A stretch of 15,808 bases of DNA from a virus. Taxonomy: Duplodnaviria > Heunggongvirae > Uroviricota > Caudoviricetes. The stretch's first letter is position 1. Every line of letters starts with the position of its first letter. Below, one piece after another: positions 1 through 15,808 of the stretch. The position numbers were made by a program, and so were the translations under genes. The notes beneath the pieces are model-generated. The model was given only the letters and a program-made list of their open reading frames with translations. It did not search any database and was not told where the DNA came from. The stretch lies in IMG/VR virus record IMGVR_UViG_2706794698_000009; one strand, written 5' to 3'.

Positions 1-2
1 GT

Positions 3-488
3 AATAACATTAATAGAGAACAACACTTTATTGATCCTGATTTAGAAAAGAATCTAATATTAAAGTCTTTATTTATATCAAAAGTTGTTACTTACGGTAA
101 GTGTTTTACAGAGGCGAAAGGGCGTCGATTCACATTGCAGAGAAAGCATGTGCCAGAAAAATACAGAGATTTACATGATTCTATTATGAATGTTAGACAT
201 AACTTTGCTGCCCATAAAGGTGAATTTGAATATGATCAATGTGGCTTGGTTTTAATATTGCCGGGGACCAAGAAAAAAAGGTGCTATCATATTTTTTCAG
301 AACTCAATCAAATAAATTACGGTAATAATGAGGAAGATGATGAACGTTTTTTTATGTTATATGATTCACTGCGTAAAGTCATTAAAGAAAAACGAGATAA
401 ATTAATTGATAAAATATACGCTGAAAAGATTCATACTCAAACAATGGAGTATTGGTTGAGCCGAACAGGAAAAGAAACAGAGATTTAA
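3..488 (+). CDS. 5'-truncated AT-rich ORF of unknown function; possible HEPN-like defence or abortive-infection protein
   Basis: The frame is open from position 3 to the TAA at 486-488, with no in-frame stop upstream of the TTG at 135 used by the ORF track. Composition is about one-third GC by eye, far below the adjacent phage genes. Codons 195-215 encode R-H-N-F-A-A-H, which fits Rx4-6H. No family was recognised with certainty. Confidence 0.45.
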   Translation, partial: NNINREQHFIDPDLEKNLILKSLFISKVVTYGKCFTEAKGRRFTLQRKHVPEKYRDLHDSIMNVRHNFAAHKGEFEYDQCGLVLILPGTKKKRCYHIFSELNQINYGNNEEDDERFFMLYDSLRKVIKEKRDKLIDKIYAEKIHTQTMEYWLSRTGKETEI

Positions 489-532
489 TTTGTTCAGTAT
501 ATAAAAGCTAATTTTTAAGGAGTAATTTTCAG

Positions 533-592
533 ATGATTAAAGCTGATTACATTGCGATAGGTACTCTACGACTAACTTTTCAACAAGAGTAA
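533..592 (+). CDS. 19-aa mini-ORF (MIKADYIAIGTLRLTFQQE) with a strong ribosome-binding site
   Basis: AAGGAG at 517-522 lies 10 nt upstream of the ATG at 533; the stop is TAA at 590-592. It is too short to assess by homology. Confidence 0.2.
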   Translation: MIKADYIAIGTLRLTFQQE

Positions 593-684
593 GGGGGTAA
601 TCAATTTTATTTGTATCAATGGTATGACATTTCTTGGCGATAATGTTTTGATCTTATCGATTCATGTCATATGGTCATTGGTAA

Positions 685-758
685 CGTCCGCTCTTGGTAA
701 AGAGTGGACGCTCAGATTAGGTTTGGCATCTAATCATAGATGTGTCAGCTCACATCTA
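685..758. other. Two inverted repeats in a convergent intergenic region; possible prophage-end, recombination-protein binding or terminator structures
   Basis: CGTCCGCTCTT (685-695) pairs with AAGAGTGGACG (700-710) with one G-T mismatch. TAGATGTG (737-744) pairs perfectly with CACATCTA (751-758). Neither is followed by a clear T-tract on either strand. Confidence 0.3.
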
Positions 759-770
759 AGCTAATACATA

Positions 771-965
771 TTAATCAATCACTCCCGCAAATCTGTAAAT
801 CTTGTGTGATGCCCATTTATTTGGGCAGGATTTAATATCAGGATCTGGAAAGTCAGGCCTGTATTTCTGGCCAGTTCTCCTGTTTACGCTGTTCCAGCGA
901 AGAACAGTCGATACTGAAACACCACAGAAATCGGCGACTTGTTTAGTTGTCATTAAGTTGTTCAT
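771..965 (-). CDS. Excisionase / AlpA-family HTH DNA-binding protein (putative recombination directionality factor)
   Basis: 64 aa; the segment TKQVADFCGVSVSTVLRW resembles the excisionase/AlpA-type HTH. AGGAGG lies 8 nt upstream of the ATG, and the start overlaps the upstream stop as TAATG. It is the last gene of the leftward operon. Confidence 0.6.
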   Translation of the reverse strand: MNNLMTTKQVADFCGVSVSTVLRWNSVNRRTGQKYRPDFPDPDIKSCPNKWASHKIYRFAGVID

Positions 966-1585
966 TACTTCACCTCCTGCGGCGGCTCCGGTAGCGGCAT
1001 CCAGTGGGTTACTTTCGATGCCGGTTCTTCCCCATTGTCAGTAACTGCCCACCATTTGTTTCTCGAACAATCGTAATACCCTTCGAAGGTATCGCACTCA
1101 GTCCAGCCGTAAGACTTACCCCAACACCAAACATACTGTTTATCGTTCGGCATTCGCTCACTACAGCTTATCCAACCATCCGGAGTTACCGGAGAGTTGC
1201 CCGACAGCTTGTTCAACTTGTAAGTCTGGCTTACAGGTTTGGCACCATGAAGCATGGTGGCGCGGCAGGCGTTCCAGCCTTCATCAAAACCGACTATGCC
1301 ATTATTTAAAGACGGACGAGCATCTGGCACCACCAGTACTGGCTTGGCTATATATAGCGGCTGAACATACCAGCCCTTTGATAACCAACTGTCAGCAATG
1401 TTTTTGCTCCTGGTTATTGCCGGAATACCTAAGCCATTGTCTGAATGCAGCCATGCCACCGGCTCCTCTTCCAGCGATGCCAGAGCAATTTCATAAGCAC
1501 GGCGCTCAATATCGTCTCGAACCTCTAGGCTGCTGATTCGTTCTTTGATTTCTTTAATCAGTTCTTTATTGGTAAATGTGGTCAT
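965..1585 (-). CDS. DUF551-domain prophage protein (YfdT-like, longer form)
   Basis: 206 aa; the C-terminus carries the DUF551-type signature (WCWGKSYGW ... VTHWMPLPEPP). The start overlaps the upstream stop as TAATG. Confidence 0.7.
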   Translation of the reverse strand: MTTFTNKELIKEIKERISSLEVRDDIERRAYEIALASLEEEPVAWLHSDNGLGIPAITRSKNIADSWLSKGWYVQPLYIAKPVLVVPDARPSLNNGIVGFDEGWNACRATMLHGAKPVSQTYKLNKLSGNSPVTPDGWISCSERMPNDKQYVWCWGKSYGWTECDTFEGYYDCSRNKWWAVTDNGEEPASKVTHWMPLPEPPQEVK

Positions 1586-1947
1586 TATGCTCCAGCCTCC
1601 GGCGCTTTGGGTATTACTGCCCAGTGAGTGATATTGAAGTTTTCAAGGTCCCCGACCTGAAATGTCCACTGCCATTCTCCGGTTTCTTTTTGTCCCCAGG
1701 TGTACCAGAGAGAACGCCAGCCAATCAGCCAGCCTTCTCCGTTAGCATCAAATAACAGAACACTTTCATTTGCTGGTGGCAGTTCAGCTGACACTGGTAT
1801 TATTTTGTTTTCCAGTGCCGCACATTTAGCTTCAAGCGCGTCGAATTTACGTACCAGGTACTCAGCATTTGTTTCGTTCACTTTCAGATCTCGCGGTACA
1901 CATTTCCCGCGAAGAAACCCTTCCATTTCGAAAACATTCATGCGCAT
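1585..1947 (-). CDS. yfdS: DUF551-domain prophage protein, YfdS-like
   Basis: 120 aa beginning MRMNVFEMEGFLRGK and containing ITHWAVIPKAPE; recognised from memory as YfdS of the CPS-53/KplE1 prophage. It overlaps the upstream gene by 10 nt. Confidence 0.7.
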   Translation of the reverse strand: MRMNVFEMEGFLRGKCVPRDLKVNETNAEYLVRKFDALEAKCAALENKIIPVSAELPPANESVLLFDANGEGWLIGWRSLWYTWGQKETGEWQWTFQVGDLENFNITHWAVIPKAPEAGA

Positions 1948-2402
1948 TTGCGTAACTCCGATAACTCGTTAAAACGTTCCATAAACATCCCGTAGGCATG
2001 GCCAGGTGCCAGTGGAATCACGTTGAACATCTCTGTTGCTGGGATGCCTTCCAGTACAGGCCAGAAAGAGCCATCATCAAGCCCGAGATCGCGGCGTTCG
2101 GTTGCCAGCATGATAAGATCGGCATATTTCACGGGCGTACTCATAACTGGGGGTAACCCGTATTTCTCACGGATTACGGCATCTATTTTTTCTTCCATCC
2201 GTTTATAGTCAGGAAGAAGGCGTTTCAGTGGCGCGGGAATGTCCTGACAATACGCTTCTGTTGCATCATGCATTAACGCTTCAAAAGCAAATTCCTGCGG
2301 TACCAGCTGGCTGCAAAGCACCGCATGTTGGGCGACGCTGTAGAAGTGTGAAAGATGTCCTGCAAAGCGACAGATATTTGAAAGGGAAACCGCGATATCG
2401 TT
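1938..2402 (-). CDS. yfdR: HD-domain 5'-deoxynucleotidase YfdR (N-terminus masked)
   Basis: The visible translation NDIAVSLSNICRFAGHLSHFYSVAQHAVLCSQLVPQEFAFEALMHDATEAY... contains the HD motif and matches remembered YfdR. The frame stays open into the N block at 2403, so the real start is inside the mask. Confidence 0.85.
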   Translation of the reverse strand, partial: NDIAVSLSNICRFAGHLSHFYSVAQHAVLCSQLVPQEFAFEALMHDATEAYCQDIPAPLKRLLPDYKRMEEKIDAVIREKYGLPPVMSTPVKYADLIMLATERRDLGLDDGSFWPVLEGIPATEMFNVIPLAPGHAYGMFMERFNELSELRKCA

Positions 2403-2662
2403 NNNNNNNNNNNNNNNNNNNNNNNNNNNNNNNNNNNNNNNNNNNNNNNNNNNNNNNNNNNNNNNNNNNNNNNNNNNNNNNNNNNNNNNNNNNNNNNNNN
2501 NNNNNNNNNNNNNNNNNNNNNNNNNNNNNNNNNNNNNNNNNNNNNNNNNNNNNNNNNNNNNNNNNNNNNNNNNNNNNNNNNNNNNNNNNNNNNNNNNNNN
2601 NNNNNNNNNNNNNNNNNNNNNNNNNNNNNNNNNNNNNNNNNNNNNNNNNNNNNNNNNNNNNN

Positions 2663-3445
2663 TTTGAATTTCTCAACAAGCAGATCACGAAATTCGTTAG
2701 CCATATCTTCCTGCACCGCTTCCAGCTGAATAATGCGCAGAACCAGTACAGGACGATCGCCAGTGATAATGCTGAGGCGTAATTTAAACGGACGTTCTTT
2801 CAGACCTTCAAACGGAACGCATTTAAATTCAAATGCCACTGGCATAATGTCTTTGGTCTTCGCTTCGACAGATTCCATCAGGGAGCGTTTGCCGCTGAAG
2901 TCATTATCTTCAAAATCAGCGGTCTGGTTTGCTTCAATCGTGATTTTACGGATTGCCGCAGCCGCTTTTGTTGCCTGAATGGCGTCACCATTAGCATCAA
3001 AGCCCACAAGGTAATCGGCCCAGTCTTCAATCCATTCTGCCAGTGACTTCTGGGAGTTACGCTCGCCGTTAACAGACAACAGTGCAGAGAACGGTGCTGT
3101 CTTTTTCAGTTTGAGAGTGGCGGTGTTATCTGCGTGACCTGGTTCATTAATAGTACCCAGGTTAAGCACACTGACGGCACGCATATTATCATCATCGATA
3201 AAGCAGCGGGTGCCTTCATCTGCAAGATCTTTAGAATAACGGGTAAAATCATCGATGCTGGCAGTGGAAAGCGCACCACGGAAACGGAAGCGATTTAAAT
3301 TAAATTTTTCCAGATCATGAATGCGGAAATTCTCAGGCAATGCTACAGCATCGGCACCAATCTTACTGATAATTTCATTAACACCCTGAGCAGAAATAAG
3401 GGCATGGATTTGATTAATTGCAGTTGCGTCTAAGCTCTGAGACAT
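2663..3445 (-). CDS. yfdQ: YfdQ-like DUF2303 prophage protein (C-terminus masked)
   Basis: The ATG at 3445 has GAGGA 6 nt upstream. 261 aa are visible and the frame runs into the N block at 2662. The ORF-track 390-aa product is an artefact of translating N as X across two genes. Confidence 0.6.
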
Positions 3446-3510
3446 AATAAGTCCTCACTATATTAAGATATTCAGTGATGAGATAAATAATCAGTTAATT
3501 AAGAACGATA

Positions 3511-3873
3511 TTAATGACCTGCTGCGCGGAGTTTTCCGTCAGGATCACCGGCAAGAGTCAGTAATTGTCCCTGGTCTTCCTGCAGAATAGTCAGGCGACC
3601 ACCGCGATTGACATACATCGGCGTTTCGGTGGTGTCTTCTTCGGAAATTTTCCCGCGGTTAGTCGGGCGAACATATGAGAGTTTGTGTTTGATTTTCACA
3701 CGGTTCTCATCAAACGGTTCGATTTCCAGGTTGAGCGAGACCTTACCTTTGGTTTTCGTGTTCATCACACCGGAAGCGACTTCACTGAGAACTGCGCCGA
3801 TTTTGGTTTCAAATACGCCGCCGTCCAGCTCCCCAATAAATGCCTGCACATCAGTACTGCGTTCGCTAGCCAT
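3511..3873 (-). CDS. Small early-left prophage protein of unknown function (YfdP-like position)
   Basis: 120 aa if started at the ATG giving MASERSTDV..., which has GAGGAG 7 nt upstream. Two further in-frame ATGs at 3891 and 3888 would give 126 aa. Protein-like composition; no motif recognised. Confidence 0.6.
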   Translation of the reverse strand: MASERSTDVQAFIGELDGGVFETKIGAVLSEVASGVMNTKTKGKVSLNLEIEPFDENRVKIKHKLSYVRPTNRGKISEEDTTETPMYVNRGGRLTILQEDQGQLLTLAGDPDGKLRAAGH

Positions 3874-4480
3874 TTTGCTGCTCCTCATCATATCGACCCT
3901 GCAAGGTCGGTTGGTTTCTCCACAAAACAGAGAAGAACACCTGCGGTGGCAGCCGCCCGGATGGATTGGGTTATGAGCCCNNNNNNNNNNNNNNNNNNNN
4001 NNNNNNNNNNNNNNNNNNNNNNNNNNNNNNNNNNNNNNNNNNNNNNNNNNNNNNNNNNNNNNNNNNNNNNNNNNNNNNNNNNNNNNNNNNNNNNNNNNNN
4101 NNNNNNNNNNNNNNNNNNNNNNNNNNNNNNNNNNNNNNNNNNNNNNNNNNNNNNNNNNNNNNNNNNNNNNNNNNNNNNNNNNNNNNNNNNNNNNNNNNNN
4201 NNNNNNNNNNNNNNNNNNNNNNNNNNNNNNNNNNNNNNNNNTCCATAAATGCCCTCATCGTTGCACCCTGGTCTCTTCCCAGGCGTCAAACCGAATCGCC
4301 ACGCTGGTTAGGCGTCTTATCAGCATCATCATTGACTTGCACATTCCGGCTACCTGGTTTGTTTGCCCGAGCAAGGAGTGGATTGTCCCCTTTAACGTCC
4401 CCAGACCGCTAACGACGCATGTGCCATACGCCGTGTTACAACCAAATTTTGTTAGTACCTTGTTTGTTTGTCTGGAAAGA

Positions 4481-4533
4481 AAGATAAAATGAAGTTGCGC
4501 ATTATGCAAGTGTTTTTGTTGCGAGATATGCAA
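4481..4533 (-). promoter_or_regulatory. Leftward early promoter region with two candidate repressor operators (OL/PL-like)
   Basis: Two 15-bp dyads of the form TTGC-N7-GCAA: TTGCGCATTATGCAA (4495-4509) and TTGCGAGATATGCAA (4519-4533). On the minus strand a TTGCAT -35 lies inside the first dyad, with a weak TATCTT 17 bp downstream. Confidence 0.4.
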
Positions 4534-4544
4534 TTTAAAGGGTA

Positions 4545-4568
4545 ATGAAAAGCCACCTTTGGGTGGCT
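4545..4568 (-). terminator. Intrinsic terminator downstream of the repressor gene
   Basis: A 7-bp GC-rich stem, AGCCACC (4551-4557) and GGTGGCT (4562-4568), with loop TTTG. On the minus strand it is followed by TTTTCATT. It lies about 20 nt past the repressor stop. Confidence 0.5.
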
Positions 4569-4588
4569 AATTGATGAGGAGGTAAGGG

Positions 4589-5281
4589 TTAATTGTGTCG
4601 CTTAAGGGTTTGTGACTGGCTGATTAAGACCTTTCCAAAGACCATAAACCGGTGTTCATTTTCGCTGGTAATTCCCCATTCACGGTAAATCTGGTTATCA
4701 GAAATCACCAGTAGTTTGTCAGGTATCATTTGCAGTCGTTTGACATAAATTTTATCATCAAAACCAAATACATAGATACCATCTCCATCAAACTGATTGA
4801 TACTGACATCAACGAAGATGAGATCTCCTGGCTCAATGGTTGGACACATACTGTCCCCACGAACGTTGATAACTTTAATGTGATTGGCTGGCCGTCCGCC
4901 AAACATCGATACAGCATTATCAGTTCTGTATTCAATGGCATGAATCACATCAATGACATCACCGCCCTGGATAAGGCCATTTCCCGCACTGGCACTGACA
5001 TCCAGCATTTCAATACGGAATACATCCTTCACCTGCGCAACATCCTCACTAATACTGTTTTTACATACAGTATTACTTTTGACGTCTGAGGTAAAGAGAT
5101 CAGCAATATCAACACCTAAGCTCCTGGCAATATTACTCAGGGCTTGTTCAGTGAATTGTTTCTGCTTACCTGTTTCCAGGCGTGAGATATTCGCCGCATC
5201 CACTCCTATTGCTTCAGCGAGATCGGCGATTTTCATGTTCTTCGCCTGGCGAAGTTGTCTGACTCGGTTTCCTATGTTCAT
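4589..5281 (-). CDS. cI-like prophage repressor (N-terminal XRE-type HTH, C-terminal S24 LexA-like autopeptidase)
   Basis: 230 aa. The N-terminus (IADLAEAIGVDAANISRLETGK) is HTH-like. The C-terminus carries a candidate Ala-Gly cleavage site (SASAGNG), the Ser motif GDSM and the Lys motif VKRL. The gene is divergent from the cro-like gene. Confidence 0.85.
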   Translation of the reverse strand: MNIGNRVRQLRQAKNMKIADLAEAIGVDAANISRLETGKQKQFTEQALSNIARSLGVDIADLFTSDVKSNTVCKNSISEDVAQVKDVFRIEMLDVSASAGNGLIQGGDVIDVIHAIEYRTDNAVSMFGGRPANHIKVINVRGDSMCPTIEPGDLIFVDVSINQFDGDGIYVFGFDDKIYVKRLQMIPDKLLVISDNQIYREWGITSENEHRFMVFGKVLISQSQTLKRHN

Positions 5282-5287
5282 GCGTTT

Positions 5288-5364
5288 ATTACATTTCTTT
5301 ATTGCGCGTTAAGCAAATCAACTTGCGCAAAATATTTGCGTGAAATAATATGCTCATCACGCAA
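5288..5364. promoter_or_regulatory. Divergent PRM/PR-like switch region with operator dyads
   Basis: A third TTGC-N7-GCAA dyad, TTGCGCGTTAAGCAA, sits at 5302-5316. The palindrome TTGCGCAA is at 5323-5330, and TTGCGTGA-N13-TCACGCAA at 5336-5364. Rightward promoter: -35 TTGCGC (5323-5328), 17-bp spacer, -10 TAATAT (5346-5351). Leftward promoter: -35 TTGCTT (complement of 5311-5316), 17-bp spacer, -10 TGTAAT (complement of 5288-5293), which would give a near-leaderless repressor mRNA. Confidence 0.5.
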
Positions 5365-5378
5365 TATGTGGAGGTCAT

Positions 5379-5639
5379 ATGCAATCACCATTACGGAATG
5401 TGCGTAAGGCGCACGGATTTACTTTGCAGCATGTTGCTGCTGGCGTTCAGGTCAATCCAGCGACGCTGAGTCGTATTGAAAGACTGGAACAAATTCCATC
5501 TATCGATCTTGCAGAACGTCTGGCCAATTTTTTTAAGGGTGAAATCAGCGAAATGCAGATTCTTTATCCGGCACGTTTTCAATCTAGCCAAAACCAGAAT
5601 GGGTTTAAACCACAGGAACAGGAGGTAAGCCGTGGGTAA
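5379..5639 (+). CDS. Cro-like XRE-family HTH regulator
   Basis: 86 aa with HTH segment FTLQHVAAGVQVNPATLSRIERLEQIPSID. GGAGG at 5370-5374 precedes the ATG. It is the first gene of the rightward operon, opposite the repressor. Confidence 0.7.
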   Translation: MQSPLRNVRKAHGFTLQHVAAGVQVNPATLSRIERLEQIPSIDLAERLANFFKGEISEMQILYPARFQSSQNQNGFKPQEQEVSRG

Positions 5640-6183
5640 TCATCACTGGAAAGTGGAAAAACAGCCTGAGTGGTACGTGAAAGCTGTCAGAAAAACTATC
5701 GCAGCGTTGCCGGGTGGTTACGCTGAAGCAGCTGACTGGCTGGATGTAACAGAAAACGCATTATTTAACCGCCTTCGTGCCGATGGCGATCAGATTTTCC
5801 CGCTGGGATGGGCAATGATTTTGCAACGTGCTGGTGGAACTCACTTCATTGCTGACGCTGTGGCGCAGTCTGCAAATGGCGTCTTTGTGTCTCTTCCTGA
5901 CGTCGAGGATGTGGACAACGCCGATATTAACCAGCGCCTGCTGGAAGTCATTGAACAGATTGGCAGTTATTCCAGACAGATTCGTTCGGCAATCGAAGAC
6001 GGTGTGGTGGAACCGCATGAGAAGACAGCAATTAACGACGAGCTGTATCTCTCAATTTCGAAGCTGCAGGAGCATGCAGCACTGGTCTACAAAATCTTTT
6101 GCATTTCAGAAAGTAATGACGCCCGCGAGTGTGCAGCTCCGGGCGCCGTGGCGTGTCGTGACTGTGGAGAAACTAACGCATGA
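5632..6183 (+). CDS. Early regulatory protein in the cII position (possibly 186-CII/CP76-like or YdaT-like); function uncertain
   Basis: 183 aa. The GTG start at 5632 has GGAGG at 5620-5624 and overlaps the cro-like stop. The family assignment is from memory and weak. Confidence 0.45.
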
Positions 6184-6518
6184 ACAGTTTAACAACACAC
6201 TACCGTCGCTCGCAACTGATTGCGCTTCCTGTACCGGGTGGAAAAGCGAAGGTGGAGTATTGCTATGCAGTTAATGTACCAGGTGACAGGGAAATTGTAA
6301 CCCACAGCTTTGCTGAGTGGGCTGTGGGTGATTTCAACCGGCAGAAGGAGACAGTCCTTTGCGACAAGTTAACCGCTGGTTCAAAGATCACTACGGAGTG
6401 CCCGTCAGAGTCATTCGTTGGGAGCCGGAAACACAACGAGTTATCTACCTCCGCGAAGGCTATGAGCATGAGTGCTTCAGCCCGCTCGAACAGTTTCGTC
6501 GTAAATTCAGGGAAATAG
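6180..6518 (+). CDS. Hypothetical protein, possibly frameshifted; only the first half looks coding
   Basis: The ATG overlaps the upstream TGA as ATGA. Residues 1 to about 60 look protein-like; the rest is Ser/Thr-rich low complexity, while another frame looks coding over the same DNA. Confidence 0.3.
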
Positions 6519-6538
6519 AGGTCGGTCATGAGCACTAA
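6359..6538 (+). CDS. Alternative-frame small ORF (59 aa), or the 3' part of a frameshifted gene
   Basis: TTG at 6359 with AAGGAG (6344-6349) 9 nt upstream. The translation [59 protein letters not shown] is protein-like. Its TAA at 6536-6538 overlaps the start of the replication gene at 6528. Confidence 0.35.
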
Positions 6539-7469
6539 ATTAACCGGCTATGTATGGGATGGTTGCGCTGCATCAGGCATGAAATTATCCAGCGTGGCAA
6601 TTATGGCCCGCCTGGCTGATTTCAGTAATGACGAAGGTGTGTGCTGGCCATCAATTGAAACTATTGCCCGTCAGATTGGCGCGGGGATGAGTACCGTCAG
6701 GACGGCTATCGCGCGGCTGGAAGCAGAAGGCTGGTTAACGCGTAAGGCGCGTCGCCAGGGTAACCGCAATGCGTCGAATGTTTATCAGCTTAACGTTGCG
6801 AAGCTTCAGGCAGCGGCATTTTCTCAACTGTCAGATTCTGACCCGTCAAAATCTGACGCATCAAAATCTGACCCGTCAAAATTTGATGCGTCGAAATCTG
6901 GCAAAAAAGCGGGTTTTCACCCGTCAGAATCTGGCGGGGATCCGTCAGTAAAATCAAAACATGATCCGTCAGATAAAAAACCTTCTCGTCCGGACGCTTC
7001 GCAACCGGACACGCAGACGGATGAACAGGATTTTTTAACTCGCCATCCTGATGCGGTTGTATTCAGCCCTAAAAAGCGCCAGTGGGGAACGCAGGATGAT
7101 TTGACCTGCGCACAGTGGCTCTGGAAAAAAATCATCGCCCTGTACGAGCAAGCCGCCGAATGTGACGGCGAGGTGGTTCGTCCCAAAGAACCGAACTGGA
7201 CAGCCTGGGCAAACGAAATTCGCCTGATGTGTGTGCAGGATGGTCGTACTCACAAACAAATCTGCGAGATGTACAGCCGCGTCAGCCGCGATCCGTTCTG
7301 GTGCCGTAACGTGCTCAGCCCGTCGAAGTTGCGGGAAAAATGGGATGAGCTTTCCCTGCGCTTATCACCGTCCGTCAGCACGTACACCGAAAAACGCGAA
7401 GACCCGTACTTCAAATCCAGTTACGACAACGTGGACTACAGCCAGATCCCGGCAGGATTCAGGGGGTGA
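6528..7469 (+). CDS. Phage replication initiation protein (O-like; N-terminal winged-HTH, repeat linker, C-terminal DnaT-like region)
   Basis: 313 aa. The N-terminus (ARLADFSNDEGVCWPSIETIARQIGAGMSTVRTAIARLEAEGWL) resembles the replication-initiator HTH. The internal pentapeptide repeats DPSKS/DASKS are encoded by DNA iterons. Position is right of the cro/cII-like genes. Confidence 0.7.
   Translation: MSTKLTGYVWDGCAASGMKLSSVAIMARLADFSNDEGVCWPSIETIARQIGAGMSTVRTAIARLEAEGWLTRKARRQGNRNASNVYQLNVAKLQAAAFSQLSDSDPSKSDASKSDPSKFDASKSGKKAGFHPSESGGDPSVKSKHDPSDKKPSRPDASQPDTQTDEQDFLTRHPDAVVFSPKKRQWGTQDDLTCAQWLWKKIIALYEQAAECDGEVVRPKEPNWTAWANEIRLMCVQDGRTHKQICEMYSRVSRDPFWCRNVLSPSKLREKWDELSLRLSPSVSTYTEKREDPYFKSSYDNVDYSQIPAGFRG
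6827..6979 (+). repeat. Iteron array (candidate phage origin of replication) inside the initiator gene
   Basis: Five contiguous 15-bp direct repeats with consensus CCGTCAAAATCTGA span 6827-6901. Three further spaced copies lie at 6920-6934, 6941-6955 and 6965-6979. This is analogous to the lambda origin inside gene O. Confidence 0.6.
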
Positions 7470-7471
7470 TC

Positions 7472-7960
7472 ATGAGTCTGTTAAATGACGTTCAGAAATT
7501 CATTGAAGCCCATCCGGGGTGTACTTCCGGAGACATTGCGGATGCTTTTGCAGGTTACTCACGGCAGCGCGTTCTGCAGTCTGCAAGCAAGTTACGTCAG
7601 AGTGGGCGTGTGGCTCACCGTTGTGAAGGAGATACACGCAGACATTTCCCGCGCCTGACTGAGAGAGCGCAGGAGCCGGAACCACAACCAGTTCGTGAAA
7701 CCAGACCTGTGCGCAATTTCTATGTCGGCACTAACGATCCCCGGGTGATTTTGTGCCTGACCCGCCAGGCGGAAGAACTGGAGTCCAGGGGCTTATACCG
7801 TCGTGCTGCAACGGTGTGGATGGCGGCATTCCGTGAAAGCCACTCCCAGCCAGAACGAAACAATTTTCTGGCGCGTCGTGAGCAGTGTTTACGGAAAAGC
7901 AGCAAGCGTGCTGTATCGAGTGATGAGTGGTATCTGTCAGGGAATTACGTGGGGGCTTAA
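7472..7960 (+). CDS. Putative regulator with a PerC-like C-terminal motif
   Basis: 162 aa from the ATG at 7472, which has AGGGGG upstream; the ORF-track GTG at 7466 overlaps the previous stop. The motif AEELESRGLYRRAATVWMAAF resembles PerC-family activators from memory. Confidence 0.45.
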   Translation: MSLLNDVQKFIEAHPGCTSGDIADAFAGYSRQRVLQSASKLRQSGRVAHRCEGDTRRHFPRLTERAQEPEPQPVRETRPVRNFYVGTNDPRVILCLTRQAEELESRGLYRRAATVWMAAFRESHSQPERNNFLARREQCLRKSSKRAVSSDEWYLSGNYVGA

Positions 7961-8308
7961 TGAGTAATAAATATTGCCAGGCGCTGGTGGAACTACGGAA
8001 CAAACCAGCCCATGAACTGAAGGAAGTGGGCGATCAGTGGCGCACGCCGGATAACATTTTCTGGGGAATTAACACTCTGTTTGGCCCGTTTGTTCTGGAT
8101 CTTTTTACTGACGGTGATAACGCCAAATGTGCCGCGTATTACACGGCGGAAGACAACGCGCTGGCGCATGACTGGTCAGAACGTCTTGCGGAGCTTAAAG
8201 GTGCTGCCTTTGGTAATCCCCCATACAGCCGCGCCAGTCAGCATGAGGGGCAATACATCACCGGCATGCGTTACATCATGAAGCATGCCAGTGCCATGCG
8301 TGATAAAG
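7960..8308 (+). CDS. Phage Dam-type DNA N6-adenine methyltransferase (C-terminus masked)
   Basis: The ATG at 7960 overlaps the upstream TAA. Translation contains WRTPDNIFWGINTLFGPFVLDLFTDGDNAKC and the NPPY-type catalytic motif GNPPYS. The frame runs into the N block at 8309. Confidence 0.7.
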
Positions 8309-8622
8309 NNNNNNNNNNNNNNNNNNNNNNNNNNNNNNNNNNNNNNNNNNNNNNNNNNNNNNNNNNNNNNNNNNNNNNNNNNNNNNNNNNNNNNNNNNNN
8401 NNNNNNNNNNNNNNNNNNNNNNNNNNNNNNNNNNNNNNNNNNNNNNNNNNNNNNNNNNNNNNNNNNNNNNNNNNNNNNNNNNNNNNNNNNNNNNNNNNNN
8501 NNNNNNNNNNNNNNNNNNNNNNNNNNNNNNNNNNNNNNNNNNNNNNNNNNNNNNNNNNNNNNTGAGGCGTTTCTGGCGCAGGTTCGCCAGCAGGCGGAAA
8601 AACTGGTCAGGGAGATGGCGGC

Positions 8623-8949
8623 ATGACGACGTTAACTCAATGCCAGCAGCAGGTGCTGGATATGCTGATTTCTTATCAGAAAGAGCGTGGCTTTCCGCCA
8701 ACCAATCAGGAGGTGGCAACCATGCTGGGATACCGTTCAGTGAATGCAGCGGTAGAGCATCTTCGCGCACTGGAGAAAAAAGGCGTCATCACGATAAAGC
8801 GTGGCGTGGCCCGGGGGATAACGCTTCATACCGCGGTGAAGGACGACGACAGCGAGGCGGTCGGGATTATCCGCTCACTGCTTGCCGGTGAGGAAAGCGC
8901 CAGGCTGCGTGCAGCCCACTGGTTACATGAGAGGGGCCTGAAAGTATGA
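8623..8949 (+). CDS. LexA N-terminal DNA-binding-domain protein lacking the S24 peptidase domain
   Basis: 108 aa; MTTLTQCQQQVLDMLISYQKERGFPPTNQEVATMLGYRSVNAAVEHLRALEKKGVITIKRGVARGITL aligns by eye with the LexA N-terminal winged helix. There is no GDSM or VKR peptidase motif. Confidence 0.75.
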   Translation: MTTLTQCQQQVLDMLISYQKERGFPPTNQEVATMLGYRSVNAAVEHLRALEKKGVITIKRGVARGITLHTAVKDDDSEAVGIIRSLLAGEESARLRAAHWLHERGLKV

Positions 8950-9335
8950 AGCTTATTCTGCCTTTTCCGCCCAGCGTCAACACGTACTGGCGACACCCCA
9001 ACAAAGGGGCGTTTGCTGGTAAGAGCCTGATAAGCGCGGCGGGGCGAAAATTCCAGAGCGCGGCGTGCGCAGCAATAGTTGAGCAGTTACGTCGTCTGCC
9101 GAAACCAACGTCGGCACCTGCTTCAGTGGAGATCGTGTTGTTTCCTCCGGATAACCGGATCCGCGATCTGGACAACTATAACAAGGCGCTGTTTGACGCC
9201 CTGACCCACGCGGGTGTGTGGGAGGACGACAGTCAGGTGAAAAGAATGCTGGTTGAGTGGGGACCGGTTATCCCGGAAGGGAAGGTCGAGATCACTATCA
9301 GTAAGTACGAGAAAACGGCGGGTGCAGCCGCCTGA
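8946..9335 (+). CDS. rusA: RusA-family Holliday junction resolvase
   Basis: 129 aa with LPFPPSVNTYWRH ... RDLDNYNKALFDALTHAGVWEDDSQV, matching the RusA signature. The ATG overlaps the upstream TGA. Confidence 0.85.
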   Translation: MKLILPFPPSVNTYWRHPNKGAFAGKSLISAAGRKFQSAACAAIVEQLRRLPKPTSAPASVEIVLFPPDNRIRDLDNYNKALFDALTHAGVWEDDSQVKRMLVEWGPVIPEGKVEITISKYEKTAGAAA

Positions 9336-9354
9336 TTAAGAGGAGAAACGAAGT

Positions 9355-10164
9355 ATGAATAATCTGATGGTCATTGATGGTATTGAAGTTCGTCGTGATG
9401 CTTATGGGCGTTACAGCCTGAACGATCTGCACAGGGCAGCCGGGGGAGAACAAAAAAACCGCCCGAAATACTGGCTCTCCAATAAGCAAACCTGTGAATT
9501 GATTGAACAACTTTTCACCGAGGGTGGAATTCCGCCTCTGGAACAAAATCAACCAGTTAGCGTCATTAATGGCGGAAATAACCAGGGGACGTATGTCTGC
9601 AAAGAACTGGTGTATGCCTATGCAATGTGGATCAGCCCGTCATTCCATCTGAAGGTGATCCGTACTTTCGATATGGTAACCAGCGTACCGGAAAAATTAT
9701 CCGGGCAGGCTGCTGACAAGATGCAGGCTGGAGTGATTCTGCTGGACTTTATGCGCAGGGAGTTAAACCTGTCTAACTCTTCAGTGCTTGGGGCCTGTCA
9801 GAAACTCCAGGAGGCTGTTGGCTTACCGAATCTGGCACCGCGCTTTGCCATTGATGCTCCTGCTGACGCGCCTGATGGCTCAAGTCGCCCGACACTGTCG
9901 CTGAGTGCACTGCTGAAACAGTATGGTATCCGCCTTACGGCTAATCAGGCATATCACCAGATGGCGAAGCTGGGGATCGTCGAGCAGCGCGAACGATACA
10001 GCCGTACCGCGATTAACAACATCAAAAAATTCTGGTCGCTGACGGCGAAAGGCTGCATGTTCGGCAAGAACATCACCAGTCCCGCAAATCCGCGCGAGAC
10101 GCAGCCGCATTTCTTCGAATCCCGATTCCCTGAGCTGTTAAAGTTGCTCGATACCGTTCATTGA
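9355..10164 (+). CDS. KilA-N domain protein (antirepressor-like)
   Basis: 269 aa with a KilA-N-like N-terminus (IDGIEVRRDAYGRYSLNDLHRAAGG ... YVCKELVYAYAMWISPSFHLKVIRTFD). GAGGAG precedes the ATG. Confidence 0.7.
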   Translation: MNNLMVIDGIEVRRDAYGRYSLNDLHRAAGGEQKNRPKYWLSNKQTCELIEQLFTEGGIPPLEQNQPVSVINGGNNQGTYVCKELVYAYAMWISPSFHLKVIRTFDMVTSVPEKLSGQAADKMQAGVILLDFMRRELNLSNSSVLGACQKLQEAVGLPNLAPRFAIDAPADAPDGSSRPTLSLSALLKQYGIRLTANQAYHQMAKLGIVEQRERYSRTAINNIKKFWSLTAKGCMFGKNITSPANPRETQPHFFESRFPELLKLLDTVH

Positions 10165-10165
10165 G

Positions 10166-11161
10166 GTGACCGTGAGAGCACTACTGACCCCTGAAATAGC
10201 CCCGCGTATGGGGATCGTATTGTTCAGGCCAGGTTCAGAGCTGATGCCCCTGTTTATGCAGGGGCGTGTCCTGCTGGAGCCTGAGCCGGAACGTTATTCA
10301 TCTTTCGCCAGTGGTGCCGTTCCGGCGGCATCACAACCGCTGGCGGATGATCCTGCCGTTCGGGCCGTGTTCCGCAATGAGGCAGTGATCCGTCGTGCTG
10401 GTGGCGTGGAATGTCTTGAAAGCTGGTTACTTCGTGAAAAAGGCTGCCAGTGGCCTCATTCCGACTGGCACAGCGAGAACATGACCACAATGCGACACGC
10501 TCCGGGCGCAATTCGTCTGTGCTGGCACTGCGATAACCAGCTGCGCGATCAGTTCACGGAACGGCTGGAATCAATGGCAACGGATAACTGTGCCCGCTGG
10601 GTGTTGTCTGTTGTGCGTCGGGATCTCGGTTTTGATGACAGTCATGTTGTGACAATGCCGGAACTGTGCTGGTGGCTGATTCGTAATGATCTGGCGGATG
10701 CCTTACCGGAAAGTGCAGCCCGTAAGGCACTGAGATTACCGAAGCCTGTTGTGCCGTCTGTTACCCGGGAAAGTGACCTTGTGCCTTCGGTTCCTGCCAC
10801 CAGCATCATCCAGGATAAGGCGAAAAAGGTGCTGGCGCTGAAAGTGGATCCGGAGTCGCCGGAGTCTTTTATGTTACGCCCAAAACGTCACCGCTGGGTT
10901 AATGAAAAGTACACGCGCTGGGTTAAGACGCAGCCGTGCGCATGTTGTGGAAAACCTGCTGATGATCCCCACCACCTGATAGGCCACGGTCAGGGGGGAA
11001 TGGGTACAAAAGCGCATGACCTTTTTGTGTTGCCTTTGTGCAGAAAGCATCACGACGAGCTGCATGCGGATACCGTGGCATTTGAAGAGAAGTATGGCTC
11101 CCAGCTGGAGCTGATATTTCGTTTTATCGATCGTGCGCTGGCAATAGGCGTACTGGCGTAA
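10166..11161 (+). CDS. ydfU: DUF968-family prophage protein with a C-terminal HNH-like Cys/His motif (YdfU-like)
   Basis: 331 aa. The C-terminus reads CACCGKPADDPHHLIGHGQGG ... CRKHHDELH. It sits immediately upstream of the Q gene, as ydfU does in Qin. The start could be GTG at 10166 or GTG at 10172. Confidence 0.6.
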   Translation: MTVRALLTPEIAPRMGIVLFRPGSELMPLFMQGRVLLEPEPERYSSFASGAVPAASQPLADDPAVRAVFRNEAVIRRAGGVECLESWLLREKGCQWPHSDWHSENMTTMRHAPGAIRLCWHCDNQLRDQFTERLESMATDNCARWVLSVVRRDLGFDDSHVVTMPELCWWLIRNDLADALPESAARKALRLPKPVVPSVTRESDLVPSVPATSIIQDKAKKVLALKVDPESPESFMLRPKRHRWVNEKYTRWVKTQPCACCGKPADDPHHLIGHGQGGMGTKAHDLFVLPLCRKHHDELHADTVAFEEKYGSQLELIFRFIDRALAIGVLA

Positions 11162-11174
11162 GTGGAGAACGAGC

Positions 11175-11927
11175 ATGAACCTTGAAGCCTTACCAAAATA
11201 TTACTCCCCAAAATCTCCAAAATTGAGTGATGACGCACCGGCGACAGGCTCTGGTGGTTTAACGATTACGGATGTGATGGCTGCGCAGGGGATGGTGCAA
11301 TCGAAAGCACCGCTTGGGTTTGCCTTATTCCTGGCAAAAGTTGGTGTTCAGGATCCTCAGTTTGCGATTGAAGGTCTGCTCAATTACGCGATGGCACTGG
11401 ATAACCCGACATTGAATAAATTGAGTGAAGAAACCCGGCTACAGATTATTCCTTACCTTGTGAATTTTGCCTTTGCTGATTATTCCAGGTCTGCGGCAAG
11501 TAAGGCTCGTTGTGAGCATTGTGCTGGTACTGGATTTCATAATGTATTGCGCGAAGTGGTGAAACACTCCAGAAGCGGGGAATCTGTTATCAAAGAAGAG
11601 TGGGTGAAGGAACTATGTCAGCATTGCCATGGTAAGGGAGAAGTCAGCACAGCGTGCAGAGGGTGTAAGGGTAAAGGTATTGTCCTGGATGAAAAAAGGA
11701 CCCGGCTTCATGGCACACCTGTTTATAAGATTTGTGGGCGTTGCAATGGAAAACGGTTTAGTCGTTTACCAACCACACTGGCGCGGCATCATGTCCAGAA
11801 GCTGGTACCGGACCTGACTGATTATCAGTGGTACAAAGGATATGCAGATGTCATTGATAAACTGGTTACAAAGTGCTGGCAGGAAGAAGCATATGCTGAG
11901 GTGCAATTAAGAAAAGTGACGAGATAA
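11175..11927 (+). CDS. quuQ: Late-gene antiterminator Q (phage-82/Qin type, zinc-binding)
   Basis: 250 aa. The start MNLEALPKYYSPKSPKLSDDAPATG and the Cys clusters (CEHCAGTG, CQHCHGKG, CRGCKGKG, CGRCNGK) match remembered QuuQ closely. Confidence 0.85.
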   Translation: MNLEALPKYYSPKSPKLSDDAPATGSGGLTITDVMAAQGMVQSKAPLGFALFLAKVGVQDPQFAIEGLLNYAMALDNPTLNKLSEETRLQIIPYLVNFAFADYSRSAASKARCEHCAGTGFHNVLREVVKHSRSGESVIKEEWVKELCQHCHGKGEVSTACRGCKGKGIVLDEKRTRLHGTPVYKICGRCNGKRFSRLPTTLARHHVQKLVPDLTDYQWYKGYADVIDKLVTKCWQEEAYAEVQLRKVTR

Positions 11928-11958
11928 ATGATTTTCGCCGAAGATGGCGACGTAATGC

Positions 11959-11987
11959 TTGCATTTTTCAAAAAATATGGATAAAAT
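11959..11987 (+). promoter_or_regulatory. Late promoter PR' (candidate Q engagement site)
   Basis: -35 TTGCAT (11959-11964), exact 17-bp spacer, -10 TAAAAT (11982-11987). It lies 32 bp downstream of the Q stop. Confidence 0.6.
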
Positions 11988-12032
11988 TTTTTCAACGATG
12001 GGCTTTATATAACCGACGTTAAGAAAAAGTAG

Positions 12033-12057
12033 AAAACCCGCTGATGAGCGGGTTTTT
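12033..12057 (+). terminator. Intrinsic terminator tR'-like (potentially bidirectional)
   Basis: AAAA, then stem CCCGCT (12037-12042), loop GATG, stem AGCGGG (12047-12052), then TTTTT (12053-12057). It sits about 65 nt downstream of the PR' start. Confidence 0.7.
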
Positions 12058-12342
12058 GTGCTTTAAATAGGGTAATAGAGATGTTGAATCTCATTCCGGG
12101 ATTCATGTTTGTTTACTTATTATTTATCGGGTGACTTTGCCTGATGTTTAAAATGTTTTCTTCCAGTACTATGTCCCTAGATACAATGAGTCTGCATATT
12201 ACATTATTAGCAGAGCTATTACGGTCAAAGTACAGCATAAGCTTTTAAAGCCAATCAACCAGTCATCAAGACAGACGGGGTTATTCATGAAAACTCTCCA
12301 TGTTTGATTCGATGGGGCCTGAAATTAAAGCTTTAATATAGC

Positions 12343-12555
12343 TCATGAAAGGTAAACATTGGCAGCTGAAGGGCCACGCAGACCATTTATCCGGCAAAAT
12401 TCCACGCGTAATCCGGTGGTAATTTCTTCTGCATCGCGGAGATTGAGCGCTGAAACATGAAGCTGGACATCGATACGACCATCGGATGGGGTGATAAGAC
12501 CCTTGCCGCTTTTGCCGTCAAAGGTTTTGACAATTCCTGTCATTTTACGGGACAA
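12343..12555 (-). CDS. cspF: Cold-shock-domain protein, CspF/CspH type
   Basis: 70 aa: [27 protein letters not shown] ... [16 protein letters not shown], matching the CspF/CspH family. It is adjacent and divergent to cspB, as in Qin. Confidence 0.8.
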
Positions 12556-12855
12556 AAAAATTCCTTAATACTGATAACTGGGCGCACTATACACACGTTC
12601 CTGAAGAAAGCTATAGTTTTTTGATGGGGTTGAAGATGGCTGGATGTCTAAAATAAACATTGCTTCATATGTTCAACTATGCGTTAATGATTGCGTCGGT
12701 TTGAAGAACAGACGATATACGAAGTAGTTTACTAAAGCAGTTCTCATTTCAGGTGTTATTCACTTATTCCTTCTTTGAGTCTCTCCAATTAAGTACGAAG
12801 TCGTTTCTGTTATACAAGCCATTTATGCCGAAAGGCTCAAGTTAAGGAATGTAGA

Positions 12856-13071
12856 ATGTCAAATAAAATGACTGGTTTAGTAAAATGGTTTAACGCTGAT
12901 AAAGGTTTTGGCTTTATTTCTCCTGTTGATGGTAGTAAAGATGTGTTTGTGCATTTTTCTGCGATTCAGAATGATAATTTTCGAACCTTATTTGAAGGTC
13001 AAAAGGTTACCTTCTCTGTAGAGAGTGGTGCTAAAGGTCCTGCAGCAGCAAATGTCATAATTACTGATTAA
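12856..13071 (+). CDS. cspB: Cold-shock protein CspB
   Basis: 71 aa: [71 protein letters not shown], near-identical to remembered CspB. It has a long upstream leader typical of cold-shock genes. Confidence 0.9.
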
Positions 13072-13755
13072 AATTCATAGTTTGTCTGTATACGATAACG
13101 AAGAAGGCTGATGCCTGAGTGGAGATACAGACAGAGTGGTGAATATTGGATCTCTTTAATAAATAGTAAGGAGGTCCAATACATGAAACAATGGCCAGCA
13201 TATTTGGCAATAACTTAATCAGGAAAAGTATGCTAACCATTGTGGTGAAGTGCAGGTTTGCTGCATGAATAGTTTTACAGCAGAAGCTAACTGCTGGCAT
13301 AGCAAAACAAAGTGCGTAAGTGGATGACNNNNNNNNNNNNNNNNNNNNNNNNNNNNNNNNNNNNNNNNNNNNNNNNNNNNNNNNNNNNNNNNNNNNNNNN
13401 NNNNNNNNNNNNNNNNNNNNNNNNNNNNNNNNNNNNNNNNNNNNNNNNNNNNNNNNNNNNNNNNNNNNNNNNNNNNNNNNNNNNNNNNNNNNNNNNNNNN
13501 NNNNNNNNNNTGATTTTGAGTCTTTACGTTCTGACATAGGCTTTTCCTGTATAAATGGCCGTATACAGTACACTAAATATGAAAACATATCTCGTATTAT
13601 TATTTAATACATGATTTTCTTTTAAAATAATTACCCACATTTTTAATGTGTCTGTTTTTTAGCGCCGTTGAGAACAATGTTTGCTATAAAAACTAACCCA
13701 TAGACTCCGATCTTTTCAAACATATTGCACCATCTGTGTACATCGGGGCGAGGAT

Positions 13756-13916
13756 ATGAAATCAATGGATAAGTTAACAACAGGTATCGCCTATGGCACA
13801 TCGGCTGGTAATGCTGGTTTCTGGGCATTGCAGTTACTCGATAAAGTAACTCCGTCACAGTGGGCTGCAATCGGTGTGCTGGGTAGTCTAGTTTTTGGCC
13901 TGCTGACGTATCTGAC
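13756..13916 (+). CDS. essQ: Holin, phage-21 S21 pinholin family (C-terminus masked)
   Basis: [53 protein letters not shown] matches EssD/EssQ/S21. The M-K-S-M dual-start motif is present and GAGGAT precedes the ATG. Confidence 0.8.
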
Positions 13917-14165
13917 NNNNNNNNNNNNNNNNNNNNNNNNNNNNNNNNNNNNNNNNNNNNNNNNNNNNNNNNNNNNNNNNNNNNNNNNNNNNNNNNNNNN
14001 NNNNNNNNNNNNNNNNNNNNNNNNNNNNNNNNNNNNNNNNNNNNNNNNNNNNNNNNNNNNNNNNNNNNNNNNNNNNNNNNNNNNNNNNNNNNNNNNNNNN
14101 NNNNNNNNNNNNNNNNNNNNNNNNNNNNNNNNNNNNNNNNNNNNNNNNNNNNNNNNNNNNNGAAT

Positions 14166-14357
14166 GTGTGGATAACCTACAAAGGAAAGCTACCGGGAAG
14201 AATTACTGGTTCTCTGAAGACGCCACCGACGGCATTGCGGTCAGAAAAAGATGATATTGAATCGCCCATTGAAAAACTGGAGGGCAGCGTCGCTGATCTG
14301 AATAAAAAATTGTCGGTGCTGATTCCTTCTGAAGATGAAAAAAAACGCCGCGATGAG
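14166..14357 (+). CDS. Coding fragment between two masked blocks; frame and identity unresolved
   Basis: Frame 0 reads ...DDIESPIEKLEGSVADLNKKLSVLIPSEDEKKRRDE and continues into the mask. Frame 2 reads ECVDNLQRKATGKNYWFSEDATDGIAVRKR, ending in a stop at 14252-14254. Both look protein-like. Confidence 0.2.
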
Positions 14358-14763
14358 NNNNNNNNNNNNNNNNNNNNNNNNNNNNNNNNNNNNNNNNNNN
14401 NNNNNNNNNNNNNNNNNNNNNNNNNNNNNNNNNNNNNNNNNNNNNNNNNNNNNNNNNNNNNNNNNNNNNNNNNNNNNNNNNNNNNNNNNNNNNNNNNNNN
14501 NNNNNNNNNNNNNNNNNNNNNNNNNNNNNNNNNNNNNNNNNNNNNNNNNNNNNNNNNNNNNNNNNNNNNNNNNNNNNNNNNNNNNNNNNNNNNNNNNNNN
14601 NNNNNNNTTAAATCAGCAAAAGTTTGTTTTGGTAGATTTGTGTAATCCATAGTCACCTCTGTGTTTATCAGATTGACATCCTCCTCCCGCCAGTGCCCAT
14701 CACTGGTGAGGTAAGATTTAACATATCCGGGGATTTGAAGCCGATAAATCCTGATAAATATCC

Positions 14764-15785
<1,022 letters not shown>

Positions 15786-15808
15786 ATTAATATTAAATCG
15801 GATTATTT

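Follow-up and report, generated by a model that had tools for sequence, protein, structure and literature searches.

The window analysed here, a stretch of 15,808 nt from a tailed phage (Caudoviricetes; IMG/VR record IMGVR_UViG_2706794698_000009), begins within an open reading frame that is cut off by the end of the sequence and is much richer in AT than the phage genes that follow it. An initial annotation had proposed that this frame is a separately acquired gene at the edge of a prophage, and that a short R-H-N-F-A-A-H stretch within it is the signature of a HEPN RNase of the kind found in many defence proteins. The question that the locus raises is what this gene encodes and what it does for the element that carries it. 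The reading that we favour, with a probability of roughly 0.6, is that it codes for a stand-alone cytoplasmic HEPN-type RNase which is carried as exchangeable cargo by temperate phages and protects the lysogen by abortive infection.

The complete gene and its family

On the plus strand frame 3 is open from position 3 of the window to a TAA stop at 486-488, as originally described, giving 161 codons and the stop; the 117-aa entry in the list of open reading frames corresponds to the part that follows the first start codon within the window, a TTG at 135. The frame had been suspected to be truncated by the window edge and longer than this entry, and extending the sequence upstream, the check recommended at the time, bears this out. 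Positions 1-770 of the window are 100% identical to the chromosome of E. coli 806883-11-2019 (NZ_CP099752.1; locus L001), and from that chromosome the full gene was recovered at L001 7769-8488, a 720 nt gene for a protein of 239 aa (WP_088529308.1, named 'hypothetical protein'). The gene starts 232 nt before the window does, and positions 1-488 are its 3' two-thirds, codons 79-239 read in frame 3 on the plus strand, according to both the translation and the identical locus. The ATG is preceded by a good Shine-Dalgarno sequence, AAGAGGG; a scan for promoters and terminators beside the gene found no consensus and nothing usable on the strand of the gene.

With N runs excluded, the GC content is 30.9% at 1-488 and 34.4% at 489-770 against 48.2% at 771-8000, in line with the earlier estimate by eye of one-third for the gene and about half for the neighbouring phage genes. 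There are seven masked runs of N in the window, each of 182-261 nt and together 1,702 N (2403-2662, 3981-4241, 8309-8562, 13329-13510, 13917-14161, 14358-14607 and 14929-15178), which give false troughs of low GC and interrupt open reading frames.

A word-indexed search recovered 25 close clusters (alignment A1), whilst an exhaustive profile search recovered 925 clusters at 50% identity with E <= 0.001, 399 of which have E <= 1e-10. Relatives occur in Salmonella, Vibrio, Aeromonas and Betaproteobacteria. One E. coli variant of the gene is found on at least 1000 contigs, and of 5,426 complete E. coli genomes 71 contain window positions 1-770, in every case in the chromosome; among species-representative genomes only one locus matched A1. 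Against copies that are 75-85% identical the cargo gene has a dN/dS of 0.10-0.12, and it is a real gene under purifying selection; this ratio and the 925-cluster family together rule out a chance open reading frame.

The family is without a name. Every database copy examined is 'hypothetical', save one in a record of a filamentous Vibrio phage that is noted as 'endonuclease', and no experiments on the family were found in the literature searched. The protein matches PHROG 8440 (E 6e-143), a group with no function assigned, and neither the partial nor the full protein has a significant match in Pfam, NCBIfam or PADLOC, none of which has a model for it. No precomputed Pfam domain is recorded on the database copies listed, among 357 relatives found, nor on any protein returned by a second homologue search with the 123-sequence profile described below. 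The profile-HMM searches that had been suggested as a check gave a divided answer: no competing family came to light, so that the confident homology to a non-HEPN family which would have told against the proposal is absent from these collections, and the support hoped for from a HEPN or AbiU2 profile at its curated threshold was not forthcoming either.

Two proviral copies in IMG/VR (L040 and L041) are frameshifted, with indels that map, against L001, exactly to two runs of A. One is an A7 homopolymer inside the gene at 273-279 on the plus strand of the window (codons K168-K170), at which both copies carry a +1 frameshift; the second is an A6 run some 10 nt before the start of the window. L040 has one additional A in the A7 run, and L041 lacks one A in the A6 run and has gained one in the A7 run, which places 94 codons, including the motif, out of frame. 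These frameshifts could reflect slippage that inactivates a costly gene, or could be homopolymer sequencing errors.

A conserved arginine-histidine pair in a predicted helical bundle

The R143-H-N-F-A-A-H149 stretch, the candidate catalytic Rx5H motif, is encoded exactly as first reported at 195-215 on the plus strand, and continues with K150-G151 to nucleotide 221. It had been presented with the caution that it is short and could be due to chance, and a single motif is indeed no better than chance, as an Rx4-6H pattern arises in 77-79% of shuffles of the 239-aa protein. Another match of this kind in the protein, R120-H127, is not conserved. In an alignment (A2) of 123 homologues that are 19-54% identical to the E. 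coli protein, R143 is kept in all 123 and H149 in 122, with the spacing fixed at five residues; an unconserved pair had been named as grounds for abandoning the idea, and the pair is anything but that. Position 144 is H in 69 sequences, N in 52 and D in two, A148 is retained in 118 of the 123 and G151 in 119, which gives a family signature of R-[H/N/D]-x-x-x-A-H-x-G. The HEPN motif was defined by Anantharaman et al. as Rx4-6H with a residue that is 'mostly N, D or H' directly after the arginine (PMC3710099). Both features are found in the cargo family, as the Rx4-6H is conserved across the 123 sequences of A2 and the arginine is followed by one of these polar residues in every one of them.

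Only four residues are invariant in the 123 sequences, namely Y109, R119, H136 and R143. The first two belong to the stretch Y109-G-K111-C-F113...G118-R119 (93-125, plus strand), which spans the end of the second predicted helix and the first part of the loop that leads to helix 3; in it K111 is kept in 120 sequences, F113 in 119 and G118 in 111. The codon of H136 is at 174-176 (plus strand); this histidine comes seven residues, or two helical turns, before R143 and presumably lies on the same face of helix 3. A further residue, D63, is near-invariant (122/123) and falls within E61-x3-R65 in the first long helix (residues 49-79). Typical HEPN domains have their acidic residue, as Ex3[K/R], in helix 2, and it is not universal among HEPN proteins (PMC3710099), whereas in the cargo protein D63 and E61-x3-R65 are in the first long helix.

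Structure prediction had also been recommended. An AlphaFold2 model of the E. coli protein made with alignment A1 (pLDDT 87, pTM 0.77) has three N-terminal strands within residues 9-36, followed by helices at 49-79, 92-111, 130-148 and 188-221, with a predicted loop at 112-129 between helices 2 and 3 that carries R119, and a predicted beta-hairpin at 157-180 between helices 3 and 4. A second model, of a Photobacterium homologue that is 32% identical and was modelled with a different alignment, has the same layout (pLDDT 89), and in both the third long helix has the motif (143-149) at its C-terminal end. What distinguishes HEPN domains from four-helix bundles of other kinds are inserts that separate helix 2 from helix 3 (PMC3710099). 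The two predicted models agree with the published description, having a four-helix up-down bundle, such an insert and a motif at the end of helix 3 that leads into the loop to helix 4.

The fold itself is less telling. A Foldseek search of the PDB and BFVD gave no match, and when A1 and A2 were used as profiles against PDB sequences the matches were spurious only, with no HEPN entry amongst them. Generic four-helix bundles account for such fold matches as there are; among them, at similar Z, are sensor domains and the P1 phosphotransfer domains of CheA. The fold evidence thus agrees with HEPN, and is enriched for it, without being HEPN-specific. The same matches could be expected of a non-nuclease helical bundle, in which the conserved R, H, Y and K would bind a ligand or a partner (in anti-defence, in superinfection exclusion, as a phosphotransfer-like protein or as a regulator) and the likeness to HEPN would be convergent; that no HEPN profile in Pfam or NCBIfam is matched at its curated threshold, and that D63, Y109, K111, R119 and H136 stand outside the canonical HEPN signature, would also fit such a protein. 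We regard this alternative as unlikely, though not negligibly so. The extra invariant and near-invariant residues may equally suggest an enlarged active or binding site in a HEPN-type enzyme, and the HEPN-like reading of the gene is supported by the conservation of the motif, by the predicted structures, by the lack of a competing family and by the slot that the gene occupies.

An exchangeable slot and other carriers

In L001 the genes run in the order yjjG, a short gene remnant, a tyrosine integrase (plus strand), the cargo gene (plus strand) and a 64-aa excisionase-like (xis-like) gene (minus strand), and continue from there with DUF551, yfdS, yfdR, yfdQ, yfdP and then cI-like and cro-like regulators. 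The integrase stands between the cargo gene and the chromosomal flank, which makes the cargo gene second in from the prophage end; its placement at the prophage edge was nearly right, but it is the integrase that lies outermost. The claim that it sits next to an excisionase-like gene is accurate, the cargo gene occupying the gap between int and xis. The xis-like gene (771-965 on the minus strand, L001 8771-8965) is convergent with the cargo gene and encodes a helix-turn-helix protein, with weak matches to HTH_17 and HTH_23 (E 1.4e-4). It is unannotated in the RefSeq record NZ_CP099752.1, a 'Phage protein' in Escherichia phage 2H10 and a HTH-domain protein in strain 2015C-3108. The genome record of phage 2H10 has the same arrangement as L001 at 99.3% identity.

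When E. coli genomes were searched with the region from int through DUF551, four sibling prophages were found in which the middle differs. The flanks are 93-96% identical in three of these, and in the fourth the right flank is 84% identical. Between int and xis, YJ4 has a 566-aa AIPR protein which is called AbiU by PADLOC (E 2.6e-111) and 2015C-3108 has a 408-aa HD-domain protein called dGTPase (E 8e-105), whilst HCM-28C-2 has a 342-aa protein (L015 3000-4028) and FAM21845 a 413-aa protein (L016 2909-4150), both without a match in Pfam or PADLOC. These last two are candidate defence genes, because AbiU and dGTPase share their slot. In blastn alignments the homology of the flanks breaks off at the stop codon of the integrase (L001 7465-7490) and is picked up again between 677 and 735 of the window (L001 8677-8735). 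It follows from these breakpoints that the AT-rich segment is a replaceable cassette of ~1.2 kb and that the xis-like gene belongs to the phage backbone, as the right flank of the slot.

The breaks in homology between sibling prophages support separate acquisition, which had been suggested from composition. Furthermore the slot is a variable segment between backbone genes which holds known defence genes, AbiU or a defence dGTPase, in related prophages, as is expected of a defence-cargo hotspot and as had been surmised from the location. The int-xis gap, with AbiU, dGTPase, the cargo gene and two other uncharacterised genes, is a small and well-delimited place in which to search for defence genes.

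The cassette ends in an AT-rich non-coding tail (489-735, up to the blastn breakpoints at 677-735; GC 34%) in which tandem repeats, Rfam matches and a terminator were looked for and none were found. Within this tail there is a 19-codon open reading frame, MIKADYIAIGTLRLTFQQE, at 533-592 on the plus strand with a strong Shine-Dalgarno sequence, TAAGGAG.

The family is by no means confined to this slot. In P2/186-like prophages of Enterobacter, Citrobacter and Yersinia the homologue sits at the end of the prophage, immediately behind cI-int. Its predicted start lies 17-20 nt inside the end of int (L002 4989-6732, L011 4962-6708, L003 and L004), an overlap that suggests that the homologue is co-transcribed with, and translationally coupled to, the lysogenic cI-int operon. 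This gap between int and att was described as a minor P2 defence hotspot in a 2026 survey (PMC13586616). In a Cronobacter prophage the homologue is again at the prophage end, after tail-fibre and umuDC-like genes, and in an E. coli phage-plasmid it comes after the lysis genes. The filamentous Vibrio phage 10N.286.54.E4_PE002 (Tubulavirales, 10.9 kb) has a homologue of 28% identity at L018 5902-6639, and in Photobacterium sp. J15 (LSNH01000002.1) the homologue is a one-gene cassette between attC-type repeats. The J15 contig (L010 1-12702) is a chromosomal integron array, its attC-type repeats numbering at least 15 and measuring about 106-125 nt, and the other cassettes in it include DUF2726, FRG, SAD_SRA-HNH, a methyltransferase and CyanoTRADDas_TM, a mix that looks rich in defence genes. 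In enterobacterial hosts the GC content of the gene is always below that of its surroundings, at 31-38% against 43-50%.

The neighbours of the gene differ among all the contexts examined and none is common to them; what the copies of E. coli and Cronobacter have in common is limited to the open reading frame +/- 18 nt. There are also no tandem repeats and no Rfam matches around the cargo gene. Given that no neighbour, repeat or Rfam match travels with it, the gene is an autonomous single-gene module, and the conserved adjacent partner, gene or RNA, that defines a two-gene toxin-antitoxin system was not seen in any of these contexts.

This has a bearing on whether the gene could be a toxin whose partner was missed, with the xis-like gene as its inhibitor, the 19-codon frame at 533-592 in that role, or an antisense RNA. 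There is a precedent for the first of these, as a gene of phage 80alpha annotated as xis acts as an inhibitor in the Tha system (PMC11087260), and here too the immediate neighbour of the cargo gene is a small convergent xis-like gene; the 19-codon frame has its strong ribosome binding site and lies downstream. The xis-like gene stays in the conserved flank whatever the cargo, be it AbiU, dGTPase or the genes without annotated function, and was rejected as a cargo-specific inhibitor of the Tha/Ith type as it belongs to that flank. The 19-codon frame was likewise rejected, being absent from the segment held in common with the Cronobacter copy and thus not conserved with the gene, and on this comparison a role as partner is improbable. 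Repeats and a type III antitoxin RNA were considered too and dismissed, as none were found. P2-like prophages, the phage-plasmid, the inovirus and the single-gene integron cassette share no neighbour, and with no repeats or Rfam matches to point to an RNA a missed partner would seem very improbable indeed.

A second alternative accepts the HEPN-type RNase and denies it a part in host defence; it would be an addiction or stabilisation toxin, a weapon between elements or a regulator of the phage life cycle, for instance by cleaving host or phage RNA at induction. The evidence from predicted structure and motif applies to it just as well, and the gene is placed in the lysogeny module beside int and xis and appears to be coupled to int in P2-like phages. 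A preprint reports that an integron cassette encoding an AbiU2-domain protein could not be cloned alone, which hints at toxicity in such proteins (bioRxiv 10.64898/2026.03.17.712381). Nevertheless no conserved antitoxin gene, small open reading frame or repeat RNA travels along with the gene, and its positions (downstream of lysis genes or of tail fibres, within an inovirus, within an integron) vary so widely as to argue against a role tied to integration or excision, whilst the cargo that shares its slot is classical defence. We therefore hold a non-defence role to be improbable, and return to abortive infection by a solo HEPN-type nuclease as the preferred reading.

Relation to known HEPN proteins and a proposed mode of action

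HepS, Tha, ApeA and AbiD/F are single-protein HEPN defences, and it is to these that the cargo gene can be likened in its mode. HepS is a solo HEPN abortive-infection protein of the Salmonella Gifsy-1 prophage, which is made in inactive form in the lysogen, is triggered by a phage structural protein and cuts the anticodon loops of tRNA (PMC13043305). Like HepS the cargo protein is a single protein of less than 250 aa, encoded as prophage cargo without a partner gene, but it has no detectable similarity to HepS in profile searches of PDB sequences, a collection from which the HepS chain is possibly absent in the copy used. Tha is a tail-activated HEPN RNase of S. aureus prophages, encoded in the lysogeny module next to int, and in phage 80alpha the gene long annotated as xis is Ith, the inhibitor of the neighbouring Tha (PMC11087260). 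The resemblance is one of arrangement, a HEPN-type gene beside int with a small convergent neighbour annotated as xis; Tha is paired with Ith, whereas the xis-like gene here is backbone and stays when the cargo changes. By analogy HepS would serve as the best functional model for the cargo gene.

More distant comparisons are with HepT/MntA, a HEPN-MNT type II toxin-antitoxin system (PDB 7ae2), and YutE (1ylm), which are 10-11% identical to the cargo protein, have a motif of the form Rx4HxY and lack the extra beta elements of the cargo protein. HepT/MntA is furthermore defined by an adjacent nucleotidyltransferase antitoxin, and there is none beside the cargo gene. The integron-cassette HEPN protein Vpc_cass2 (PDB 3jrt) is 10% identical, with no sequence-profile link.

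The one Pfam family that recurs is HEPN_AbiU2 (PF18734), from the abiU locus of Lactococcus lactis. It is matched by more members of the family than any other, that is by six of 123, with E values from 0.0022 to 1 and a best score of 17.9 bits against a gathering cut-off of 26.8; the E. coli protein has no match. These weak matches run from helix 2 through the loop into helix 3, with the R-x5-H at their end. In the homologue P0123 residues 69-139 align with profile positions 68-133 of 193, ending on the H of RHEYIAH, and in P0155 residues 118-146, which include RNTFTAH, align with 113-142, so that the motif falls on the same profile positions in both, about 127-133. The sisters of P0123 have no HEPN_AbiU2 match, and consensus sequences of the family gave E values of 0.19-0.74 or no match, with no gain over single members against Pfam as a whole. 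This signal is faint and consistent, and at the level of sequence would indicate distant relatedness, at most that of a distant sister family; being below the gathering cut-off, the cargo family is by Pfam's criterion not a member.

AbiU2 is an abortive-infection HEPN family whose members are often solo or found in restriction-modification contexts (PMC3710099), and protection against T4 and T7 was reported for an AbiU2-domain integron cassette of V. mimicus (bioRxiv 10.64898/2026.03.17.712381). That cassette probably represents a different family from the cargo protein, since the Vibrio relatives of the latter are without a Pfam AbiU2 annotation. Judged on its sequence, then, the cargo family is a member of no curated family, as the AbiU2 threshold is unmet, there is no link to solved structures and there is no MNT partner. 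Probably its members are solo HEPN-type nucleases of abortive infection, which would make it a new, unannotated family in a kind of system already known.

HepS, Tha and the HEPN superfamily at large (PMC3710099) offer a model of how such a protein may work. It would be made in the lysogen and kept inactive; expression there fits with a gene that lies behind int or, in P2-like phages, behind cI-int. Activation would then come from a component of the infecting phage. Two subunits would oligomerise such that the paired R143 and H149 form a metal-independent RNase site, and the activated protein would cut tRNA, mRNA or rRNA, leaving ends with 2',3'-cyclic phosphates. Cleavage of RNA would stop translation and so abort the infection. 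The N-terminal beta unit and the hairpin of the predicted models are candidate sensor parts.

It is tempting to go further and to see in the protein a self-contained sensor-effector of a new HEPN lineage, in which the phage trigger would be recognised directly by the N-terminal beta unit and by the hairpin that joins helix 3 to helix 4, whilst Y109, K111, R119 and H136 together with R143/H149 would provide a substrate or a chemistry unlike that of the HEPN anticodon nucleases. Such a protein would be among the most portable single-gene immunity modules of the Gammaproteobacteria, with carriers that include lambdoid, P2-like, filamentous and plasmid prophages as well as integrons. This more ambitious version is speculative and we think it unlikely to hold in full.

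If the preferred reading is confirmed, a sizeable family would join the single-gene HEPN immunity proteins. HEPN defence as it is understood would stay unchanged and the type of protein would not surprise specialists; what is of use is the size of the family, its presence on several kinds of mobile element and a neat hotspot. Since the sequenced Escherichia phage 2H10 carries the gene, a comparison of a natural lysogen with a deletion looks feasible.

Finally, the window contains a further element far from the int-xis slot. A full-length cspA thermoregulator RNA is present at 12695-13134 on the plus strand (Rfam RF01766, 156.5 bits against a gathering score of 78), and a 71-aa open reading frame inside it, at 12856-13071, is presumably a prophage-borne gene for a cold-shock protein.

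Follow-up and report, generated by a model that had tools for sequence, protein, structure and literature searches.

A yfd gene block in a prophage's early-left region, and a conserved structured RNA in its leader

Leftward phage genes that closely resemble the yfd genes of an E. coli K-12 prophage raise the question of whether such a block acts on host replication once the phage is induced, and of how transcription would reach it. We addressed this for a virus sequence of 15,808 nt, here called the window, in which six such genes lie downstream of a CI-type repressor.

Gene order and relation to the K-12 prophage

The coding part of the region comprises the following features.

771–965, minus strand: excisionase-like gene (64 aa), last of the leftward operon; phrog_1553 excisionase, E 6.4e-36
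965–1585, minus strand: gene of a 206-aa protein in the yfdT position; phrog_60
1585–1947, minus strand: yfdS (120 aa); 98.3% identical to K-12 YfdS; phrog_583
1938–2402, minus strand: visible part of yfdR, residues 25–178; residues 1–24 masked
2403–2662: masked run of 260 N; 241 nt in an identical relative (L001 14633–14873)
2663–3445, minus strand: visible part of yfdQ, residues 1–260 of 274; 98.8% identical to K-12 YfdQ
3511–3873, minus strand: yfdP (120 aa), first protein gene of the operon; 98.3% identical to K-12 YfdP

According to the open reading frame listing and the sequence, six minus-strand genes occupy 771–3873 in the order yfdP, yfdQ, yfdR, yfdS, the gene of a DUF551 protein and xis, and the first-pass annotation is exact on the overlaps it gives for 965, 1585 and 1938–1947. 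At 963–967, where the start codon of the 64-aa excisionase gene overlaps the stop of the DUF551 gene, and at 1583–1587 a TAA stop shares one base with the following ATG (TAATG), and yfdR and yfdS overlap by 10 nt (1938–1947, ATGCGCATGA). The annotation had called the whole operon translationally coupled. Because overlaps are confined to three of the five junctions, all of them promoter-distal, the term fits the stretch yfdR-yfdS-DUF551-xis, as far as sequence can tell, and not the entire operon: yfdP and yfdQ are separated by 65 nt, and yfdQ and yfdR by about 127 nt as measured in the relative L001. This second spacer contains a 9-bp hairpin, AAAUGCCCC-UGCG-GGGGCAUUU (fold −18.2 kcal/mol, z = −3.05), and in phage Ayreon a feature at the same site is annotated 'terminator'. 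Start-stop overlaps as such are ordinary in phage operons and constitute no statistical anomaly.

Relative L001, which shows 100% identity with the window on both flanks of the mask, indicates that the run at 2403–2662 covers the yfdR start, the 127-nt spacer and yfdQ's final 14 codons. The lengths of the N runs are not the true ones (260 N correspond to 241 nt and 261 N to 248 nt in relatives), so gene ends inside the masks have no window coordinates. Since int, terminase and portal genes are present in L003, the closest relative, we consider the prophage plausibly complete.

The block closely matches K-12 prophage CPS-53 (KpLE1), where yfdP-yfdQ-yfdR-yfdS-yfdT-torI follow one another in the same order and orientation with the same spacers and the same 10-nt yfdR/yfdS overlap. 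The expected alignment to the K-12 proteins held for YfdP, YfdQ, YfdR and YfdS, which are 98–99% identical. The reported strong match to YfdR is 99.4% identity over the 154 visible residues (25–178; translation next to the mask NDIAVSLSNICRFAGH...), and in L001 the same value is reached across all 178 residues. For YfdT the expectation failed beyond the N-terminus: K-12 YfdT has 101 aa and shares only 42 residues with the 206-aa protein of the window (95% identity, the blastp alignment covering residues 1–42 only), residues 137–203 of which match DUF551 (PF04448, E 2e-18). This protein resembles an Ea22-variant-like mosaic. CPS-53 also differs in its last gene, since TorI is unrelated to the excisionase of the window and comparison of the two revealed no similarity, and in that its immunity region and leader are gone; 5′ of yfdP, the match extends over just 19 nt. 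The 64-aa protein has an N-terminal HTH_17/MerR-type helix-turn-helix, and its counterpart in phage cdtI is annotated 'excisionase'. Judged by these comparisons, the yfdPQRS genes are a known and ordinary, near-exact copy of K-12 prophage genes.

The yfd block also occurs in functional phages (Ayreon, cdtI, 2H10 and Stx2c phages), and in Serratia prophages a syntenic trio of YfdP, YfdQ and a 177-aa protein adjoins an S24 repressor. Translation of yfdP probably starts at the ATG at 3873, 7 nt after a GAGGAG Shine-Dalgarno sequence; an alternative in-frame ATG lies at 3891. YfdP homologues match PF27127 (YfdP), YfdQ is a DUF2303 protein (PF10065, E 9.5e-92), and the C-terminus of YfdS shows a weak DUF551-like match. 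PADLOC defence models matched neither any protein of the block nor the neighbouring 239-aa protein.

Possible action on host replication

Work on the K-12 genes indicates what the block might do. YfdR binds DnaA at Phe46 in domain I, in competition with DiaA and DnaB (Noguchi & Katayama 2016, PMC4776307), and multicopy yfdQ and yfdR together with either yfdS or yfdT inhibit initiation at oriC (PMC4776307); on DnaA binding and on inhibition the first-pass annotation gave the literature accurately. The effect is known from multicopy plasmids only, deletion of yfdQRST has no initiation phenotype, and Noguchi and Katayama allow for a possible overexpression artefact (PMC4776307). A host-takeover role has already been proposed for an ancestral propagative phage, with SfV homologues cited (PMC4776307); the idea is thus not new and has been in print since 2016. 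In the window yfdQ, yfdR and yfdS, the minimum inhibitory set, are all present and near-identical to K-12, and of the fourth member, YfdT, residues 1–42 are found, the remainder being DUF551.

The phage background agrees with published relatives. Searches with Pfam and PHROGs found no recombinase, nuclease or anti-RecBCD gene in the early-left operon that would represent a Rec module of the exo/bet/gam, erf/abc or recET type. This agrees with the Rec-less lambdoid LLS group (Zheng et al., PMC12315714), and Chi sites are distributed 5:1 in favor of one orientation, as in that group. In LLS (gp37–39), ST64B (gp35–37) and SfV (orf29–31), which are N-less lambdoid phages, the early-left operon likewise contains a yfdP-yfdQ-HD trio (PMC12315714, PMC4776307), and like the window these phages have an O-only replication module and a genome rich in Chi. 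We lean slightly towards the reading that 771–3873 is the early-left block of a lambdoid prophage without N or a recombination module ('LLS functional type'), whose YfdQ, YfdR and YfdS would damp host initiation after induction. An early phage protein that disturbs the host initiator during phage replication is also known in lambda P, an analogy drawn by Noguchi and Katayama (PMC4776307). Lambda P, however, is unrelated to YfdR and contacts domain III of DnaA instead of Phe46 in domain I; it binds DnaA, captures DnaB and is essential for phage replication, whereas YfdR has no known phage phenotype.

The block could instead act on nucleotides, with YfdR as a dNMP phosphatase that, for example, reshapes deoxynucleotide pools during phage growth and binds DnaA incidentally. 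The HD motif of YfdR is intact, with H50, H69-D70 and D118 as putative metal ligands, and YfdR aligns with the HD protein Atu1052 (PDB 2gz4; E 1e-13) with this motif in register. Databases name it accordingly: the RefSeq product name is '5′-deoxynucleotidase', the family phrog_318 is termed 'deoxyribonucleoside 5′ monophosphate phosphatase', and Zheng et al. (PMC12315714) call the homologue a putative 5′-nucleotide phosphatase. However, YfdR is a low-affinity 5′-deoxynucleotidase (PMC4776307) whose nucleotide affinities lie much below those of YfbR (Zimmerman 2008, as cited in PMC4776307), its match to the Pfam YfbR-like family (24.3 bits, cut-off 25.9) and its NCBIfam score both stay under the curated cut-offs, and the need for yfdQ and yfdS or yfdT would be left unexplained. 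We consider this alternative unlikely.

In this Rec-less phage YfdP and YfdQ, on the other hand, are found at the Rec-module position and might be unrecognised DNA-transaction proteins (in recombination, end protection or replication) that replace it. A homologue of YfdQ has been solved as an assembly of 36 chains (PDB 9o7m, 'YfdQ Protein'; no paper was found under this code, nor among recent papers that mention YfdQ), and yfdQ deletion leads to MMS sensitivity (PMC4776307). Against this, the cluster is also found in phages with a complete Rec module, Zheng et al. judge a recombination role unlikely (PMC12315714), YfdQRST showed no tight oriC binding in vitro (PMC4776307), and we detected no resemblance in fold to SSAP, Gam or SSB proteins; such a function seems very improbable to us. 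AlphaFold2 models of YfdQ (pLDDT 75.9) and YfdP (pLDDT 68.0) gave no Foldseek match in the PDB with E < 0.001 and no informative known fold, and a fold-based assignment of function to these two proteins was dropped, the comparison being uninformative.

A structured RNA and a terminator ahead of yfdP

The first-pass annotation placed the operon under a cI-type repressor. An S24 CI gene and two operators do lie upstream; what intervenes is some 620 nt of leader that contain both a structured RNA and a terminator.

3874–3980, minus strand: promoter-proximal untranslated region that travels with yfdP; also in phages without the RNA
3981–4241: masked run; contents read from L003 10224–9985 and L001 16192–16439
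4257–4438, minus strand: core of a conserved structured RNA with five helices; model R1 181.7 bits, E 6e-52
4495–4509 and 4519–4533: two CI operator-like palindromes TTGC-N7-GCAA, presumed OL/pL
4551–4568, minus strand: cI terminator hairpin, AGCCACC-CAAA-GGUGGCU then UUUCAUU
4589–5281, minus strand: CI-type repressor (230 aa) with HTH and S24 LexA-like autocleavage domain

The repressor domains match PF00717 (E 6e-19) and PF01381/PF13443. The paired operators lie 24 bp apart, centre to centre; TTGC-N7-GCAA occurs three times in the window, where 0.59 would be expected, and the third copy (5302–5316) is located between cI and cro. A consensus scan of the minus strand detected no canonical sigma-70 promoter at pL; by eye, the region offers CATAAT (4501–4506) with a poor −35 element or a possible TTGCAT-17-TATCTT. 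The leader between the operators (4495–4533) and yfdP contains no N gene; neither annotation nor gene detection places a gene of any kind between cI and yfdP, in the window or in three relatives.

The core of the RNA is 182 nt long. Its covariation is pronounced: 95.6% of cells are paired, compared with 24–42% when the partners are slid, and eight pairs of the stems are changed on both sides in a compensatory manner. In the relatives, the masked run 3981–4241 holds the RNA's long 3′ hairpin, a further structured and conserved domain (GUUGUGGU...ACCACAAC) and a terminator, read there as GGCGGUACCAG...CUGGUACCGCU followed by CUUUUUACA (fold −22.5 kcal/mol). This terminator, a hairpin of 12–13 bp with a U-tract about 110 nt before yfdP, is kept across contexts with compensatory changes. 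What is unexpected in this region is that a conserved structured RNA, unannotated and with a terminator of its own, is situated between the repressor-controlled promoter and the yfd genes; it is a new complication for early-left expression. A 92-aa ORF with a TTG start at 4255–4533 was rejected as a protein gene on account of the compensatory stem changes and of indels that are not multiples of three.

Among 5426 complete E. coli genomes, 1833 carry the RNA; P1/P7 and Uetakeviruses have it as well, and there it adjoins tRNA genes: in P1/P7 it lies directly 3′ of a tRNA gene in the C1-controlled ban operon, and in Uetakeviruses a stand-alone unit consists of promoter, structured RNA, tRNA-Arg and terminator. 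It is absent from K-12 e14 and CPS-53. LLS and SfV differ from the window in the same respect; only the yfdP-proximal part of the leader matches, as it does in SfV, Kati and PhiR29_1 (query 522–706), and the structured RNA is missing. Rfam 15 gave no gathering-score match in the window or L003 and, for the leader, no relevant match up to E = 5; ARAGORN found no tRNA or tmRNA in the leader, and literature searches returned no description of the RNA. The HK022/HK639 put RNAs are similar in that they are leader RNAs tens of nt 3′ of pL in N-less lambdoid phages, with a terminator after the RNA. The base of put stem I is identical to the base of the first hairpin (CGGCG...CAUGCGUCG), these 5 bp being the sole shared part. 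In contrast, put comprises about 70 nt and two stems, compared with the 182-nt five-helix core and further domains found here, and unlike put the RNA also occurs stand-alone with its own terminator and beside tRNA genes. The leader was rejected as an HK022-type put RNA because the R1 and R2 covariance models, run with filters off, missed both HK022 putL and the annotated HK639 putL-like RNA.

In our preferred scheme for the replication reading, SOS cleavage of CI would start leftward transcription, which would first yield a structured RNA of about 430 nt ending at the conserved intrinsic terminator. As this terminator sits between pL and yfdP, yfd expression on induction would need read-through, and only polymerases that read through would get to yfdP-xis. 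YfdQ, YfdR and YfdS would then damp initiation on the host chromosome during replication of a phage that, with only an O-type initiator, would have to borrow DnaB and DnaC from its host. Several observations speak against this scheme: yfdT is replaced, a strong hairpin with a U-tract precedes yfdP, another hairpin is present between yfdQ and yfdR, no canonical promoter was found at pL, and the YfdP and YfdQ models have no informative fold match. No antiterminator was identified for the early-left block.

The same terminator, being conserved between pL and yfdP, would suit a block that is mainly cargo of benefit to the lysogen (e.g. stress tolerance), with low pL-independent expression and insulated by the leader terminator. 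In K-12 the genes persist although no immunity region is left, 3958 of 5426 complete E. coli genomes contain the block in part or in full, and sensitivity to H2O2 or MMS is reported for yfdQ and yfdS deletion mutants (PMC4776307). However, the promoter scan found no promoter-like site between the terminator and yfdP, and the block is placed and oriented as a classical early-left operon with xis as its last gene, and xis must be expressed on induction. A cargo role appears rather improbable on these grounds.

Concerning the leader itself, we tentatively suggest that the first product of leftward early transcription may be not a protein but the structured RNA of about 430 nt, composed of the 182-nt core, the long 3′ hairpin, the second domain and the conserved terminator. 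It could represent an undescribed family of phage non-coding RNAs, either as a stable RNA released by tRNA-processing enzymes or as a leader in control of read-through to the yfd genes; we hold this as a possibility of somewhat less than even weight.

Meaning for early-left control

The flagged genes themselves add little, as near-identical K-12 genes have been characterised and earlier publications already place them in early-left operons of active lambdoid phages. The window's contribution is rather an apparently complete natural prophage, where the takeover idea could be tested under its own control; earlier replication work relied on multicopy plasmids of a cryptic remnant. The structured RNA, a by-product of the analysis, may matter more than the flagged genes: it is present in a third of complete E. 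coli genomes, is unannotated, stands at the head of the operon and is common to P1-type phage-plasmids and Uetakeviruses, often joined to tRNA genes. If the leader governs read-through, any expression of the DnaA-binding module would depend on the RNA. Provided that the RNA is functional, it would be a common phage RNA overlooked by current genome annotation and would help explain early-left control in N-less lambdoid phages.

Organization and identity of the yfd gene block

We compared the window proteins directly with those of the cryptic prophage CPS-53 of E. coli K-12 MG1655. The ORF listing of the presumed early-left operon is as follows:

771-965, minus strand: 64-aa ORF
965-1585, minus strand: 206-aa ORF
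1585-1947, minus strand: 120-aa ORF
1938 to the mask at 2403, minus strand: ORF entering the mask
2662 to 3445, minus strand: ORF starting at 3445, emerging from the mask at 2662
3511-3873, or alternatively 3511-3891, minus strand: ORF
2403-2662, 3981-4241, 8309-8562, 13329-13510, 13917-14161, 14358-14607 and 14929-15178: masks

All seven N runs are masks whose lengths are not true: in L001 (E. coli 806883-11-2019), a relative with 100% identity, 260 N correspond to 241 nt and 261 N to 248 nt, and 182 N replace 250 nt in relatives with both flanks identical. Coordinates and reading frames across masks are therefore unreliable. The first-pass annotation had named a YfdR-type HD-domain protein in a yfdQ-yfdR-yfdS-yfdT cluster, and the alignments bear out YfdR (99.4% identity to K-12, 154 visible residues) and YfdS (98.3%, 120 aa). 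YfdP (120 aa) is 98.3% identical; for YfdQ the figure is 98.8% across its 260 visible residues and, in L001, 98.9% across 274. YfdR retains the HD motif (H50, H69-D70, D118) and can be aligned to the HD protein Atu1052 (PDB 2gz4). However, yfdT is absent: the gene at its position aligns to YfdT over residues 1-42 only, beyond which it has a DUF551 domain (PF04448, E 2e-18), a mosaic of the kind reported for Ea22 variants (PMC10834534). By its PHROG match (phrog_1553, E 6e-36) the 64-aa protein is an excisionase; it is unrelated to K-12 TorI. YfdQ belongs to DUF2303 and YfdP has its own Pfam family, PF27127; AlphaFold2 models of both matched no informative fold in a library without PDB 9o7m, and PADLOC gave no match for the proteins of the block. 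The entry 9o7m, 'YfdQ Protein', is a homologue of the 2663-3445 product (phmmer E 1.4e-43 to YfdQ); its 36 chains imply a large assembly of a YfdQ-family protein. A literature search found no publication on it.

The operon had also been described as translationally coupled. At the promoter-distal junctions this agrees with the sequence, as TAATG occurs at 963-967 and 1583-1587 and the 10-nt overlap ATGCGCATGA at 1938-1947, but both promoter-proximal junctions are gapped, by 65 nt between yfdP and yfdQ and by 127 nt between yfdQ and yfdR in L001. The latter spacer carries a GC-rich hairpin (-18.2 kcal/mol, z = -3.05):

L001 14832-14704, minus strand (under mask 2403-2662 in the window): spacer holding the hairpin AAAUGCCCC-UGCG-GGGGCAUUU, perfect over 9 bp and lacking a U-tract

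The site is annotated as 'terminator' in phage Ayreon, and the hairpin may serve attenuation or RNA stability within the operon.

Among 5426 complete E. coli genomes, 3958 match part of the block and 395 match at least 80% of it. Phage records with a match number 421, and the functional phages Ayreon, cdtI, 2H10 and Stx2c phages are among them; Serratia prophages carry a syntenic YfdP-YfdQ-177-aa trio adjoining an S24 repressor.

The first-pass account of yfdQRST agrees with Noguchi and Katayama (2016, PMC4776307). In that study multicopy yfdQ and yfdR with either yfdS or yfdT suppressed over-initiation and inhibited wild-type initiation; yfdP was not needed, and gene deletions had no initiation phenotype. 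The authors considered an overexpression artefact a possible source of the effect, named SfV homologues and proposed, by analogy with lambda P, that the genes aided phage growth in a propagative ancestor. The reading as a 'host-takeover module' is thus a hypothesis already published there; the window offers a natural setting for it and adds nothing new in evidence.

Phage type and immunity region

The prophage adjoins yjjG; its integrase and the early-left operon converge. In L003, the relative closest over the whole window (97.8%), the sequence runs on into terminase and portal genes, so the prophage is plausibly complete.

1-770 (L001 10490-12718), plus strand: integrase and a 239-aa gene, transcribed toward xis
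4495-4509 and 4519-4533: 15-bp palindromes TTGC-N7-GCAA, centres 24 bp apart
4551-4568: terminator hairpin of cI
4589-5281: CI repressor with HTH and S24 autocleavage domain
5302-5316: third TTGC-N7-GCAA palindrome, between cI and cro
6528-7469, plus strand: gene for a 313-aa O-like HTH protein; a PerC/YfdN-like gene comes next
1772, 5830, 7983, 10397 and 10668, plus strand; 10797, minus strand: Chi sites

The 239-aa gene (phrog_8440) is AT-rich (32% GC) and gave no Pfam or PADLOC match. Ayreon has a different, 729-aa gene in this slot, which therefore looks like a variable cargo position. Searches with Pfam and PHROGs found no recombination module within the early-left operon. The O-like protein is the sole evident replication gene in the L003 annotation, which lists no P, DnaB or DnaC-type gene; Zheng et al. 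(2025, PMC12315714) recorded this 'O only' arrangement in 34 lambdoid phages. Chi sites (GCTGGTGG) are distributed 5:1 by strand over 15.8 kb, and no N-like gene separates cI from yfdP, either in the window or in three annotated relatives. The lack of a Rec module, O-only replication, Chi bias and lack of N are shared with the Chi-rich lambdoid phages without a Rec module that Zheng et al. class as the 'LLS functional type'; these authors suggested put-like RNA antitermination as possible for such N-less phages. In the late region, a cspA thermoregulator Rfam match (156.5 bits, 12695-13134, plus strand) lies upstream of a cspB-like gene; relatives carry three clustered cold-shock genes near the lysis genes.

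Rightward of CI follow cro-like and then CII-like genes. The palindrome occurs three times (0.59 expected) in a classical operator layout; a good sigma-70 consensus was not seen at pL, the presumed leftward early promoter. Control of the block by a cI-type repressor is plausible given the S24 CI with operators upstream, but a putative RNA gene and a terminator intervene.

A probable structured RNA between the operators and yfdP

The leader between the operators and yfdP spans roughly 620 nt. In a blastn search with the leader of L003, about 180-245 nt were kept at 77-83% in unrelated phages, including P1/P7, TL-2011b and O157 typing phage 9. The alignments contain compensatory changes (CCUGG/CCAGG versus CCUCG/CGAGG versus GCCGG/CCGGC; GGGAU/AUCCC versus UUGAU/AUCAA versus GACGC/GCGU).

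4257-4438, minus strand: RNA core, 182 nt, five helices (covariance model, 181.7 bits)
L003 10425-9990, minus strand: whole RNA unit, continuing in the window under mask 3981-4241

Covariation was counted on 13 distinct sequences: 95.6% of cells were paired in the five-helix structure versus 24-42% with partners slid, and both sides had changed at 8 pairs (31 cells). None of 500 shuffles matched the covariation score. Since the 13 sequences are mutually related and were themselves the source of the structure, these figures are supportive of a structured RNA, not proof. The leader had no match in Rfam 15, and ARAGORN found no tRNA or tmRNA. After the core, relatives have a long, also covarying 3′ hairpin, a second conserved domain and a terminator (hairpin of 12-13 bp plus CUUUUUACA, -22.5 kcal/mol), all under mask 3981-4241 in the window.

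Lambdoid and Uetakevirus settings alike have this terminator downstream of the RNA, with an identical tail and compensatory changes. Among 133 collected loci, 59 lie between an upstream cI and a downstream yfdP, 11 have cI upstream but are followed by other genes (e.g. xis-int directly), 22 are P1-type and 33 adjoin tRNA genes. In Uetakeviruses the RNA lies immediately 5′ of tRNA-Arg; the TL-2011b unit reads TTGACA promoter-like site, core, long hairpin, tRNA-Arg, terminator. In P1/P7 the RNA has a tRNA gene on one side and ban on the other. In P7 a tRNA gene's 3′ end directly precedes the core, which is ahead of ban within the C1-controlled ban operon. Of 5426 complete E. coli genomes, 1833 carry the core, with no RefSeq annotation of it in any; a scan of genomes chosen as representatives found it in seven enterobacterial species. 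TerB-like and small DUF3927/TciB-like genes occur both in the cI-yfdP interval of Serratia prophages (L136/L139 3634-4211) and in the P7 ban operon (L005 1715-2313), so P1-type early and lambdoid early-left operons have several small modules in common in addition to the RNA.

The leader RNA has the base of its first hairpin (CGGCG...CAUGCGUCG) in common with HK022 putL and with the putL-like RNA annotated in HK639. However, neither the full nor the 5′-module covariance model matched the HK022 or HK639 site with filters off, and membership of the put family was rejected. The RNA's own terminator and its occurrence by itself, as a unit linked to tRNA genes, argue more for a discrete RNA gene than for a simple leader acting in cis. 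With a strong terminator between pL and yfdP, pL transcripts must traverse it to reach yfdP; no antiterminator for this read-through was identified. The flagged yfd gene block is already known, and the leader RNA is the only item in this analysis that may be new; it merits a separate follow-up of its own.

Follow-up and report, generated by a model that had tools for sequence, protein, structure and literature searches.

The closest described relatives of the switch analysed here are those of the phages mEp460, PhiR63_1, SfII, Stx2a_1447/WGPS2 and phi1720a-02, in whose records no operators are annotated. Literature searches on mEp460, SfII and ST64B returned nothing on operators, the exact operator strings given below occurred in 0 papers, and no paper was found that defines the operator set of this immunity module, with Yin 2015 and Koudelka 2018 dealing with other immunity types. 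A 2025 preprint (bioRxiv 10.1101/2025.01.01.630987) places an AlphaFold3-predicted 20-bp Cro site of phi1720a-02 20–39 nt upstream of cI, predicts that Arg32 of this Cro contacts operator guanines, and reports that deletion of cro abolishes phi1720a-02 replication. Compared with the map presented here, the operator sites in the preprint are limited to models of Cro, at a single position in the control region of phi1720a-02 and another in phiNP, and it does not include OL1, OL2, OR1, OR2, a consensus or clade-wide conservation; its modelled Cro site contains the dyad that we term OR3.

Relatives and proteins of the immunity module

We analysed a 15,808-nt stretch of DNA from a virus of the Caudoviricetes (IMG/VR record IMGVR_UViG_2706794698_000009; the whole stretch is hereafter the window), whose 1458-bp cI-cro module is 97.9% identical to that of mEp460, 96.3% to that of 1720a-02, and 91.1% to that of SfII. 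The region is 96–99% identical to PhiR63_1, mEp460 and phi1720a-02, the control regions of phi1720a-02 and the window differ at two bases, and the window’s cI and Cro are 99.6% and 100% identical, respectively, to those of mEp460. The phages of this kind listed at the outset share the whole module at 91–99% DNA identity and carry the same dyads, differing in slightly altered dyad centres and in an OL spacing of 22 to 24 bp. By sequence, the near-identity of cI, cro and the control region assigns this switch to the mEp460/SfII/phi1720a-02 immunity type. Among 5426 complete E. coli genomes, 1040 carry the module (~19%, about 1 in 5), some with two or three copies. ST131 and O157:H7 strains are among its carriers, as are several Stx2a phages, and it has relatives in Salmonella, Klebsiella, Citrobacter and beyond. 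The genes at the center of the module are as follows:

4589-5281, minus strand: 230-aa cI-type repressor; HTH at the N-terminus (Pfam HTH_3/HTH_26), S24 self-cleaving domain at the C-terminus (Peptidase_S24, E = 6e-19)
5379-5639, plus strand: cro, 86 aa, HTH_3 (Pfam)
5632-6183: CP76-type CII-like protein gene, immediately downstream of cro

This domain content bears out the gene context that the initial annotation had assumed, with a Cro/C1-type HTH plus Peptidase_S24 repressor divergent from an HTH_3 cro. In cI, the putative Ala-Gly cleavage site (A99, G100) and the Ser/Lys dyad (S144, K181) are invariant in the alignment, and residues 1–15 are conserved, so that we place the cI start at M1, not at M16 as annotated in mEp460 and 1720a-02. 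The recognition-helix segment of cI is AANISRLETGKQK, and that of Cro, PATLSRIER, follows the (N/T)(L/I)SR(I/L)E pattern common to cI. Since BLASTP could not align Cro with the N-terminal domain of cI, the argument for a shared recognition helix rests on this short motif. The Cro of phi1720a-02 is 95% identical to that of the window, with Arg32 supplying the R of LSRIE in its helix. In a sequence search of solved structures, the nearest entries (ClgR, a designed 434 variant, UmuD) reached at best E = 1e-4, which leaves the DNA contacts without a structural template.

Dyads and proposed promoters flanking the repressor gene

The initial annotation had described three 15-bp dyads of one architecture, TTGC-N7-GCAA, with related elements beside the third (TTGCGCAA at 5323-5330, and TTGCGTGA-N13-TCACGCAA at 5336-5364), and all of these sequences were found at their coordinates, exact to the base. 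The features of the control regions, with scores from the weight matrix introduced below, are as follows:

4481-4486, minus strand: proposed PL -10, TATCTT, 17 bp downstream of the TTGCAT -35; predicted start near 4474
4495-4509: OL1, promoter-proximal left dyad TTGCGCATTATGCAA, exact match, top matrix score of 20.6; a dyad occupies the equivalent position in most homologous loci
4509 to 4504, minus strand: proposed PL -35, TTGCAT, read from the sequence as the right half of OL1
4519-4533: OL2, second left dyad TTGCGAGATATGCAA, exact match, score 18.9, 24 bp centre-to-centre from OL1
4551-4568, minus strand: predicted intrinsic terminator of the cI transcript (terminator scan), between the cI stop codon and OL2
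5288-5293, minus strand: proposed PRM -10, TGTAAT, exactly 6 nt before the cI ATG
5302-5316: OR3, cI-proximal dyad TTGCGCGTTAAGCAA, exact match, score 15.2, conserved across lineages
5316 to 5311, minus strand: proposed PRM -35, TTGCTT, right half of OR3, 17 bp from TGTAAT
5323-5337: OR2, a half-operator whose invariant 8-bp palindrome TTGCGCAA lies at 5323-5330; its TTGCGC doubles as the proposed PR -35
5336-5340, plus strand: extra TTGCG half-site, left arm of a 29-bp dyad, confined to the window/SfII/Citrobacter sub-lineage
5346-5351, plus strand: proposed PR -10, TAATAT, 17 bp after TTGCGC; predicted start near 5358
5350-5364: OR1, cro-proximal dyad ATGCTCATCACGCAA (ATGC-N6-CGCAA), one-mismatch match, score 13.4
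5400-5414: candidate fourth operator in cro codons 8–12, degenerate here as GTGCGTAAGGCGCAC, sixth-best matrix match, score 7.0

Statistically, three exact copies of TTGC-N7-GCAA occur in the 15.8-kb window against 0.59 expected (pattern count), a number reached in 1 of 200 shuffled windows. All three lie in the two short intergenic stretches on either side of the repressor gene, where 0.008 exact dyads are expected (Poisson P(≥3) ~8e-8). With a weight matrix trained solely on other lineages, the four best 15-mers of the window start at 4495 (20.6), 4519 (18.9), 5302 (15.2) and 5350 (13.4); since the training sites were themselves picked by pattern, this ranking is a confirmation and not an independent discovery. 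The consensus of the 15-bp site is tTGCg-N5-cGCAa, with the centres of the half-sites 11 bp apart.

Evolutionarily, 25 distinct sequences that align without gaps, from many Enterobacterales hosts ranging from Escherichia to Proteus and Serratia and with cI identities of 39–97%, show that dyad arms and positions are kept while centres and flanks vary, the information content of the footprint being near 2 bits in the arms and 0.4–1 bit in the centres. A further 64 distinct viral contigs, chosen by OR3 and OR2 alone, likewise keep the dyad arms and positions while centres and flanks vary, and in them conservation extends to OR1 and the -10 elements. Across loci the motif tracks the N-terminal DNA-binding domain of the repressor: TTGC-N7-GCAA was not found beside five cI-type repressors with other HTH domains (ST160 c2, HK639, PhiR5_1, PSTCR7lys and e14 YmfK).

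On the right, cI and cro diverge from a 97-bp control region. The related dyads OR3, the OR2 core and OR1 each keep a fixed place there and share bases with the -35 and -10 hexamers, likewise conserved, of both inferred divergent promoters. No block of the alignment is more strongly conserved than the OR2 palindrome, to the right of which there is no conservation, and the second half-site expected at 5334-5337 (ATTT) is not conserved; because OR2 has just one conserved half-site, occupancy of a third site at OR has to be assumed. OR1 would extend over the predicted PR start site and the last two bases of the -10, the AT with which OR1 begins; the -10 itself follows a TAa.AT pattern conserved at a fixed position. 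The OR1 arms ATGC-N6-CGCAA are invariant around a variable centre in all lineages, including the 64 viral sequences, which were not chosen on OR1.

These comparisons change how the right half of OR had been parsed earlier. A 29-bp dyad was proposed there; with its 8-bp arms it is real in the window, but it is lineage-specific and the unit conserved beyond close relatives is the 15-mer of OR1; its left arm, TTGCG at 5336-5340, is present in the window, mEp460, SfII and Citrobacter loci and absent in Klebsiella, Flotzy and more distant lineages, for which reason we rejected the 29-bp dyad as the functional unit and, on the same ground, an inverted OR2 of the form CGCAA-N5-TTGCG at 5326-5340. In addition, OR2 proved to be just a half-operator, and a probable fourth site in cro had been overlooked.

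This candidate operator in cro codons 8–12 is a probable site of putative function, degenerate in the window. In other lineages it reads TTGCG-N5-CGCA(A/T/C), Leu8 of cro is encoded by TTG in 59 of 60 genes compared with 19% of the remaining Leu codons in cro, Ser11 by TCG in 50 of 50 compared with 5% of the remaining Ser codons, and the dyad is kept even where the peptide differs (LRIKQ, LRLEQ). A terminator scan flags the 5400-5414 element as a terminator-like hairpin.

As the initial annotation held, the -35 hexamers overlap the dyads: by direct reading, each -35 of PL, PR and PRM is an operator half-site, and the hexamers are conserved in position. Each agrees with the consensus at TTG only, and none of the three was picked up when 4243-5700 was scanned for consensus promoters (two matches were returned, which we judged spurious), so that the promoter assignments rest on conserved position. 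PRM escapes the scan because of a G at -11 in its -10, and PR because its -35 matches only 3/6. For PRM, the 25 and the 64 distinct sequences hardly vary in ATTACA or in its distance from CAT, and the TGTAAT-N6-ATG geometry implies a leaderless cI mRNA starting at 5281; together with the lack of a Shine-Dalgarno sequence, it supports the leaderless or near-leaderless repressor mRNA suggested earlier, which would be translated without a leader. Two alternative PRM registers were rejected, TTGATT-16-AGAAAT because its -10 is not conserved, and TAATAA because transcription would start past the ATG.

On the left, most lineages carry paired dyads 22–24 bp apart directly after the cI terminator, and in diverged lineages a TAT..T hexamer lies at a fixed 8 bp beyond OL1. 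The SfII record has an annotated putative rho-independent terminator at the position matching 4551-4568. OL1 and OL2 appear to form the second operator cluster of a lambda-type switch, at a leftward early promoter from which we infer a leftward transcript.

Other candidates were examined and set aside. The 15-mer at 5280-5294 has a matrix score of 10.2, within the chance range (mean shuffle maximum 9.7), and is not kept in distant lineages. The window’s one LexA/SOS box (CTGT-N8-ACAG, intragenic in cI at 5055-5070) and its one lambda-CII box (TTGC-N6-TTGC, intragenic in cro at 5424-5437) are consistent with chance, and the same pattern search found neither box in the control regions. Neither the control regions nor the ~580 nt to the left of PL matched any Rfam entry, and PHROGs gave no family for the two ORFs left of PL.

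Alternative readings and a model of the switch

What is established is that the sites exist and exceed chance expectation, where they lie and how well they are conserved, that they go with this HTH, and which domains the proteins contain, and we consider it very probable that the dyads are the operators of a lambda-type lysis-lysogeny switch, bound by cI and Cro. The OL/OR layout of a cI-type repressor that had been proposed for this locus is supported by gene content, by the conserved dyad positions and by the motif following the repressor N-terminal domain. A different regulator could in principle bind the same sites, either the CP76-type CII-like protein encoded immediately downstream or a host factor; the CGCAA-N5-TTGCG at 5326-5340 in the window’s sub-lineage, which may loosely resemble host PurR-type boxes, would speak for the latter. 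However, e14 encodes a CII-like protein 94% identical to that of the window beside unrelated cI and cro genes, and there TTGC-N7-GCAA is absent and the dyads are of a different family, the GTACA type. Motif and cI/Cro helix are kept together in hosts from Escherichia to Proteus and Serratia, and sites over a -10 and +1 are repressor-like, not activator-like, all of which makes binding by another factor very unlikely. It is extremely unlikely that the TTGC motifs are mere -35-like hexamers (TTGxxx) of PL, PR and PRM, with the dyads a by-product and the repressor bound elsewhere. Every proposed promoter does have its -35 inside a dyad, and TTGC resembles the start of TTGACA, but the partner GCAA at its fixed 7-bp spacing is conserved to the same degree as TTGC; OL2, OR1 and the site inside cro coincide with no -35; and the 97-bp control region holds no other conserved repeated element.

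Each dyad could also form a stem of 4–5 bp, and the element inside cro was flagged by the scan as noted above, so that hairpins acting in termination, processing or translation control, with no protein bound, have to be weighed. Across cI identities of 39–97%, though, the arms are invariant and never covary, a pattern expected of sites read by a protein and not of paired RNA. The stems are also very short, with no T tract, and the five or six copies of the sequence fall either within transcripts of different orientation or ahead of the predicted starts; the real terminator is separate, at 4551-4568. For the dyads as a family we regard hairpins as exceedingly improbable; limited to the site inside cro, such a role is possible. 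A reading of the three exact dyads as coincidence, clustered by chance where the intergenic DNA is AT-rich, draws on the single shuffled window that matched their number, yet their location in the two intergenic regions flanking cI is itself far beyond chance, and the dyads are conserved in dozens of diverged loci, so that the comparative data effectively refute coincidence.

Returning to operators bound by cI and Cro, we posit the following scheme, in which the protein bound at each site, the binding order, cooperativity and the exact starts are all inferred. The 230-aa cI and the 86-aa Cro would each recognise the 15-bp site tTGCg-N5-cGCAa as a dimer. In a lysogen, cI at OL1 and OL2 would block PL (TTGCAT-17-TATCTT), while cI at OR1, with the half-operator OR2, would block PR (TTGCGC-17-TAATAT) and keep cro, replication and late genes off. 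OR3 would cover the -35 and spacer of PRM (TTGCTT-17-TGTAAT-6-ATG), from which cI mRNA would start at or beside the A of the ATG, and because OR3 overlies PRM, its occupancy by excess cI, or by Cro after induction, would stop repressor synthesis; published support for Cro at OR3 is the predicted AlphaFold3 complex of phi1720a-02. On SOS induction, activated RecA would prompt cI to cleave itself between Ala99 and Gly100 through its Ser144/Lys181 dyad, freeing the operators.

So understood, this is an ordinary switch of known mechanism whose putative operator set is newly mapped, and because the mechanism is textbook, the value of the map is practical rather than conceptual. The 15-bp consensus and the site map may be used to predict which prophages are co-repressed or cross-regulated, and they allow reporter and footprint experiments to be designed, with the annotated cI start corrected as above. 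A more far-reaching possibility, which we find doubtful, is that the design is unlike that of lambda, with a four-site right operator (a palindromic half-operator forming the PR -35, plus the site in cro codons 8–12), and with half-site and helix nearly unchanged across an Enterobacterales prophage clade whose repressors are 55–97% identical, so that its members form one large cross-reacting network and not separate immunity groups. If true, this would give a simple account of why phi1720a-02 Cro, as reported, represses phiNP, and would bear on the E. coli genomes with the module (~19%).

Comparison with lambda, P22, 434 and 933W

With lambda, the locus shares divergent cI and cro genes, a repressor of HTH and S24 domains, multiple dyad operators over PR and PRM, a second operator cluster at a leftward promoter past the end of the cI transcription unit, and a PRM geometry (-10-N6-ATG, in lambda TAGATT-N6-ATG) that implies a leaderless cI mRNA. 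It differs in operator length (15 bp, TTGC-N7-GCAA, compared with 17 bp) and in the number of OL sites (two compared with three), and OL lies only ~780 bp from OR because there are no rex genes. Unlike in lambda, OR2 is an 8-bp palindromic half-operator 6 bp from the PRM -35, which it does not overlap, whereas OR3 covers that -35. Cro is of the HTH_3 type and not of the lambda Cro fold, CII is CP76-type, and no N gene is evident. The best-looking OR site is OR3, not OR1, an order opposite to that of lambda affinities if sequence symmetry predicts affinity.

Like P22 C2 and 434, the window’s regulators would be small HTH dimers on short dyads with half-sites about one helical turn apart. The P22-like C2 of phage ST160 is 43% identical to the window’s cI but differs in its N-terminal DNA-binding domain, and beside c2 there is no TTGC-N7-GCAA, the best matrix score being 4.6. 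A pattern search of the window found no 434-type ACAA-N6-TTGT, and the operator specificity of this switch appears, from the sequence, to be neither that of P22 C2 nor that of 434.

The 933W-type Stx phage of EDL933 has only two OL sites (PMC4587872), and the apparent strength order of 933W-type OR sites is unlike that of lambda (PMC5977221). The sequences of repressor and operators differ between the 933W-type switch and that of the window, but the two are alike in having two OL sites only, and may also be alike in an OR order unlike that of lambda.

Immunity region and candidate operators

The repressor gene is followed on its upstream side by a divergent cro and a gene for a "CII" protein:

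4589-5281, minus strand: cI-type repressor, 230 aa, Cro/C1-type HTH (residues 3-64) plus Peptidase_S24
5379-5639, plus strand: cro, divergent from cI, 86 aa, HTH_3
5632-6183: "CII", CP76-type, next gene after cro

The stretch at 4243-5700 (1458 bases) is 98.7% identical to PhiR63_1, 97.9% to mEp460, 97.3% to phiSTEC1575-Stx2k, 96.3% to phi1720a-02 and Stx2a_1447/WGPS2, and 91.1% to Shigella phage SfII. Of 5426 complete E. coli genomes, 1040 carry the module at 80-100% identity (≤3 copies per genome), so this immunity region belongs to a lambdoid prophage type that is very common. Deposited records of the related phages carry no operator annotation.

All five elements listed by the initial annotation, which read them as OL/OR-type operators, were found exactly where it had placed them. 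The window (15.8 kb) contains three exact copies of TTGC-N7-GCAA (starts 4495, OL1; 4519, OL2; 5302, OR3), against a mean of 0.59 in dinucleotide-preserving shuffles of the window, 1 in 200 of which reached three. All three lie within the two short non-coding stretches bordering the ORF at 4589-5281(-), where 0.008 would be expected (Poisson P ~8e-8), and a one-mismatch search adds OR1 (ATGCTCATCACGCAA, 5350-5364). Symmetrising 60 distinct sites gives the consensus tTGCgtaatacGCAa, with ~2 bits per position in its arms and 0.4-1 bit at centre positions. With a weight matrix built without the window's lineage, the four top-scoring 15-mers of the window start at 4495, 4519, 5302 and 5350, a ranking that serves as a consistency check and not as independent discovery because the training sites were picked by pattern.

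The middle element, OR2 (5323-5330), is an invariant 8-bp palindrome, TTGCGCAA, centred 21 bp from OR3 and 27 bp from OR1. Its expected second half-site (5334-5337; ATTT in the window) is not conserved, so OR2 would be at best a half-operator that needs the help of a neighbouring dimer. The promoters were assigned from conserved position:

PR: -35 TTGCGC 5323-5328; 17 bp; -10 TAATAT 5346-5351; predicted start near 5358
OR1: 5350-5364; first two bases are the last two of the PR -10; spans the predicted start near 5358
PRM, minus strand: TTGCTT 5316 to 5311 (OR3 right arm); 17 bp; TGTAAT 5293 to 5288; 6 nt; ATG
PL, minus strand: TTGCAT 4509 to 4504 (OL1 arm); 17 bp; TATCTT 4486 to 4481

OR1 has the left arm ATGC, not TTGC, because it overlaps the end of the PR -10, and diverged lineages keep a TAT..T hexamer at a constant distance of 8 bp from OL1. 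A consensus promoter scan called none of PL, PR and PRM, since every -35 matches TTG alone and a G occupies position -11 in the -10 of PRM.

Leftward, ~580 nt (window about 3892-4474; 2125-2750 in the mEp460 locus) separate the proposed PL start from a yfdP-like gene (3511-3891), the first convincing leftward gene. This stretch, partly N-masked (3981-4241), yielded no convincing ORF, PHROG family, Rfam match or N-like gene, and may be a long leader or contain an unrecognised small gene or RNA. The window has seven N-masked runs of 182-261 bases each (2403-2662, 3981-4241, 8309-8562, 13329-13510, 13917-14161, 14358-14607, 14929-15178), one of which ends 250 bases left of OL1. Far to the right, the Rfam cspA thermoregulator has a full-length match (156 bits, 12695-13134(+)) upstream of a 71-aa ORF (12856-13071), a cold-shock protein gene within the prophage late region.

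Conservation and specificity of the dyads

Homologues of cI (39-97% identical to the window's) were gathered from phage records and one genome per species, with hosts in Shigella, Citrobacter, Kluyvera, Klebsiella, Buttiauxella, Trabulsiella, Pantoea, Mixta, Dryocola, Rosenbergiella, Proteus, Serratia and Phaseolibacter. Between the cI start codon and a point past the cro start, the alignment of 25 distinct sequences needs no gap, and the sequence drifts outside these conserved blocks:

5279-5281: CAT, cI start
5288-5293: ATTACA
5302-5317: TTGCg...GCAAA
5321-5330: AcTTGCGCAA
5346-5353: TAa.ATGC
5359-5364: aCGCAA

Scanning viral contigs for the ATTACA-OR3-OR2 pattern returned at least 120 contigs and from them at least 64 further distinct sequences, in which the OR1 arms, PR -10 and Shine-Dalgarno, all three outside the search pattern, were again kept. 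Past the far end of cI, a terminator and then two dyads with centres 22-24 bp apart are found in most lineages.

The number of sites differs among lineages, some of which carry extra dyads: Pantoea alvi has three OL dyads, and Dryocola (two loci) has a fourth and fifth dyad right of OR1 and lacks the adjacent cro-like ORF. In phages Flotzy and Eeyore, the control region and cro are annotated solely as hypothetical proteins, including, on the strand of the repressor, small ORFs (32 and 41 codons); the stretch encodes an 87-aa Cro homologue (56% identical).

Five repressors with differing N-terminal sequences (ST160 C2, P22-like; HK639; PhiR5_1; PSTCR7lys; e14 YmfK) have only the C-terminal domain in common with the window's cI. 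Near them TTGC-N7-GCAA was absent and weight-matrix scores were ≤6.4, their control regions holding other repeated dyads instead. The CII-like YmfL of e14 shares 94% identity with its counterpart in the window, and the e14 repressor and cro are unrelated to the window's, with dyads of GTACA type. These dyads (GGTACA / CTTGTACC-N5-GGTACAAG; 1190-1225 and 1945-2015 of the E. coli K-12 locus) lie on both sides of ymfK, so that the layout is the same and the dyad family different, a clean case of immunity-module exchange. The dyads thus track cI and cro, not neighbouring genes or host. The cI recognition-helix segment, D-x-x-N-I/V-S-R-L/V-E-T-G-K-Q-K, is almost invariant across the clade, and the Cro helix segment, (N/T)-L-S-R-I-E-R, resembles it. 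Overall, the dyads of the initial annotation hold up and its reading of them as operators is supported, with the parse of OR corrected.

The 29-bp dyad, the cro-internal site and the repressor start

The initial annotation had also proposed a 29-bp dyad, TTGCGTGA-N13-TCACGCAA. The window, mEp460 and 1720a-02 carry it without a mismatch; in SfII and Citrobacter loci each arm is reduced to 5 bp, and the left arm is absent from Klebsiella, Flotzy and more distant lineages, so it does not hold as a conserved unit. We take it to be OR1 joined by an additional TTGCG half-site (5336-5340) that would be specific to this lineage.

Codons 8-12 of cro read TTG CGn AAr TCG CAa in most lineages. They thereby form a TTGCG-N5-CGCAA dyad whose centre is 50-52 bp away from OR1. 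Among 106 distinct cro genes, whose sequences are not phylogenetically independent, TTG encodes Leu8 in 59/60 (but 19% of the remaining Leu codons of these genes), and TCG encodes Ser11 in 50/50 (but 5% of the remaining Ser codons); Arg9 and Lys10 show free variation at their third positions. The dyad is kept where the peptide is altered, as in Proteus (LRIKQ, TTGCGAATAAAGCAA) and Serratia (LRLEQ, TTGCGTCTTGAACAA). This codon bias, together with retention across differing peptides, points to selection on DNA, strongly though, given the shared ancestry of the sequences, short of proof, and makes the intragenic dyad a probable fourth site. The window carries a degenerate version, GTGCGTAAGGCGCAC (5400-5414; weight-matrix score 7.0, sixth best in the window), which a scan flags as a terminator-like hairpin; for this element alone, a role at the RNA level is possible.

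The spacing from the PRM -10 to the ATG is constant across all lineages, and no consistent Shine-Dalgarno precedes the cI ATG in those aligned. In lambda, too, the PRM -10 lies six nucleotides before the ATG and the cI mRNA is leaderless, and by this likeness the earlier suggestion of a leaderless cI message is reasonable. In the mEp460 and 1720a-02 records (2848-3495 and 545-1192 of the respective loci) the repressor is annotated from Met16, as a 215-aa protein. Because the 15 N-terminal residues (window 5237-5281) are conserved and lie within the HTH domain, the true start is M1 at 5281; the misannotation is likely due to a true ATG without Shine-Dalgarno, consistent with a leaderless mRNA. 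A perfect CTGT-N8-ACAG (CTGTTTTTACATACAG, LexA-box-like ends) at 5055-5070, in the linker region of the cI coding sequence, may be coincidence (~0.2 chance matches expected in the window).

Relation to known switches

The dyads would serve both cI and Cro, as in a standard lambda-type switch; the inferred parts of this scheme are binding by the two proteins, its affinity order and cooperativity, and the points where transcription starts. Switches of this kind are well known, and sequenced, named phages already carry the immunity module. The new part is limited to an operator consensus and site map for a module that is very widespread, and to two modest oddities: OR2 as a half-operator and the site inside cro. 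The exact operator strings had no match in the text of the literature searched, no operator description was found in that on mEp460, SfII and ST64B, and published Stx-phage operator studies treat other immunity types.

One preprint on phi1720a-02 bears directly on this region; in it, deleting cro abolishes replication of the phage (bioRxiv 10.1101/2025.01.01.630987). AlphaFold3 modelling in that study seats a Cro dimer on a semi-palindrome of 20 bp that lies 20-39 nt ahead of the lysogenic operon, and predicts guanine contacts for Arg32. In our comparison the phi1720a-02 control region differs from the window's by two bases, the OR3 dyad falls inside the modelled 20-mer, and Arg32 is the R of LSRIE. 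In the same preprint, phi1720a-02 Cro represses a Citrobacter prophage co-resident with it, phiNP, acting on the phiNP control region 12 nt before the first lytic gene; OR1 occupies that position in the dyad family described here.

Follow-up and report, generated by a model that had tools for sequence, protein, structure and literature searches.

Comparative evidence that ymfM of a lambdoid Escherichia coli prophage contains a nested DUF4222 gene and a tail kept free of stop codons

The window analysed here, a 15,808-nucleotide stretch of DNA from a tailed-phage record (IMG/VR virus record IMGVR_UViG_2706794698_000009), covers the part of a lambdoid E. coli prophage devoted to immunity and early replication. 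The locus of interest sits in the early rightward operon of this e14/SfII-type element. In order, the region carries a gene for a LexA-family cI-like repressor on the minus strand (4589–5281), cro (5379–5639), a YmfL/CII-like regulator gene on the plus strand (5632–6183), the ymfM/DUF4222 locus itself, a plus-strand replication initiator gene (6528–7469) and a PerC-like gene. The regulator, to which PGAP gives the name ymfL, matches the Pfam family Phage_CP76 (PF06892, E = 8.4e-14). The O-like initiator belongs to the HTH_36 family (PF13730, E = 4.3e-11), keeps its synteny with the locus in all lineages and is joined to the gene that follows by a GTGA junction (7466–7469).

Two reading frames of the plus strand are occupied between the regulator and the initiator. 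The longer is a ymfM-type open reading frame (ORF) of 112 codons (6180–6518; hereafter frame 0), which is also the ORF listed in the K-12 record and which matches phrog_1170 (E = 3.8e-70). Its ATG at 6180 overlaps the TGA of the YmfL/CII-like ORF to form ATGA, the coupling geometry with which a sequence-only reading of the window had started this gene. Frame 0 falls into a conserved N-terminal domain (residues 1–52, 6180–6335, containing the sequences YCYAV and FAEWAVGD), a short stretch that shares its bases with the ribosome-binding site and start codon of the second gene (residues 53–61, 6336–6362), and a tail (residues 62–112, 6363–6515) that is the +1-frame reading of that gene. The TAG stop codon (6516–6518) abuts the ribosome-binding site of the initiator (GAGG, 6518–6521) and is separated by 9 nt from the initiator ATG at 6528. 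The second gene (6359–6538, plus strand) lies in the –1 frame of ymfM and encodes a DUF4222 protein of 59 residues. Its frame is open from 6332, the first start codon available in it is the TTG at 6359, and its TAA (6536–6538) overlaps the beginning of the initiator gene. A Shine-Dalgarno sequence, AAGGAG, occupies 6345–6350; the sequence-only reading had picked out both this hexamer and the TTG correctly, but had placed them 9 nt apart, and the spacer is 8 nt. In frame 0, AAGGAG is read as K56-E57, and CTT TGC, across which the TTG falls, as L60-C61. A 90-codon ORF on the minus strand (6263–6535) was considered as a further gene and rejected, its variable positions falling at its codon position 1, against coding.

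The standard annotations of this DNA disagree. The K-12 reference record lists ymfM (b1148, "cell division inhibitor YmfM") as a 112-residue protein and has no DUF4222 gene. PGAP, both on K-12-derived DNA and on DNA identical to the window, lists the 59-residue DUF4222 protein WP_001250269.1 and gives no annotation to the first 175 nt of ymfM; among the PGAP-annotated E. coli matches listed, every one has DUF4222 only.

Several lines of evidence identify the nested ORF as a gene. The translation of 6332–6538, which had been called protein-like from the letters alone, matches the Pfam family DUF4222 (PF13973; PHROG phrog_1343) with E = 2.6e-19 and 69 bits against a cut-off of 27, over profile positions 1–52 of 53. 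Both its size and its N-terminus are typical, the family measuring 59–70 residues (within a small-protein range of about 58–79) and its N-termini agreeing on the start (MRQVNRW, MRELNRW, MAEVNRR; motif M-R/A-x-V/L-N/D-R). At the DNA level, an NTG start codon stands at a single aligned position in nine lineages, being TTG in the window, ATG in L250, L253, L257, L260 and L007, and GTG in L254, L256 and L258, and a purine-rich tract lies 7–12 nt upstream of it in each of the nine. Since both start-codon position and purine-rich site are kept across these lineages, the alignments show what should be an independent translation start, with a ribosome-binding site and TTG of its own inside ymfM. Residue Cys61 of frame 0 is invariant and coincides with the DUF4222 NTG in all lineages; by the alignment, this cysteine is a by-product of the DUF4222 start codon (xTG-C). 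A hairpin that might hide the start, formed by AAGGAG/CCUUUG pairing, scores z = –2.1 in the window and is not conserved in the eleven other lineages.

The structure model of DUF4222 is a confidently predicted beta-barrel of Tudor/SH3-like type. Searches with either DUF4222 or YmfM returned no matches to solved structures at the sequence level, nor any in NCBIfam or PADLOC. In Serratia BZS1, Yersinia YeP2 and EKP1, DUF4222 stands alone directly upstream of a replication gene. Here and in most enterobacterial relatives it is nested in another ORF, an arrangement absent from the family description.

Frame 0 divides into two very different halves. The 112-residue ORF matches no Pfam family, and its homologues, followed down to 46% identity, are conserved from residue 1 to about residue 60 and not beyond. 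The domain made up of about the first 52 residues is itself conserved down to 38–46% identity, stand-alone proteins of 59–68 residues included, and AlphaFold2 models residues 10–66 as a beta3-alpha2 fold with moderate confidence (pLDDT 60–71). Stand-alone homologues of this N-domain occupy the same operon position in the phages Hafnia yong2 and Providencia PSTRCR_117lys, and three variants that have lost the DUF4222 core (L008, L009 and P0219) retain it; the shorter forms of ymfM are accounted for by indels or deletion junctions. Because these stand-alone homologues and DUF4222-deleted variants exist, the tail is probably dispensable for the N-domain, and the comparison indicates that the functional part of YmfM is this small domain of about 52 residues. 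Its residues 19–50 resemble repeats of DUF7507 and Flg_new surface proteins, a resemblance taken as a short beta-hairpin motif and not as homology. A scan for the N-domain with one genome per species found six loci only, and viral and metagenome scans found near-identical N-domains only; divergent DNA was therefore taken from exact-protein look-ups and phage records.

The second half of the ORF is rich in Ser, Thr and Ala, in keeping with the low complexity noticed earlier, and residues 68–112 are predicted to be disordered (pLDDT below 50). On this comparative evidence residues 62–112 are best described as an unconserved, out-of-register reading of DUF4222.

Polymorphism locates the point at which the selected frame changes. 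Two samples of loci were assembled, each picked on one gene and hence unbiased for the other: 86 unique sequences picked on the N-domain were used for the overlap (6359–6515), and 51 unique sequences picked on DUF4222 were used for 6180–6358. Within the overlap, 27 of the 43 variant alleles lie at DUF4222 codon position 3, and 25/43 are synonymous in the DUF4222 frame as against 6/43 in frame 0, so that 37/43 change the frame-0 protein. Upstream of it the pattern is reversed, with 17 of 25 alleles at frame-0 codon position 3 and synonymous fractions of 18/25 in frame 0 and 5/25 in the DUF4222 frame; all of these counts come from phylogenetically related sequences and are not independent events. 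The switch falls between 6353 and 6373, and together with the Pfam match it upholds the proposal, made from the sequence alone, that the coding signal changes frame in mid-ORF, far beyond what chance would give. These data show that selection acts on both frames, differing in kind, and that the change is at about 6359. Inside the overlap, purifying selection on amino-acid sequence is seen in the DUF4222 frame only, whereas frame 0 shows selection against stop codons only.

The same comparisons bear on the readings in which one of the two frames is not a gene. That a single annotation might be right, either PGAP with DUF4222 alone and 6184–6358 non-coding or K-12 with YmfM alone and DUF4222 spurious, draws on the fact that each pipeline lists just one of the two genes, and we give it very little credence. 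The region that PGAP would make non-coding varies at codon position 3 (6180–6358), synonymously in frame 0, and encodes a domain whose protein family has stand-alone members. The gene that K-12 would make spurious matches Pfam strongly, varies synonymously in its own frame, and has a fold predicted with confidence and stand-alone members that adjoin replication genes. On this evidence the standard annotations would each miss a real gene.

A frameshift mutation or a sequencing indel in a single ancestral gene, a fusion of N-domain and DUF4222, had been offered beside two nested genes as an explanation of the frame switch, together with a suggestion to look for an uninterrupted ORF in homologues. 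A few database proteins are indeed such fusions (P0030, P0052, P0059, P0065 and P0090), but they are rare, come mostly from read-assembly collections and are sporadic indel variants with a junction that differs from case to case. Of 5426 complete E. coli genomes, 2647 contain the 501 nt around the locus, 2003 of them with a match over at least 80% of the query; no fewer than 2003 of the complete genomes have the two-frame layout. Isolated phages, SfII and SfIV among them, have it as well, and it recurs in all the divergent lineages, including those whose proteins are only ~45–65% identical to those of the window. The N-domain and DUF4222 each occur alone in other phages, and the start codon and ribosome-binding site of DUF4222 are its own and conserved. 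Of the options first listed, the comparative data thus refute mutation and sequencing error, which together we regard as the least credible account of the locus, and leave the nested pair. It had also been said that conservation of the C-terminal half of frame 0 in homologues, with the other frame unconserved, would speak against a switch; homologues show the opposite, this half being unconserved as protein and the other frame conserved.

Programmed –1 frameshifting, by which the N-domain would be fused to DUF4222 alongside the separate products, was already thought improbable for want of a slippery heptamer. In every lineage DUF4222 is indeed read at –1 relative to ymfM, yet this constant relation follows from the need for an open frame 0, the third frame carrying 2–6 stops. 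The window lacks an X XXY YYZ heptamer in 6332–6358, and neither a junction motif nor an RNA structure around the junction is conserved across lineages. Moreover, stop codons lie just upstream in the DUF4222 frame: in L250 a TGA precedes the ATG of DUF4222 by two codons, so that a shift would have no space to occur, and in L258 a TGA precedes the GTG start by six codons. We therefore reject a programmed frameshift, which seems highly improbable at this locus.

A point that the sequence-only reading did not foresee is that the unconserved tail of frame 0 is kept free of stops by selection. The +1 frame of DUF4222, which is the ymfM frame, is open over codons 1–52 in 125 of 126 distinct sequences with the 5' part of the gene, and the sole exception carries an in-frame deletion; these sequences span three to four very different types of upstream N-domain. 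When codons were resampled synonymously, keeping each lineage's DUF4222 protein and local codon usage, the probability of an open frame was 0.05–0.16 per lineage. The avoidance can be read from individual codons. DUF4222 valines before a codon starting with A are encoded by GTT (217) or GTC (161) and never by GTG or GTA (0 each), whereas before C or T all four codons are used (GTG 65, GTA 17, GTC 75, GTT 13). Val16 is GTC in 55/55 sequences when Arg17 is AGA, and takes all four codons when Arg17 is CGN. Likewise, isoleucine before A is ATC in 46/46 cases, as against ATA in 64/228 in safe contexts. This codon pattern recurs across 27 sequence clusters. By contrast, control loci that have no upstream read-through ORF carry several stops in the +1 frame (Serratia BZS1 four, Yersinia YeP2 two, EKP1 three and Citrobacter phiNP seven), and the open frame is therefore not intrinsic to DUF4222. 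Codon choice in DUF4222 thus shows the open state of frame 0 to be, by every sign in these alignments, selected and dependent on context.

The position at which frame 0 ends is equally regular. In loci with a nested DUF4222 gene, exactly 9 nt separate the frame-0 stop from the ATG of the downstream long ORF, the initiator, in 191 of 211 unique contexts, the remainder including overlaps of 8 or 11 nt and a 3-nt gap. The stop of DUF4222, on the other hand, is found at distances between –4 and –44 nt from the same ATG. The alignments thus show the ymfM stop as effectively fixed 9 nt before the initiator, and the closeness of stop and start at this junction has the geometry typical of translational coupling. 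Related arrangements place other reading frames at the same point. The stand-alone N-domain ORFs of Hafnia yong2 and Providencia PSTRCR_117lys overlap the replication gene by ATGA, and the deletion forms that still precede the initiator reach its start codon by ATGA (L008) or by an 11-nt overlap (L009). In Yersinia YeP2 the genes lie in series, a 53-residue N-domain ORF stopping at the DUF4222 ATG and DUF4222 being coupled by ATGA to the replication gene O.

Because the tail seems unneeded by the N-domain, its frame is kept open and its stop stands 9 nt before the initiator ATG, the tail may serve as a translational bridge to the initiator start. Ribosomes would reach ymfM from ymfL through the ATGA coupling, would translate it through the tail and across the nested DUF4222 gene, and would terminate at the ymfM stop, on the ribosome-binding site of the initiator; the ymfL–ymfM–initiator coupling chain would thereby be kept intact along the operon. 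The geometry of the junctions is what suggests such a bridge, and we put its chances at roughly even. The stricter form of the proposal, in which the frame is open purely for the passage of coupled ribosomes and selection acts on the continuity of the ORF instead of the protein, seems to us somewhat less probable than that. Several observations weigh against a bridge. Part of the constancy of the 9-nt spacing could come from common descent of the ribosome-binding region of the initiator, and translation of DUF4222 covers the same stretch of mRNA, which makes the need for a bridge less than obvious. In SfV and Stx phages, furthermore, frame 0 has no stop near a replication gene and is continuous with a Rha-like gene in the same frame.

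The alternative is that the frame is open for the sake of the protein and not of ribosome traffic, the tail being a functional part of YmfM, a hydrophilic, disordered C-terminal extension that serves activity, turnover or solubility. Selection against stops does show that the frame is translated, and every member that overlaps DUF4222 retains about 50 tail residues. The hydrophobic content of the tail is slightly below the expectation from synonymous resampling in 12 of 12 lineages, and T at DUF4222 third positions is likewise below it in 12 of 12. The lower hydrophobicity is a hint that the tail is to some degree selected as a polypeptide, but the effect is weak in each lineage and the lineages are related. 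Against a functional tail also stand its unconstrained sequence, with the great majority of overlap alleles non-synonymous in frame 0 as counted above, its low pLDDT, and its absence both from the stand-alone homologues of 59–68 residues and from the DUF4222-deleted variants. We consider a functional tail rather unlikely.

Taken together, these results support the explanation that ymfM and the nested DUF4222 gene are both genuine genes, read on the same strand in different frames, with the tail of the former as a proposed bridge to the initiator; we assign this overall reading a probability of about 0.75. The locus would be a natural case, cleaner than most, in which selection keeps a reading frame open yet leaves its amino-acid sequence alone, and the context-dependent choice of synonymous codons is a pattern that could be useful to methods for detecting overlapping genes.

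[quoted passage not shown] Expression of the whole ymfM ORF from pBAD24 causes filamentation and loss of Z rings, an effect known from this K-12 clone only, and whole-gene deletions were used in the same work (Ansari et al., bioRxiv 10.1101/2020.11.19.390815). The fragments recovered in earlier screens extended from ymfL' to ymfN', and later work reused the same deletions. The pBAD clone of ymfM retains the ribosome-binding site, start codon and core domain of DUF4222. Because such whole-ORF clones and deletions include or remove the DUF4222 core, the published constructs carry or remove both coding sequences, and the phenotype is not yet assignable to either protein. If the tail is a bridge, the SfiC phenotype would belong to just one product, either the N-domain of ~52 residues or the Tudor-like protein of the nested DUF4222 gene. 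Of these two, the fast-evolving N-domain may perhaps be the SfiC division inhibitor. A literature search returned no paper linking ymfM with DUF4222, and a search of full texts found none that combines ymfM with ribosome profiling. Each gene is known singly; their overlap, the stop-avoidance signature and the ambiguity of the SfiC product appear undescribed.

The closest comparison is the e14 element of K-12 itself, whose ymfM (b1148; SfiC) is the same 112-residue ORF; the window differs from it by E87G, A94V and S98N, all in the tail, and the surrounding 501 nt are 96.6% identical. In e14, ymfM likewise follows ymfL with an ATGA overlap, ends 9 nt before an O-like gene and carries an identical nested DUF4222 ORF. 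Published work on K-12 treats ymfM as a single protein of 112 residues, whereas two products are inferred here from the same DNA.

Small genes nested in another gene on the same strand, in another frame and with their own ribosome-binding site and start codon, are familiar from lambda Rz/Rz1 and from phages of the phiX174 type. The ymfM/DUF4222 pair resembles Rz/Rz1 in consisting of same-strand ORFs in different frames, the inner of which has start signals of its own. In Rz/Rz1 both overlapping frames encode a functional, conserved protein; in ymfM, by contrast, the outer frame appears constrained just to stay open across the overlap, and its amino acids drift freely. Translationally coupled operon genes are joined by ATGA or by a short spacing from stop to start, and three successive junctions of the present operon are of this kind: ATGA from ymfL to ymfM, 9 nt from the ymfM stop to the initiator ATG, and GTGA from the initiator to the next gene. 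Unlike usual coupled genes, the putative coupling ORF ymfM would have to span about 160 nt of the coding sequence of another gene before it meets its partner.

At the start of the DUF4222 gene (6359-6538), nested in the ymfM ORF, a six-pair hairpin (6343-6361) pairs the ribosome-binding site (GAAGGA) with UCCUUU, an arm that includes one base of the UUG start codon, its first U. The fold holding this hairpin (81 nt) scored z = -2.1, and the hairpin was not kept in the eleven other lineages compared, whose start codons are all ATG or GTG.

A fused form of the two reading frames is represented by a database cluster of 119-aa proteins (P0065; 14 member sequences), in which the N-domain of YmfM is joined in frame to DUF4222 by a one-base indel near 6330. 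Several read-assembly records share this fusion, which may therefore mark a genuine variant lineage rather than an error.

Downstream, 4-nt stop-start overlaps also link the initiator to the PerC-like gene (GTGA at 7466-7469) and the latter to the methyltransferase gene (ATGA at about 7957-7960). From these further overlaps 3' of the initiator, the early operon is predicted to be, end to end, a chain of translationally coupled ORFs. Parts of the window are masked by seven N runs totalling 1702 bases (2403-2662, 3981-4241, 8309-8562, 13329-13510, 13917-14161, 14358-14607 and 14929-15178), one of which breaks the methyltransferase gene 3' of the PerC-like gene. On the plus strand, 12695-13134 matched the full length of Rfam family RF01766, the cspA thermoregulator 5' UTR (156 bits versus a gathering score of 78), which implies a putative cold-shock-protein-like gene within or adjoining the prophage.

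The N-domain motif LPVPGG..V.YCYAV...G (6234-6329, YmfM residues 19-50) is similar to the repeat unit of large surface proteins with DUF7507 or Flg_new repeats; one such protein, P0233, carries four repeats of LPVGGGDVTYCYAVDNTG. This likeness probably reflects a common beta-hairpin motif.

Comparison with deposited phage records revealed unannotated N-domain ORFs in Yersinia phage YeP2 (about 1310-1471 of locus L349), Pantoea phage AH07 (about 1150-1520 of L343) and Citrobacter phage phiNP (1201-1398 and 2097-2264 of L345), the last also having an unannotated DUF4222 gene. In SfV orf37 (L346, 1352-2188; 278 aa) and Stx2a_WGPS2 gp13 (L347, 1352-2503; 383 aa), both annotated as 'transcriptional regulator', a ymfM-like N-region (MNSLTANNRLSQQ...) opens an ORF that crosses a nested, GTG-initiated DUF4222 gene in the +1 frame and then carries on, still in frame, through a Rha-like gene that itself appears to start at the internal MATIPTLTQPE. 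In these two ORFs either the start has been mis-annotated or the same read-through, in which the upstream ORF stays open across the nested gene, extends further.

Follow-up and report, generated by a model that had tools for sequence, protein, structure and literature searches.

A row of short palindromic repeats inside the initiator gene of an SfII/SfIV-like lambdoid prophage is, at a rough probability of 0.75, the phage's replication origin, laid out on the lambda plan with a different DNA-binding domain and with repeats of its own. This reading is drawn from the sequence of one stretch of 15,808 nt (hereafter the window) and from comparison with its relatives; SfII and SfIV themselves are serotype-converting Shigella phages. 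Origins formed by iterons inside the initiator gene are textbook knowledge for lambda, phi80, P22, phage L and the Stx phages. A search of the literature and of sequence-record annotation found no description of the present origin, its binding or its replication: the site sequences returned unrelated primers only, and the SfIV genome paper names a replication module and gives no origin. The features discussed below are collected in Table 1.

Table 1. Features of the window; single positions mark the start of an iteron core.
Feature	Position	Strand	Basis or sequence
Masked N runs	2403-2662, 3981-4241, 8309-8562, 13329-13510, 13917-14161, 14358-14607, 14929-15178		
cI-like repressor	4589-5281	-	
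cro-like gene	5379-5639		
cII-like gene	5632-6183		
Small gene without assignment	6180-6518		
Replication initiator gene, 313 aa, mosaic O-like	6528-7469	+	PHROG 391, E 1.2e-135
N-terminal winged-helix DNA-binding domain, residues 1-99	6528-6824	+	Pfam HTH_36
Predicted disordered linker, residues 102-161	6831-7010	+	AlphaFold pLDDT <50; overlaps the whole repeat region
Iterons 1-5, head-to-tail	6830-6902	none	13-bp near-palindromes, 15-bp period
Iteron 1 core	6830		GTCAGATTCTGAC
Iteron 2 core	6845		GTCAAAATCTGAC
Iteron 3 core	6860		ATCAAAATCTGAC
Iteron 4 core	6875		GTCAAAATTTGAT
Iteron 5 core	6890		GTCGAAATCTGGC
Spacer with A6 tract and T4 tract	6903-6919	none	Direct reading of the sequence, AAAAAAGCGGGTTTTCA
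Iteron 6, isolated	6920-6938	none	Dyad widened to 19 bp, one mismatch: CCCGTCAGAATCTGGCGGG
Iteron 6 core	6923		GTCAGAATCTGGC
Two 24-bp units (GATC, half-site CCGTCAG, A-rich tail)	6939-6986	none	Direct repeat D9
C-terminal domain, lambda O/phi80 gp15 type	7014-7367	+	BLASTP; pLDDT ~90-97

The open reading frame that holds the array encodes 313 aa, as the initial annotation had stated, and its best PHROG family carries the label 'replication initiation O-like'. The DNA of the gene is 98-99.8% identical to counterparts in SfII, SfIV, vB_EcoM-689R6 and several E. coli phages, in which it is annotated as 'DNA replication protein O', 'primosomal protein' or 'replication protein'. At the N-terminus, residues 23-70 match Pfam HTH_36 (PF13730, E 4e-11), and Pfam gives no match to Phage_rep_O (PF04492) anywhere in the protein. 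An AlphaFold model built on 44 homologues arranges this domain as H-H-H-H-strand-strand, a fold that resembles MarR/ArsR-type dimeric winged helices in a PDB fold search; generic MarR/ArsR-type winged helices were the only solved structures matched, and the C-terminal domain found no template. Residues 169-278 align by BLASTP with the C-terminal domains of lambda O (E 7e-26) and phi80 gp15 (E 4e-25), and the same comparisons give no similarity at the N-terminus. On these matches the initiator is a mosaic of a non-lambda N-terminus and a lambda-O-like C-terminus. Since the stretch of low model confidence lies between two confidently modelled domains (the winged helix and a helical C-terminal domain, residues 163-280), the repeat region is predicted to encode the disordered linker of a mosaic O-type initiator. 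A separate observation concerns the extreme C-terminal tail, VDYSQIPAGFRG (7434-7466), which is nearly invariant across C-terminal domain types; replication genes of SfV, mEp460, cdtI and Stx phages that otherwise differ share its final 76 nt at 96-97% identity. The tail is possibly a motif for a host partner, or else a mosaic joint.

Tandem Repeats Finder detects a period of 15 over 6837-6900, with 4.3 copies and a score of 86 (100 when read as period 30); this is the top-scoring tandem repeat of the window, all others scoring 39 or less. A repeat search gives six in-register copies with spacings of 15, 15, 15, 15 and 33, so that both programs bear out the five contiguous 15-bp direct repeats first proposed from the letters alone. 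Each 15-bp unit contains a 13-bp near-palindrome, GTCARAWTCTGRC, with 2 bp between contiguous sites, and the internal dyad symmetry makes these near-palindromes match on both strands. With up to two mismatches, GTCARAWTCTGRC yields 11 strand-hits, every one in 6830-6935, against a mean of 2.08 in shuffles of the 15.8-kb window, none of 200 of which reaches 11. In gene coordinates the sites span nt 303-408 of 942, with the winged helix on one side and the C-terminal domain on the other. Three additional spaced copies had also been claimed: one stands as a full site (core 6923-6935), starting 33 bp beyond iteron 5, whereas the other two, at 6942 and 6966, reduce to half-sites CCGTCAG. The predicted linker of DPSKS/DASKS type is indeed what the array encodes, its translation being SDSDPSKSDASKSDPSKFDASKSG, and the segment 6827-6979 originally delimited is correct, with a conserved right-hand element that reaches about 6986. 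The heptamer CCGTCAG is itself enriched in the window (12 found, 1.3 expected). Additional copies at 6402, 6668, 6694 and 7372 were not counted as sites, the two within the N-terminal domain because their synonymous positions are not kept in homologues (R48 CGT 27%, R58 AGG 3%). Seven masked runs of N take up about 1.7 kb of the window and touch none of the initiator gene repeats; the masked sequence might contain a further repeat cluster. Open reading frames that cross these runs are unreliable, as with the apparently truncated Dam gene.

Evidence that the repeats function as DNA comes from 81 non-identical homologues of the N-terminal domain (52-100% N-terminal identity), drawn from phage records and from bacterial contigs limited to one genome per species; counts over this set are not phylogenetically independent. 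In these homologues the core TCA[AG]AATCTG, allowing at most one mismatch, occurs 22.7 times per kb in the linker and 0.18 times per kb elsewhere, an approximately 120-fold enrichment over the rest of the 5.3-kb loci. Codon choice in the linker departs from that of the same genes elsewhere: 83% against 36% for Ser TCA plus TCT, 97% against 66% for Lys AAA and 70% against 43% for Asp GAC. A protein-anchored comparison, limited to positions where the amino acid equals that of the window, finds the same codon at 43% of these positions within the N-terminal domain, which served as the control region and in which synonymous sites are thus saturated, and at 87% across the 20 codons spanning site 6 and the GATC units. 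Fisher tests made homologue by homologue for 68 of them give a median p of 5e-4, with 88% below 0.01. Within site 6, TCA/CCA is retained in 69/69, GAA in 65/69 and TCT in 67/69; on the right flank GAT-CCR is retained in 69/69 (GAT, never GAC) and GTA in 68/69. No other site of the family is as well conserved as iteron 6. Since variable codons are interspersed at positions -2, +9, +11 and +12, the conservation is not explained by a recent transfer of the segment as a whole.

Changes that do alter the protein point in the same direction. In 50 of 397 linker core copies (13%) Pro, Ala or Thr replaces the first Ser and NCARAATCTG remains intact; the replacements arise by change of the first codon base only, and Ser-to-Pro changes leave the core YCAGAATCTG intact. 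Two homologues (L005 and L078) carry site 6 in another reading frame, with RQNL/LQNL in place of SES, the segment reading TTTGACCCTTCAGAATCTGAC in L005 and TTTTCACCCGTCAGAATCTGAC in L078. Synonymous conservation, core-preserving amino-acid changes and the frame shift of the site together defeat an explanation by the peptide only, and the comparison indicates that the repeats are under purifying selection at the nucleotide level, beyond the encoded peptide. Unit number does vary: where the first 100 residues equal those encoded in the window, the gene has five, six or seven 15-bp units (L112, L119, L120, L124). In another homologue (L101), an A6-to-A7 frameshift in the spacer, at the equivalent of 6904-6909, truncates the protein at 145 aa and may be a sequencing error or mark a pseudogene.

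The sites and the N-terminal domain are passed on together. Each of the 81 homologues of that domain carries between two and nine core copies, and the sites co-segregate with it whichever C-terminal domain follows (lambda-O type in 16, Phg_2220_C in 61, others in 4); lambda and phi80, conversely, share the C-terminal domain but have another N-terminal family and unrelated iterons. The central CAGAATCTG of the site and the recognition-helix motif ST[VI]R are both near-constant within the family. In sublineages with an altered helix or wing (for example STVITLI with GQRSTSNLY, or STVYGAL) the outer bases of the site change symmetrically, from GTCA...TGAC to TCCA...TGGA or TTCA...TGAA. Complementarity of the arm pairs 5/15 and 4/16 across 257 distinct sites exceeds that of each of 2000 shuffles, with pair 5/15 (T..A to C..G) complementary in 191 sites against a shuffle mean of 162 (sd 4.7), figures that shared ancestry inflates. 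From this pattern, together with the different palindromic repeats that more distant HTH_36 initiators have at the same position (below), we infer that the initiator binds the dyad sites through its winged helix; it is also the pattern expected if the N-terminal domain and its sites form a specificity module.

To the right of iteron 6 lie two 24-bp units, GATCCGTCAGTAAAATCAAAACAT and GATCCGTCAGATAAAAAACCTTCT, in each of which GATC precedes the half-site CCGTCAG (6942-6948 and 6966-6972). The first GATC is invariant in all 69 anchored homologues, and one homologue (L079) has three such units. Positions 6947-6986 form the least stable 40-mer of the gene, with 69-71% A+T against 47% for the gene as a whole; its least stable 30-mers likewise fall within the 24-bp units, and the A residues are on the top strand. 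Measured against the window, this segment ranks only among the least stable 5-6% of positions, and its A+T content is weaker than that of the 38-bp stretch of lambda. The segment 6939-6986 is thus a natural candidate for the DNA-unwinding element, at which unwinding would start. In the spacer to the left of iteron 6, the TTT codon is retained in 66/69 homologues. A small terminator-like hairpin on the minus strand at 6923-6910 was set aside, as the homologues do not preserve it as a hairpin. DnaA boxes (TTWTNCACA with one mismatch) are at background in the window, 33 hits against 31 expected, with none in 6800-7000, and a scan for promoters and terminators over 5200-8200 stayed near chance level.

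Downstream of the initiator come genes for a PerC-domain protein, a Dam-type methylase, a repressor-like protein, RusA, a regulator, an HNH endonuclease and a Q-like antiterminator. No helicase-loading gene of P, DnaB or DnaC type was found between the initiator and the Q-like gene (7466-11927), a stretch in which the masked run 8309-8562 falls inside the Dam gene; such a gene is also absent from the corresponding loci of SfIV, Klebsiella phage 1 LV-2017, Eeyore, YeP2 and phiNP. The loader gene is missing even though the C-terminal domain of the initiator shares homology with the domain by which lambda O binds P. The Dam-type methylase of the window lies at 7927-8565. Among 80 homologue loci (L002-L087), 52 have an adenine methyltransferase gene within 2.5 kb downstream of the initiator, and in 23 loci it abuts the initiator stop codon; these neighbours may be set beside the conserved GATC that starts each putative unwinding unit.

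Rows of direct repeats bound by a winged-helix initiator beside an unwinding element are familiar from iteron plasmids (RepA of pPS10, RepE of F, pi of R6K), whose iterons, of about 19-22 bp and in helical phase, lie between genes, with a Rep protein of two winged helices and usually with DnaA boxes. The window departs from them in its intragenic 15-bp units, in the single winged helix of the model and in lacking a DnaA box in the 6800-7000 segment. The closer parallel is lambda, where gene O likewise has dyad repeats that separate its N-terminal DNA-binding domain from its C-terminal domain and, to the right of the repeats, an A-rich stretch (PMC3349717). Lambda iterons occupy gene nt 349-433 of 900, a relative place that matches the sites of the window, the C-terminal domains are homologous, and the gene order cI, cro, cII, initiator is the same. 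The lambda-like placement proposed at the outset, between an N-terminal DNA-binding domain and a lambda-O-homologous C-terminal domain, is therefore upheld. The likeness to lambda extends to architecture and C-terminal domain, but not to the N-terminal domain, which in lambda O is Phage_rep_O (PF04492, E 6e-36) and here HTH_36, nor to a P-type partner gene: the helicase step of lambda requires P (PMC3349717), and here no such gene follows. The site sequences are unrelated (GTCARAATCTGAC here, TCCCTCAAAACGAGGGA in lambda), and lambda has four iterons at 20-24 bp instead of five plus one at a 15-bp period. Lambda has, on the right of its iterons, a 38-bp A+T-rich block (PMC3349717), of which 6939-6986 would be the weaker counterpart.

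Phage phi80 shows the same architecture, with four annotated gp15-binding sites inside gene 15 (gene nt 365-441) and a homologous C-terminal domain, and it differs in the same respects: its gp15 N-terminus is Phage_rep_O (PF04492, E 6e-25) and not HTH_36, its iterons have another sequence and a spacing of 20-24 bp instead of 15, and a P-like gene 14 follows. In Stx phages 933W and P27 the O gene has six iterons and the O proteins are dimers; like the window, these phages exceed the four iterons of lambda, the extra units lengthening the initiator linker (PMC7466680). They combine a lambda-type O with lambda-type iterons; the window has another domain family and another site sequence. Members of the HTH_36 family itself, 35-45% identical at the N-terminus, occur in 24B (O), SI5, mEp460 and Vibrio phage D75, and carry their own palindromic repeats directly after the winged helix (gene nt 265-370): GGGGCAGGAGCTGCCC in 24B and SI5, GTGCAGGAGATTCAC in mEp460 and GTGACAAAATGTCAC in D75. 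These repeats are unrelated in sequence to those of the window and are spaced 21-24 bp apart; 24B and SI5 also have a primase/helicase gene downstream. New here relative to known lambdoid origins would be, on these sequence comparisons, the N-terminal family, the site sequence, the 15-bp period, the weaker A+T block and the missing loader gene.

Two further likenesses were noticed. To the right of the A+T-rich regions, lambda has CGTCAGAGAATTCTGGCG (L168, 1162-1179) and phi80 CGTCCGAGAATTCTGACG (L170, ~582-600), both resembling site 6, CGTCAGAATCTGGCG, with three extra central bases, either by chance or as a shared element. In mEp460 (L174, 1810-1849) and D75 (L175, 1768-1795), two to three copies of the 11-mer AGAACCAGTCA lie immediately to the right of the iterons; both phages share it although their iterons differ, and it may be a second conserved origin element of HTH_36-type initiator genes.

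That the repeats are merely a low-complexity DPSKS/DASKS linker, generated by slippage and devoid of a function as DNA, agrees with the predicted disorder of this Ser/Asp/Lys-rich region and with the variation of near-identical genes by whole 15-bp units, which slippage predicts. This account is nonetheless very improbable and largely refuted: synonymous sites are conserved here and saturated in the structured N-terminal domain, the invariant GAT and nearly invariant GTA codons exceed what the peptide asks for, the nucleotide core survives both the replacement of Ser by Pro, Ala or Thr and the passage into another frame, and dyad symmetry is not required of a peptide repeat. Only a slim chance can be given to a constraint imposed by an overlapping antisense gene, or by hairpins in mRNA or single-stranded DNA, in place of duplex initiator sites. 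Across the region one antisense frame lacks stops in 47 of 70 homologues, forming in the window a 55-aa ORF (6790-6957, minus strand); the frame is closed in the remaining 23/70, however, and other alternative frames are closed in nearly all, so that the 55-aa ORF is probably a by-product of the repeat sequence. The fold of the top strand is indeed far stronger than that of shuffles (-28.4 kcal/mol as DNA, z -4.9), an automatic outcome of tandem palindromes, but 118 of the 257 distinct sites have a non-complementary inner pair 8/12 (A..C), and a 5-bp hairpin is weakened by it. The best Rfam match, to a microRNA family, is sub-threshold (30.7 bits against a cut-off of 97 bits) and is likewise caused by the palindromes.

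A more serious competitor, still unlikely, accepts the repeats as true protein-binding sites and assigns them a role other than initiation, the origin lying elsewhere. They could serve autoregulation or titration of the initiator, act as a roadblock to early transcription or bind another phage or host protein. Iteron-type sites have control roles in plasmids, which lends this option some precedent, and the array has neither a strongly A+T-rich block nor a DnaA box nor a loader gene beside it. Against it, the readable part of the window has no other repeat cluster, the position equals that of the proven lambda and phi80 origins, the sites remain linked to the DNA-binding domain of the initiator across domain swaps, and the least stable segment of the gene, itself conserved, directly adjoins them. 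Several features count against the origin reading in general: the period of 15 bp is tight compared with 20-24 bp in relatives and lambda, neither a helicase-loader gene nor a DnaA box is nearby, and the A+T flank is weaker than that of lambda. A plasmid using this initiator as its only replicon was also looked for; the small circular records found look like parts of prophages, either excised or wrongly assembled (an e14-like element and a Stx-phage early region), and are uninformative on origin function. One of them, a circular record of 15,193 bp filed as a plasmid (L171, OR902851.1), encodes an 80% homologue of the N-terminal domain and resembles an excised e14-type element, with mcrA, an invertase and an icd fragment.

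Under the preferred reading, an intragenic origin of lambda type, early rightward transcription from the cI/cro region would yield the initiator, whose N-terminal winged helix, probably as a dimer, would bind the 13-bp dyads, five contiguous and one isolated and widened to 19 bp. Because the 15-bp period leaves gaps of only 2 bp between 13-bp sites, dimers may not fill all five at once. The packed nucleoprotein complex would distort the DNA and open the adjacent A-rich, GATC-bearing 24-bp units, after which the lambda-O-like C-terminal domain would bring in the helicase.

It is tempting to speculate further, at distinctly low odds, on a loader-less, methylation-sensitive origin of three parts. 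The densely packed 15-bp sites would nucleate a continuous initiator filament; the 24-bp units with their invariant GATC would constitute an unwinding element gated by Dam or SeqA; and the conserved tail VDYSxIPxGFRG, common to unrelated C-terminal domains, would recruit host DnaB-DnaC directly, replacing lambda P. Gating of this kind, if true, would explain why an adenine methyltransferase gene so frequently abuts the initiator.

The accepted picture of lambdoid replication is left unchanged by an origin of lambda type in this gene, and the practical reach of the finding follows from the abundance of the family. A search at E <= 1e-5 gave 2370 relatives, single 90%-identity clusters have thousands of members, and the family is very common in enterobacterial prophages, yet database labels offer only 'helix-turn-helix domain-containing protein', 'primosomal protein' and 'protein O'. 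Narrowing the probable origin to a segment of 160 bp would supply a defined cis element with which to build replicons and to map prophage induction in the serotype-converting phages of Shigella and E. coli. The array also offers a clean case of dual coding, in which a disordered linker tolerates a DNA signal. Once again, origin specificity, residing in the N-terminal domain and its sites, and host coupling, residing in the C-terminal domain, would appear to be exchanged between phages as separate modules.

Follow-up and report, generated by a model that had tools for sequence, protein, structure and literature searches.

A common phage protein with a LexA-type winged helix and no S24 peptidase domain, encoded next to the RusA resolvase gene in lambdoid prophages

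We analyzed a stretch of phage DNA of 15,808 nucleotides (hereafter, the window), which covers the early and lysis regions of a lambdoid prophage of the SfV/mEp460/KplE1 type. The repressor gene cI, which encodes an HTH and an S24 domain according to Pfam, is located on the minus strand (4589..5281), with a terminator behind it (4568-4551), and contains an internal SOS box. It is followed along the window by cro, a CP76-type cII, an O-like replication gene, PerC, a phage Dam methyltransferase gene, the gene that is the subject of this work, and the gene for the Holliday-junction resolvase RusA. After RusA come KilA-N, DUF968, a Q-type antiterminator, cold-shock-like genes, holin, lysozyme and spanin. 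The Dam gene (plus strand, 7927..8626) is partly N-masked and was assigned from its Pfam match (PF05869, E=1.5e-26) together with the annotation of an unmasked relative, L001; the RusA gene (plus strand, 8946..9335) was identified by PF05866 (E=6e-15). The gene between these two (plus strand, 8623..8949), located in the nin region and hereafter called LexA-NTD, starts with ATG and encodes a protein of 108 aa that is composed of a winged helix and a C-terminal helical hairpin.

The start codon of LexA-NTD shares an ATGA with the stop codon of Dam, and its own TGA shares an ATGA with the start codon of RusA; with this layout, the gene, part of the early-right operon, is translationally coupled to Dam on the upstream side and to RusA on the downstream side. 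No promoter-like sites were detected on the plus strand from the pR region to position 9336 and, hence, none directly 5' of LexA-NTD, and the terminator scan of the interval between pR and the gene turned up terminator-like hairpins of the weak kind only. Given the ATGA overlaps, the lack of an own promoter and the weakness of these terminators, the simplest reading is that LexA-NTD is expressed from the pR operon, and we infer that it is a delayed-early product, made after induction or infection. The conserved block around the gene is almost devoid of intergenic DNA. A PADLOC search of LexA-NTD and its neighbors gave no meaningful match to a defense system.

The original prediction for this locus recognized the N-terminal winged helix of LexA in the 108-aa protein, including a match across the recognition helix, and profile, sequence and structure comparisons all agree with this assignment. 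The Pfam LexA_DNA_bind profile (PF01726) is matched over its entire length (positions 1-65 of 65) by residues 1-65, with E=2.9e-19 and a score of 69 bits (cutoff 23.7), and a phmmer search against the PDB retrieves the N-terminal domain of E. coli LexA (1lea, E=6.7e-16, residues 2-69), with SVNAAVEHLRAL of the 108-aa protein aligned to SPNAAEEHLKAL of LexA in the region of the recognition helix. Identity to residues 1-69 of E. coli LexA is 51% (35/69). In the AlphaFold2 model of the protein (pLDDT 82), the winged helix-turn-helix (residues 1-68; plus strand, 8623..8826) comprises helices at residues 6-22 and 28-35, a recognition helix at residues 40-52, and wing strands at residues 56-58 and 66-68, and the model superimposes on DNA-bound LexA (3jso_A) with an rmsd of 1.0 Å over 67 aligned columns.

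The similarity to LexA ends before the catalytic part. The Pfam search found no match to Peptidase_S24 (PF00717) in the 108-aa protein, and only positions 1-91 of the 203 in the NCBIfam lexA equivalog profile (TIGR00498) are matched, at 70.8 bits, under the cutoff of 110.95. Without an S24 domain and with a score under the curated cutoff, the protein is not a LexA as that family is defined. Because the S24 domain is absent, intramolecular RecA-stimulated self-cleavage is impossible, so that the absence of a peptidase and the resulting resistance to RecA-dependent cleavage, both claimed originally, are borne out. The protein had been said to end about 35 residues beyond the winged helix; measured from the end of the Pfam domain, this distance is 43 residues, and from the wing, about 38. 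LexA homology runs through the hinge up to A88-G89, which aligns with the cleavage site of LexA, A84-G85. This motif is not kept in distant members of the family and lies in a predicted helix-loop of a protein from which the catalytic domain is absent.

LexA contacts DNA through five residues, Ser39, Asn41, Ala42, Glu44 and Glu45 (PMC3091678). The aligned recognition helix of the 108-aa protein (residues 39-52, SVNAAVEHLRALEK; plus strand, 8737..8778) keeps four of them, S39, N41, A42 and E45, and carries valine at positions 40 and 44 (P40V and E44V). R38, S39, V40 and N41 are invariant across 22 relatives from several genera. In the nine tail-bearing representatives that we compared, which amount to eight distinct lineages and a fragment of the window's own type, S39, N41 and A42 are rarely replaced and E45 is found in seven, whereas position 44 is never Glu, being occupied by V, A, F, T or Y. 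As Glu44 is replaced, the specificity or affinity of the 108-aa protein may differ from that of LexA. Several lineages at 42-49% overall identity still have an unusually LexA-like recognition helix; in the P0137 clade, which is 42% identical overall, the helix reads SPNAAAEHLKALERKG, compared with SPNAAEEHLKALARKG in LexA. Strongly diverged helices occur in P0219, the protein encoded at locus L096 (QNTVFIH), and in P0124 and P0223.

Beyond a flexible linker modeled with low confidence (residues 69-74), the protein ends in a hydrophobic-rich two-helix hairpin that is predicted with confidence (residues 75-102, with helices at 75-87 and 93-102; plus strand, 8845..8928; pLDDT 87-89 over residues 81-100). 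Conservation of the tail extends over 22 relatives (from E. coli, Citrobacter, Salmonella and Hafnia) and reaches lineages with only 39-48% identity, following the pattern ..ΦΦRALL....AR..A..WL...G. When the whole model was compared with the PDB in a fold search, the LexA N-terminal domain was the only match, and the tail matched nothing. On the strength of the model, the hairpin could dimerize as a four-helix bundle or serve for docking to a partner, and we regard it as a candidate dimerization or partner-binding module that possibly substitutes for the one in LexA. Thus, of the original statement that the protein has neither an S24 nor a dimerization domain, the first half stands, but the second has to be revised, given that the conserved hairpin may supply dimerization or partner binding.

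The 327-bp gene is present in 2233 of 5426 complete E. coli genomes (about 41%), mostly at 95-99% identity and in up to four copies per genome. Among phage records, 61 encode the protein, including those of SfV (orf42), SfII, SfIV, mEp460 (gp46), cdtI and 1720a-02 as well as many Stx2a and Stx2c phages, and the window protein is 95-99% identical to its counterparts in SfV, mEp460, cdtI and Stx2 phages. Down to about 40% identity, both the length and the sequence of the protein, with its tail, are maintained across E. coli, Citrobacter, Salmonella, Hafnia, Kosakonia, Buttiauxella, Klebsiella and Enterobacter. The match to phrog_362 extends over the full length of both profile and protein (positions 1-106 of 106, residues 1-108, E=5.2e-59), so that the protein is a full-length member of PHROG 362, tail included. 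An exhaustive HMMER search collected 4628 proteins at E<=0.001, with many short LexA-domain proteins and some containing two tandem LexA domains.

Databases name the protein 'LexA family protein', 'transcriptional repressor', 'unknown' (SfV orf42) or, in PGAP, 'LexA family transcriptional regulator', and some entries call it a 'RecA-mediated autopeptidase', which is wrong. Our full-text literature search found no functional study of the LexA-NTD family. Papers on Stx-phage genomics merely list the gene, and a 'bully phage' preprint on phage 1720a-02, which carries it, ascribes the effect described there to Cro, not to the LexA-NTD protein. The original remark that no function is established is accurate for this family, but a characterized precedent does exist, namely, gp6 of phage GIL01 (PMC6182141). 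LexA-NTD is a real, very common and uncharacterized phage gene, for which the original structural reading is right.

The neighborhood of the gene was compared across contigs of divergent relatives and species-representative genomes, covering Shigella, Kosakonia, Buttiauxella, Klebsiella, Enterobacter and metagenomes. RusA is found downstream of LexA-NTD in 15 of the 16 divergent short-form loci, with a 4-nt overlap in 11. In L088, L095 and L109, other ORFs intervene between the two genes; L105 has lost RusA and kept LexA-NTD; and in L107, the tail is swapped for an unrelated C-terminal domain, with the 4-nt RusA overlap retained. The pairing with RusA occurs alongside CP76 cII, a Phg_2220_C replication gene and an Antiterm-type Q in some loci and alongside YdaT, lambda-P and Phage_antitermQ in others, and Dam and KilA-N/Ant are variably present across the sampled loci. 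No LexA-NTD::RusA fusion was found among the best 150 of the 4628 matches. Linkage to RusA, which the original prediction did not mention, is the strongest contextual regularity of the LexA-NTD gene.

The original prediction suggested searching the prophage for CTGT-N8-ACAG-like boxes. A perfect box, TACTGT-N8-ACAGTA (TACTGTTTTTACATACAGTA; 5053..5072), indeed lies within cI, and the window has no other strong LexA-type operator. The box is, however, a feature of the cI lineage and not of LexA-NTD. It scores 25.8 bits with a rough SOS weight matrix built from known E. coli sites, which themselves range from 13 to 27 bits; the shuffled window yields 0.19 matches of at least 13 bits. The box occupies codons of the linker that joins the HTH domain to the S24 domain. 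This linker is hypervariable among seven cI homologues with 68-97% amino acid identity, whereas the arms, ACTGT-N8-(A/C)CAGT, are invariant. Among the 63 invariant residues with at least 4-fold degeneracy in six sequences, only five are encoded by the same codon throughout, and the Thr, Val and Ser codons making up the arms of the box account for three of these five. The invariant arms and fixed synonymous codons imply that the box is selected at the DNA level.

The same box is present in the cI homologues of ST64B, Eeyore and Klebsiella phages, and we therefore rejected it as a private target of LexA-NTD. The cI lineage is represented in 19 Klebsiella and 24 Salmonella phage records and the LexA-NTD protein in 3 of each, and loci L085-L088 combine LexA-NTD with other cI alleles that have no box. 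With the box in phage groups that mostly do not carry the gene, and gene lineages devoid of the box, there is no evidence that this is a dedicated target; it is a candidate target for which host LexA is presumably the main ligand, with the 108-aa protein as a possible second. An SOS-inducible internal promoter producing a C-terminal CI fragment was also considered and rejected, there being no conserved internal start codon and a terminator located after cI. A limited literature search found no earlier report of an SOS operator inside cI, and this element may be a new feature, separate from LexA-NTD.

Elsewhere in the family, we counted CTGT/ACAG inverted repeats with spacings of 0-16 in both orientations over 74 kb from seven divergent loci. 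Enrichment is confined to the 8-bp spacing, with 8 occurrences against about 1.1 expected, a count that covers gene-bearing loci only and so says nothing about association between the gene and SOS boxes. No alternative dedicated operator emerged from these seven loci, with spacings other than 8 at the chance level. Four loci, L095, L109, L096 and L105, contain a box of 21-27 bits directly at or after the -10 element of a promoter-like site located behind a terminator (for instance, TTGCAA-17-AATAAT in L095 and TTGATA-17-TACTGT in L105), heading an operon that consists of a small ORF, LexA-NTD, in some cases a 67-aa ORF, RusA, DUF968 and Q. In L105, the first gene of the operon encodes a DinI homologue (E=2.9e-25). 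A box at the head of the operon predicts that in this clade LexA-NTD is itself an SOS gene, like lexA. Because the recognition helix of P0219 is diverged, the 26-bit box of L096 is not necessarily autoregulatory and more likely serves host LexA. In 7 of the 16 loci, no box of at least 17 bits was found within the 2-8 kb available on either side of LexA-NTD; as a positive control, the same scan detected an upstream box of at least 17 bits in 5 of 6 genuine full-length lexA genes.

Considering these observations together, we tentatively favor, with a probability of roughly 40%, the reading that the 108-aa protein is a RecA-insensitive surrogate of LexA that occupies SOS operators during lytic growth, in line with the original functional idea of SOS-box or operator occupancy, which is plausible. 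Under this scenario, the LexA-NTD protein would be made from pR, in the delayed-early phase after induction or infection, would dimerize via the hairpin and would bind operators of the CTGT type, resembling SOS boxes. In an SOS-induced cell, in which host LexA is destroyed, the LexA-NTD protein would re-occupy the SOS operators, so that LexA-type repression is restored or reshaped during phage growth. Plausible targets would be the SOS boxes of the phage itself, in this case the one inside cI, and host SOS genes. The SOS-box promoter of the sister clade, accompanied in L105 by DinI, fits a role in SOS damping or feedback. Counted against the surrogate are the loss of Glu44, the 7 of 16 loci without a box, the presence of the cI box in phages that mostly do not carry the gene, and the weak operator binding of the isolated LexA N-terminal domain; furthermore, gp6, the sole truncated LexA to have been characterized, recognizes another palindrome and is an activator (PMC6182141).

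A surrogate of this kind could also provide a rationale for the pairing with RusA. The ruvAB operon is induced in the SOS response (PMC3091678), and RuvA inhibits RusA in vitro (PMC2832678). Re-repression of ruvAB would relieve the inhibition by RuvA and give RusA access to junctions, which is a speculative explanation of the pairing.

If gp6 is taken as the guide, LexA-NTD might instead be a phage-specific transcription factor that binds a non-SOS phage operator and acts on phage promoters, leaving the host SOS regulon unaffected. We consider this somewhat unlikely, even if gp6 itself demonstrates that a protein consisting of LexA_DNA_bind only can be a late-promoter activator (PMC6182141). 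The systematic change at position 44, the strong divergence of the helices in P0219, P0124 and P0223, the many loci without any SOS box and the merely generic label, 'transcriptional repressor', in PHROG and RefSeq would all suit such a factor, but no alternative conserved palindrome was found in the seven loci scanned, non-8 spacings of CTGT/ACAG being at chance level, and the conserved block leaves almost no intergenic DNA. Moreover, Q already provides late-gene activation in these phages, and in several lineages the helix stays LexA-like at 42-49% overall identity. The timing of Q or of the late genes, or the nin-region operon, are examples of what a factor of this type might target. By analogy with gp6, activator roles and a diverged specificity should be treated as real alternatives for the LexA-NTD protein.

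The genomic context raises another possibility, that LexA-NTD is an accessory of RusA, forming a physical complex with it, serving as its DNA-targeting subunit, or acting as its regulator or antidote, with the LexA ancestry being incidental. The position of RusA downstream in 15 of 16 loci, with the 4-nt overlap in 11 despite the differing replication, cII and Q modules, the retention of this overlap in L107 where the tail has been swapped, and translational coupling, which is typical of stoichiometric partners, point in this direction. We nevertheless deem it unlikely: LexA-NTD persists without RusA in L105, ORFs separate the two genes in L088, L095 and L109, and no fusion of the two was found among the best 150 of 4628 matches. 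RusA of phages 82 and DLP12 works alone, as a homodimer. Besides, overlapping genes resist separation by recombination, so that the linkage can be partly mechanical. Both the gp6-type reading and that of a RusA accessory are compatible with a LexA surrogate. Finally, LexA-NTD could be what is left of a captured lexA gene, decaying and without a present function, that travels with the nin region. LexA homology that continues through the hinge to the A-G motif and then stops is what a truncated capture would leave, and many frameshifted or fused variants are found in databases. Against decay stand the conservation of length, sequence and tail across genera to about 40% identity, the maintenance of position and translational coupling, and the presence of the gene in E. 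coli (2233 of 5426 genomes, with identities mostly of 95-99%), all of which make this explanation highly improbable.

Returning to the LexA surrogate, the SOS response governs prophage induction, Shiga-toxin release, mutagenesis and antibiotic tolerance, and a RecA-proof LexA made by a phage, if real, would mean that induced prophages actively reset the damage response of the host and that polylysogens interfere with each other via SOS operators. Coupling to RusA could tie the transcriptional control of ruvAB to the resolution of junctions by the phage. In its fullest form, which we regard as distinctly unlikely, a RecA-proof surrogate would be deployed together with RusA, re-closing SOS operators, switching ruvAB off, damping SOS, silencing rivals and keeping the cI operator closed. 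Were this the case, RuvA would no longer block RusA, the damped SOS output would include mutagenesis and SulA, and the silenced rivals would be colicin plasmids and prophages with LexA-regulated antirepressors. Given its presence in about 41% of complete E. coli genomes and in many Stx2a and Stx2c phages, LexA-NTD would then commonly modify SOS output and Shiga-toxin phage induction, an influence that has been overlooked. Should the protein turn out to be gp6-like instead, phages would have put the DNA-binding domain of LexA to new use a second time, independently of gp6.

Among known systems, E. coli LexA itself (1lea, 3jso) shares with the 108-aa protein the winged-helix fold and the residues S39, N41, A42 and E45. 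LexA, however, has the S24 peptidase and dimerization domain, with Ser119 and Lys156, which is missing from the 108-aa protein, whereas the latter has a helical hairpin of 30 residues, the substitutions E44V and P40V, a phage location and the coupling to RusA. The isolated N-terminal domain of LexA binds operators weakly, and the natural LexA 1-84 fragment is a weak binder that is degraded by ClpXP. A functional analogy, that is, RecA*-resistant DNA binding of the LexA type, is provided by the LexA(Ind-) mutants (for example, G85D and S119A; 1jhf and 1jhh) and by the 1-84 fragment. The mutants keep the dimer formed by the C-terminal domain, whereas the 108-aa protein has a conserved C-terminal module of its own; compared with the fragment, it has a different C-terminus (…GLKV). 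In the damping of SOS, DinI, which binds RecA filaments, may be a functional parallel, and phage mEp460 encodes a dinI homologue with two SOS boxes, but fold and mechanism are unrelated, as DinI acts on RecA and not on DNA.

The closest precedent in terms of architecture is gp6 of the Bacillus tectivirus GIL01/Bam35, which, like the 108-aa protein, is a phage-encoded PF01726 protein without the cleavage domain (66 aa; E=7.9e-14) and, in a further likeness to LexA-NTD, is an early product of an SOS-inducible temperate phage. This truncated LexA homologue binds a non-SOS palindrome, GaCACAnnTGTGaC, at about -43.5 and activates the late promoter P3 (PMC6182141). The function of gp6 was demonstrated by experiment, whereas the LexA-NTD protein is known here from its sequence and model. 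Furthermore, gp6 has no tail and adjoins gp7 and the DNA polymerase, in contrast to LexA-NTD, which adjoins RusA. BLASTP gave no alignment between the 108-aa protein and gp6 at E<=100, and the 108-aa protein is closer to proteobacterial LexA; the two are separate captures from different host lineages and form distinct families of one kind. The LexA-NTD family thus belongs with the known phage-borne truncated homologues of LexA, among which three features set it apart, namely, a recognition helix that has stayed LexA-like, the conserved hairpin at the C-terminus and the coupling to RusA.

A canonical SOS box lies at 5053–5072 of the window, within the linker codons of the CI repressor gene (cI, 4589–5281, minus strand), and cI-internal SOS boxes are also present in several related loci (L001, at 6654; L084, at 836; and L097) as well as in the cI genes of ST64B (L089), L090, L091 and L092. 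The cI linker is hypervariable except for the arms of the box, which are invariant in seven homologues, and of the only five degenerate residues in cI that are fully codon-invariant, three make up these arms. The internal box may act as a LexA roadblock to cI transcription or, alternatively, may mark a LexA-controlled internal promoter, for which TTTACC-17-TACTGT is the candidate. A limited literature search returned no earlier report of an SOS box within cI.

In a sister clade, a promoter with an SOS box heads the operon that comprises a small ORF, the LexA-NTD gene, a 67-aa ORF, RusA, DUF968 and Q. The box directly follows or overlaps the promoter -10 element (L095, 4560–4579; L096, 4561–4580; L105, about 7306; L109, about 7467), and given this position at the promoter of a Q-containing operon, Q and late-gene expression may be directly LexA-gated in this clade. 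A DinI homologue is the first gene of the SOS-box-headed operon in L105. In the P0137-type clade, two conserved small ORFs, of about 80 aa and 67 aa and with no Pfam match, flank the LexA-NTD gene (L095, 4713–4961 and 5405–5608; L105, 7640–7879 and 8309–8512; L109, 7575–7868 and 8312–8515).

Phage mEp460 (L002) has four strong SOS boxes in total, including two upstream of its dinI homologue, at 23255 and 23283 (23.4 and 21.3 bits, scored with a rough weight matrix built from E. coli sites). A second strong SOS box, (T/C)ACTGTAAAAATAAACAGTG, recurs in 22 of 84 loci. It is located at or just before the annotated start of a late-region N6/N4 DNA methyltransferase gene in the Q–holin interval (mEp460, 41021; SfV (L003), 34170; L096, 7739), which suggests that the methyltransferase is LexA-controlled. 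Separately, a CTGT-N8-ACAG match, GGCTGTAAGTAACCACAGAG, recurs 2.9–4.1 kb upstream of the LexA-NTD gene (20/84 loci); with its GC-rich spacer and poor flanks, it is probably not an operator and has probably been carried along within conserved coding sequence.

Variant domain architectures were also found. A 150-aa protein from an Enterobacter MAG prophage (L107, 8001–8453) shares the LexA winged helix of the LexA-NTD family, but its C-terminal domain of about 80 aa is unrelated and has no Pfam match; the 4-nt overlap with RusA is retained despite this difference. Other proteins, including P0131, P0133, P0147 and P0152, contain two tandem LexA_DNA_bind domains per chain and no S24 domain; such a protein might work as a single-chain pseudo-dimer, able to bind a palindromic operator with no dimerisation domain of its own.

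Several genes in the window are partly masked by runs of N (approximately 2440–2660, 3980–4240, 8309–8562, 13330–13520, 13915–14165, 14360–14620 and 14930–15180). One of them is Dam, which immediately precedes the LexA-NTD gene and has most of its C-terminal half hidden in this way; the unmasked relative L001 encodes an ordinary 217-aa Dam at this position. The window lacks the Q–holin methyltransferase module, and its Q-to-holin interval is filled by two cold-shock-protein-like genes, of the CspA family by sequence (12343–12555, minus strand; 12856–13071, plus strand), where related phages carry methyltransferase or stx genes.
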